Shown: positions 1 through 64,000 of the stretch, in pieces
Layout: each line of letters opens with the position of its first letter
Numbering within the stretch: the first letter of the stretch is position 1
NCBI GenBank assembly: GCA_048013815.1
Contig: CM106585.1
Location: forward strand, 20,522,001 to 20,586,000
Source of the DNA: Setoptus koraiensis
Lineage: Eukaryota; Animalia; Arthropoda
Length of the DNA: 64,000 bases
Reading direction: 5' to 3'
Notes under the pieces: generated by a model
The model's database searches: none
What the model was told of the DNA's origin: nothing
What the model saw: only the letters and a program-made list of their open reading frames with translations
Made by a program: the position numbers and the translations under genes

Positions 1-1103
1 TCATATACGTACACTATATGTATGTTAGTAGACAGATCAGACCGACTGCAACGGCAATAGATTGAAAGAGTTTATCCAAGTTTTACATACAGAGAGCGAT
101 CAATCACTCTCTATACCGTCAGTTACATACACTATCACTACACTTTCTTCCGGTTGAGAAATTATGTGTTTGACAATAGTGTGTTCTTGACTGAGTGAGT
201 GAGTTTTCTAAACTGTGTAGCAGCACATACTCTGCATCAATTTTATTTTATTGAAACTTGTATTATCTCACACAGATACACACATTCAATCATGAATGAT
301 GCAATTCATCGAATCGGATGTAACCTAAGCTGTCACCTCTTTAATAGATCACATGCAGCTATCGGGATAGATGTTTGACTTATGTTATTGACATTGGATG
401 CTCGCTTGCTTGCTGTAATTGACTAGTCATGTCTGCCCCTACTACTTCTAGTAGTAAACAGTTGGGCAATCATTGTTGGTGTTGTCGTTGTTTAACTCGC
501 GCACTATACTGTGTCTTGTTGACCAAAAAATTCCCTTCTACTATACCTCTACTACTGTATAATACATCCGATATCAGATCAATTACATAATAGGTACGTT
601 ACTAGTCATATTATATACTTGAATATGTATCTTTATAAGTAAACAACAACGTACAATAGCCATTGGTTCTGTTAGGAAAATACATACACATTCCTTCACT
701 AGATTTGTGTTTGAACTTGATCTTGTTTTTGTTCCATTTTTTACACACTACGATTATAATTATTATATCTTGAGCGCTTGTTGGTGTTCATTTAAAATCA
801 AAATCATAACAGCGACAGCAGCGAATACATTCTGAGAACTCACGGTATTCATTTTCTATGACCACTGATCATTTCTAACGGGCCACACAGGTAGTAGAGC
901 AGCAGAGATGGTTACATGTTTTAATGACTTATGCCTAAAATGTTTACAATAACTAACCTAGTGCAAGTAAAGTAGCGTACATTAGTACAAATCAATATAT
1001 CAGACTTTTTACCTGTAGATGCGTCTCGTCAATCTTATAGATAACACGTGAGTTGGTCTTATCTCTCTGCGTATTTTAAGTATAATGATAAATGTGTAAT
1101 TGC

Positions 1104-1141
<38 letters not shown>

Positions 1142-2281
1142 TACTACCGCTACCTCAATGACCACAACCACCACCATTACTACCACTACTACAACTTCTG
1201 CTACTACTACTACTATTGCTATTACTAATACTATTACTATTACTTTGTGTGACATGCAATGAATAATCTTACATAATGTCCACATATGTAGTTGCAGTGA
1301 CTCATTTAATTTTGTGGCGTGATGGGTCCTGAGTGCTATTCTAGCCACAAATTGCCATCACAATCTACTTCTGTAAACTTCCAAACTAATGTCGTGTGTG
1401 TCGTCGACCACCTCAGCGTAGATACACTTTCTGCTTGAATAACTTGATCGTATCGTAGCTAACAGTTAGGTTTGAAAGATGACTCACACAACTCAATAAC
1501 ATTTGTTTGATTATTTCATCTTATTCTGAGAGAAACGTTTTTGATGTATAAAGGTAAACTACTGAGAATTGCTGTTCTTTCTGTTCTGATCTTATTTGTC
1601 GAATTACTTCTGCATCATGATGAGTGTGATTCTCTCCATACAGACAAAGAGATTATTATTCTCCTGTTCTTTGTCACAATTGTCTCTGTCGTCTCTATTT
1701 TATCGCAATAATCGATTTGGCTTCAACACTCATCAAATGTATGCGCTACATAAAACAATTCCAACAATCCGTTATACATGATGTACGCCAATATGTTCGC
1801 TCAGCAATCAATTCGCACATATCGTCAGTTTATTTAACTGCCAAGATTTGCATAAAGTCTAGACACTGATATATAACTATATAGTCATAAATTTTGCAAT
1901 AAGAGCAACGACGCAATGTACGGTGGCAACCAAGAGCAGTCAAACTAGAACATAGAGGATGGGAATCGATCAACGAAGCTTGCATTCCTACCAGGACTAG
2001 ATTTTCTATGCATCATACAATAGTTGCTGAATTGTTTTAATATGTTGCTGCTGTCCAAGTTTGAGATTCGTGAGAATGCATCCAGATCTATACTTATCAG
2101 TATATCGCCCGACAATTCAACTAGATCCTCTCCATACTACTGAACAAGATTGACGAACAAATATATTCAGGTAATCGCCACAAAACTGAATTTAATTATA
2201 CTAACTCAAGCAACAATTACACAATCACAATTTACAGATCCTACAAATGGCAACTTGCCGAACTCAGCGGCCTTTACGAAT

Positions 2282-5029
2282 ATGAATAATGCTATAACCA
2301 ATAGTTCTGGAGAGAATCAACTTGAAGATTATTTAGATACTTCTGTCACCAGGCCGCATCCTCAAGTTGTTCAATATCATCACACAACATTAACCGACGA
2401 GAGGTCAGAACAAAGAAATTCTACTCAGATCTTAACATATTCAGATGGTCATCATAGCAGTCATTCAGAAGATCAACAACCGTTACTACACCATCATAAC
2501 GTATCTATGAATAATCAATTCAACAACGATGCCAATGGAATCAACACTATGGTTGACCAAACTATGAACCAAACTCATCAGTTACAATTGATCAATATGC
2601 ACGATGTACAATACAATGTTCAACAAATTTATTGTCATAATCAGAATATCAATCAAATTATTCCTACCTCCAGCGACACCTCAAACCACTACGCAACAAC
2701 AAATAGGCAATCAACATCTCAGATCGGAGATATGCCGCAGACAGGCAAGGTGATTAGCCAGCACCAAGCCTCTGTCTGTATCATACCAGCGCCCTCAAGC
2801 ACCTGTCATATCAATTTAAGAAATCCAAACGAGCATTCGTTGCAGAATGGCTACAATGATTGTAATATTCAGGAAAACGGTTCAGTTAACACCAGTGATT
2901 GTATAAATAATTTCAGTAATGAATCTGAGAGTGGTTCAAAGCAACAAATCAACGCACTTCAATATCATCAACAATTGTATAGTCAACAACAAATTCAAGC
3001 ATCCAACGATAATCGAGAACAACATGTACAAAATAAACACAACCTTCCCGATAGTCCACCTGATTCCGGATCCGAGCATCCATATTCACCTGTACTGGAC
3101 GGTAATAACCTGTCTTCAATTAGTAGCAATCACGTGGAATTAACGCAAATAAATTCAAGCTTTATTGATAATGATAATTACTCATTTGAGCCTAACCAAA
3201 TCAATTTAACCGGTTCACCGGGTATATCACACAACAACGGAAGTGACTTATCACCATCGCGTCGTGCAAGCTCTAGTAATAAGATGAGCTCTTCCATTTC
3301 AAGCAACAATATTCATATATCAGATGGTCATCTTGATGAGATCAAAATGTTGCTGCACCAAGAAAGTTTAGAACAGTCTCTTGCTAATGGAGATGATAAC
3401 AGTTGTAACAAAAGACTCAGATTTGATACATTGTCAAAAGTCGATAATGATTGTAGATTATATAGCACAACACCAACAACTTTATACAAGAATGATATAC
3501 AATCATGTTCTAATGATAACTATAACATAACGAATCATCACGACTCATCAACAAAAACCTCGCCAGTAAGTAACATCGCTAGCCGTCATTCGAAGAAATC
3601 TACGATCGCCCTCAACACATTTATTATGTCGTCCACTGACCACTCTGGTAGCAAAGCAGCATCACCAGTATCAGGTCAATCTGAAGAGGGCGTCATTCAA
3701 CATTACAATCAGATGACGAGACAATTTGATTTTATTGGACTAAAACAAGAAAATGATTCCATCAATCATAATGTCACTAGTTGCATGATAAACTGTGGAT
3801 TAGATGAGCACAGTTGTTTTGACTTCAATAATCAAACAAATGACTCAAATCAAGTGTATCTGGAGTCTGGATTGAATCAATGTATAAGATTTACACCTTT
3901 TCAAGAAAACACTTGGTACAATGCATTCGATGAAAACCATTCCCCATTACCTATCCCTAAATATAGGGTCGATGCAGATAAAGGCTTCAATTTCAGCAAT
4001 GCCGACGAGGCATTTGTTTGTCAAAAGAAAAATCATTTTCAAGTCACAGTTTACATACAGCCCCTAGGTGATATGCGATTTATAGAGATCAATGGTCATA
4101 TGCATCGTATTGAGCACTTTTATATTCATTTTAATGGGGCTAAATCAGAAGCTCCAACGCAAATCATCAAAATAGAACAGTCACAATCGGATAGAAGCAA
4201 GAAACCGTTTCACCCGGTGATGATTGAATTAAGTCCAGAGCAATTAACGAAGACAACTGTCGGAAGATTGCATTTCAGCGAAACTACTTCAAATAATATG
4301 CGCAAAAAAGGAAAACCAAATCCCGATCAACGTTACTTTAACTTGGTTGTAACACTTTGTGCCCACATTGGTGATCAAACATACCCTCTGATAGCCCATG
4401 GATCAGATAAGATTATTGTTCGAGCATCAAACCCCGGACAATTTGAGAATGATCTTGAACTATCTTGGCAGAGAGGTCAATCTCACGACATCATATATCA
4501 TTCGGGTAAAGTTGGTATCAACACCGATAGCCCTGATGAGGCGTTGGTTGTCAACGGCAATATAAAGCTCTCTGGTCAATTAGTCCATCCATCCGATCAG
4601 AGAGCAAAGCAGGACATAAAAGAGGTCGACACGAGTGTATTGTTGAGAAACGTATCTAGTATACGACTTGTTAGATACCGGCTACGTCCGGAATTCGCTA
4701 AGAGTATTGGAATGAAGAGCGAAGAATTGTTAACTGGAGTGCTAGCTCAACAAGTAGGTCAAATTATTCCGGATGCTGTGAAAGAAGCTGGTTGTGTTAC
4801 ATTGGCCAACGGAGAAAGGATCGAGGACTTTCTGGTAATTAATAAGGATAGAATATTCATGGAGAATATTGGCGCAGTGAAAGAGTTGTGTAAATTAAAC
4901 GACAAGCTGGACACAAGAGTTCGTAATTTGGAACGTGCTAATGTTAAATTTAGATATATATTTGCGTTTTTGTTACTCTGTTTTCTTTTGTGTCCTATTA
5001 TATTGGATATATCTGTAGCCTTGCACTAA
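2282..5029 (+). CDS. MYRF: Myelin regulatory factor-like (NDT80-type DNA-binding domain + ICA/peptidase S74 autochaperone domain)
   Basis: Contains [14 protein letters not shown], the DBD motifs [28 protein letters not shown] and [26 protein letters not shown], the ICA motif HPSDQRAK (Ser...Lys dyad) and the coil [11 protein letters not shown]. First in-frame ATG is at 2282. A GT..TACTAAC..AG intron at 2171-2237 suggests a further upstream exon, so the true start is uncertain. Confidence 0.93.
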
Positions 5030-5296
5030 TTGTGCCACTTCGTTAGTAACATGACAAGAGAATAACAATAAATTTCTTGGTTGGACTTTTAATGCAAATC
5101 GTGCAAACAGCAATGAATAGACACATAAGGCGAAGGTCATTTTACCACTAATATATTTTGGATCTCGTTGTATATCTGCGATGGCTGCCAGTGGAATTCC
5201 CCAATTTGCTACAGGACCCCAGAAGTGGGTACTCATGAAGTAACCTCTGGTTTCTTTACTTTTGAGCATGGTAACAATTTTGCTTCTGATAGACAT
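4973..5296 (-). CDS. MPC1: Mitochondrial pyruvate carrier 1
   Basis: Intronless 107-aa ORF with [20 protein letters not shown] and [20 protein letters not shown], characteristic of MPC1. Confidence 0.95.
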
Positions 5297-5840
5297 GGTT
5301 TCGTTAACTGTTTCTTGGCCCGATAAATAACAATTCTATAAGCAATTCCTATGTTCTGTTATTGATGACAACAAGTAATAAATAATAATAAAATAACAAT
5401 AACCTTATATTACGACAATATAACTTATATATGACAATATCGCCCTCTAACGCGTGAATCTAGTCTCTCACCTGGTATTACATTCGTGTAATATATTTAT
5501 ATGTATTTTTCCCTCTGTGCGTGCTTGTTAGACAACAGCCGACAAAATTGTGCTTGTGCGTATTTTTGTCGATCTTGTGCGCGCGATCTCTCTTAAAATA
5601 AGCCTATGAGTATGCGCGGTGAACCATGCCTGGGATGATCTCTGTGCGCATTTAGGAACGGAATAACTCTGCCCACACTATAAAGGTGAGCGGTTTACGT
5701 AAAAAGAGGGCACTTACAATCTATACCCTCCACGTATCCCACCGACACACACGTTCATATTGACGCAACATATTTTTGTTTTGTTTACACCATTCGTCAT
5801 ACCTATCTAATTGACTACTTAACAAGGATTAAGAGTTACT

Positions 5841-6617
5841 ATGCTTCAGCGGTTGCTCAACACTCTCATTTATCGAGACCTGGAGGTCATTGGTCAAACC
5901 GCGGATAACAAGTACATTCTGTGTTTTTATCGAAAGGGACACGGTATATTGGCCTTTGACCAGCACGCGGTCCATGAGCGGATCAAATTTGAGAAACTTT
6001 TCACAACACTCTTCAATGACAGGACCGATGGAATGAATCTAAAGGAACTCAAGACTCCCATCAAGATCAAATTGAATCCTCTTTCAGCAGAGCGTTTCCT
6101 CAACATCATCGCGAAAGGAAGCACATCGCTAGATAGCTACTTGAATCTCATTGTAGCAAAATCTGGCCTAACTCTACATTTACCAAAACTCACACGACGG
6201 TATAGTGGGCAACCTGACACTGTCATCGTCAAGACAGTTCCTTCCATTATGGAAATTAGCGACATAGAACAAAAACCTGGTCTAATTGCTGATATAATAG
6301 ATGATATTCACGGATGTTCCGATCTTGACAATTCCACAATGTCGGCAAAGCTTTACGAATACATTCAATCTCGTGCTTGTAGGACTGCAATTAGGTTTGG
6401 CCAAAAATTGGAAAGAAACGATTGTAGGCTACTTGTGGAGCAGTTGTTGAATTGTTCAGTGCCTTTCTACTGTGCTCACAAACGTCCTAATGTAACGATT
6501 ATCCCACTCTTGAATATACTCGACGATGATTCAAATAGGAAAGATAATATCAACTATAACTGTCGTAACTGTTTAGTTGATAATAACAATTGCATACAAA
6601 CAACAAACGGTTGTTGA
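5841..6617 (+). CDS. MLH3: MLH3-like MutL C-terminal endonuclease domain only (no GHKL ATPase)
   Basis: Motifs DNKYI, DQHAVHERIKFE (DQHA-x2-E-x4-E), SRACRTAIRFG and PFYCAHKRP. An apparent 5' UTR intron lies at 5686-5826 (AG|GTGAGC...AACAAG), with an in-frame TAA at 5664-5666 in the upstream exon. Confidence 0.8.
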   Translation: MLQRLLNTLIYRDLEVIGQTADNKYILCFYRKGHGILAFDQHAVHERIKFEKLFTTLFNDRTDGMNLKELKTPIKIKLNPLSAERFLNIIAKGSTSLDSYLNLIVAKSGLTLHLPKLTRRYSGQPDTVIVKTVPSIMEISDIEQKPGLIADIIDDIHGCSDLDNSTMSAKLYEYIQSRACRTAIRFGQKLERNDCRLLVEQLLNCSVPFYCAHKRPNVTIIPLLNILDDDSNRKDNINYNCRNCLVDNNNCIQTTNGC

Positions 6618-6803
6618 TTATGATTGTACTAACTGACGACAATCGCTATGTGATAGAACAAAATTATGTTTATTATTATTAGTATTATTATATTTTGTAT
6701 GATTTGAATAACTTCGTTATACCTTAAAACATGTCATGGAGAATTGTTATTAGACGGTAACTGAAAATAGAGTTTTTGCTATGGATAATTTCTCGCTAAA
6801 TGA

Positions 6804-9014
6804 TTACCAACTACCCTTTGTACCTCCCTGCATTTGAACAGGCCACTCTTGTTTCATTTGGTTCTTGGGTTGCTCGCTTGATGTGTGCACTACTATCATT
6901 TTCTGTTGGACAGGTGGACTTGGTGCTTGTGTGGGTTTCTCTTTCTCTTTCCAAAGAACACAAACCATCTCTTTAGGTTGTTCAACTTGTTGCATAATTG
7001 GTTGCTGCATTTTCATCGGTTGCATCATTTTCATCGGTTGCATCATTTTCATTGGCTGCACCATTTTCATCATAGGCTTCTCTTTGTCGGGCGTCTCCAT
7101 CTCTGGCGTTTCCTCGTTGCTTGGCCAATCTTCCTTGTCCGAATTCGAACTCTTTGAGGGCCAAGTTTTCCCACTGTCCATAGTATTACCCGACGACTTG
7201 GATGGCCAACTCTTTGAGCCGCCACTCATGCCCATTTGGCCTGATGATGATGTTGATTTGGACGAACTAATCCAACCGCCATTGCCAGCACTGTCCCAAC
7301 CATCATTTCCAGAGCTGGGCATATCTAAAGAGGGCCAAGCATTTACTTTATCTCTTAGCAAACTACCAACCAAACCCTCTGGCCATTGTTCCTCTTCGGG
7401 CCATTGTTCCTCTTGCTGAATTGGCCAAACAACCGGTTTTGGTGTTGTTTTCGGTTTAGGTTTTGGCTTTGGTTCAGGTTCAGCTTCCGGCTCAGGCCAT
7501 GCTTCCGGCTCTGGCCAGGCCTCAGGAGCAACAGTAGTTTTTGGTGCGAGTGTAGTTGTTGTCGTTGGTTTCGGAGTAGTCGTTGTTGTAGTCGTTGTTG
7601 TAGTTGTTGTAGTTGGTGCTTCTGGTGCTGCAGAGGTCTTCTTTTTGTACTTTTTGATCTTTCGCTTAGGTGGAGGGCGGGGAACTTCCTCTTCTTCTTC
7701 AATCCAAACTTCCTCGAAAGTTTTTGTAGGAGGCGCTGGTGTGGTGGGAACAGGTGTTGTGGTGGTGGTCGTTGTGGTCGGTGCTGGAGTGGTAGTAGTA
7801 GTTGTTGTTGTCGTTACAACTGGTTTTACTTTCTTCTTCTTTTTCGGTTTCTTCTTTGGAGGCTCTTGCGATGGCCACTCCTCGGGAGCAGTGAGTTCAG
7901 CCTCTTCCGACGGCCAACCAGGATCAACAGATTCTATTCTGTCCTTCCATGACCTTGGTCCATGTATCAATTCAACTGTGCCGATTTCAACAACTTGGCT
8001 ACTAGCTGGCGCTAATCTTGGCAAATAATGCTGGCCATTGTAATGCGATTGAGAATTAACGTATCCAGTTGATCTTCTGTCATGGTGGTTGTTCATTAGA
8101 GACGGATGCTTAACTGTATTACTATTACTGTTGTGCGCCGAGTTTGCCGCTGCCAATTTTGTCAAATGATTGAGCAGTAATGCCAACTTGGAACTAACCA
8201 TAGGACTGGATTCCAAAGAAGATTTTGGCCCGGCTGAAAACTTGTTTCTATTGTTTTCATTCAATGGGGTCATAGAGTCTTGAATATGACTGGGCTCGGC
8301 AACCCAAACATGCATATTGCTTTGATCGGAAGAAGACTTTGACTGAATATGATTATTACTGAAAGTGTTGAGTTGATTGGGCGGTATCGCATTTAACATG
8401 AGTTTGTCATGCCGTTGTTGGTTCTCATTGTTATTTGTTTGCATTATATTAATGTTGTTTGATTGATAATCGTTGCTTGATTGCGATGCACGCCATCTAC
8501 TCTCTTGGCCAGTATTCATGGGCTCGTTCAAAAGAGCCTTATTGTCTGCAATCGAACTCAAACTTGTTGTCACAACACCAGACTGATCATTCACGGAGGC
8601 GATAACGGGCCTCAGTTCACTCAAAGCTGTCGTCAATCCGGTCTGTTCTAGCTTGCCAACCGAGGTAATTGTTGTTTGATTGTCACTTTTATCTGTGTTG
8701 CTTAGTTGCACGCTTCCAATCGTTGTGCTGTTTGCTCCGACGTTTGACGAAAGAGCTTGGCGCGTTAAATCCGTTTTGGAATTATAATCTGAAGCTGGTG
8801 TGATTGTTGTTGTTTGTTTGGAGGATTCTTCATTGACTTTATTCGCTGCGTTTGACGTAGATATCACATTAATTAAGTAACCGACGATAATCAAGAATAT
8901 CACAATTGATGTCAGCACTAATTTAAATTTACCACTGCATAGATTCGCCATGGTGCTTCTTTTCGTTTTTGTATATTTCGATTTGATTTGTTCACTAATC
9001 AAACTATCATGCAT
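6804..9014 (-). CDS. Uncharacterised low-complexity secreted or membrane-anchored protein with Trp-Pro repeats and Thr/Pro/Lys tracts
   Basis: 736-aa uninterrupted ORF with an N-terminal hydrophobic segment (LVLTSIVIFLIIVGYLINVI), poly-T/P/K tracts, 12 WP dipeptides and MKMxQP repeats. The start may be the Met at 8950. Confidence 0.75.
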   Translation of the reverse strand: MHDSLISEQIKSKYTKTKRSTMANLCSGKFKLVLTSIVIFLIIVGYLINVISTSNAANKVNEESSKQTTTITPASDYNSKTDLTRQALSSNVGANSTTIGSVQLSNTDKSDNQTTITSVGKLEQTGLTTALSELRPVIASVNDQSGVVTTSLSSIADNKALLNEPMNTGQESRWRASQSSNDYQSNNINIMQTNNNENQQRHDKLMLNAIPPNQLNTFSNNHIQSKSSSDQSNMHVWVAEPSHIQDSMTPLNENNRNKFSAGPKSSLESSPMVSSKLALLLNHLTKLAAANSAHNSNSNTVKHPSLMNNHHDRRSTGYVNSQSHYNGQHYLPRLAPASSQVVEIGTVELIHGPRSWKDRIESVDPGWPSEEAELTAPEEWPSQEPPKKKPKKKKKVKPVVTTTTTTTTTPAPTTTTTTTTPVPTTPAPPTKTFEEVWIEEEEEVPRPPPKRKIKKYKKKTSAAPEAPTTTTTTTTTTTTTPKPTTTTTLAPKTTVAPEAWPEPEAWPEPEAEPEPKPKPKPKTTPKPVVWPIQQEEQWPEEEQWPEGLVGSLLRDKVNAWPSLDMPSSGNDGWDSAGNGGWISSSKSTSSSGQMGMSGGSKSWPSKSSGNTMDSGKTWPSKSSNSDKEDWPSNEETPEMETPDKEKPMMKMVQPMKMMQPMKMMQPMKMQQPIMQQVEQPKEMVCVLWKEKEKPTQAPSPPVQQKMIVVHTSSEQPKNQMKQEWPVQMQGGTKGSW

Positions 9015-10537
9015 TATAAATGATGATGTTTAGATGATACTGATCAACATATAAGAAAAGCTCATAGCATCTTCTAGATGTTAACAAACTTTTGTGTGTC
9101 TACCTGTTTGATTCTACTTCACCATGTCGGTGAGACAATCTACTGAGACAAAGATCGATATCTTATACTTCTGAGGGACGCGACTATAAATTTCGTAGGC
9201 TTAATTCATTAGATCTACGGTATAACAACTGTTTCTTCACTGCAACTCCGTAACCGGAAATACACAACTTCACTATTCGATGATTTCAATTGATTTCAAA
9301 TTTAGGAACGCTTTCCTCGATTGCTGACCTAAATCTGTATCAATGTAAATATATGATTGTCGTTAATATCAATACTAGGAAGTGATTCCCAAATTTTATC
9401 GCGTATCTCTTTTATATACTTTTTCTCTTTTGCACACTAGATGCGTCAACAAATGCGGCACTGCATCCAACAATATCGGAGGCGATTGGCTAGTCACATG
9501 ACAAATTTCATTCGCCATGATGATCCGTAAGTGCCAATCATGTTTGATTTACACTTCATTAATCGTTAGAGCTAATCGACCCGCAAGTTTCGAAGAAATT
9601 TGCCCGAACAACAAATAAGAACATATATTTTGTTTGTTTGTTTTCTTTCCTCGAACCTCTTGCAACTAAGGATGTGATTAGAAAACGAAACCTGATTCAC
9701 TGTGTGGAGACTAGACTGGAATCAAGATTGACATATGTACAAAAGAAACACAATAGGATTCATGTATCGCATTCGACAAGCGCGTTAGATGTGCGTTTGG
9801 AAGCAAACTGGAGGTTGTGAAAATTATGACTGTGATTGTTCTTATGAATTGTGTGCAATGAATTAACTTGTTCAAGTTCCTTATCGAATACCGTGGATAT
9901 TGTTAATATATTATGAATCACCCCAAAAATTCTTTACACAAACCAGTTGCTTTCGTTTGCAAAATCAAATAGTCTAGTCAGTGCGAATCCTTTTCTCCCC
10001 TAGAACTTGTACTTGTATTCAACACATGGCTAGGCGAGCTTCAGCAATCTACAAATCGTTGTCTTTCTGAGGAAATGCATCATTGGTCACCTTTCTCAAA
10101 AAATTAAACAGCATTCAAAGCGTTTGTTGTTTGAGACGCCACATGAAAATTAAATCAACCCATAACGTGCAATGCAAGCTGGAATTAGAGGACGTGAAAA
10201 CGATCTTTATTTTAGCATGCACAGATAATTCAACCGCAATCAAGCATATCATTGTTGTCGCAGTATGAGATTTTGATAGTAATAGTCATCTCAGCTGAAA
10301 TTATATATAAGGTGAGAATACAAACATTAATAAATCTAAGGGCGGGGACTATAATACTGTTAAGTCTTAATCTCTTCCAAGCAGAGAGATTAATTTATAT
10401 AAAATCAGAATTGACTTCGACTTGACATGAGTATACATATATATATTTTATTTCTTTTGTTTTTTCAGCGTAGCAGCTTTCTTTTCCAATTAGTCGTTCA
10501 CGTAATTTGGTTAACTATCAATTGTTAATCTGATATA

Positions 10538-11853
10538 TCAATTAATTTTGGATGTAGTTGGGGCAATGTTATTGGCGTTACCAGCAGTGACAGTTATAGG
10601 TCCAATAGCTGATTGAACTGCTGTTGAAACGGGTGGCTGTGCTTGTTTCTGTTTAAGCATTGTCCAGTCGAATATATAATCATACTGATAGCTTGATGTG
10701 CGGAACAGGATACGGAACAACTGGCGTAGGTACATATAATCGGGTGCTTCTTCGAATCTCAGACCTCGACAGTAATTCAGGTACATAGAAAATTCTGGTG
10801 GAAAACCTAGATATATAGAGGAAAGAATTAAAAAAGAGGGTTAGAGTTTAGCAATTAAGAGTATGACAGTTGGTCAGCATTCTTACAGGTAGCATTGGGC
10901 TCAGAAAGTGGACAGTATTGAGAATTCTTAGATCAAACATATCGCATTGGGTCAATCTGAGAAATGATGCGATCATAATTGCGCTGCTAATCGATAATAA
11001 CTGTCGCCTTGTATAGCTGGAAATTATACTGATGTCGCAAAGGTAACATAGATAATGTAGCTAGACGATAGTTATTGTTGTTGCTGCTGTTGTCGTTGTT
11101 GAACTTACCTCTACAGAGTACGTCAATTGGCGTAGACATTTTCTTTTCAGATATCTTTTCATATTTTTGTTTTTTCGTAGCTGCTTTAAGACCTTGCCAG
11201 GGCAACGATCCTCTATTAAAATACATTAGAACATAACCTAAACTTTCCATATCATCTCGACGACTTTGTTCAATACCAAGATGGGCGTTGATGGAAGCGT
11301 AACGAGCTGTTCCAGTAAGATTTTTGTCTTCCCGGTAATGAATATGTTGTCTACTGCGCGAATCCCTGTATTTCTTGGCTAAACCAAAATCAATAAGGAA
11401 CAACTTATTGCAATGTCGTCCGATACCCATGAGGAAATTGTCTGGTTTAATGTCTCGATGAATAAAATGTTTACTGTGAACGTATTCTATGCGGCCAATC
11501 ATTTGATCAGCTAACATTAATACAGTTTTGGTTGAAAATTTACGGGAGCAAAAATTGAACAAATCCTCCAATGATGGTCCTAATAAATCCATAACTAAAA
11601 CATTAAAGTCCTTTTCCGTTCCGAACCATCTAACATGAGGAATGCCAATACCGCCTGACAGAAGCTTGTATAGCTTTGATTCATAAAGTAGTTGTGGGTG
11701 TCTGGCTTTGATTGATTCCATTTTAACTGCTACTTCCTCACCACTGGTCATGTTCATGCCTAAATATATGTCACCGAAGGAGCCTGATCCAATCTTTCGC
11801 ATCAGGCGATATTTTGAACCAACAATAAACTCGGGACGCATAGCCAGTGCCAT
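10538..11853 (-). CDS. CSNK1A1: Casein kinase I alpha (2 coding exons: 11853-11109 and 10806-10538)
   Basis: [26 protein letters not shown] and LPWQGLKA motifs. A GTAAGT...TAG intron at 10807-11108 joins LCRG to [13 protein letters not shown]. Confidence 0.97.
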
Positions 11854-11957
11854 CTTTAAAGAGTAATAATATTGATGGCGTTACAATAGATATATTTAAT
11901 AGATGATATTTTTGGTGTGTGTGTGTGTGTATTCAGGTCTATATAAAATTGATTCTC

Positions 11958-11988
<31 letters not shown>

Positions 11989-12159
11989 TATAATAATAAT
12001 AATAATAGTAATCTACCCCTCTTGATTAATAATGATAATGATATAATAATAACTACAAAATGATAGTTACTCCTCAAGAAGATAGAATTGTGTAGAGTAG
12101 TGTATTGTATTAACACACATATGAATTTATTCCCCAACTCTGAATAGCTGGCTGGTCTG

Positions 12160-12160
<1 letters not shown>

Positions 12161-12222
<62 letters not shown>

Positions 12223-12226
12223 GTCG
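12161..12226. repeat. (TCG)n / (CGA)n microsatellite upstream of CK1 alpha
   Basis: 18 perfect TCG units at 12161-12214, then an interrupted continuation. Confidence 0.95.
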
Positions 12227-12769
12227 TTTCTGCTCTGTGCTTGTGTGTGTTTGTGTGTGTTTATGTGGGAATTTTAGGTGAGGGGTGTAACAATCAAATC
12301 TATAAAGCACACTTCGCCCAAACAGTGCATTTTCTGTGCTGAAAATGCTCACGGGAAGCCCTGTCAGAATGATCAGTACAAGTTGCTGGTTTGATCTAAC
12401 CATCAACTCAATTTTGCTATCCGTGATTCGCAAAATGCACACACACAATACACACAAGCACATCGTGTGCACGAACAAACAAAATCAATCTTCGCAGATA
12501 CAGCGAAGATTGGTTTTGTACTGCGCACTCGTCACACAACTCTCTTGTTGTGCACAGCTTTTTTGTGATTCACTCACAGTGCATTATAGCCAATTTAACT
12601 GTTGGGTGCAACCATCAATTGGTCCATTTCCTACAGATAATGCCTCGTTGCCTTCCACAATGTTTTTTCAAAATGCATTGTTGAGACCACGCAAGCACAG
12701 AGTGTGCTCAAGCACACAATGAGCGGCATGTGTTCTGTTCTATGCGTACTGTATACTATCTACACTTTA

Positions 12770-13067
12770 TGTGAGGTATTTCCAAACCTCTTACATCTCG
12801 TTCGTAAAAAACCGACAGGGCAGCGCCACTCAGCTTTCTATAAGCAGTATGGCAGTCGACCACAGCGATTAGTTATCTGCAGGATTGCGAGCTGGCAAAC
12901 AGGCAAGACCCTCCTGGCGCCGAGAGGCGCGTAAGCGCTGAATCAATCAAAAAAAGAAAATACTTAATGAACAGTCTGTACCTCCCGCTGCACATTTGTT
13001 GAACGATGCTGGCGTCTCTGGCGGATTTCTCTTGAACCAGGTGCAGGGGTATTGGAAATACCGCACA
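12770..13067. mobile_element. Degenerate MITE-like element (copy A)
   Basis: Inverted ends TGTG(A/C)GGTATTTCCAA match at 15/16. The interior is visibly homologous to the inverted copy at 13480-13702. Confidence 0.55.
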
Positions 13068-13479
13068 CATTATGCGGTATGTTACGTATATGGGGGCGTG
13101 CGAAGCGAGCGTGCACCGGCCCACAGTATGATGGTTGACTGACAGCTGGAAGTGCTGCATTCGTATTCGGAGGAAGTGTGAGGTATGCTGGTCTAAACTC
13201 TACTTTCACACTGCGTTGGGTTTTAGTTAGGATTTTAGTCTTCAAGAAAGGACACCTCTACCCGGTCACACCCACCCTTACCCCGAAACTTCCAGCCCAA
13301 ACGGGACCGCACTGGTTGCTGCGCACTCTTGGTGCACGCTCTGTGCCAACGTGCAGCACATGGTGTTTTATAGAATTACAACTTGGTCATCACACCCGAT
13401 AATATAGGCCCTATATTGACTGTATGCCATAGAGTCTATGGTGATACAACCAGCATTACAACTTGAATTGGTTATTGTA

Positions 13480-13702
13480 CTGTGTGTGGATTTCCCAAAA
13501 AACTTAGACCAGGTTCGCAAAAAAAAGGCTAGAGGCGCTGCGATCGCCCATGGAGTGTGCAACCGAGCGCGGACTGTTTCATATTTTCCTTTTTTTGATC
13601 GCTTGCTTTAGTGTGGCTACACTGATCATGGAAAGCTGAAAAGCGCCGCCCTGTCGGCTTTTTTTGAAGCCACTGTAAGCTCTTCGGAAAATCCGCACAC
13701 AG
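13480..13702. mobile_element. 223-bp MITE flanked by TA (Tc1/mariner-pogo-like, copy B)
   Basis: Inverted ends CTGTGTG(T/C)GGATTT(C/T)CC match at 15/17, with TA on both sides (13478-13479 and 13703-13704). No coding capacity. Confidence 0.65.
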
Positions 13703-16098
13703 TATTTACAATGGCTTACAGAGTGCTTAGTCCACTAATGAACAATAGATGGTACTCAGGCACAGATCGTACGTTCGCGCACATTTCACCGAACACTGTA
13801 ATATTTTTGGCCTACTCATAACACACATTATACTGTACACGCAATTTTCCAGGATGGTCTGTGCCAATGTGCAGCACAGTGTGCATTTAGTGAACACATT
13901 TGCTCGAATCACCCTATACATGGACTATACACTGGATATAGGCCGAGTAGAACATTTCTCTGCATTATGCTTTTTGCTTTGTGAACACCCCATGTAGCAG
14001 TAACCTGAGTGTGTGCATGTTCTCGTGAATTGCTGGCCAAAAGGTACAAAAACTCGGATAGTGCGTCTCTCTTCTGATATCCACACTGCACTAAACGAAC
14101 AACAACTGTCTGTCTCAACTGTGTGCCTATTTGGCTGTGTCCGACTGTGTAGTGTGTGCGTCCGTGCGTCAGTCTGTTGTTGGTGTGTTTGTGTGAAAAA
14201 GTTGTTTATGCGATGCCTGAAATGCCTGATTTTGCAGGGCGACTGGATTAGGTGCATTCCGTGCGCAGAAAATTTGAATTTGCCAAAGGAATCTCCGACT
14301 CCAGCTGAATTTCTGCATCTGCACATACGGGGAAAGGCAGTCATTTTAGTGGCCCCGCTATTTATTTGCTAAGGCCATAATGCAGCGTGAGTTTTTTGTT
14401 TCAATTTTCATATGCGTCTCGTTCAAGAGAAACGCCACCAGGGACGCTGGCGTCGTTGGAAAAATGTTCAGCAAGACTGACACTGTTACATGTAGAACGT
14501 TTCTTTTTTTGATTGCTCCATTTTAGTGCTAGATCGAGCGATGCTCGCTTGTAGTTGTTGAGCTGAGTTGTTAGTGCGAGTGGCGCCGCGTTGTCGTCTT
14601 TTATTGAACGAAACGTATGAGGGTTGTAAATTGCGCACGCTGCACACGTCCCTTTCTCTGTTTTCCTTGCCGAGACCCTGTCATCGATTGCCCTGAATCT
14701 GAAATCCAACAGCGGCGCCATCTAATGCCACGATTGGTCACAACAAGATACAGACTGCTGTTGTTGGGGGGCAGTGCGGTCGTCGACCAAACGATGTAAA
14801 TAGTTTATATAGTTTACAGTTGTTGACCCTACACACTGTAATGAGGGGCATCATTGAGTATTGATGACCATTCGACACACAACGGTACACCGTTGCCCGC
14901 TGAACAAGGGCTGGCCACCAGGTGGCCGACTCTCAAAGGTGCAATTGTTGTTGCGACCCGACTCAGGCCAACTCAAGCTGGCCAACTCATTGTGATGCAA
15001 GCCCTTTTGTACAGCTGGCTTTTTAGCCATGAAAATGCATTGTTAAACAGTGTGCACACTGTCTGTTTTATACTCGACTGAGGACAATCTGATCGAGTTA
15101 GCCCATTCACAACATTGTCAGTCCAAAAACTGGCCGCAGACAGCTATCGCCTATATTTTTTGTGCCCACAAATGCCTCAGCACTGTTGAGTCAACAGTCA
15201 CTGTTCAACAGTGTGTGTTTGTGTGCGTGTGACTCAGACAGTGTCATTGTGTGCACACGGTGAGAGGGGACTGCAGTGTTCGCGGTCTTTAAATAAAGAA
15301 TAGGCAACCCTTTGCAACCTGCCAGACCCTAACCATGACAACAGTGCAGTGCTTTTCCCCAATTAGGTCATACAGGGCGCCACTTTTTAAATCTAAAAAT
15401 TTTTCACAGTCACCACTGACAAAAAGTATCCATTGCTTCAAGAGGCCCCAGCACAATCTAGAACAGTAGTGGGCCTATCTGGGTGGTATCCAGGTTGAAT
15501 TTATAGTGAATTTCAACACAATTTCAACACAATTTGTGATTGTCATTTGTGCTAGAGAGTTCACTCGCGAGAATGAAAACATCATAGGCCTTTCTGACAT
15601 ATAGCCAGTATGATGGCACGAGAAAGTAACAAGTTAGAAGTGCATTTGAGAGCAACAGTTTACATTGACTTGAGTAATCTCGAGTCATTCGCAGCACGAA
15701 ATGGTGAATAGGAATCCGACAATCATCTTGATGCAAAAAAATATCTCTCATCGGCGCTCAATCTGAACACGGGGAGAACTTCAGTGATACAAGTTACCTC
15801 ACTCACGGGATAACATACCGGTAGTAAGAAAACTTTTGCTCCCACGATCACAAAACCCTAGTTCCATTTGCGCGACAGACAATAGAAGAAATAAATCGTC
15901 TGCGCTCATCAATCAAACAGACGGTACGGTTTCTCCCAATTCTTTATGCTAATTTTTTAATGTAGTAAAAAAGTTACCACACAAGCACGAGATAGATGGA
16001 CGGACATGGTTGCTTCACATTCGAACATCTTAGCAGATACATATGAATGTACTATGAGATATTTCGCTGGAGAGTGAGGTGTTTATACTCTTGTTTCA

Positions 16099-18660
16099 TC
16101 AGGTGGTAATGTCAGCTAGATTGTAGTCCGTTATATTTTGATCAAGTTGCAGATGATTGTTAGTTTTTGAATTGAGGTTTTCCATTGCTGTATCATCAAG
16201 GTTTAATTGACGAAGACGCTCGTCGCTATTTCGTATTCCGTATGTAAAGTATGTCACAAAACCTATGCAGATTGATTTAACATTCATTAAATAAATAGAT
16301 TACACATACGACTCAACCATTGTCTATAAGAAAAAGATAATTCTCAATTCTTTACTCACCCAGGGCTAGCCAGACGCCGAATCTTATCCATGTTCCGATA
16401 CTTAATGAGAACATTAGGTAGAAGTTTATTGCACAACTCAATAAAGGTACATAGGGTATGAAGGGTACCTAAACATAGTTTAATATAATAATGAAAGTAG
16501 CAAGAAAGTTTGTTGTGGTTTCAATCTTTTTGGTAATGAATTGCCGAAAAAGATATTCATTTGATTTTATAAAGTTAGTTACTATACCTTAAATGACAGG
16601 TCTTGATTCGATTGAGGTTGTCTACTCAAACCTATCACCATCAAGATTATTGTGATGATACACAGAGCGAAAACTGTGAGATGAATTGTTTCGTAACTAA
16701 GCAATTCTCTTTGATAAATTATGATATAAAAGTCTGTCAATAGTAGCAGCAATACTATATATTTTTCAAATGAAAAAATTGGATGAATAATTAGAGAATT
16801 ATTGTGTCGTCAGCTGAGTTTTTATACGTATGAGAATGGATTTCTTACCCAGAGACCAAATGAGTTGACAGCTAATTTTTGTTGTCGCAACTGTTGATTG
16901 AATGCGATTGTTGACATTGAATATGCTGAGAAAAGTATCTGGGAGAAATGATGACTTTAAGCTTGCCTCAACTTCCTCCCTACTGGCCGTTATATTGCTT
17001 CCGGTAATGTCGGTCATGGTAAAATGATTGTTTACTATAACACTATCTTCTTCCATATTCTCCTCGTGATGATATCTTAAAATCAATACTGATATCGCAA
17101 CAAGACTATAGGCTAACAAAGTCCCAATGGACATCATATCTGCTAGTTCAGTTAGATCGAACAGAGTAGCCATTATGGAGGCAAAAACACCGCTAATTAG
17201 AGTGGCAAATAAAGGGGTTCTAGTGTACGAGTTGATATTTGAGAATGATCTAAATATAAGCCCATCACTTGACATGGCATACAACACTCTAGGTAGAGGA
17301 TATAATGCACCCAATAGACTTGTCGATAGCCCCGCCAATGATCCGATATTTATAATATATCTCGATGTAGGGGAACCAGCCTTATCGAATATATATGGTA
17401 AGGGGGCTGGTTTGTTTTGATCCCAGTAAGGCCTGTATTTGCAAATTAGAGAGATAGATTAATAAATTGTGTGGAAATTGGGTCTAGTTATTAGTTTTTT
17501 CTACCATGGATGTATACCAACCAGATGAGAGTTTGTACAGTGGATATGCCCAGATATGCAAACAGAACGACCAAAAGTGACATAACTATACTAGCAGGTA
17601 TTGCCTTTTTTGAGTTTCGAACCTCCTCTCCAGTGGTTGCAATCACATCAAAGCCTATAAACCCGTAGAAACAAGTGGCAGCTCCCGCCAACACACCAGT
17701 AATACCAAAAGGGAAAAAACCTCCACTGCCCATAATTTCTTTGGGATTTGTCTTCCATGTTTCACTGGCATTTACTGAGTAAACCTCTGTAATGTTTTCG
17801 TATTGAGATGGTGTCAGTTGCCAATTACTCACATCCGCATAGAATATTCCCACACTGATCACGTAGAAGACGACGAGCATATTTATACTGGTAAATATAG
17901 TGTTGAATCTCGTAGAATCCTTCACACCAATTGAGGTTAGAAAGGTTATCAAAAGTGTGATGAGGGCTGCAACAAGATCTGGATATTTTGATGTGCCTGG
18001 TATCTGGAATGGCAACCATTCATTGTAAGTTTGTGATATCCTTCCATCGAATAAGGCATCTAAATATCCAGAGTAACCTCTGTTTCGAGAATCGTTGGAT
18101 TGAGTTCCATCTATTAATAACGCTACTATTTATCAAGATCCCAGCTTTGAGATATGTCTGACAACACTAGTATTTACCTTGCACCACTAGCCGTTCCAAT
18201 CAGGTATTCTACTATAAGGTTCCAACCTATTAAAAATGCCATAAATTCGCCTATCGAAACGTAACTGTAGATATATGCAGATCCTGCTGCGGGCACTCTA
18301 GCACCAAATTCGGCATAACAAAATCCAGCCAATATCGATGCAAATGCAGCTATGATAAATGATAGAATGACTGCTGGGCCTGCCTTGATTGAGGCCACTT
18401 GACCGGCTAAAACGTAAATACCTAAGCCGAGGGTACTTCCGATCCCTGTAAATATGCAGATGATTGTGAAAAGAGTTTTTCAGTATGTTACTATCAAGTT
18501 GATATTTCGTATTTTGTTCACAGAGAAATAAATACCCACCTAGGGCTGTCAAGTCAAAGGTGGTCAGGCATCGGTCCAGTTTAGTATCCGATCCAGTGGC
18601 CCTCATCATGGGTTTGCGCCGTTGCATGGCTCGAGACACACTTTTGATATAACTCGTCAT
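16099..18660 (-). CDS. Cationic amino acid transporter (SLC7A1-4 / slimfast-like), 7 coding exons
   Basis: Spliced reading gives [103 protein letters not shown] and [12 protein letters not shown]. Approximate exons: 18660-18540, 18445-18178, 18079-17522, 17432-16849, ~16754-16589, ~16469-16361, ~16261-16099. Confidence 0.92.
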
Positions 18661-19476
18661 TTTCGTTAATTTTAACTATAAAGAAAAATACTATAATTGT
18701 TATTCCTAGTACTAATGCCAAAGTACTATGATCTTTTGTTGATTTATTTATTGTTACAATCGGCTTCTTCAATGTATGAGATATATGGACGTATATGGGT
18801 ACCGTTGAATATAGAACATCTCCCTGCTCTCAATTTATGGATTGACAATCATGACTCGATAATTAGTGTTAGTGCAAATAGATTTCTATGGTAACACTAG
18901 AGGCTTTGTTGGATTAGCAGTGATGATGCTGTATTTATTAGTTATATGTAATTCATAATGAGCTAAAGATTCCTTACTCGATACTTAAGTTTGGATACTA
19001 TATCTCAGCTTAAATGTAAAAGAATCCAATTACTTCAACTATGTCTAATCTATATTTCTGACTGATATTAATTCTGAATTTATCTAGTGTTCGGGGCTCT
19101 AAATTATGATTGCGGCTTGATGGACAAAATTGATGCTTACGCGACTGTTATTGGACTGTTCTCAAATTAGTTGTATATAATTACAGCAGAAATGGAAATA
19201 TAAATATAAGTAATAGTGTTATGCTTTGATTGATAACAATAGACATTGGACACCAAGCTGTCTATTATGTGTCGATAAGACAGAGGCAAAAAGTAGATTT
19301 TTGATTGAACGCGCAACGACAAACAGAAAAAGTCGCTATGCGCAAGTCGCTAAAATGTCCGCTTTAGCTTTAGATTGGCCACGTGGTCTTTACAACTTAT
19401 TACTGCTCAACAATATTGAAGCCAAAAGCATTATATTATGCGATATGTTATGAACTAACAAATAACAAGTAATTTA

Positions 19477-20961
19477 TTAATAATTTGAACACAGTAGATT
19501 TTTAGGAGAGTGTGGCCTTCTTACTCGGGCGAATGGCCCAACATTAGGGTCTGTTATATATTGCCATAGAACTTTGGTCCAAGAGGTATGATAGTTCAAA
19601 GTTAAGTAGAATTCCGGAGCAATCTTGCTCAACTCCGGTAATCTACTCCCAGGAATAGATGGAAAATCATGATGTTCAACGTGGTAACCAACATTGAATG
19701 TTAACCAATTCAGAGGTCCATAATAAGAGCAAGTCTCAGGTACCAGAAATTTTCCTTCACTGTCGACGGCAGTTTTCAAAACGTTGTAATCTAACATCTT
19801 TTGATTGTCTCCGGCATTGATTGCAGAGTTATCGTTTGCACTAGAGGTATTATCCAAGGCAATTTGTTCTGTCTTATGTCCTTGGCTTGATGGTAAGTCG
19901 GTTAGTGGAGCCGATGTTCTTTCTTTATGAATCCCATCAATCGACTGTTCCATTGTTGTTTTTGCTGGTGAATCTTTATTCATGAGTTTATCCGCTGATA
20001 CTTTTTTGAACAAGGCACTCTTTGTTGTTGATCTGTTCGCGGAATGACTAGCTGTATTAAACAGAATGGTATGCTCCGATATGAAATGACCCGCAACAGG
20101 ATGAAGACCCATGGATAATAAAGATCCTGTAATCATGTACAGGAGTATGTGGTAACCTAGCGTGGATACTATGAATGTATTGAATAGTATCTGAATGAAA
20201 ACATTCAAAATTTCAAAGTTTTCGAAAGGCTTTGGATTAACCAGGAGAGGCCGTAATGTGTAGAATAATGGTTGTAAGAAGCACCAAAGGGATTTCAAAG
20301 CCGCGTTCCTGAAGAATAGCACCTCAAACGACGAGGGAATATCAGTATCTAGGATATCGTCACCTTGATAACGATGGTGCTCCAGGTGATATTTTTTAAA
20401 GCTGACAGACATTGGAAAGCCTATAGGTAAATTAGCAAACATTCCAAATATTTTGTTGGCTGATGGGTGCGAAGTTCCGAAGGCCATACCATGAGCCGTT
20501 TCATGAATGGCCAACATGAGAGCATGATTGCACACGCCTCCAAATAAATAAGCTAATATAAGTAGAATCCAAAAGTTTGACACATTCCGAAGTAGATAAA
20601 ATGACAGAAATTGCATCAAGACTAGTCCGGTAACTTGCCTGAATATTGCAGATGGACAAACGGTATATGTTTGGTAGAGAGAAAATGAATATTAGTGTCA
20701 TGTGTATAAGATTAATGTTATATCTAATAACATCTAGTCAATAGTAACTAGATGACTAGTGCACATAGTGTATATGTATAGCGCGACAAACGAGACACAT
20801 GTGGAGAAGTTGTTGCTGTTGTCTTACCATTTGAACTTGGTATCTACTCCCATCAACTTTTTGACTTGCGGATACTTTTCCAATATCAATTTGCGCCTTG
20901 TTGCATGCGGCTCATCCGAGTAGGTCCATGTATAATCTTGGCGAGTCACTGTAGCTCCCAT
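19477..20961 (-). CDS. DEGS1: Sphingolipid delta(4)-desaturase DES1 / ifc (exons 20961-20828 and 20638-19477)
   Basis: Exon 1 (absent from the ORF track) reads MGATVTRQDYTWTYSDEPHATRRKLILEKYP. His boxes HETAH, HLEHH and HVEHH are present. Intron 20639-20827 is GTAAGA...CAG. Confidence 0.95.
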
Positions 20962-23900
20962 GGTTCTATCAACAGAATGAGTGTCTTATGTTTTTTAACC
21001 GATAATATCGTGAAGTTCTCAGTTTTTTTGAAAGCTAAATTGTTGGGAATCTTATCTTGAAGTTAATAGTAGTGGAATGACAATGCTTTTTATAAGTAAA
21101 ATATACCGGGCTTCTATATATGACCACCGGCGTATCACCAAATACTATCAATTAATTGTTGCTGCTTCAATTTGATATGTCTCAATAGAGAAAAGCTTTT
21201 CCGATAGATCTATGTACCTCAGTTTGGTTTCAATCCTGAATGTATTAAGTAATATAGGAATATATCGAAAATTTTGGTACAGTCCTCGAAAGAGTTGTGG
21301 TATATATGCTATGTGGTAGATCTTGGGTTGCTGATGCTACTGCTAACAAATCTCACAATGGCTCACTACTAATAATAATCAATGAGAAAAAAAGATTAGA
21401 TGTTATGAAGTGTTAATAGTACTAATTTGTTGATTCAACACATCTAATATTAATAATAGTTGCTGAAAATCTAGTTGAAATGGTAGTATCAATAATAATA
21501 AAAATGATGATCATAATGACGATATGTACATATGGTACTATGTGTACGTAGAATGAACATAAAGGATTACTATCACATTGGTAATCAGGTGAATAAAGCT
21601 AGATTGTGGACTAGTATCTTGTAAGTAGTGAGTAGTTATATTGTGTTCCGATGGTTTATAAACAATTGTAATAATAATGTAACAACTAAACAATAGGTGA
21701 TGTTAGAGTTGATTACGTTTAATTAATAATGAGAACGATAATAATAATACAAATGTAATGGTAACATGAGCAGTGAAATGATTATGTTTATTTGCATTGA
21801 GAGCAGCATACAAAGCGGCATGTATTGTCAGGCGTGATATGGTCAGTGGTGAAATCAGTTACCACTACTACGTGTTCACGGCAATATGTCTCTGCTAGTG
21901 TGGCTAATAGTGCCTGTGGTGCTATGTTTCAATGTTGATTGATGTTCACTAGGTGTATATTCTCACTCAAAAGGTAACAATGATACGGTGTTATTTTATG
22001 ATTATTTGCTTGCTCGGTAGTCAATCAGAAAGGAAAATCTTTCTATAGTGGATGCCAGCAATCAGACAATTTATCGTCGTGTTATCAGTAACACTGACAA
22101 AATAGATATAAATCCTCAGATAGACGATACATATTTATCTTGTTAAATTCACTGCAACACACACACACACGAAGCTAGGATAAAGAATACAGGGGATACA
22201 AACAATCATCGTCCTGATCGTCATCATTGAATTCTAGTAGACATGTACTGTAGAGGCATATTCAGAGTAAAGTTGGGTACATTAGGCTAGAGCTATTTCC
22301 TATGTACCCGACCTTCCTAAGCCTGACAGCACTGCATATAACAGTACACGAGTCTAACTTGAAGATAGAAACGTGATTCCTTTTTATCGCGAGCATGTGC
22401 TCACTGAATTGAACTGTCATGTTGACCAGAAGATGATCACACACATACAGTTTCTATAGCCTAGACTAGTAACGTATCCTGTAACACATTTAAGTTTGAG
22501 TTATCTACTGGATATTATTTTACTTGTAATGCTTGATTGAGCTGTTTCTAGTTGTTTTTCGTGTTTGCATAGATTCTCGTTCAAGTTCATCACTCTCATT
22601 GTCTGATGAATACAATCAGTCTTACATGTGGGTGATATAATTCACTTTAATCTAGATGAAGTTCTATGTGTCAAGACTCTCTCTCTCTCCGTCTGTCTGT
22701 CTCTCGCTCTCTGCTATTAGACTAATTTTCGTATTCTTTCGTGACTCATACATACATGAATTCGATTGTGATATATCTTCTGATTTGTTGTCTTAATGGT
22801 CGCCCCTGAGCGCTGGTCCTTTAAATAATAAACAATAAACAATGCCGGGTCTTGAGGGGAGCCTGGACACTCAACTTGTGTTAGTCTTCATGCTCGTGAG
22901 CGAGCTTGACGACCAAAGATATAATAGATTGGATTGTTATGTTTATTCACGTAGCGATGAATGAGTGGCTAGGATCTCATGTATTCGTTTATCACAAACG
23001 AATGTCAAAATTGCCATATTATAATTGCCTCTCGTTCATGTATTACACAACACATACAGGTCTGAATTTACATTATCAGATAATAGTTTATGAAAAAGAA
23101 ATTACATGCAATTGCATCACACAAAACAAAAAGATAATTCATGGCATTCATTGCACAATCTCGTCGAGAGACAAATGTCAGTGTCGTTGGCTGATTGAGG
23201 CAATCAATTTGCTTCCGTTGCGCCAAATGATGATGATCGACACACTATGTTGAGTTGTTAGTGCATTATGAGTGCCATAAATTAATCGGATAATCTTGAA
23301 ACGATTGATTGGCGATGGTTTGGCTCATGTTGTGATTGAGGTGTCAGTAAGAGGAGGAGGATAGCAACAGTTAAGGTGTTAAAAGGCAAGGGGATAAAAT
23401 GACTTGCACTTTGCACTTGCTGTGGGATGAGGAGTAGTATCAAGAGCAACAGCAGTGGCAGTGGCAGTGGTAATGGAAATGGAAATGGCAGTGGCTTATT
23501 TAGTTCTCAAGTCAATCAATTCATACCAGGCTTGTTAGCAGTTATTATTAGTTATTAGTTTAGGTATGGACACACACACACATTCATTCATCCATTTATA
23601 TTAATCTATAGAAATGTACTGGACGCATCAGACAGGTAGTGTGTTAGTGAAGACACACACCTAGACGTCAAGTCAAGTCACGTTATACTGCAATTGTGAT
23701 GCAACAGTAGAGTCGACAGTATGTAGCTTACAACGGTTCACAGTATATTTCATAACAAGCGGATGAGAAGGAATAAGAAGTACAAGTACAAAAAGTAGTA
23801 CAAGTTAGTGTGCGCGGTAATGATTGGCAAAAATTGAATTGCTATGCAAAATAAACAGACAGACAGATAAGTGAAATATATGAGTCACTTTTAACTGTCC

Positions 23901-26825
23901 CTAATGTCGACCTTAGTCACCACTTGGTGGCTGGCCAGCTGACTGGCTGACTGACACCTAACCAGACAACAAACAAACGTTGCGCTAGTAAACAGCTGAA
24001 GTAACAACGGCAGCGGCAGCATCAGTGATCTAGACCGATGATAATGACAATAGAACAGCAAGCGAGTGAAAGTTTGCACCATTACATTATTATTATAATA
24101 TTCTTTACCTTCACCTCCAGGCTTGGCTTCGGCTTTGGCTTTAGCTTTGCATCACATTACTACTCTACTTTATCTGTGTATGTGTGTGTGTCCTTTCTCT
24201 CTGACTAGCTTGCCGGTGTTGTTAGTGCATAGTTAGACAATACTTGTTGTGTGAACTACTACTAGTAACGTTATACCGCTACCACCATTACTGCCGGTAT
24301 AACTAGTGCTACCATATTAGTGCTTTAGCTAGTACTAGTGAGTGTTGGCGGTGTTATTGTTGTTGTACATAACTATATTATGTAATAGATAGTCGATTGA
24401 TATTGTGTGTGTGCAGCAGCAACACCATCGGCAACAACAACAACAACGACGACGACAACAAGTGAAAGATAAGATGGATTGTGTGTATGTGTATGTGTGA
24501 CAGAGATGCAAAAAAAGAACTCTCTCGTCAATGTGAACTCAAGTCATCAATGTAATAATGATAAGACAAAGAAGATTAGGAAGGATGCAGGCAGCCAAGG
24601 CTGCAAAGAGTTACAATGCTGGCCACCATCACCACTAATAGCATGTAAGCAAGCCTGCCTGCCGGCCAGCAAGTATACATAGATAGCTAGATGCACCTGA
24701 TGCGATCACAATAGAATCATCGTGTAGAGGTCATGAACATTCACGTACATATATATATATTTATATGTACGCGAATGTATGTATGTATGTGTAACAAGCT
24801 ATTCTATTACAGAGGCGTCATAAGTATAGAAGAGGCCATTCACGAAAGTCAGCCGTTTATACACAGGCCAGCTTTCGAGAATGCATTTCGAGTGCGCCAG
24901 CCACTGCTGTAAGCCAAGCTTATTCAATGCTGTATGCCTTCCTGTTATGGCCGGCCAGTTCAATCTAGTGTCCAACACTACCACTACCACTACCACTGCC
25001 ATTGCCACTGCCATTGCCATTGCCATTGCCATTGCCACGGCCATGGCCATTGCCACTACCATTGCCACTACTACTGCCATCATCGTTGGGCATCGTCGCT
25101 GGCATCGTTGCTTAAGTTGCCTGTACCATTGCCGAAACTAAGCAACAAATACACGACTAAGCCTCTGCCAGCACACTCAACTGTGTGTACGTTCAAATTA
25201 CAGGTGAGTCACTGTCATTGATGGTCACTGGCAGGCCGGCCGGCCGGTCGCTGTTAATAGCAAAACTAGTCAGGCCAGAATTCTTCGTTGCAAGCCCAAC
25301 AGCAGCAGCAACAACAACAACATCAACATCAACAAAGGCATCATCATCAACATCTGCAGTTCAATTGCGCCAACAGCATCGGCAGCGGCAGCACCAGTTA
25401 CGACAGTGTGCAATTGCCGAGCACTTACAGTGCATCTTCGCGAGCCAATGTCTACCGCTGGCGCTTGCTTCAAGCGCACACCAATTGGCCAACAGAGTAT
25501 CTTGAGTGGTGCTGATGTTGCCTAAAAGACAGACCTGAGAGTCTCAGGCTGAGACAGACAGGCGGAGAGCGAGAGCCCAAAATTGAATCTACCAGGCGCT
25601 TTCAACGCAAACCCGGAGGGCATCACCTGGTCATCTGATCCATAATCACACTTGTGCACTTGCTCACTTGTGCCAGCACTGGGTACCGGCAAGTGGGCAA
25701 TGCAGCCAGCAATAATACCAGCGGTGGGCATTCTCGCCCAAAAGTGGGGATATTTCCCCTGGAAGCGATATAATTGATTGCGACCATACACCACACTCCC
25801 AACAACCGGCGACTGGCACTGGCAGGGCCGATGTGGCCGCACCACCCCCGCCCGGTGTCCGACTTTCACCGGCCACAAGCTGGCCGCCTTACGAAGCCAG
25901 CTTGTGGCTTGTTGGCGGGCGCGCAAAAAGCGCGGCATGGCATGTTAATGTGACACTTCCTGTCTGTGTGTCGAACTGGACAAGGCGCCAGAGCAACTTT
26001 TCAGGTTGCGCAAACTTTTCCAGCTCAAGCTCAAACTCCGACTCCAACTTTCCCAACTGACAGCTGATGTTGTTGTTGCCGTTGTGACAGGCATGGTGTT
26101 ATTTGTGGCACTTGGCGAGCTTCTTCGTCAAGTGTGTGTGTGTGTGTGCAAGTGTGGCGTCTCTGTTCAACAGAGTCTGTTGCGGCCGCGACGCCGACAA
26201 CCGACACTCAAGCCGTGGAATTTTTGTCCACGAGACCACAACGCACGAGAGGCACGCTTGCCAGCGTTTGCGTGGCGCAAGTTATGTAATTCATTCATTA
26301 GTGTTGGTTTTTTTTTTCGTGTCACTAACGACAATTGTCATTGGCCTGCTTGCAACAAGACAAAGTTGCGGCAGAGTGTGGCCGCGGGCCAGCGTGTGCC
26401 GGCGACCAGCGGCCTGGCGCATCCACATATATCGCACACATGACGTATATACATGATATACGACTCGTATAATACGAGGCTGACGGCATGAGCGCGTACA
26501 GTACCGGCCGGCCGGCGCACGTGGAATGTATTTGGAAAGTGTTTGTTGTTGTTGGTTCGCGAACAAATATACAAGCAACTGCATTCACAAATACCAACGA
26601 ACACAACAAGTACAAGCCCAGGTTGAGGACGACGACGGTCGCAGGGGCGATACGCAAGCGCCGTTATAATTAGTTATCAGTTACAAGTGATTAGGAAGCC
26701 GATCGAGCAACCGTGCAGATAACAATGCAAGTCACACACGGAGCACGAAGCGGCGAAGATGGATTAATTGGAGGCGCCCAACTTGGGCCGGCGCTCGTGA
26801 AATGTTGGCCAGCGGCCGGCGCGTA

Positions 26826-26887
26826 GCCAGGAGCGCCCCCTAGCCCCGGATGGACCGAGACGCGGCCAGGAGCGCCCCCTGGCCCCG
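26826..26887. promoter_or_regulatory. Two tandem CTCF-like motifs in a GC-rich patch
   Basis: 23-bp direct repeat GCCAGGAGCGCCCCCT(A/G)GCCCCG with a 39-bp period. Its reverse complement contains C(C/T)AGGGGGCGCT. Confidence 0.35.
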
Positions 26888-28383
26888 ATCGCGACAGAAG
26901 GCGCGCGTCTTGGCGTCTTGCAAAAGCGTGCCAAGACGCGCGGGCCAGTTGCGCGGCTGGGGCCCGGGACCGCGCACCAGTCACCACAGTACACATACAT
27001 GTATTGGCTCTAGTACAATCGCCATAGTAGTCGCTGCAGTATAGCGGCACAGTGCCCATAGCAGAGCGTGGATAATGCGCTGGATATTCGCTGGATGTTC
27101 GCTGGATACTGGCGTCTTGGCGAGGCGGTCGCAACAGCGGCACTGATCATTAGTGTGGCGCGATAATTCCGCGGGCCATGCAATATCATGCGGCATTATG
27201 CAGTATTTTGCAGTGCGTTCTTTATAGTGTTTATAATAGCAGCACTGCTAATAGTTGTACGTGTGTAGCAGTGGCGTCGAACGAGAGGCTCGCTGTGCGC
27301 TGGCGAGCGCACAGCGAGCCAGCCTGCGGGCTGCCTATAAAGCGCCACGGAGAACAACAACAACAACAGCACACATTATTGCATTACGTATAGTCGTTGT
27401 TTCTACACGACGGGCTGCGCCAATGCTAATGCCGCTGACGCCAGCGCCAGTCTATCCGTGTCTGTAAATTCAACTTTTCTTTTTCTACTTCCACTTCTAC
27501 TTACGACGACGACGACGACGACGACGACGACGTATACGAATGGCAGCCAACGTAAGAGCTGCTGCTTGCATGTAATATATTGCAGCCGAGAAGTAGTTGT
27601 AGCAGTAGACAAACCAGTATTTATTCTGTCGCTGTCGCTGTTGTTGATGTTGCTGCGCTCGATGCGCGCAACCATCGCTAACAACGCCAACGCCAACAGC
27701 GCTATCAGTGTATGGCAGGCATAGCGTGCATGGGCTACACACATTTGATCGTTTGAGATTGCTTTGGCTGTGCTGCTGGCGCTTTAGTTGTTATTGCTGG
27801 CAGCAGTGGTGGCAGCGGCAGCACAGTCGTAGGCCAAACTTAAACCTCAACCATTATAGGCGAAACCAAAACCCGGCCCATTATAGGCGCCGAGCGCAGC
27901 CAACGAGCGGCACAGGGCAACTTTTATTTTGGAACGTTCGTCGTGTTGTGTGAGTCACAGTGTGTGAGTGTAACGCTCAGTGTGCGCTCGCTCGGGAACA
28001 GGTTCGCGCCGCTTTGTCTTACGATGGGAGGTTGGCGGAGCCCGGCTGCCACTTGTTTTATTGCATTATTGCCGCACTGGCTGTTCCGCGCCGGCACAGC
28101 AAGTGCGGCGGCAAGTCGGGAAAAATTTCTCAAGTTTGTCTCGTTCTATCCCCGCGTCTCTCTCTCACCGTGCACACTCTGTCTGCCGGCTGCAATGCAG
28201 GCAGGCCAGGCACGCCGATAATCACCGTGGCCGGGCCGTCTTGTGAGGATGAATACCAGCTCAAGTTGTTCTAGTCGTGCCTTTAAATTAACAGCAGCAA
28301 CAGCAGCAGCAGCAGCAAAGGTGAACCCTCAATCGGCTTTCAGACAGCTGGATGTGCACAGCGGCCGCCGCTAATAGAACAAG

Positions 28384-28440
28384 AATTCGTTCGTTCGTTC
28401 GTTCGTCGTTCGTCGTTCGCTCGTCGTTCGTTCGTTCGTT
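28384..28440. repeat. (TTCG/TCG)n compound microsatellite
   Basis: Mixed tetra- and trinucleotide run read directly from the sequence. Confidence 0.85.
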
Positions 28441-29181
28441 AGACGAGCGAGCCAACGTTTGCCAACTGGATGCATGGTCGGAGGGGACGAGAAGCGCACA
28501 ATTACCGGCCCAGATGGGGGACGGCAGCGCCGGCAGCAGCGGCAACGTTCGTTCGTAAATCATTGTAGAGTCATGAGTTGCGAGCGAGAGTAACACACAC
28601 ACACACACACACAAAGAAGCTGTTGTTGTTGCCTAGTTCTTTTGTCCCCCTCTCTCACTCCCCGCATCCCCTATCATGCATCGCACGATGATGATAGAGC
28701 GAACACACAAAGCACACTAGACTGCGCCGACTGCAGGCTGTCATGCTAGCACTAGCGAGCGCCATGTGACTAGCGCAGCGACATGGGAAACGTACACAGG
28801 ATAGACGCTACGAGAGGGGGGTGGGGGGACAGGCACAAGTTGTAATAATTCAAGCAGCCGGGGGAATGAAGTAGGGGTGTGCGCGCGAAAACTTGAGTAC
28901 ATTGCCAAACTAGTTGTGGGGGAGGGGAAGGCAGGGGGGGGGGCTGGAAGCAGAAAGGCAACTTATAATGGTGGGGAAACGAAAACAGAGTGGTTGTTGC
29001 TGCTGCTACGTAGGGAATGCTGTTGTTGTTTCCTCTCTTTCTATTGCCTTTCTATCGCAACTCATGCCATTCGGCTGTGTGTACGCTATCATGGCTTCAG
29101 CAGCTTCAGCTGCTTTAGCAGCGCCAGCAGCAGCGATGATAATGGTACTATGGTGAGTTTACGAGTTTCTTCCCTCTCTAC

Positions 29182-29253
29182 GGCATACAAGGCATACAAG
29201 GCACACTAGGCGTACAAGGCGTACAAGGCACACTAGGCACACTGGGCACAGCG
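29182..29253. repeat. 9-bp minisatellite GGC(A/G)(T/C)AC(A/T)A, about 8 units
   Basis: Units GGCATACAA x2, GGCACACTA, GGCGTACAA x2, GGCACACTA, GGCACACTG, GGCACAGCG. Confidence 0.85.
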
Positions 29254-31167
29254 AGCCGTACACACTATACTGTGAGTATAGTATGGCAACTAATGCCGCC
29301 ACTGGCGTCGTTAGACAGCGCAGCAACAACAACGTGAGGATGGCATCATTACAGTGGACGCACAAACAGACGAACGCACAAAGAAGCGAAGCGGATCAAA
29401 GAGAGACTCGTTTTCTCCACTGTGGCTGCTGCTGCGTCGCTGTTCCATTGGACGCTCTTATAATTCCACTGGCGCTGCTAGCCGTTGCATGCCCAGCCAG
29501 AGTGTGTGTGTGTGTGTTGGCAACCGTCGAACGAACGACGCACCACCGACGAGAGCCCCTTTTGCTGCCAGCTTTGCCCTTGTCCATCAACCGCCAAACG
29601 CACGCACGCACGCACACGCACACACAAGCGCGCCATGAGCAACTGGGCCTGTGTGTGTGTGTGTGCTGCTATCACCATAATCATCGCTATTGCCGGCCTA
29701 TAGTCGCAGGCTGCAGGCCGCGGTGGAACAGGCGAGCAAGCACAGAGTTTGAGCAGAGTTTGAGCGCTTACACAAACAGGCGCGCATAAACAAGCCCGGA
29801 CCCGGCCGATGACGGTGACGAATCGTGTGACGCCAGCAGCAGCAACATTAAAAGAGAACAAGGCTACAGATTCTGTAGTACAGAAAACGATGCATCAACT
29901 CGCTTCAGTGTGCTCGCACTATTGCTATTGCTATTGCTTGTGTTGCTGCTGCTGTTGCTATTGCTGGCAGCCTGCTATTGCTGTGTGAGCGCCACTCAGC
30001 CGAGCAGGAAAACTGGCAGGCAATTCGGCAGGATATCGTGCCAACTGGCGCGATATCAGTGTGCAGTGCGCCAATCGCCCCAGCCCAGCACTCACAGACT
30101 GTGAGTCACAGCCATCATCAGTGCATCGCAGTGCACAAATCGCCGCGCAGGCGATATATGGGTACGATCTGCGCCAATTACGATCATGACCAGTCGCGTG
30201 ACACGCAACAACCTAGCGCCGGCCTGGGCGCACCGGCACGTCTCGCCGATTCGCGCAAACGGGCGCAGCACAACTACTATATCACTGCAGTATGGCACTG
30301 TAGTATAGTACTGTAATGCCTACCCCGCAAAGCGCTACCCACAGCGCTACCCATGGCGCTACCCGGAACATGCTAATACCCGCAGTGCATGTATTATATA
30401 ATAATAATATCCTCGCTACTCTATCTAATCATGTGCCCACGGTCCTTGCTCGGTCTCTTATTTCTGCTCTCTTATCAAATTTACATTGCTGCTGCTCCCC
30501 AGCTTCTGTTGTGTGGCTCGTTTCGCGGCTCGCCCGTTCAGGGTGTCAGCGCAAAATGTGCTCAAGCTGCCCAATGCCACCCATAACACAGTGACTGCAA
30601 TTCGCAGCCCGCACCCTGTGCGCCTCGTCCTACACAAGCACCTCTGCCTTATCTCCAGTGTTTTTTGTGTATATCGGTGCTTGTGTAGCTGCTTTTTGTA
30701 CTTTTGTGTGTGCTTTTGTGTGTGTGCTTGTGTATATTTGCGCGCAAGGCCAATCTAATATTCGACTAGTTTCGCCATCGCGTACGCTTGCGAGTGCTCA
30801 ATTTGGTTTGTTTGTCTGCCCGTCTGTTTGCCCGACTGTCGTTCGTTTCTTGCTTGTCAGTTGTTGCAGTCGTGTGTGCGTTTGTCTGCGTGTGTGTGCC
30901 GTTGCATTTTCAGTTGTAGAACTACAACTATGCTAGTGTGCTGCAGTTGGCTGTGTTAGAGAGAGAGAGAGAGAACAAGTTTAGGCGCGCCATCCCACTG
31001 TTTGTGTGAGCTACAGGCCTTTGTGCATGCCTGTTTGTGCGTGCGTCCGTCTGTCTGTCTGACCGCTTATCTGTATGTGTGAGACTGGATCTGTCGTTGG
31101 TTCTATCGTTCCTCTGCTGTTGCTGTGAGCTGCTGTTGCTACCCCCACTTTTATCTCGATCTCACAT

Positions 31168-31215
<48 letters not shown>

Positions 31216-32595
31216 CTTTGTGCTTGCTTTTGAACGTTGCGAATTGTAAGCGCACACACACACACACACCAACAGAATGAGCGCCATGGCGATGACGGCA
31301 ATGACGAGCATGATGACGACATTGATGACGACGCTTGTGCAGTGTTTAGCTTACAATATACACACGCACAGACACACAAACCAACTAGAAGGTTCTAGAA
31401 TATTTGACGCACAAGCATACAAACAGACGCAAAAGTAGCATTGTGGAAGGTAGTGTTGGCGCTCGTCATTTGGTGGGTCACAATCATCATCAGTGTTGGC
31501 ATTAGTAACATCGTAAAGTAGACAGAGATACGAGCACAAAGGTTGTTTGAGGCTATATGGTGCGTAGAGAACGAAAAACGAGAATATTTCAAATATAGAG
31601 AGTAACATACTACGCACAAACAAGCGCGGCACAACTACTACTACTACACGAATGCCGATATCAGCAGAGTTGTTAGTTGTACAATTGCAAGAACAGACAC
31701 ACACATTTGCTAACTCAGTCAGTCGCTCACTCGCTCACAGACTAAACACTCACAAGCACACAACAGCATACAGTACACACACATGCAATACGCAGCATAC
31801 AGGCAGCAGCGCACAAGCAGCACACACACAGAAGATAAGAACAGAGAGAGAACACACACATATTCACATAAATCCAATCATTCGCTCTCTCGCTCAAGCT
31901 ATTATACACTAATCTGAACACACATTTCTCTATCTATTCTGTATAGTACAGCGCACACACACACACACAATATATTGCAGCATAAGCAGTGTCTACTGGC
32001 TCGCTCGCTCGCTCGATACACACACGCACACACACACAAACACAAACGCACAAGCACACACACTCATAGAGTTTAGACAGACGTACAGACGCACAAGCCA
32101 ACACCACCAGCACCAGCAGCAGCACCACTACTATTCGCTCAGTCAGTCAGTCGCTCAGCATAGGCTACAATAGCACAGTCACACAGTGCTACAGCTACTA
32201 CCATCATCATCATCGCCACTAGTAATACTATTGCTGCTTCTACAACACTACTACTACCACCACCACTACTATTACTACTACCAACCAACACCACCATAAC
32301 CAATACTACCACCACCATCACCATAGCCAACAACAACAACAACACACACTAGAGCTATAGCTGGAGCTACAGAGCCAGAGCTAGAGCTAACGTTAACACT
32401 ACAGCTACTACACTATAGCTATACTTTACTATTCTACTATTACTATACACAACAACAACAACAACAACAACGGCAACGGCATCACTATTACTACACAGTG
32501 CTACAGCTACTCTTTACACACACATATTACATACCTTCTACTACTAATATTAATATACTTTCTACTAATAATACTATCTCTACTACTGTTGTAAA

Positions 32596-33471
32596 ATGAG
32601 TCATAACGAGTATACAGAGTATCAACACCTTCAACATCCAACTATGGGTTCATTACCCATGTTCACCTCAACAGGCCTAAATCTAACGGTTATGTCACAA
32701 GGCCACCATCCTGGCCATCAGTTATTATATCCTGTTGATATACACCAAGCCCCTGGACAACAACATCAGCAACAACAATTTCAACACCAAGCCCATCATC
32801 AACAACAACAACAGCAACACCAATTAGCCGTGGCTGTTGCACATCAACAACAACAACAAGCACAACAACAACAACAACAACAGCACCATCAACCTCAACA
32901 ACACAATCAACAAGGCCAACAACATAATCAACAGCAACAACAGCAACAACAACAACCACATCAGACTAAGAAACAGAAAAAACAAAAAGTTAATAAGGAT
33001 GGCATACCTGCGCCAAAAAGGGCCACCACAGCATATATTAATTTTACACAATGGTATAGAGAGGAACTTAAAAAAACTGGACGAACGATACCTAAAATTG
33101 GAGACTTTGGTAAGGAATGCGCTGCCAAATGGAATTCTATGGGCGAAGATGATAAACAACCATTCTTAGAAACAGCGCAACGAGATCGCGATCGTTACAA
33201 ACGCGAAATGGCCATATATAAACCAGCTAGGGATTCTAATAAACCTAAAAGACCCACAACGGCATTTATGCTTTTTATGGTGGACTTCCGAAAAGAAATG
33301 GCAGGCAAAGAACCAGAAGGTGGTGTTGCCGCATTAGCCAAAGCCGGTGGAGAAAGGTGGAGGCAGATGAGCGATGATGATAAACGGCCATATGTTGAAT
33401 TGCAAGGCGAAGAAAAAATCCGTTATGAAGCCAATATGGAGGAATACCGCCGCAAAGTCTGCATCGATTGA
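32596..33471 (+). CDS. Tandem HMG-box protein with N-terminal polyQ/H (HMGB / Dsp1-like)
   Basis: Two HMG boxes (PKRATTAYINF...KWNSM...KQPF and PKRPTTAFMLF...GERWRQMSDDDKRPY) follow a Gln-rich N-terminus, the architecture of Drosophila Dsp1. Confidence 0.9.
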   Translation: MSHNEYTEYQHLQHPTMGSLPMFTSTGLNLTVMSQGHHPGHQLLYPVDIHQAPGQQHQQQQFQHQAHHQQQQQQHQLAVAVAHQQQQQAQQQQQQQHHQPQQHNQQGQQHNQQQQQQQQQPHQTKKQKKQKVNKDGIPAPKRATTAYINFTQWYREELKKTGRTIPKIGDFGKECAAKWNSMGEDDKQPFLETAQRDRDRYKREMAIYKPARDSNKPKRPTTAFMLFMVDFRKEMAGKEPEGGVAALAKAGGERWRQMSDDDKRPYVELQGEEKIRYEANMEEYRRKVCID

Positions 33472-33953
33472 TTTTGATCTTATTATACAATATAATATTA
33501 CCTACTCTTATGATTACGATTAGCATCTCATCACCAAGACGCCCCACATAAAATCAAGCACCAACTTAACCAACAACAACAACATACAGAATCTACACAT
33601 GGACTTAGGTCATGTTAGACACACATCACACCACAACAACAACAAAACAAACATTACGGAACACAATGATTATAACTATAATATATATATTATATATATA
33701 GATAGTAGTAATATATGTGTATGTACAGATAGATATATATATATATTATTACTATTTGTATACCTCGAGATCATCTTCATATTACTGTCATCATCACCGT
33801 CAACATCATCAGCAGAACCACATCACCGTCAAGAACGTGATTTAATTGCACACACTCTATTGATATGAATATATATATATATATAACTGTATATATAGGT
33901 ACATATATATATATGAATATAAAAATTACTATCTGAACAACATTCAATGCTAC

Positions 33954-33988
<35 letters not shown>

Positions 33989-34587
33989 AATATAAATATA
34001 CACGAAAGAAAAGAGGAACTCTTCGGAACCTATAGCTAAACAATGCGTCAAGTATAAAAAAGCATTGAAGTAAATTGTGTGTACAAATTAGAGTACAAAT
34101 AAAAGTTAAAAGATTGGCTCTCTTATCATAAAATACAATAATTTGCTTCCGGTGTTACCAAATATCATCACCATAACAATATAATGTTGATAATATTAAT
34201 CAAACAAACGAAACTATGATTTACCTAGGACTGTGCGGTTGACGAAATGTAGATGGCTGCTGGTCCAGCAAAAATTTATTCAAGCCTAACATCATCCTTT
34301 AGGGGAAGTTCTAACTTTTAGCATTTATGATGTAGTAGTTACATTATTAGCTTTAATTACAGATGCTATTTTTGATTACGTTTGGGATCATTTAACTTTT
34401 CATTTGTAGGGAAGAGATCCTGAACATGCTTAAAACCATTGACAGAATTATATATGGATTTCAGTGTGGATCTCACTGTGATCAGGATCTTCCAACAAAG
34501 CTTTCACTTAGATTCGATTGACTCTCATGAGAAGAACCTAGGTGCCTTTTAATCTCACGCATTCTATCATATACTCAACTCACCAAG

Positions 34588-35565
34588 ATGATTTTATACG
34601 ATGTCAGTCATTTCCTGGAATATCTTAACAGTGTGGCAAAGCAGATTAATAGACTAGTGAGTAAAAAGAGGGTTGCAAAAAGTTATCTCAATACGTCTGG
34701 AAGAAATGTTAGAAAGAAACCCTCCAACGTTCGAGGACTGATCAAGCCGTCTAAAGTATCTAATTATGTCAACAAATCTAAAGATTGCCACAAGATTTCC
34801 TATCCGACTCTGTCGCCCGATGATCAAAATAGCTACAAAAGAAAAGTGTATAATTTTGGTAATTGTTCGATCGGCAATGTCAGAGAGACTTCGACATTAC
34901 AAGATAATCCTTGTTGTGAGCAACACGAGTGTGTAAGTAAAATCACAACCAACAGTAGTCACAATCTACCAATCCTTTCAAAGAGTGGACTCTATGGAGA
35001 ACCGCTGATGCAACCACCTACTCACGTTTTCCAAGAAGCTTCAGTGGATGCACCACTTCAAACGTCTACGAAGAGCTTTCAATATTCTGATGAATCACCA
35101 TTGAGACAATATCATTCTGATGGGACTTTGCACCCCCAGCAAAGTTTTTATCATGGATTTGTTTCAACGCAACAGATAGACTATTGTCAGTGTTTCGACT
35201 GTTCAAGAGAAAACTCTATTTGCGTCAATGTAAAGGATGAGCTTTGTGACATAATCGAAGCTCAACCAAAAGACTACACTACAAGTGAAATGCACCTGCG
35301 TAATGATGCTTCTCGAGATATTCATCTATCAAAAGAGACTGGTTTTAGTCAGCTGTCGGCGGATGATGGAAGCTACAAGGCTCCGATACCGTACTCCAAC
35401 CTAGAACGCTCAGTCTGTCATGACAACTTTACGCAGAAACCTAACTGTTTTTGCTGTCAAACTAGCAAAAGTGTAACATATGATTCAACTATGCAACAAC
35501 AAGCAACACAACAATCCGTCAATTGTTATCCCGTATATTATCAAGATTTTGTATCTGGCTATTGA
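34588..35565 (+). CDS. Uncharacterised 325-aa ORF (possibly the last exon of a spliced gene)
   Basis: Long, non-repetitive open frame with no recognised domain. An in-frame candidate upstream exon begins at the acceptor ending 34409. Confidence 0.55.
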   Translation: MILYDVSHFLEYLNSVAKQINRLVSKKRVAKSYLNTSGRNVRKKPSNVRGLIKPSKVSNYVNKSKDCHKISYPTLSPDDQNSYKRKVYNFGNCSIGNVRETSTLQDNPCCEQHECVSKITTNSSHNLPILSKSGLYGEPLMQPPTHVFQEASVDAPLQTSTKSFQYSDESPLRQYHSDGTLHPQQSFYHGFVSTQQIDYCQCFDCSRENSICVNVKDELCDIIEAQPKDYTTSEMHLRNDASRDIHLSKETGFSQLSADDGSYKAPIPYSNLERSVCHDNFTQKPNCFCCQTSKSVTYDSTMQQQATQQSVNCYPVYYQDFVSGY

Positions 35566-36736
35566 TTTATACATGTATAGTTGAAACTATTGCTCTTCCC
35601 AAAAGAATAGTATCTATCGATAATTGAAAAAAATAAATTAATTGATCACAATCTAGAAGCATTAGGCTTTTAAAATCTCGTAGTCATTGAATGTTTCTCT
35701 AGTGTTTTTAGCGCGTAATCTTGGCTAGAGCTAAATATATTACTGCCGCAATTGATTTCAATTTGGGAACGCCAAGGCAGAAGTTCTAACCACAATTGAA
35801 GAATGTATAGAATTTTCCGAAGATGCAGATTACCAGAACATGTAAACGGCTTTACATGTATGTAATGTTGATTTATTGTTACACGCCCCCAACATATCGG
35901 TCCAATTATATTTGAAGACTTCCGGTGCAAAGTCTCTGCACGATAAATATCAGAAGGATTATAAAGTTTTTACGAGAGATCGAGTGTCGAAGTAATCCTG
36001 TCACTAATGATCACTGGACAACAAGTGCGAACTTCAATACGTTAGGCCCACTAGCAGGAATCTTCTTAAATTCTGAGGGGGAGCAAAGTTTCCGGCTTGA
36101 ATATCGTACCACGTCACGTTCGAAGGACCAATCTCGATTATTCGCCCCGATATGTCGAAGATAGATCATGAGTCATAAGATCCACAGTATATACGCACAC
36201 CGATCGTGTGATTAAATTTCTTCGGACCGGAAATCTGACTGAGCTACCCGAGAAATTGTTCGTGGCTGTCATATGATAGACTTTAGATATCGGCTAGAAA
36301 TTCACCGGTTGGTCACTCGTTTGAGGATCATTCCACCTCAGATAGCAGTTTATTACCATAATAACTTCAGTATTATTACTAGCAGTCGGGGACGCTTTGT
36401 TTCTTCGCGAACACGTACCATCATTGCAGTTAAGAAGGTTGTTGGTGAGTTTATATTGAAAAGCTTTCAAAGTTTATAAATTGATGCGATTATTTCCGAG
36501 AGATAACAATCTGCTTATTATAAGCAATACGATAAACGGTCGTGGTGCTCTCAACTTGAGAGTTTCAAATGTCTCAACTCCAATGCTAGCACATGCCGTT
36601 GAAAACAAGTGTTCATTATTACAGTTTATAGCAAGCAATTAGTAAAAGTGATAAGATGGCGCACATGCTGACAAAAGAATAGTAACTGCGGCCACATATA
36701 TCTCTCTTTGTGCCTTTTCTTTGTTTCAACCATCAG

Positions 36737-36743
36737 TATAAAA
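36737..36743 (+). promoter_or_regulatory. TATA box candidate for the gag-only gene
   Basis: TATAAAA, followed about 30 nt later by an Inr-like TCCAGTT (36767-36773), about 150 nt upstream of the ATG. Confidence 0.4.
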
Positions 36744-36884
36744 TAGACACTTTCAAATCAAATCAATCCAGTTCATATCTACGTTCTGATCGGACTACAT
36801 CCAGGCGCTTGAAAGATATCCATATACTTCCATTTGAATACTACTTATTCGCCAAACTATAGTCTCCCAATAAGACATTATAAA

Positions 36885-37625
36885 ATGAGCACTTCAGAAG
36901 ATAAGAGCAATTCTACAAACGGTTTAGTTCAGAATCCAGTGCAAAATACAGCGCAAAATATAGTGGAGGGTTCAGTACAAAATCCACTTGGTGTTGATGG
37001 TATTGTTTTTCAATATCCAATACCCAAGTTTTATGGAAAATATTTCGTCGTTTGGAAGGCAAGAATGAGAGCAGTGTTGACCCTCAAAGGTCTAGAAACG
37101 GTATTAGAAACAACGTTAGAGGAAGGTTCGCGCAAGGATCATTTAGCCAAGGCGATATTGCTAACTGGATTGGATGCTAAACAGGTTAGACTGGTGCTCA
37201 GTTGTAAGACATCAAAACAAATTTGGGATCGTCTGTGTTTGATCTACGAAAATAAATCAGGTTACTTCGAACTCAATCTGAGACGAGAATTCTCCAGCAT
37301 ACAATTCGGCCAAAATGAACGAATGATCAACTTCATCTCAAGAGCATTATATATAGTGGGTCAGTTGGATAGCATCGGCGCAAAAATTAGTGAAGAATCG
37401 GTGGTCTCGAAAATATTAGATAGTCTGCCCGAAGAGTATCATCAGTTAGCAATAAGTTTTGACGTGGGGAAGGATTCTGAACGAACACTAGATAATCTAA
37501 TAACCAGGTTATTGAAGCAAGAGAAAATCTTGAAGGATTCCGAAGAATCGAGATTCAAATGTTTTGAGTGTCGTCGACCGGGACACTATCGAAGAGATTG
37601 CCCAAATCGCAACAACAGTCAATAG
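36885..37625 (+). CDS. Ty1/copia-type Gag-only protein (capsid-like region + one CCHC zinc knuckle)
   Basis: PKFYGKYFVVWKARMRAVL, AKAILLTGL, KTSKQIWDRL and KILDSLPEEY motifs, then CFECRRPGHYRRDC and a stop 7 residues later. ATG is in an AAAATG context. No pol follows. Confidence 0.88.
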   Translation: MSTSEDKSNSTNGLVQNPVQNTAQNIVEGSVQNPLGVDGIVFQYPIPKFYGKYFVVWKARMRAVLTLKGLETVLETTLEEGSRKDHLAKAILLTGLDAKQVRLVLSCKTSKQIWDRLCLIYENKSGYFELNLRREFSSIQFGQNERMINFISRALYIVGQLDSIGAKISEESVVSKILDSLPEEYHQLAISFDVGKDSERTLDNLITRLLKQEKILKDSEESRFKCFECRRPGHYRRDCPNRNNSQ

Positions 37626-38349
37626 AAATCTTCGAAAGATCAAATTTTATACAACTCTGATAAGAAATTTGACGAACGAAAATGATTGCGATTGGCAAAT
37701 CAAAATAAAGATTGTCACATCAAATTAGTATCTCCCTTAAACCAAGAACCACCTGCTTGTTTGTAGAAACACTTTCATCGTGTATCTCTTTGGCAAGACA
37801 GAGTCATTATTTTTCTAAGGTGAGAAGAACCAGATAAATAAAGTTTCTGTTGTCCAGGCAACCCAAAGTTACTTGTTGAGCTGCTACCCGAGCAATTAAT
37901 CATGATTACCTAGTATTATCCTGACGAACAATTAACATTTAACAGACACAGAAGGTGCATGAAGGTATACAATGTATTTGCGACATCAACAACACCGCAA
38001 TAATGAAGGAGGATACTACGTCATTGTTCGTACATCGAGCTAATAAATAGTTTTATATGTGTATACTCTATGTTTTATTTCAGCTTCTTTTTTTTTAGTA
38101 AAAAAATGATAAAACACCTACCACAGCCAGTGTGTTATTACATATCATAACCAATTATAATGCTATCTATTATCTATGTTTACCATGGATAGATGTGGCC
38201 GAGCCATCTATGATATATTTGTGGTATATGACCTCCCACCATATCTGATCAAGATCACAACTATGTTCATCCTCAAATTCCCTTGCCTAGATATATAATC
38301 ACCAAATAATGAAGCAGGGATGATTTTTTTATTTATTTATAAGCTACAT

Positions 38350-38352
<3 letters not shown>

Positions 38353-38409
<57 letters not shown>
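38353..38409. repeat. (TA)n microsatellite
   Basis: Long perfect AT dinucleotide run. Confidence 0.95.
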
Positions 38410-38410
<1 letters not shown>

Positions 38411-39346
38411 CGCTGATAAATCGCTCAATGTGGATGTGGATGGATATGTCTAAATATAAATCGAGCTCGAGGTGACTAATTATCACTAAACTTGTGATTG
38501 GTTTTTACTACTAGGTTTTTTGCATGCAATGATGTCACACAAAGTCCTTTTTCAAATTGCTGGAGCTTTATGTTCAACAAGGTACCTGTTGTTATCGCAA
38601 CAATAGCTTCGATTTCTCAAATCAGCTTCTTTCCTCTTTTGATTTGCGTAAATCGTCGCCATTTATTTACCTGTAGATCGGACTCTTTATTAATGCCATA
38701 AAGCGGTTAGTTTATTGTTGCACGCAGCATTCAAGAGATGGATCAATTGGGACATCTCTTTATCCATGTTGAATACTATTACAAATAATCATAATAATTA
38801 TAATAATAGCAAATGAACATCGCACATCGCCCACCAAGTAACAACACGTAGTTTAACAAACTGAGATCATTTGATCTTCTTACAAGAACAACAACTAAGA
38901 TTCCGATCGATAAACGTAAAATTATCCACATTTAAATGTGTCGTTATCACAAAACATAATCTCCATCTATTAAGATTCCCCTACTACAATACATATCACT
39001 ATGGCTTGTCGCAAAATTAGTGTCCATCAGATCAACAGTGAGTGGGTTAAGTTTTGATTCGACCGGATTAATCTTGTGTTGATTTCGTCTCTTACATAAC
39101 TCTAGGAATAATAATCCTAACATCAATCCAAACGTATTGTTGTCTTGTCATTATAACACAGAAATCGTCATCTATAACACAATAATATTAGGTAAGTTGT
39201 TGCAATTGATTATTCACTAATGATAGTAGTCTCAAACGATCACTTAAACGCACATCTTTAAATAATCACGCAATCAAGAGAGAATCACCATCGATCTATC
39301 TTGTCTTAACACCACTCACTCTTGCAGTCAACTTTCTAATCTCTAG

Positions 39347-39893
39347 GTCAATATTACAATGTCAATTAGAGAGAGACCCAGCAACCAACAATCATAATAA
39401 TTTATATGAAAAACTATTGGGTAAAGTGCCTACAGGTGAAAATGGTAAAGCTCCCAGGCCAGAATGTATCATACTTAAAGACATTGGGGTGAATGATCTA
39501 AGTGTAAATGATGTTGTAGTTAGAAGTGCCACATCCAGCCTTGTTTGTATAAAGGCTAGATTTTCGTTAGCTATCAAAGTTGAGGCACAACTAGAACATT
39601 ACAATAACGATGATCCATTCAGTGGTAGAGATGGCACTGACAAAAATGATCTGATACTATTAGGCTATTTACCCCTGGATTCTGTGGTCAGCGTAGATGA
39701 TAATTGCTACGAGCCTCCATCGGACAAGAAAAAGAAATCGCCGGCAGCAGAAAATGGTGAGCAAAAAGATAAGCTCAGCAGACAAACAAGCCTACCTTCG
39801 CTGGCTGATAAACCGGAACTTACCATAGAATTTGTCTGTGGTAAGCTGACGTTCACCTTCCGCTTAAACATGAAGGTTGCGGAAGGACAATAG
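39347..39893 (+). CDS. Probable terminal coding exon of an unidentified gene
   Basis: Frame is open from the acceptor CTCTAG| (~39346) to TAG at 39891-39893, with complex globular-looking sequence. There is no in-frame ATG near the start. Confidence 0.45.
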
Positions 39894-40519
39894 TATGTAG
39901 AAAATGCTTAATGATAGCATATTCAATGTGAAGTAATATCAAATTGAAATATCGAAAAGAAACAAAGAAGAAACCCCTTCAAATGAACCCATAAAGACCT
40001 ACCTAATGCCGGTACAATATGAGTGAGCGAATCAAAGAAATCTGTCGAAAATACCTTCGACCACAATCGATATAGGTACATTTATATAATTTTTGAGGCT
40101 GCGGACCTCAACCAATGTAGACGTATAACACTGCGGATGATATGGAGATCTACATGTAACAGAAACCATTATATTCAAGTACATGTGATATGTACGAAAC
40201 GAAACCCTATCAATTTGAGGCTGCTACTAAGAAACTACCAACCAAAAATAAAATCAAATAAAATGTCGAATAAAAATTCACTAGTATAAGATCATGTCTG
40301 TAGTACCCTCTCAAAAACAAGTTAATTAAAAAATGTAACCTAAGACCAGTAACGCAAAGAAACACCAAGAAGACAAGCCAAAACCACACTGCAAATCTTC
40401 CGTACAAAATACAAGTAATACTGATCAAATCAGTATTTCGAGCGCTTAATTTTTCGTGTGGACAAGTATTGTTGAAGGATTCAAAGGAGTTTATAACAAC
40501 CTGTTAACCACCGAACTTC

Positions 40520-41626
40520 AAAATGTGACCATCGAACATAGACCATCGAACACTGACCACCGAACATCGAACGAGCAGCTGAAACTATCATCAGAAATTC
40601 GAATTTTCAATTTTGAATTTCGAAGTTCGAAGTGTGACCATCGAAATCTGCACGATCACCTGGAACTCGTATCGAAAATTCGAATTTTCAATTTCGAATT
40701 TCCAAGTTCGACGTTCGGAATTTGACCATCGAACTATGACCATCGAACATCGAACGAGCAGCTGAAACTATCATCAGAAATTCGAATTTTCAATTTTGAA
40801 CTTCGAAGTTCGAAGTGTGACCATCGAATTGTGACCATCGAACATCGAACTCTGACCATCGAACTCCGACAATGCAGCTGAAACTATCATTGGGAATTCA
40901 AATTTTCAATTTCGAATTTCGAACTTCGAATTGTTACCACCGAACACTGACCATCGAACATCGAACTCTGACCATCGAACTCCGACAATGCAGCTGAAAC
41001 TATCATTGGGAATTCAAATTTTCAATTTCGAATTTCGAACTTCGAATTGTGACCATCGAATTGTGACCACCAAACTCTGACCATCGAACATCAAACGAGC
41101 AGATGAAACTATCATTGGGAATTCAAATTTTCAATTTTCGAATTTCGAATTTTGAAGTTCGAATTGTGACCATCGATTTGTGACTATCGAACATCAATCT
41201 CTGACCATCGAACATCGAACGAGCAGCTGAAACTATCATCAGAAATTCGAATTTTCAATTTTGAATTTCGAAGTTCGAAGTGTGACCATCGAATTGTGAC
41301 CACCGAACTCTGACCATCGAACATCAAACGAGCAGATGAAACTATCATTGGGAATTCAAATTTTCAATTTTCGAATTTCGAATTTTGAAGTTCGAATTGT
41401 GACCATCGATTTGTGACTATCGAACATCAATCTCTGACCATCGAACATCGAACGAGCAGCTGTAACTCTTATCAGAAATCTGAATTTTCAATTTCGAAGT
41501 TCGAATTGCGATCATCGAATTGTGACCACCGAACTCTGACCATCGAACATCGAACGAGCAGATGAAATTCTTATAAGAAATTCGAATTTTCAATTTTGAA
41601 GTTCGATTTGTCACCACCGAACTCCG
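40520..41626. repeat. TCGA-rich satellite/minisatellite array, about 10 units of ~100-125 bp
   Basis: The anchor CAG(C/A)TG(A/T)AA(C/T)T recurs at 40576, 40759, 40875, 40991, 41100, 41224, 41333, 41457 and 41559, with one degenerate unit near 40660. Units are built from GACCATCGAAC and TTCGAA sub-repeats. Confidence 0.95.
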
Positions 41627-42264
41627 CACAAATGTGACCTAGTCAAATCTCCATAGGATTGCATACAAAATATTTTCGAGTGAAGCGATAATAGACCAAG
41701 TCGAATCTACATAGGAATACATGTGTTATGTCTAGCAGGATTCTCACAAATTTGACTAAGTCAAACCTCCATAGGATTACATAGTCACGTGAATAAACGT
41801 AGAGCCCAGAACCATCCCAATAGCTGCTTAATTAAAATTAAGCGCTAAAAATGGACACTCTTCTCTCACTCACCTTGTATAATTGGGTTCGGCAGTCCCT
41901 TCCGGTCCTCCACATCCCTCCTCTCGCTTGACCATATTTTTTAAAAAAGAAAAATTTATAATAAAACACAAAATGTACAACTAAAGAAACTACTTTTCGT
42001 CAAATAAAACGTCGAAGATCATGTCTGTACCCTATCAAAACCAGGTTAATTAAAAAATGTAACATAAGACCCGTAACGCGAAGAAATAACAAAAAGGTAA
42101 AACATAACCACACTTCATATTGTATATTCAAGTACATGCGATGTGTACGAAACGAAACCCTATCAATTCGAGGCTGCGGACCTCAACCATTGTAGTGAGA
42201 AGTTCAAACGAGGACGTTTGAAAATTAAGGTGGGGCGTATGTTAAGACTATGCGTCACCTCCCT

Positions 42265-42407
42265 AGTCCGGACTGGACTGCGCCAAGTCCGACTGCGAGT
42301 ACGGACTTGGACTGGCGCAGTCATACCTGCAGTCTGGACTTAACTGCGCCAAGTCCAGACTCAGTCTTCGGACTGGGACTTGCAACTTCATGGTGCCAGT
42401 CCCAGTC
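42265..42407. repeat. Cluster of inverted repeats built from GGACT/AGTCC
   Basis: Palindrome AGTCCGGACT (42265-42274) and perfect stems at 42276-85/42313-22, 42331-41/42351-61 and 42371-80/42398-407. Confidence 0.9.
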
Positions 42408-42461
42408 AAGTCCCCATCACTAACTGCATACTGCGTTCCAAGGCTCAATCTCGAATTCTAA

Positions 42462-43202
42462 GTAAACCGATGTTATTTTTGCAATGAGGGTATAACCTTG
42501 GAATCCTGGCCAACACACTCGCAAGATTGCGTTGATTGGCCATCCGACATACTACAGAGACCGGCGAACGTCGCGTCAGAACCCAGGGTAGATGTCCTGG
42601 AAAGGGATAAGGTGACCCTCGTAAGCGACCCGCCAAGTCAAGATAAATATGAGAGACCCTACAGGAAAATCGAATTCTTCCGCGACGGAAAGATACCGAG
42701 AGGGGCATCTAATAAAGTAGCTGGCCATGCCGAGCCGGGGGATTCTGTGGCTAGACTATATTATCAAGCGGCTAGACTTGTACCTGGGTCAAACTCGAAC
42801 GAGATAACGCTAGTACTACATCGACATCAAGTGCTCCATAGAACGGCCAAAGTAGGCGAAGCTTTCAAAGACCCGTATAGTTCAGTATCAGTCGTACTAA
42901 ACAAGAACATCCGCAACTACAGAGATAAGAGGATGAGGTTGACACTCGAATTGGACTCCCAAAGAAACTCTACCGAGCCCAGTCCAGGGACTTCGTCCCA
43001 ACCGGTAGCTCGACTTTATTATCAAGCTGCTAGACTAGCACCTGGTTCGAACTCGAATGAAATAACTCTGGTATTGCATCGACACCAAGTACTTCATAGG
43101 ACGGCTATAGTAGGCGAATCTTTCAAAGATCCTTATAACTCGGTGTCAGTCGTCGATGGCGAAGCAGTATCACAAGAATTTCTGAAAATGTTCTCACCGT
43201 AA
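42462..43202 (+). CDS. Uncharacterised protein (or exon) with a C2HC-type zinc finger and a tandemly duplicated 50-aa domain
   Basis: Open frame of 246 codons after TAA at 42459. It contains C-x2-C-x11-H-x3-C at 42471-42530 and repeats at 42747-42896 and 43005-43154 (46/50 aa identical, 22 synonymous codon differences). No ATG near the 5' end. Confidence 0.7.
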   Translation, partial: VNRCYFCNEGITLESWPTHSQDCVDWPSDILQRPANVASEPRVDVLERDKVTLVSDPPSQDKYERPYRKIEFFRDGKIPRGASNKVAGHAEPGDSVARLYYQAARLVPGSNSNEITLVLHRHQVLHRTAKVGEAFKDPYSSVSVVLNKNIRNYRDKRMRLTLELDSQRNSTEPSPGTSSQPVARLYYQAARLAPGSNSNEITLVLHRHQVLHRTAIVGESFKDPYNSVSVVDGEAVSQEFLKMFSP

Positions 43203-44297
43203 GTTTCGAAGTTCGACTTGTGACCATCAAACTCTGACCATCGAACTTCGACGAAGCAGCTGAAACTCATTTCAGAAAATCGAAATTTCAAGTTCGAAGT
43301 TCGAATTGTCATTGATCTTGATTAAGCAGTAGCCTTCTGCTGTGCTTAACTCATCTAGCTAGCATCTCAGCATTGAGCGTGCTAATCGCGTCTAGTTAGT
43401 GTTTCTCCCTAAATTTAACTGAACAACTTCATAGGCTTTGATTGTTCGAAATTAATCTAGTTTGTTCCTCATAGTGAAGCCTTGACCATGCTATTTTTCC
43501 AGATTTGTTCCACCTACGTGAATAAACGTATCCATCCGACCCACATCAATAGCTTCTTGATTAAAATTAAGCGCTTTAAATCAATTAGAGCGTGTCATTG
43601 CTGCGCATCAGACCAACTGATTGAGAGCACTGATGAAGGCACTGTAGGCATAATGCACACGAAAGATGTGAACATCCATACTGACATGGATACTAACGCG
43701 TGAATGTCCATGTTCACATGGACATCAACAGGTAACTGTCCAACAAGGTAACCTAGTTAGGTGGTAGTGTCAGAAGGGGCTGGCTACAGACTATCTGTTC
43801 TCAACTGATCGAGCTGAGTGCGAAAATTGAATGAATGAAAATGAGAGAAAAATACACGGACGTGTCGTAACGGGAAGATTGTTATCAAAAAATGCCAAAG
43901 ATCGCCACGGTTAGAAAGACGTTAAACTGGAATTCGAACGATTAGGAAAATTATCGATTCCTGGTGGCACACATGATCTATGAACAAGCAGAGGATTGAG
44001 ACGATGCAGATCAAGCTCTCCTCTTCACGGATCACTGTTTCCAAAAAATGCAGAGCTCTAAGAACTAAATTGTCACTATTGAAAGCAAGAGGCTGTAAAG
44101 AAGAGAATGAGGGGCGTAGACAATTCGAGGTGAGAACCCTGTCAAAGAGGGCACAATGGCAAATACTTCAGGATCCTTTGCATACTCTTCGACTTCATGA
44201 CTTGCTGTCCACATCAGATGATGAATCATAAGAATCATGCTGTGAATATATTACTAACGAGTCTACTCAGATCCAATGATGACTTATATATTTATTA

Positions 44298-44804
44298 CTA
44301 TTTGCTGGTTACAGTAGGGCCTCCAATGAATTGACTGGTCGAATTAAAGGGGGGTGCATGATAGGAGCATTTTCTGATCACGTCAATTGTTTTTACATAG
44401 TATGAATCATCAGGGCAACGCATTCTTATGCGCTTCTGTTTGAATTTTGTTGCATGACAACACTGGCTCCCACACGACCCGGAACACTCACTGAGCCTAA
44501 TTTGCCGTGTCGATCTACAGCCCAAACCATCCTCGTAATGCTGTTTAATTCGCCTTCGCGTACATGTGGGTATTCTGGGCAAATAATTTGCAATATCCAG
44601 ATCATAGTGCCGATGATCACTACCGCCGGAGAGATAAGATTTTTCAACTGTGGCGAGTTGACTATTTCTATGTTGAACGTCGACCAATGATCGTACATTA
44701 CCTTGCTGAAGCAGCCTCTCGATCACATCATTTGGATTCTCCTGCCTAGAAAATTCTGGATTTTTTGATGTGGCTCCTCTGGGTGCTGCCGCCATGGTCG
44801 ACAT
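44298..44804 (-). CDS. Slit-type C-terminal cystine-knot domain ORF (probable last Slit exon)
   Basis: CTRRRIKQHYEDGLGCRSTRQIRLSECSGSCGSQCCHATKFKQKRIRMRCPDDSYYVKTIDVIRKC parallels the Slit CT domain and lies on the same strand, downstream of the Slit EGF exon. Confidence 0.75.
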   Translation of the reverse strand: MSTMAAAPRGATSKNPEFSRQENPNDVIERLLQQGNVRSLVDVQHRNSQLATVEKSYLSGGSDHRHYDLDIANYLPRIPTCTRRRIKQHYEDGLGCRSTRQIRLSECSGSCGSQCCHATKFKQKRIRMRCPDDSYYVKTIDVIRKCSYHAPPFNSTSQFIGGPTVTSK

Positions 44805-45145
44805 GATCTGCCGGAAGTCGCTATTATTAGTGAATACTATTCAGGAATCCAGAGAAAACAAAACGGAAGGAAACGGAAAGAAATTCGGTTAGCACAATAT
44901 TATTGTCAAGTATTTGAAAATTTCTGAAGATGCGACATTAGATGAGTCTAGGATTTGAATCGGCTGAGGTAATTCGCTCATTGATCGCTACTGCACGAGA
45001 ATCTATCGCATTTCCATGGAGTGAGAACTTGCTTCGAGCATCAAAACTAGGATTCTATCGCTGTATCTGACATTGTGAGAAAATCAAGCTAGACTCGAAT
45101 GAGAAAGCTGTAACGATCCGTTCTTAGTGCTTTGTGTACCGGGAT

Positions 45146-45911
45146 TGATCACGAGGTGATCAGTCGAGATACACGGTTGCACTCACAAAATTATCAATTT
45201 AAAAGTGTAGATTATACTGTCTAGCACTTGGTCTAGACAGTAAACAGTCAATAAAAGCGCTGTCACATTTTTCAATGGGGCAGAGTTTTTCTAGGTCAAA
45301 TACGACTCACATCGTCATTTTGTTATTGCTTGAACAGCGCTCGATTTTACGAGTTTCATGTGTAACGTTTAGATACTTTAACACAGGGACTCAAAAACAT
45401 CGTCAGTGCGGATGGCTGAGGGCGAGGCCTGGAACCCGGAGCGCTCATCAACTCTACCCGAAGGGTTCCCGTCGCGTGCAGTTGTCGCGGAAGCGACGAC
45501 GGAGATATGACGGCCTCCAAGATACGAGGCTGCATGCCGAGCACTCAGAACAATCGCAGGCTGAATTTTCTAACTTCCGGTCTCCCAACTCCTGAAATAT
45601 CATTATAACTGGGAAACCGGAAGTTGTGCAGAACTGAAAATTACTTCATCGTGTTGTTTGAAACGACAGTCTGGTAAGTCTCACAGAAGGTTGTCAGCTC
45701 TCTTGATACAAGTTCACGTAAAAACGGAACCGGAAGTTTTCGCAATTCCAGACCGATTTTCCAGATGGTTTTGGGTCAAGATAAACTGGGTAACGAACAG
45801 CTGGTAGCCAAAAGTGAATGTGAAATCAATTTTTGATACAGTATCAGACTACTTATTGACACCATTTTTAATTAGTGTAGCCGTGTATCAAGACTGATCA
45901 CGAAGTGATCA
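45146..45911. mobile_element. 766-bp non-autonomous element with 37-bp imperfect TIRs, each ending in a hairpin
   Basis: Ends 45146-45182 and 45875-45911 are inverted repeats (30/37), each containing TGATCAC-nnn-GTGATCA. Internal CCGGAAGT motifs recur. No TSD identified. Confidence 0.6.
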
Positions 45912-46704
45912 GTAAGATCGCTACAGCACGCGCTAGAACTACAGTGTATCGTGTATATCGTTGAAAACTGGTGCCAACAGTCTAATCCTCGTAAACTGAT
46001 CGCGCAATTGGCAAATCTCGTCATGGACAATCAAATATTGTGGACTACAGCATGCTGCATGCATGTCAGCATCAGCCAACCAAACAGCCTCCAGCCAGCA
46101 AACAGGCATCATTGCCTTTTTCGAGATAGTTTACAGGGGAAACTCATCTTAAGTAGAGAACAATCGCATGAATATGATTACAAAGCCGACCGAAGTATCT
46201 CGGCGTATCAACTGAAGCTAGATGGTTGGCTGACATGCGAATGTCGGGTAGCTCATTTGAGACAAATGAGACAAATAGATTCACTGTCGGATATTTAGAT
46301 AGTTGCGCCCTTCAAGAACTCTAGTCCAATTGAGTGACCCGCTGCTCGAATCGATAATTCGAGCTATTTATCGTTCAACCTTCGTCTTTAGTTCCAGGAC
46401 CTCCGAACAAGAGATGTCGATGGTCAACCGGATTGGTTAATTGAACCGAAGCCAAAATCAGCACGGTTAACCAGTGGGTGGCACTTCCGTTTCGGTTTCT
46501 ACACTCATTCGAACAGTCGACTCGTTTAGATTTTGATTTCATCATCTTTGATAATCTCATCTCTCTCACTTTGATTATTTAGTCCTCAATCATCAGAAAA
46601 TTTGATTTATAAGCGAACTACTGAATGAGAGGTGCACTAGATAAGCGGCACATAGGTGCCCTATTGCCAATCCATGAGTTATAATAATTAATGTTTGGAC
46701 TTAC

Positions 46705-49246
46705 CTGTTGTTGTGTTGGTTGATGTTTGCTGCAATTGTTGGTCCGATGCCACTGATGGGAGATAGTCTGATTTTGAGCCGACCATTGCCATGGCTACAG
46801 ACGCAATGAGAACTTCACAGTATTCACCTGTCGTCTGGCTATCAACGCACTGACATTTGTACGAATTAATTCCGTCAATGCATTTGGCCTTATTCTGGCA
46901 TTGATGATCTTGGCAATCGTCGATATTAATTTGACATCTGTCGCCGCTGAAACCTAGCGGACATTCACAAGTGAATGCAATTGATGAGCCTTGTTTGTTC
47001 GGCAGCGATAACGACTTGCAAGTGGCACCATTCTGGCATGGCCTCTCGAAACAAGCATCGATAACAAACTCGCAATTGCGACCATAATTGTCTGCTTGAC
47101 ACTGACAATGATATTCCATATTTGGCAAACTCTTACAAGTGGCTCCATTCTGACACGGATTCTCATGGCAGGCATCGCATTTGTTCTGGCCACCGGAGGC
47201 CACTATGCTGTTGTCAGTTATATTGTTCAATATCTCATTTGACATGCAGTCAAACTGACTGAGAGGAGCCGTCAGCAGAAGTTTGTCGCGCATTTGTGAT
47301 GGTTGGGAGCATTTAGCTATACCAGCCTCTACATAGTCGCGCTGAATCCATTCGGCTAACCATCTTAGATGACAGTCGCAATATAACGGATTTGAGCCTA
47401 ATGCCAGATGGGTCAATGATGGCAATTGTCGATAGCTGCTAGCCGGCAATGAATTCAAATTGTTGCCATGCAATGACAAAACTCGCAACGATTTCAAGCC
47501 GGCAAAACTTTCCTCCTGGATGCATTGCAATTTGTTGTAGCTCAGTATGAGCATCTGCAATTTTGTCAAATTAACAAATTGATATTCCGGTATGTAGTGC
47601 AGACGATTGTTGCTCATATCCAACAGAGTCAGCTCTTTCAGTTGTCTGATTGAGGCCGAGGGTATTGTTTTGATTTCGTTGTCATTGACAAACAGTTCGG
47701 TAGTGTCTTCGTCAACATCCTTTGGAAAATCAATCAATTTTTGGCCCGTACAATTAACCAATTGTTCCGCTAGATGGCAGTTACATTTGTGTGGACAATT
47801 GGGCCCATTGGAGCAAAAATATTCAAAATATTGCAATGTTTGTTTTGGGTCAGTTTGCTGTATAGAAGCCGACTGAATCGCTGTAGAATGAGGCGTCTGC
47901 TGATTATCGGTCGATGATAATAGAGCCAATTGATTTGGTTGAGATCGTTGCTGCTGACTGTCATGATTGTTGTCCAATGTTGCCGAGGCCATATCTGCCG
48001 CCATTAATTCGGTTGGCATGTTATTGTTGTTGTTAGATATTAGAGCAATATTATTGTTAATGTTGTTGTCGCCATTAGTCACTTGCCAAGGTTGATCCGA
48101 TTGATCGCATTGAAATTCGCGCAATTCTATTTCCATTAGGCTGACATCATGCAATTGCTTGGGTTGGGCACATTTAGGATTGCCATAATCCAAGCCATTC
48201 ACTGAGGCCCGTTGCGACAGCCACCTTGGCAGCCATCTAAGGTGACAGTTGCAATTGAGCGGGTTGGCCATTAGTTGTAATGTGCGCAATTGATTTAATT
48301 GATCGAGTGTGCCCTCCATCATGCAACGAATTTTGTTGTCATACAATGACAGATAGCTCAATTTTGGAACATATTTAAATGTGTCATTGAGCACGCACGA
48401 CAATTGATTTGATTTCAATATAAGCGCCTCCAGTTGATCTAATCCTTTGAACATTGATGCTCTCAGATGGCGCAATTGATTGTGGGACAATGATAGGTCG
48501 CTCAGTGACGAGGCGCCCTCGAAGGTGCCATCTTCAATGTCGATTATATCGTTGGAGCGCAAGTCACTTGTGGCATCGGATTATTTATTATTTTATGACA
48601 GTCATTTTATGTCACCATGTGCGCGATGATGAGCGGTGTTCCATGGATAATATTGTTACCCACGAATGGCATATGTAAAGTATATAGGGGCGAGACACAA
48701 AAGAGAAGGTTATTTATGTTGGATGAGCAACTGGGACGGAGATGTTAATTCAAAATGAATTCAATACTAACAGCCGCTGAAGATTGGTCAATCGCTTAAA
48801 TAGGCCTGTGTTGCGCAACTTCCTGATGCGATTGTCGCTAAGACGGAGTTCTGTGGCAAACAGTGGAACATCGTCGGGTATTTCGGTGAGAGATTGGCGC
48901 GAACAATCAACAATTGAACCCTCACACACGCACCCGAGCGGACATTGGGCGACCTGGGTGCACTGGTTGTCGAATTTGGTGCGCATATCCTCTAGGCCTA
49001 ATTAGACAGCGTGCAAGGCATTTCGCAATAACAGTCACATAACAGATTGCACGAGGTGATGTTCGTGGTTGCGCAACGCGATCCGTTATCATGATGACAT
49101 TGTTTTGATCAGAATGGCCATTGGCCACACCGAGTTATTAGTGGCGGCGGGGAGCAAGAGGCAACGTCATAATACAGATAGAGTGCCACAGAGGCAAGAA
49201 ATGGATGACATGTCATCATTTTGGGCATTTCGCGACACAATTACGT

Positions 49247-49277
<31 letters not shown>

Positions 49278-52200
49278 TGTAGTCATGTCATATCGCACCA
49301 TGATGTTGTATGCGCGCCCGAATCGTATGAAATCCAGTGAAATGTATGTTCCAATTGGGCACGCGTTGGTTTGCGTGAAATGGAACCAGCGAGCGTGGCC
49401 ACGATTTCGAGCCGCCAGTTTATGACGCGATTAGATGGCCCCCCGAGAATGAGTCATGGAGAACGTGGTGGTTGGTTCACGTGTTTGTGTGTGTGTGTGT
49501 GTGTCATCCATAATATTTGTTGTTGTGTGGGCCATTGTTGTGTCATGATGTGATTTTCATGCAACGAAACGGTTATTTGGTTTGAATAATTTGAGTGTGT
49601 CATTTAGAATCAATAGTTGACAATAACATAGTAGTAGTTGGCCAGCATTTGTTTGTTCCATCCGATCGAGTGGCATAGTAATAATAATAATAATCATCAT
49701 TTTGTGGTTTATGGCGTTGTGGCGATCAGCGTGGGCGCGTTACAGCGGCGGGGTTCAGTGGTTAAGAGAGGCGATATTTGAGGCAAATAATAAATGAATA
49801 GTAATACAGTTAGTGATATGTTTCGACAGAGGAAGGGTAAAGCTGTTTGCAATGTCAATATATGCGATATCGCCACCGATATCGCCACCAATATCTAAAT
49901 TGCACAATTTAATGCGCCTCATACAACAAGAAGCATGGAAATCACTCATTGTATTCATTTCAAATGCGAAGCGAAAACCGGATGGAATTGTCAATTGTTT
50001 GCTAATGGTACACACACTCTTACACAATTTCGCTGCCGTGCAGCCAGATGATAATGATGGTCGTCGTCATAAATCTCCACCAAGAATGTATGCTTGCAGT
50101 AATAATACGACGGCCTCCGACATTATTGGCCTCTCCATTGCAGGCTTCCAATGGCTCACCCTTGTGAGCCATTGGAAGTGAATCGTCTCCCTCTCGCGCT
50201 CTCGAATTATCCACTACGGAGGACACCTTATCATCTGCTGTGTGCCATTAATAACTAGCGATGGCAGTTTTGTTATCGATGGACAGTTTCGGGCAAAATG
50301 GTCGCAACTGCGACCGACGCACAAAAACAAAACAAAAGAAGACATAATTCACTGGTGATTCATCGGTGGTGATGATCAATGACATGCGCGCATGAGAATT
50401 GGCTGGTCTCAAGTGAGCGCCATAAGTGAGATTGCTATTACCAATATTATTACTATTACCATCAGTATTATCACCGATGGCATTGTTGTCATTGCTATTG
50501 CCAGTTTGCTATTACCATTGCTAGTGCCATTGGTGCTAGCGGTTAGCACCGATGCCCGTTTACTCGGGTTATCCGCGCCAGATTCCTACCCGATTCGCCG
50601 CGATTCGCCCCGATTCGGGTCGGCTTCGGGTAGCAATCTGAGCGAGACCTCAGACTCGGATCGGGTTTTTCGAATTTCGAAATTTCGCGAATATCTGCGT
50701 TTTTTTTTTTCTGCAAACGGACATTTGAGCAAAAGCCGCCGATGATGATCATCGGATGATCCGCCGGTAACCGACGTTACTTTTTTACGACGAGTTCGGG
50801 TTGTGTTCGGCTAAAAGAAGAAGAAGAATTGAAGCGGGTCGGGTATCCGTCACGGATATTCGTGCCCGCCTCTAATGGCTACCATTGCTAGTATTGTTGA
50901 CTCGATATTGTCGACAATGCCAAACGACAAATGTAACTCATCAACAGTTGACTACAATTCGTTGTCAATGCAAATGGGACAGCGATAATAAAAATCTGAA
51001 CGCAAGGTATAATTTGACGCATCATGTTTCGGTGTGTTTCCGGCGCGCAATAGTTGCGTTTTCATTAAAATCGCAGCTATATAATATAGATCGATTATTA
51101 TTTGTTGTATGATATTTGTTTGCGGACTCATACAAGACACAATGGTAATAGAGACACACAAAACACTAATAATAATACTAATAATACTATCAATGAAAAC
51201 CCATCAGTGGAAACTCGCTGTCAATGCATTATATCAGACTAAGGACCCACACACATAAACAAATTATAACATCAACCTGGCCGGCGCCATCATTACACGT
51301 GCAGTTATTATGTACGCGAGAGTTGCCACACTATGCAGGGTTATGTAATAAAAGCAAGACAGTGCCGGTATTAGGCGGACAACGTAGCGCATATGGTGCC
51401 ATCAGCATAATAATATGTATTTTTTTCACATATAGAGTGATGTAACAATACACTCAAGCGTCAATACTTGAGCGTCTCTGTTACTATTGCGTGCTCGCTA
51501 TTTTTGGGGCCTCTCTGCCCATTTCGCCTATTGGCCTGCTGGCTGAAATTAGCATAAGATGGCCATAGATTAGAGAGGCAGCAACAATACGGCGGCCAAC
51601 AGCGAACACAACAATGGGCGCCCAGCCTATAGAGAGAAAAGATTCGAGAGAGAGAGAGAGATTGTTTTCTCGCATATTCATAAGGCGCACATGCACAGGC
51701 ATTCAAGCCGACGGCAGTGGCCTGATTATAATAGGAATAATGATAATGATTATAATTTGGCCAGCAGTGCAGCATTGGCCCCAAAGTGGAAGCCAAGCTA
51801 AACAATTGCCAAAAGGTAACATGAAAACTCGTGCTGCCCTCTCTGCTGCCAATGCAGCGGGCCTCATCGGACTCAAGTCGACAGCATCAATTCGGGCAAA
51901 ACAACTCGATAAATGTTCTTCAGCTCGCGCCCAGTAGATGGTGCGTTGGATGGTGGGTCGCGTGGGCCACACAGACACAAATTGGCACCGTCACTCTATG
52001 TTAGTTGTTAGTTGTACCCTTTCAAACCGGTTCAAAACGGTTAACCGTTAAGCGGCGTTAACCGTTAACCACTAACTTACTCTGTATGCATGTCCATTGT
52101 GGGCTGGCCTCTTCATAACACCACGCAACCATTACGCAACGCGCGGTACCTACGCGGGGGTACGCGCGCGCGTACAGTACGTGCGGTGTTGCGAGAACAA

Positions 52201-55200
52201 GAATAAAGCAAATCACTATTACATAACACTATTACCATGTAGTGGCAACACAAGGCCGCTTACGTAACTGTTGTTGTGTAACTTCGTTCGTTTTGTCTTT
52301 TCTCGTTGTGTTTTTCTTTTCACAGCAGCGCGCCTCAAACTGGCACTGACGCCGACTGACTGGCTGGCTGGCTGGCTATTGTCTGTTGGACCGATGAGTC
52401 AGACAACGTTTTGAGCGCACTACTTTGTTGGACACGAACAGAAAGAGTCCAAGAGATTTGTTGTTCGGTTGTTTGTCGAACGCCCGTGCGCCAGCTTGAC
52501 TCGAAAAACAGACAAAACGGACAAAAATTGCCACTACTGGTGAGAGAAATAAAGACAGAGCGCGCAATTCAAGCGGAAACGCTAATCTCGACCCTTCTCG
52601 GGGGAAATTGCCGAAACTTGCCGTCTGAGGCTACCACCGTATTGTGCCGTGGTGGGCCCCACCAGCACATGATGCGGACACAGCGCGCACAGTTGGGCCC
52701 GCTGAGCGTTAGTTTTGAGCCGGCACAATTCAGTAACTGACGACACTGTGAAGCATGCGCTGCTGATCAGTAATCATCAGCCTCTAACAAGTAAGTAGGC
52801 ATCAGACCGGAAGTGATCACGACGAAACCGAACAACGCGCCTTCCTGAGGCTTCGTTTGCGACACCCAATATACGCTCGCTATGCTGCTGTTGAGCGACA
52901 TGCGTGTTGACGTTTACAAATGACACTCTTTTGGGATTCTTTTCTTTTGGACGGCGCGAAAATAAACTCTCGGGCGCATTATCGACGTGCGATGGACGTG
53001 CTTCATTAGCATGTTCGTGCTCGATTTGCTCGTGTTTTTGTGTGTTATTTTCTGGTGGCCGTCGTCTGGTGACACCGAGAGACGCCGTTGCCGCCCGCGG
53101 CCGATCAAATACCGAAACAACCCATTATTACCTACCTTGACATTTGAGCCGGTTTCTGTTGATTTGTTGCAGTTTCTCGCCATACACTCTGCTGGGTCCC
53201 TCGCAAGTCGCCTCGCTTGTTTCAACCGGGTTCGTCTGCAGATAATCGGCCAGCCATCTGAGATTGCAATCGCAAATGAACGGATTCTTGCCTAGATGGC
53301 TGTGGGTGCGTACGTGTTGGCCGTTGTCAATGATGTCGTCGTTGTTGTCGTTTTTGCAGTTGTCGTTGTTGCAGTTGCAGTTGGTGCAATCAATTTGGTT
53401 GTGCCGCGGTTCATGGTATCATGGAGAAAGGGGAAAAGACGAGAGAATAGATAAGTAATGTGGCCATTCCGAAGTCTGGATGTTTAAATGGCAAGCTCAT
53501 GCAGTTGTCGTGTGTCTTGCTTCAGTGTCAATAAATTTGTCAGCGAGTTGTCTCAGTGTGTGTGTGTGTGTGTGTGTGTTGCTCGCCCACTCGCCTGGCC
53601 GTGCACGACGACAAGAATTAAACAGTCTAGGTGAGTCACAAAATCACGAATTTCGAGCCAGTTGGATGTCGGCGCGAGTTAATGCCAGATAGGCTGCTGC
53701 TGCTGCTGTTGTCGGGCTAGTAACACCAGCCGGCGTGCCAGACGTGTCTTATCGCCTCTTTCGGGGCAACGCGTCACGCAGTTGGACTCGATATTATCCG
53801 TCGCAAGCTCGGCTGCAACTTTTGCCTGTAACAGCAGCGCCATAAATAAGTTCATTCATTTTGTTCAAAATGGGAACAGTTCAGGCATGAAATTGAAATC
53901 AAATCATTCACACTTGCTGATTTTGTATTTGTGTGTTACTTTACGCCCGACTTGATTTGGGTTCAATTTGTCACATCACACAACACAGCATTGTCTGTTT
54001 TGTTACATTAAGTTTAGTGAACATTCTGGCTGGCGCATTTGGCCTTATTTTTATATAAACTGTCCACTGGACTGAAAAATGTGCACGCGCCTTCGTGTCT
54101 CCTCCGACAGGCCGGCTGGCTGGCCGGCCGGCCCTCGCTGACCTGGCAAGCTAATGACATTTTCGGCTAGCCAGCAGCCGATGTCCAGATGTCATATTTG
54201 CGCGCTTGAATGGAATCGCATCGACGCTGAGCGTTCGCGACAAATTGTCAACGTCATGTTGCACGGCCAGCATTGGCTCGGCGTAGAGGAACTGGAAGAG
54301 GCCACTGGATGGCGCAGCAGTTGATTAAACAGAAAATAAATAATGCCAATTAAATGCAATAGGATGTGAATGAAAAATGATGGCCAACGGGCTCTTGTAT
54401 ATCTGTATTTGTTACATCGCTGTGACGCTGTGGCGTACAAGTGTAACGACAGCCGTATATCTGGGCCGTTGTGATGTGTCCAGCAGCGAGAGCGAGTTTT
54501 TTTCGCGAAATTAATGGCTTTCGCCAATCAAGCAAAATGGCCAACAACAAAACGGGCCAAAAATATCAATCGATCGCCATTGGAATCACCATTGGCATGA
54601 GCCGACGGGCTGGCCGTCACTCGGCGATCACTTGATCACATCAAGACTGATGTGATGCCGTGCAGCCCGCGCACTGGCCTCGCTGTCGCTGGCCTCGCTG
54701 TTGCTGGCCTCGATTTCGAAGCTGGCTCGCAAGTTGGCCGGTCCGCCGGCTCGACGGGCCCCGGCCGGGTTGCCTGGCAACAAGATACCGCCGGCGCATA
54801 ATCAAGCGTTCGCCGTGTTTTTGGCTCGGCTGCTCGGCTCGGCTCTGCTGAGCAGAGTATCAAATTCAGTTTCGGCTCGTTAGTCGGCGCTGGGCGCCTC
54901 TGTCCGTCGTTCAATTTGGTCGCAGTGGCGCCAAGACGCGCTCCCCCTTGTCGTTGGCGTGTTCGTTGCCCCGGACCTAGACTAATGTGCCAGCAACCAA
55001 TAATGTCCGGCAAACAATTTCATGGTGCGCACACAGTATCGCAACAAATGGGTCGCGGGGCCAGCGGCAGCGCAACGCAACAACCGTTGGCCATTAGCAT
55101 TGGCATGAAATAATAGTACAAATAAGCAATATCTGGCCAGATAATCAATGATCGGACGCGCAAATGAAAACAACTTTTCGGCAACTAGACATGAAACATC

Positions 55201-58200
55201 GGCCCAATTGGCAATTGCGCCCGATAAATATGAGCGTCAGGGCGAGCGCAATTTGCAGCGACAATCGAATATGTGTGTGCCGTCGGTGCACATGGGGCCC
55301 TGGGATATAAGCGCCACAGTGGCGATAGTTGATAGCGCCACGCCAGAAAGCACCTCAATTTGTGCAAATTGCCCCAACACAGAAAAACAAGAAAAGCCCA
55401 ACGCTTTGTTTGGGGCCCATTGCTGGCCTCATATTATAAGCGACAGCGTATATTATATATTGTTGTTGCACCTACTTCCCTGTGGTCATTTTCATGGCTC
55501 CCTGGGGCGCTTTCTCGGCTGGCTAGCTGGCCGGGCGCGCCGCCAACAGTGGGCCGGTCGCGCACTGGCAGCGACACTTGATTGACATTCATGATTTAAT
55601 TTTCCGTTGTGTCATCTAGTTTCACAATGTCTCCGTTGCGGGTCTCTGCTGGCACCGTTGTCGCCGTTGCTGCCGTTGGTGCCGCTGGTGCCGCTGATGG
55701 GCGCCCACTCTCGCCAGAACAAATTACATTTAATGGCCGTCTTAAATAACTGCACACTGGCCGCCTTGTATCCGCAACAGCGACAACTATCGGCCGGCGA
55801 CAATATCTCACAGTCGGCCAATAACGTCATGCTGGCGCACTGTGTCTGGGGTGACAATTTAGCTGGCTGGCGGGCGGGCGGGCGGGCAGGCGGGAATTAC
55901 GTAACAATGGCCAGTGTCGGTATCACACTCGACTCATGTGATTGCGAGAGCTTAAAACAAAGCTCTTGAGAGCGCAAGTCAACGTGATTTGCATATTGCA
56001 ACCATTTAAGTTTGTGTGCCACTTCTGGGCCAGATTAGCTATTTCGGCGTCGTCCTAGGCTCAAAATTGTGTTTGCACATTTTGTGTAGCCCAAATACGC
56101 GGACAGCCGCACCAACTGGATATTCGAGCGCAGTCTAAATGGAGGATATTTGAGCATATCCGACCATATTCGAGCATATTCCACGAGAGCCCAGAGAAGA
56201 AGACGAGCCGCTTCTTGCACTTCTCAAGTGTGCTCTATCTGCGGATAATCTGGCGTGGCGCTCTCACGTTACACTGGCAGTTCGGGCACTCAATTGGGTT
56301 CGAATCAATACTAGCGAGTCGATAGCTCAATAATGGAGCCTATTCTGCACTTGCTGTTAGTGGCCGCTTTTGAGCCTTCTCGCAAGCCTCTTCAGATGGG
56401 ATTTGACGAAATTCCAAGGATAGGCAAATTGAGCTGTCAAACTTGTGCCAGCGCGCTGGCTAATGTTACACAGCAAACCAGCAAAAATCGTGCCAGAACG
56501 CAAGTGAAAACAACCATTGGTTTTGGCTAGCAAATTTTGATTGATCATGGCCGGCCCGACGGCCGATTTTATCAGCGCCATCTCTTATCTGTGCGTTTTA
56601 TCGTGGCCGGTTTCTGACATGGCCCGCATCATCTCGTTATGGTCGTTGGCTGCAAATCTCTCATATAGCAACTATGTGTGTTCGCTATGGCCTAAAGGTG
56701 ACCGAGCATCTTATATATCGTGCGGCCGCCACTATGGCCACTCATAGAAAATGACAATAAATCTCTCTCTCTCTTCATTTTTCTATCCGCGACGACGCTC
56801 TTGAGAACATTAAATGCAAAATTCCACTTGTCGCTCTACGGACAACAACAACAACAACAAGTAGTTGGCCTAGTGGTCGCCACCATTTGCAGTCGCTGCC
56901 AATCAGTGGCGGCGCTGCGAGAACGGCCACAAATGAAGGAGAAAAAGGAAAAGAGAAAAATCTGATTTTGATTTTATCATTGGCGCCTAGTGCGGAATCA
57001 CCTGTTTGTTTTGCTCGGCGGTTGTTTGGCGCAAGATGGTGCCCACGATGGCGATCGCTATGATAGACGGCGTGCATCATCTGGCGTTTAGTAGTATATT
57101 TATTTAGCACACACACACACACACACACACACAAATTGAGATGATAATATGACTGAATAATATCTAACTCGACTCACAACTAACTGGCGCATCAAGCCTG
57201 GGTAAACATTGCCCAAATGATGCAACCGAAATGTATGCTGACGTTGTTTGAGCAAACAAGTGTCTAACTAATCAATGGTTGTTGGTCAGTGATCAAATGA
57301 TGCACTGCTCACTAAAACTATTATTACGACGACGACGACTACTACCAATTATTGCGGGCACTCAAGTGATTTGTTTGCGCTGTTTAATGCGCTCTACGTA
57401 GATGGCCGCTGATACGGCGCGCCGCTTCTCACCAGCAACCGATTCTCGACAACATACAGTAACAACAACACAATATTGATATATCTGTATAATGTGCATG
57501 TTTATGTGTATAAATATAAAATAAAATGAAATATCTGGTGGTAATGATGATGCCCGAATGAACAAACAAATGAGCCAGCTCACTGATACTAATTGCGGCC
57601 AGCGAGCTAAAAGTTGCCGCAGACATATTACCTATTGGGCAATGGGGCAAACTTGAATAGTGCATAAATAAATGGTAACCTACACAAACGCACAATTTTA
57701 TTAGTGGTGCCATTAGCTCGAAATAATACCAACCAAAATGAGTGTGTGTTCCAATGGTAATATTTCCATCTTGAAAAGTATCTTTTTCTCTCTGTTTGGG
57801 CAAGCAACGCAGTGATCGAATTTTAGTGTTCGAATGATTAATGAGCAACAATCATTGTCATCGTAATTATCTTGCAACAGAGACTAAATACATAGTTAAT
57901 GCGATTCTCGTCCTATTGATAAGTTCAATGAGAGGCTGCTATAATGTCATTCATACAGCGCTCGCTACATGGCGTCTCATAACGACAAATAATAACGACA
58001 AAGACTAACTTTGTGAGATGTACACAGTACATGTAGAAAACAGTAGCGATGTAATGAATTTTTAGATGGTGCTCATTATTATTATTAATATTATTACTAC
58101 TATCGTTCCATTATGATCGAGCTCGCTAAACTAGCGCACCAAAGCACGCTATCGGCATGGCAATATCTAGCTAACAAACATCGCAATCCATGATATACGA

Positions 58201-61200
58201 TATTGAGACGATATTGAGACGACAACGAGATGGTCTCAATTTGGTCCTAATGAATATCCAATGAAGCGTCGCCTCCACAAGCGCACATGTACATTCTCTC
58301 TGGGCGCCCCTCTTCGCCGTCCCATAACGCCGTCCTTGTTGGCCCTCTCTCTTTTTACCCCATACTCACTAAATTGTCTGCCTCTTGTATTGTGGCTAGC
58401 ACGAGAAACAAAATCTCGGCTCTTTGCTCCGCTGGCCTCGCCATTAGACCAAAAATAAAGATCAAACCACGGACAACCCAACGATGTCGATCGGCGCGTG
58501 GGGACATGCACCACTGACCGTGCACCAACATTTATATGCTGTTGTCTACTGGCCCAGTAGTACTGGGCGCGTTGTTGTCTAGGCCGCTGGCATTAACTAA
58601 ATTTCAATAAATATCGTGTCATTATTATTGGCAGCTCCTCAGCTCGCTCGCTTCTCCCCCCCCCCGCGGTGCAAGCAACTGAGCGAGCACCAATATTACA
58701 CAAACCCGGCCCAAACATTAAGTATAGTGAGGCTAAGGCCACAAGAGGTGAATTTGATCATCATCATCATCACAGTGAACGCAATGATGTTACGCAATAA
58801 AGTTTGTTTGGCGCTGGTGGCAGAAAATGTAGAGTCGTTTATCACATGATTAAGTGCGGTGTATCGTTTACTCGCTATTGGTTGCTGTTCACTATTTGTT
58901 GCTCGCCGAATTCAATCAGTTTCACTTGAGCGAACACTCGGCTAATCAGATTACAACAGGAGTAAGTGATACGATTTGTACATTTGCGCCAATTGCCACT
59001 GTGAGCAAATGTGCACAAGAGGGGCCATTATCATGGTTGCATAACTATAACTTACAACTGTTAGTTGAATTGCAACTGGACTACAAAAATACTATAATCA
59101 GTGTAATTTGCAAACAAATACACCGAATGCACAACATACTGCCGGCAACAAGCTGCCATTAACGTTAGTTGCACGGTGATATTAATTGTGGCCACTGGTT
59201 TTGTTGCCAGTTCTAGTTGAGTTGTTACTGTTGCGCGCATCGCCACTGGACAGCATACTACTTGTTGTAGCGTCTGTCGTCGGCGAGCCAAGGCTGCAGG
59301 GGGATTATCCCGCATCAGAATGCGCATATTTCGCAAGTGAGGGGGGGGGACCCAAGGAATGTTATCTCTTGCATAATAATCCTGTGAATAATCGCGTTCG
59401 TTTATTTTAACTTTTTCGCCAGCGCACAATATGTACCATTGTACAGTATGTATGATTTGTGCTGTGTTTGGGCACACACTGGAGATGAAACGAAATCAAG
59501 ATCTACGTTCGTGAGCTGGCTGCGATCTAACAACAATCGCGCTGATGTGGGCATCGTCAGTCACCCGATAGCTAGCGAGTTGCACACACCAACTATTAAC
59601 AATCGTAAGCCAATTTGCAGCCATAATCGCTTTTCTTCGAGATGTTAAAAAGGGCGCATTGGAACATATTGATAGGCTCACAAAAATTGGACAGCCAAGT
59701 ATCGGTTCGAGGTTACACATTGCCGCTGTAGTGTACATTTGTATGGCCATGGTTGTTGTTGGCGCCGATTTGGCCGAATCAGCGGCGCTCATTGTGAGAT
59801 TTGCAACAGAGGATTATAATGAACAGAAGAGGACGTTTTCTTTGGTCCAATCGTCCGATATCGAGTTTCTTCTCACACATTGGATAACATCGGTGGATGG
59901 TCACGTATTGGCGCGTTGTTAATCACTAATGTGCACATTCAACATTTGAAATGTACAATAGGTCCTATTGAATAGGAGACAAGTTCAATATTGATCGAGT
60001 CAAACAACATAAAATAAATAAATACAATGCGACCGGTTCGCACAGGCAACCGGGGCAAGTTTGCAGCCGATTGTTGCTGCTGCATTTGCGATTGCCGTTG
60101 CCGGTCCAATCACGTCGAGCCGGACCAACAGACAACGACGGAGGGAATTTAGTTTCAGTTGTGTGATTATTTTACACACAATCAAAATCAGAGGCACTTG
60201 TGACGGGCGAGCGAATATAGGCGAGCAATGGCGAGCAATGGCAAGCAACGGCGAGAAGAAAACGCAAAGTGGAGCGGCGTGCCAATCGCAGGCTAGACGG
60301 CAGGTACCGACGAAAAAAGCCGGTTGTGATCCCTTTTTGGCACGAACAGCGCCGGCCGCAAGAATTGAATTTCAAATTAAAGTTTTAGAATCACAGATCG
60401 ACCATGTGGTGCCCCACAACGAATATCGTCAATCGGTGCATGCGAGCGTTGGTAAACAGCCCGCAACAAACAGCAAACAAACAATTAAAACACAAACACA
60501 TTAGCTCGACTGGTTGCCAGCTATTTGTTGTGTGTGTGCACGTGATAAAATGCACTTTTTAACAAATGGTTAAAAGCTTCAGCAACCAGTTGGTGTTTAT
60601 ATGACACCACTAATAGTGTTATTTATCGTCGCTGGTCAGTGGCGCTGGCTGGCCGACAAGCCAGCCGTTGCTGTTCGTGTGCAGTTGGCTGGCCAATAGT
60701 TAATTACACTAACACCAGTGGCGAAAAGTGTTTGCACCAGCAACTCACAACTCTTGTCAGAAACGATCAATATCGACGCTACTGGCTGCAAAATATTCTG
60801 GCGTGTCGAATTTGTGAGCGCGTCGAAAAAGAAGCGCGCACACAGCAAAAGAATTGTTGATCTTTGTCGTGTTGCTTGCTTGAGAAGGGATAATTCGGGC
60901 CAACAATACCTAATATTGGGCAGCATCAGCATTCTGTCAGCGGACCGTTGGCGCCGTTGTGTCTGGGAAAGTCGCTGCCGGCCAACAAGGCAAACAAACG
61001 GGGCTATTCGTATCAAACTTTTACAACAGATCCGATGGCCAGTCTGACACACACTGATGAGGCCCGTGCATTGTCAGCTTGAGTAAACACACACACACAC
61101 ACACACAAACACGCTGAGAAACGCGGGCAAACAAATGCACAAACATGCACCGAAATGCTACCCGTTTATTTGTTGTTTGCCATCATTTGAATAATTCTAT

Positions 61201-61807
61201 TTGAGTGAGAAAAGAGATGCATGTGCCAAGTTTACTTACATTGTCTTGATGTTTGTGAAAGCCTCAAATGTTCCGTTAGACATAGAATCTATGTTGTTGT
61301 CGTACAGTGATAGCAAATTTAAATTGTTTAGATGCTTAAACAGTGCATTGGGTATGCATGATAATTGATTGGCGTTTAGCATGAGCAATTGTAAAGAGTG
61401 CAAGTCATGAAAAAGTTGCGCTGGCAATTGTGTTAATTTATTGCTAAACAATATCAACGTGTTCAATTGGTGTAAGCCAGAAAAAGCGCTTGCATCGATC
61501 TTGACGATGTTGTTGTTCGATAAATCAATTCTTTGAAGTTTTTTCATGCCCTGAAAGGCACTTGGGCCAATCTCTGTGATATTGTTGCGCTCCAAGCGGA
61601 TGCGTCGTGTGTCGCGCGGAAACCCCTTGCCGGGCACTCTCACTAGGCCCCTGTTAGAGCAATCTACATTGTCGCGCTGGCAATCGCACTCTTGCGGACA
61701 GCTTACAATGGTCTGTTGTTGTTGTTGTTGCTGCTGCTGCGGATATTGTATGTAATTCGAAAGGGATCCGTATGATGCGAGCACAAATGAAGCGTCTTGC
61801 ACTGATG
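46705..61807 (-). CDS. slit: Slit (partial): LRR domains D2-D4 and EGF repeats; exons 61807-61240, 53299-53136, 48991-48772, 48566-46705
   Basis: Exon 1 matches Slit D2 (RIDLSNNNI, LLMLNANQLSCI, LSLYDNNI). An exon missing from the ORF track (53299-53136) reads HLGKNPFICDCNLRWLADYLQTNPVETS. D3, D4 (LSLHGN, LGSNPLYCDC) and three EGF repeats follow. All joins are GT-AG and keep frame. Confidence 0.93.
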
Positions 61808-61860
61808 CTGAAAATAAATATAATAAAACTGCTAAAAGCACTGTCGAGACACGACGCCAA

Positions 61861-62360
61861 NNNNNNNNNNNNNNNNNNNNNNNNNNNNNNNNNNNNNNNN
61901 NNNNNNNNNNNNNNNNNNNNNNNNNNNNNNNNNNNNNNNNNNNNNNNNNNNNNNNNNNNNNNNNNNNNNNNNNNNNNNNNNNNNNNNNNNNNNNNNNNNN
62001 NNNNNNNNNNNNNNNNNNNNNNNNNNNNNNNNNNNNNNNNNNNNNNNNNNNNNNNNNNNNNNNNNNNNNNNNNNNNNNNNNNNNNNNNNNNNNNNNNNNN
62101 NNNNNNNNNNNNNNNNNNNNNNNNNNNNNNNNNNNNNNNNNNNNNNNNNNNNNNNNNNNNNNNNNNNNNNNNNNNNNNNNNNNNNNNNNNNNNNNNNNNN
62201 NNNNNNNNNNNNNNNNNNNNNNNNNNNNNNNNNNNNNNNNNNNNNNNNNNNNNNNNNNNNNNNNNNNNNNNNNNNNNNNNNNNNNNNNNNNNNNNNNNNN
62301 NNNNNNNNNNNNNNNNNNNNNNNNNNNNNNNNNNNNNNNNNNNNNNNNNNNNNNNNNNNN
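61861..62360. other. Scaffold gap (500 N)
   Basis: Run of N bases. Confidence 1.
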
Positions 62361-62362
62361 AA

Positions 62363-62689
62363 TTGAGGGAAAAATTAATATTCCCCGTCTACAAGATGGT
62401 ATGCAGTATTGGCTATAATCCTCAATACAAAAACGAGCAACGTTCTTTGGAAGTGCATCTTTTGAATCCTTTCAAATTCAACTTCTACAATTCGCACCTA
62501 AAAGTTGTCATCTGTGGCAAAGAACGAGATCAGTGCACATACAAATCGCTGGACGAATTGAAAGAGGCCATCAGGAAAGATGTAGATTTTTCGAGGACAG
62601 TACTGAGCGACATTAAATGGAAAACTATAAAAGAAGGGAGTTTCTTTGAGTCTAGCAACATAGAAAGTACAAATGATAGTAGTAATTGA
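62363..62689 (+). CDS. RFK: Riboflavin kinase, 3' part (5' part lost in the gap)
   Basis: VYKMVCSIGYNPQYKNEQRSLEVHLL...FYNSHLKVVICG...SLDELKEAIRKD matches the RFK C-terminal half. Confidence 0.88.
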   Translation: MREKLIFPVYKMVCSIGYNPQYKNEQRSLEVHLLNPFKFNFYNSHLKVVICGKERDQCTYKSLDELKEAIRKDVDFSRTVLSDIKWKTIKEGSFFESSNIESTNDSSN

Positions 62690-63533
62690 TTCCTTGGAGG
62701 ATTTACAACTACAATGAGCGTCTCGGACAGCATATTAAGTCAAAAGTATTTATGTGATTCAGAGAGGGTTATATTGATTGTAGCAATCGTTAAACTAGCA
62801 AAATTATTATTTTATGTAATTAGTAGGTATTTGTAATAAAAATATAATAGATAAAAATTTTCATTTTCACATTTATGGCAAGTAATAGATATTTTGCAGA
62901 AAAAGAGATAGCTATCGAGTTATTTTCGGTTGTTAACTTGGTGTGGTCACATTTTTGACGATTTTCATGTTTGAATCTACCGCCGGTTAGTCTGGTCTCG
63001 CTAGTGGGGGAAAGTATAGTTACTTGTCCGTACTCATGTTCGTTGTGGTATGGTTGTGTGCACATACCGGATAAGGCTGAATCACGGTGTTTGCGCACAA
63101 TTTTGCGCTCAAGCGTTGGCCGGCCATGCACAGATAAAGAAGCGTGCACCACACAAAAACGCGTGTAATATAATGCCTCTATTATTCACATCGTTGTTTA
63201 TCGTCCAATCGCGCCGATATTCACAAGAGTCGCTGCTTTCATGCATGCTGCTGCAGGACATACCAACAATATAATTATTACTAATACCATTAATAATATA
63301 TATAGCCACGAATAATTTAGAACCACATCAATAATATTAAAATATTCAAAATAATTGACCAGATATTCCTAAATTAAAAACGAACAAAACAATTTTATAT
63401 TATTATTTGTTCTAATACTAATTGTTCAACATAGCTCACCATCCGACTACTATTAATACGGCAACACGAAATAATATTTTATTTCAAGTGACAATATAAT
63501 ACAAGCACCCCATACACTACTCTACGATATATC

Positions 63534-64000
63534 ATGTCTCGTCGAGACAATTTAAGCCGAATCTACGTTGGCAATCTGCCACCAGATGTACGCACAAAAG
63601 ATCTTGAGGACTTGTTTTACAAATTCGGCAAAATTGCCTTCATTGATCTAAAAACCCGCCGTGGACCACCATTTGCATTTGTCGAATTTGTTGACTACAG
63701 AGACGCCGAAGACGCTGTCCGAAGCAGAGATGGAAAAGATTGGGATGGATACAGACTTAGAGTTGAATTTCCCCGCGGCCGTGAACGAACCTCTAATTTC
63801 AACAGAAATGGATCTAAATCTAGCCGTGGAGGCCCACCACAGCGTCGATCAAAGTATCGCGTGTCTGTTTCAGGTAACTATACCGTTCTATTTTACAATA
63901 CATATCAAACAACTATTATGCACACACATGTTAATTTTCTCTGCACAACCTACTCTATTCTTGATTAATCTAGGATTACCCCCAAGCGGCAGCTGGCAGG
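63534..64000 (+). CDS. SRSF1: Serine/arginine-rich splicing factor 1 (SF2/ASF), 5' part; exon 63534-63873, intron 63874-63973, then continues out of the window
   Basis: [24 protein letters not shown]...PPFAFVEF...[11 protein letters not shown] (RRM1). After a GT-AG intron the frame resumes as [10 protein letters not shown] (RRM2). Confidence 0.95.

Follow-up and report, generated by a model that had tools for sequence, protein, structure and literature searches.

Proteins of the RNF125 type (RNF125, RNF114, RNF138, RNF166) possess a RING followed by a C2HC zinc finger, as do the N-termini of TRAF6 and RAG1. In RNF125 the C2HC finger supports the contact between the RING and the E2. The finger lies about 25–30 residues after the RING in this type, and C2H2 fingers and a UIM are also present. 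PCGF/BMI-1 proteins have a RING ... ubiquitin-like (RAWUL) layout and are devoid of a C2HC finger. ISG15, FAT10 and linear di-ubiquitin are two-domain ubiquitin-like proteins; modifiers of this fold that can be conjugated carry a C-terminal Gly-Gly. Gene fragments are known from Helitron/Helentron-derived DINE-1/HINE elements. Retroviral and retroelement accessory genes that tune nucleotide pools or commandeer ubiquitin ligases are represented by dUTPase and by Vpx/Vpr, the latter directed at SAMHD1.

The locus described here is an open frame on the plus strand of the window (the whole stretch of Setoptus koraiensis DNA analysed, 64 kb in length). It encodes a C2HC finger, a predicted ubiquitin-like domain, a linker and a second half-domain. 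A RING and a usable ATG are absent. The features of the frame are the following.

42462–43202, plus strand: open frame of 246 codons with TAA at 43200–43202; from translation and the alignment of relatives; read depth about 195.
42459–42461, plus strand: in-frame TAA directly 5′ of the first homologous codons; from translation and tblastn.
42471–42530, plus strand: C2HC zinc finger (C4, C7, H19, C23), CYFCNEGITLESWPTHSQDC; from profile match and alignment.
42657–42899, plus strand: complete predicted ubiquitin-like β-grasp domain, residues 66–146, β-β-α-β-short helix-β; from AlphaFold2 and Foldseek.
42747–42896, plus strand: repeat copy 1, helix α1 to last strand of the ubiquitin-like domain; from codon comparison and model.
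42897–43004, plus strand: linker of 36 codons, the first part of which, NKNIRNYRDKRMRL, matches the conserved post-domain segment of relatives; from alignment.
43005–43154, plus strand: repeat copy 2, a half-domain devoid of the first β-hairpin; low-confidence model (pLDDT 46–56).

Family homology of the frame begins abruptly at 42468, right after the stop. The first in-frame ATG is codon 156, and the absence of a 5′ start codon given in the original prediction is thereby borne out. GC3 and codon composition do not set the frame apart from host genes. Between the 50 codons of copies 1 and 2, 24 are identical, 22 differ synonymously and four change the residue (V/A, K/I, A/S, S/N), which reproduces exactly the split counted by hand before. 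At the nucleotide level 122 of 150 positions are identical, and 22 of the 28 differences fall at third positions; the repeat cores are 92% identical in protein. By Nei–Gojobori count, S is 38.8, N 111.2, Sd 24 and Nd 4, with pS 0.62 (close to saturation) and pN 0.036. The contrast of synonymous and replacement changes is significant (Fisher p = 8e-14; binomial against neutrality 5e-11). Three standard estimators of Biopython give dN 0.037–0.049 and dS 1.07–1.30, and omega is about 0.04. The low dN/dS between the 50-aa units is real. Third-position bias and dN/dS together uphold the earlier view that the frame is a genuine coding sequence that underwent strong purifying selection after an old duplication. 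The DNA flanks of the two units show no nucleotide similarity to each other (best local match 7 nt), in agreement with the earlier statement that the sequence before copy 1 is unrelated to the linker. An internal intron skipping one repeat copy was rejected by inspection, since it breaks the frame.

The window protein was modelled by AlphaFold2, and folds were compared by Foldseek with PDB, AlphaFold DB and BFVD. Residues 66–146 are predicted at pLDDT 80–93. Linear di-ubiquitin and ISG15 are the top matches of the model in PDB, and residues 66–146 superpose on the ISG15 C-terminal domain 6xa9_D with TM 0.80 and rmsd 2.6 Å over 83 columns. On the basis of the model and these matches, the 50-aa unit is assigned to a ubiquitin-like β-grasp domain, of which it spans helix α1 through the final strand. 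The original prediction had left this domain unassigned; as modelled, it is the helix-to-last-strand, C-terminal half of that fold. Whole-model matches are best to two-domain ubiquitin-like proteins, and residues 66–146 share their topology; sequence identity is, however, only 11–20%, and the second unit is without the first β-hairpin and poorly modelled. The units end in ...SVSVVL and ...SVSVVD, followed by linker or tail. They are not conjugatable modifiers, because the C-terminal Gly-Gly is absent. BFVD yields generic ubiquitin folds only. Pfam gives no match to the frame at E up to 10 (zf-TRAF PF02176, UBZ PF18439 and RING models included). The Atlas feature search indicates zf-TRAF, TRAFD1-XIAF1 and UBZ clusters at 0.78–0.80 only, which is the level of a lead.

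Relatives were obtained by an exhaustive HMMER scan with the frame, which found eight (E 2e-38 to 2e-5). All are unannotated and come from short Logan or ENA contigs; NCBI and UniRef contribute none of the eight. Neither the frame nor the family alignment brought up new relatives in word-indexed searches of 5.8 billion proteins, and scans of IMG/VR and JGI metagenome contigs with three alignments or proteins likewise yielded none. The family HMM matches the window frame at E 3e-54. Relatives are 220–300 aa in length, and the window protein aligns from their residue 78–96 on (residue 30 in P0006). In seven of eight the layout is an N-terminal C3HC4 RING, a short linker, a C2HC finger, a variable spacer ending in SDP, a single copy of the domain that contains the 50-aa unit, a basic RR(L/M) segment and a disordered tail. 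The sequence of P0006 begins after the RING, and this member is apparently RING-less. The tail ends in an acidic-Trp motif (EEW, DEW, ESW) in four relatives and in the out-of-frame continuation of L001. C4, F6, C7, H19, C23, W26 and P27 are invariant across the family alignment. The tail of L001 aligns to 42849–43031 (E 1.7e-6). A further candidate, P0009, from a compact eukaryotic contig, was rejected as a family member; it has a RING but is unrelated. The frame, taken in the original prediction as an unknown protein, is no orphan: it makes up the C-terminal two-thirds, without the RING, of a member of a RING-C2HC-UBL family.

Broken homologues, taken in the original prediction as an argument against current function, occur in part: both of the closest relatives bear lesions, a frameshift near position 1335 in L001 and, in L002, an in-frame TGA that the gene caller read through. 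Broken relatives were read as separate pieces and not joined.

With the family profile, RNF125 (8gbq_B) is matched at E 3.8e-7 over a stretch that takes in RING, linker and C2HC finger. The C-x2-C-x11-H-x3-C motif noticed earlier aligns there with the RNF125 finger and is supported as a TRAF/RNF125-type C2HC finger. Weaker matches are TRAF6 (E 2.3e-5), PCGF5 (E 3.7e-5, RING only), BRCA1 and RBBP6. The model of the full-length relative P0005 has a RING-finger region at pLDDT 81–94, a flexible linker, a ubiquitin-like domain (residues 138–216) at 84–90 and a disordered tail; its AlphaFold DB neighbours are PCGF/BMI-1 (RING and RAWUL), RNF166-like and TRAF-like proteins and RAG1. The family shares with the RNF125 type the RING and the C2HC finger that follows it; the C2H2 fingers and UIM of that type are replaced in it by a ubiquitin-like domain and a tail with the acidic-Trp motif. 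In the window copy the finger of the type is kept but its RING is not. The RING ... ubiquitin-like layout recalls PCGF/BMI-1, and PCGF3, PCGF6, BMI-1 and Su(z)2-like proteins are among the top AlphaFold DB matches; the C2HC finger, however, distinguishes the family from PCGF, TM is 0.2–0.3 and the ubiquitin-like parts are without sequence similarity. The resemblance to PCGF is best read as analogy of layout, not membership. The members outside the window are probable E3 ligases with an RNF125/TRAF6-type RING and finger, one β-grasp domain and an acidic-Trp tail. The family combines an RNF125/TRAF6-type RING-finger module with a ubiquitin-like domain; RING ligases, ubiquitin-like domains and element-borne accessory genes are all known kinds.

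No RING exon is present in the 64 kb (tblastn with the eight relatives; HMM of the family N-terminus), save one marginal stretch.

39860–39913, plus strand: possible degenerate RING remnant of 18 aa, PLKHEGCGRTIVCRKCLM; N-terminus HMM 13.6 bits, E 0.008; marginal.

Of 30 shuffled sets, none reaches 13.6 bits (best 13.1, two at about 13). The stretch lies 2.6 kb upstream of the frame, is devoid of the first Cys pair, runs into stops and is in a different frame from the 39417–39893 ORF. This ORF of 158 aa was rejected as a RING exon, its 'EFVC' being in another frame; separately, the Atlas hints weakly at an Ig-like fold for it. A dNK remnant at 39697–39825, collinear with the RING-like remnant, was likewise rejected (E 0.16, third among chance matches). 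The acidic-Trp tail is absent from the window copy, and a search for a downstream exon found none. The donor-like CC|GTAAGT at 43199 was rejected as leading to a tail-encoding exon, as no such exon lies downstream.

The frame lies among pieces of rolling-circle-like repeats. The features of the surroundings are the following.

40441–41846, plus strand: HINE/DINE-1-like element 'module A', bounded on either side by the subterminal inverted repeat AGCGCTTAATT, with a satellite between.
40512–41633: satellite of 116/233 nt inside module A; from direct-repeat search.
42027–42195, plus strand: 'head' blocks of module B, 83–95% identical to module A 40092–40396.
42228–42440, no strand assigned: four clustered hairpins immediately 5′ of the frame (−54.7 kcal/mol, z −7.1, 0/200 shuffles).
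43193–43331, plus strand: single satellite monomer overlapping the final codons of the frame, stop included; depth rises to 9,700–31,800.
43516–43581, plus strand: tail block with a second 3′ subterminal repeat (43565–43575, minus strand).

AGCGCTTAATT has three exact matches in the window, at 40441 (plus), 41836 (minus) and 43565 (minus). The subterminal repeats are paired in module A, whereas the cargo-bearing module B has the 3′ one only; no 5′ partner for 43565–43575 is present between 41846 and that repeat. In the genome's own DNA run, depth is about 195× over the frame and neighbouring unique DNA and 10,000–100,000× over the flanks, and it is 50–500× the single-copy level at 41640–42037, 43033–43629 and 45222–45818. 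Since its depth is that of neighbouring unique DNA, the frame is present once, amid repeat pieces of high copy number. No second copy at ≥90% identity (at least 90%) is found in the genome's own reads. Rfam found nothing over 39000–46000. Direct repeats, the 116/233-nt satellite and the depth of the flanks agree with the location inside a repeat element given before. As in DINE-1/HINE elements with gene fragments, the frame lies between blocks shared with a neighbour that has paired AGCGCTTAATT and a central satellite, and the flanks are high copy with a single-copy frame; different are the lone 3′ repeat of module B and the lack of a second cargo-bearing element among those seen.

Among the RNA runs, searched as assembled contigs, the frame was found in none, and rare, low or tissue-restricted transcripts would escape such contigs. 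The sole runs that contain it, X1–X3, look like DNA and not RNA, their depth being flat across intergenic sequence. The control, an HMG-box gene 10 kb away, is found in 14 RNA-labelled runs and in three small unlabelled runs (share 1.00). As regards expression, the frame has no ATG before codon 156, an upstream stop and no assembled RNA contig. X2 is a second individual, X3 holds the same data as X2, and X1 was read for heterozygous sites. Compared with the window frame, X2 has E71K, F72S, P79L, A183P, P246L and three synonymous changes, and one codon is deleted within the conserved strand ITLVL; F72S is at a core position. X1 is heterozygous for V144I and at two synonymous sites. Replacements make up 5/8 of the changes in X2, or 6/11 in X2 and X1 together, which departs from omega 0.04 (p = 8e-4 and 6e-4) and is compatible with neutrality (p = 0.29 and 0.09), on small counts and with X2 represented by one low-depth (4.5×) contig, 2.3% divergent against 0.3% or less in flanking contigs. 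This contig departs from the reference after 42859 and could be a paralogue or a rearranged allele. The recent variants fit neutrality and reject the historical constraint, and a present function would appear to be lacking. The functional domain of today that had been proposed is accordingly not supported: RING, ATG and tail are missing, the frame is absent from RNA runs and recent variation does not follow the old constraint.

In the other contigs the family is accompanied by a deoxynucleoside kinase (dNK). A dNK gene (Pfam dNK, E down to 1e-44) lies directly upstream of the RING gene in all four contigs that have upstream DNA, at a distance of 364 nt in L001, 29 nt in L003, 165 nt in L004 and 11 nt in L011. 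Both genes are intronless and co-directional and form compact arrays. A further ORF upstream in L003 encodes a coiled coil and, at its C-terminus, a membrane anchor. The nearest dNK relatives, 45–59% identical, are again in short contigs. In L008 short overlapping ORFs lie ahead of the dNK, and a putative gag-protease ORF follows 20 nt past it. This ORF combines a Retrotrans_gag-like region with a CCHC knuckle and an aspartic-protease motif, and its best matches in PDB are Drosophila Arc1 and HIV nucleocapsid. The gag-protease assignment is suggestive and not proven, because the individual Pfam gag and protease scores are below the curated cut-offs. In L009, 18 nt past the dNK, are the first 36 codons of an ORF that by eye resembles the L008 gag N-terminus. 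L003, L004, L008 and L009 are all from one metagenome, so that diverged copies of the family occur within one sample. In the Atlas feature search the L003 dNK falls among giant-virus dNKs (0.96).

The kinase followed by a gag-protease ORF in sister contigs suggests a retroelement or virus as the carrier. The family is read here as a passenger of a mobile element or virus, which would explain both its absence from annotated proteomes and its presence in low-coverage assemblies. RING-UBL and gag were not seen on one contig among those examined. A literature search gave no dNK-bearing LTR element and no such accessory ligase. Nothing of the array is present in the window: the best HMM match for a dNK is at E 0.16, not significant; relatives of the L008 gag-protease ORF or of the first gene of L003 are absent; and the locus, considered as an endogenous virus or retroelement, lacks neighbouring dNK, gag, pol, env or LTRs of the array. 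The gag nearest to the frame, at 36834–37625, is of the copia type and unrelated.

It is moderately probable that the frame is a single-copy relic of an intronless RING-C2HC-UBL gene, derived from a mobile-element- or virus-borne ligase, and not a live system. The ancestral gene, intronless, would have encoded a RING, C2HC and ubiquitin-like protein and would have been carried by a retroelement or virus with a dNK. The window copy retains the finger, the ubiquitin-like domain, the linker and the second half-domain only; RING, start codon and tail have gone. It is now flanked on one side by the head and on the other by the satellite and 3′ end of a rolling-circle repeat of the HINE/DINE-1-like kind. 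The repeat may have carried or trapped the fragment, or repeat insertions may have broken a resident intronless copy; the latter route is favoured because of the marginal RING-like remnant 2.6 kb upstream. On this reading the low dN/dS would testify to prolonged selection on the duplicated architecture in an ancestral or donor lineage and not to selection today: both units would have been translated and constrained through most of their history since duplicating, and the window copy now looks like a stranded fragment. The relic reading is countered by the frame itself, open over 246 codons and with all family-invariant residues kept, beside a putative RING remnant that is badly decayed; the difference would fit continued selection on the RING-less part. 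Such selection is assumed if the frame is a live domesticated host gene, which is unlikely. It would then encode, through an undetected exon spliced at 42462, a RING-less finger and tandem (1.5×) ubiquitin-like protein that may serve a ubiquitin pathway as adaptor or decoy, e.g. as a block on the parent element's ligase. A live gene would account for the intact frame and its invariant residues, for a very old duplication with omega about 0.04, for an AG exactly at the homology boundary, for a RING remnant far more decayed than the frame and for the second apparently RING-less member, P0006. It is at odds with the missing ATG and the stop just upstream, with the acceptor put forward in the original prediction, TTCTAAG|, which reads AAG (a weak splice acceptor by the splice-site consensus), with RNA runs that contain neighbouring genes but never the frame, with recent changes that show no synonymous bias and strike conserved core positions, with the loss of the family's conserved tail and with the absence of an annotated orthologue from the searched proteomes.

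Origin of the two units by fusion is quite improbable. Here two already diverged paralogues or element lineages would have been joined by unequal recombination or by template switching of a reverse transcriptase, and the low dN/dS would reflect separate parent genes and say nothing of the duplicated architecture. Unalignable flanks around cores 92% identical in protein, diverged family copies within one metagenome (L003, L004, L008, L009) and relatives with a single unit are consistent with a chimera, and the retroelement linkage would make template switching plausible. The two units nevertheless share derived residues against the closest relatives (YQAARL.PGSNSNE, LHRHQVLHRTA) and are for this reason each other's nearest kin; no second copy appears in the genome's own reads at identities of at least 90%, and the linker is the family's normal post-domain segment, as simple internal duplication predicts. 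That the frame is a chance open frame or antisense slit 3′ UTR devoid of coding history is extremely improbable: it does lie on the strand opposite slit, 1.1 kb past the stop codon of that gene, but it has relatives at E 2e-38, a family HMM match at E 3e-54, third-position bias at p = 5e-11 and a domain that folds confidently in the model.

Beyond the relic reading, the dNK and RING-C2HC-UBL genes could form an accessory pair of an undescribed lineage of invertebrate retroelements or viruses, with the window copy as a host-retained, RING-less derivative that has a tandem ubiquitin-like module, acts as decoy or inhibitor of the ligase and is expressed solely in an unsampled tissue, e.g. the germline; this proposal is very doubtful. 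It is a functional analogy with retroviral accessory genes, as a dNTP-feeding kinase and a ligase-like gene are adjacent in the family contigs. It differs in that the linkage from RING-UBL to gag is indirect and in that the window has nothing of the array. If true, the kinase would raise dNTP pools and the ligase would remove a host restriction factor.

A striking dN/dS within a single frame can be the legacy of a donor lineage, and present function need not follow from it. The frame of the window is probably a dead fragment. Its value is that of a pointer to an unannotated family with tight linkage to dNK and, via dNK, to gag-protease. If the arrays are retroelements or viruses, these would carry their own dNTP-supply enzyme and ligase in invertebrates, parallel to the lentiviral Vpx–SAMHD1 logic.

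The main frame (window 42462-43202, forward strand, 246 codons) is RING-less and probably a relic of the RING-C2HC-UBL family of putative E3 ligases. It is preceded by an ATG-started mini-frame of 23 codons at window 42390-42461 on the forward strand (MVPVPVKSPSLTAYCVPRLNLEF), which lies in frame with it. The only separation between the two is the TAA at 42459-42461, present also in the contig of a second individual. In the DNA data of that individual (X2/X3), window 42464-42859 is covered by a sole contig, low in depth, 2.3% divergent and with one codon deleted; its last 260 nt are not placed on the window. Flanking contigs differ by at most 0.3%. The covering contig may stem from an allele that has diverged, from a rearrangement or from a paralogue.

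The neighbouring genes and open reading frames in the window are as follows.

2150-5029, forward strand: MYRF-type factor gene, with NDT80, Peptidase_S74 and MYRF_ICA
32596-33471, forward strand: gene for a protein with two HMG boxes
36834-37625, forward strand: copia-type gag with a zinc knuckle
39417-39893, forward strand: ORF of 158 aa
44298-44804 and 46688-48562, reverse strand: last exons of a slit-type gene, encoding LRR, EGF and then a cystine-knot-like C-terminus

The stop of the slit-type gene lies 1.1 kb from the main frame, on the opposite strand. The 158-aa ORF had no match in Pfam; Atlas features point only weakly (score 0.69) to Ig-like, ASH or MSP-type ciliary-protein domains. 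A separate host gene may have its last exon here. Its end is overlapped, in a different frame, by the marginal RING-like remnant (39860-39913). Window 45222-45818 is a very high-copy repeat with a depth of up to about 85,000. In some contigs, sequence ending at 42455 is joined to sequence starting at 45718 or 45720. A further 6-8 letters separate the two parts, and the matches on either side are short (22-32 nt). These junctions suggest that the hairpin block (42228-42440) and the repeat are neighbours in other copies.

Relatives of the main frame occur on short contigs. A deoxynucleoside kinase (dNK) gene is located directly 5' of the RING-C2HC-UBL gene in 4/4 contigs that include upstream DNA, with a gap of 11-364 nt.

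L001:2-1550: gene pair dNK and RING-C2HC-UBL
L003:1026-2529: the same pair
L004:2-1203: the same pair
L011:41-972: the same pair

The pairing is conserved across these contigs, among which identity of the products falls to about 28%. In a further relative, L002:123-1019, the deposited protein (P0002) is not obtainable by standard-code translation; an in-frame TGA after ...HLKCH is taken as Trp, and a frame shift occurs later.

In the product of the ORF 5' of dNK in L003 (3-998), the N-terminal part is rich in Cys, a coiled coil is present and the C-terminus carries a membrane anchor, a layout similar to that of envelope proteins; Pfam and PDB gave no match. In the sister contig L008 (2-3095), dNK comes after short overlapping ORFs, and the next ORF, 20 nt further on, is of gag-like (CCHC) aspartic-protease type. 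In L009 (433-1423), dNK is followed after 18 nt by an ORF start whose first 36 codons resemble the N-terminus of the L008 gag. No retroelement or pararetrovirus-like array encoding its own nucleoside kinase turned up in literature searches. The layout of L008 and L009 may represent such an array.
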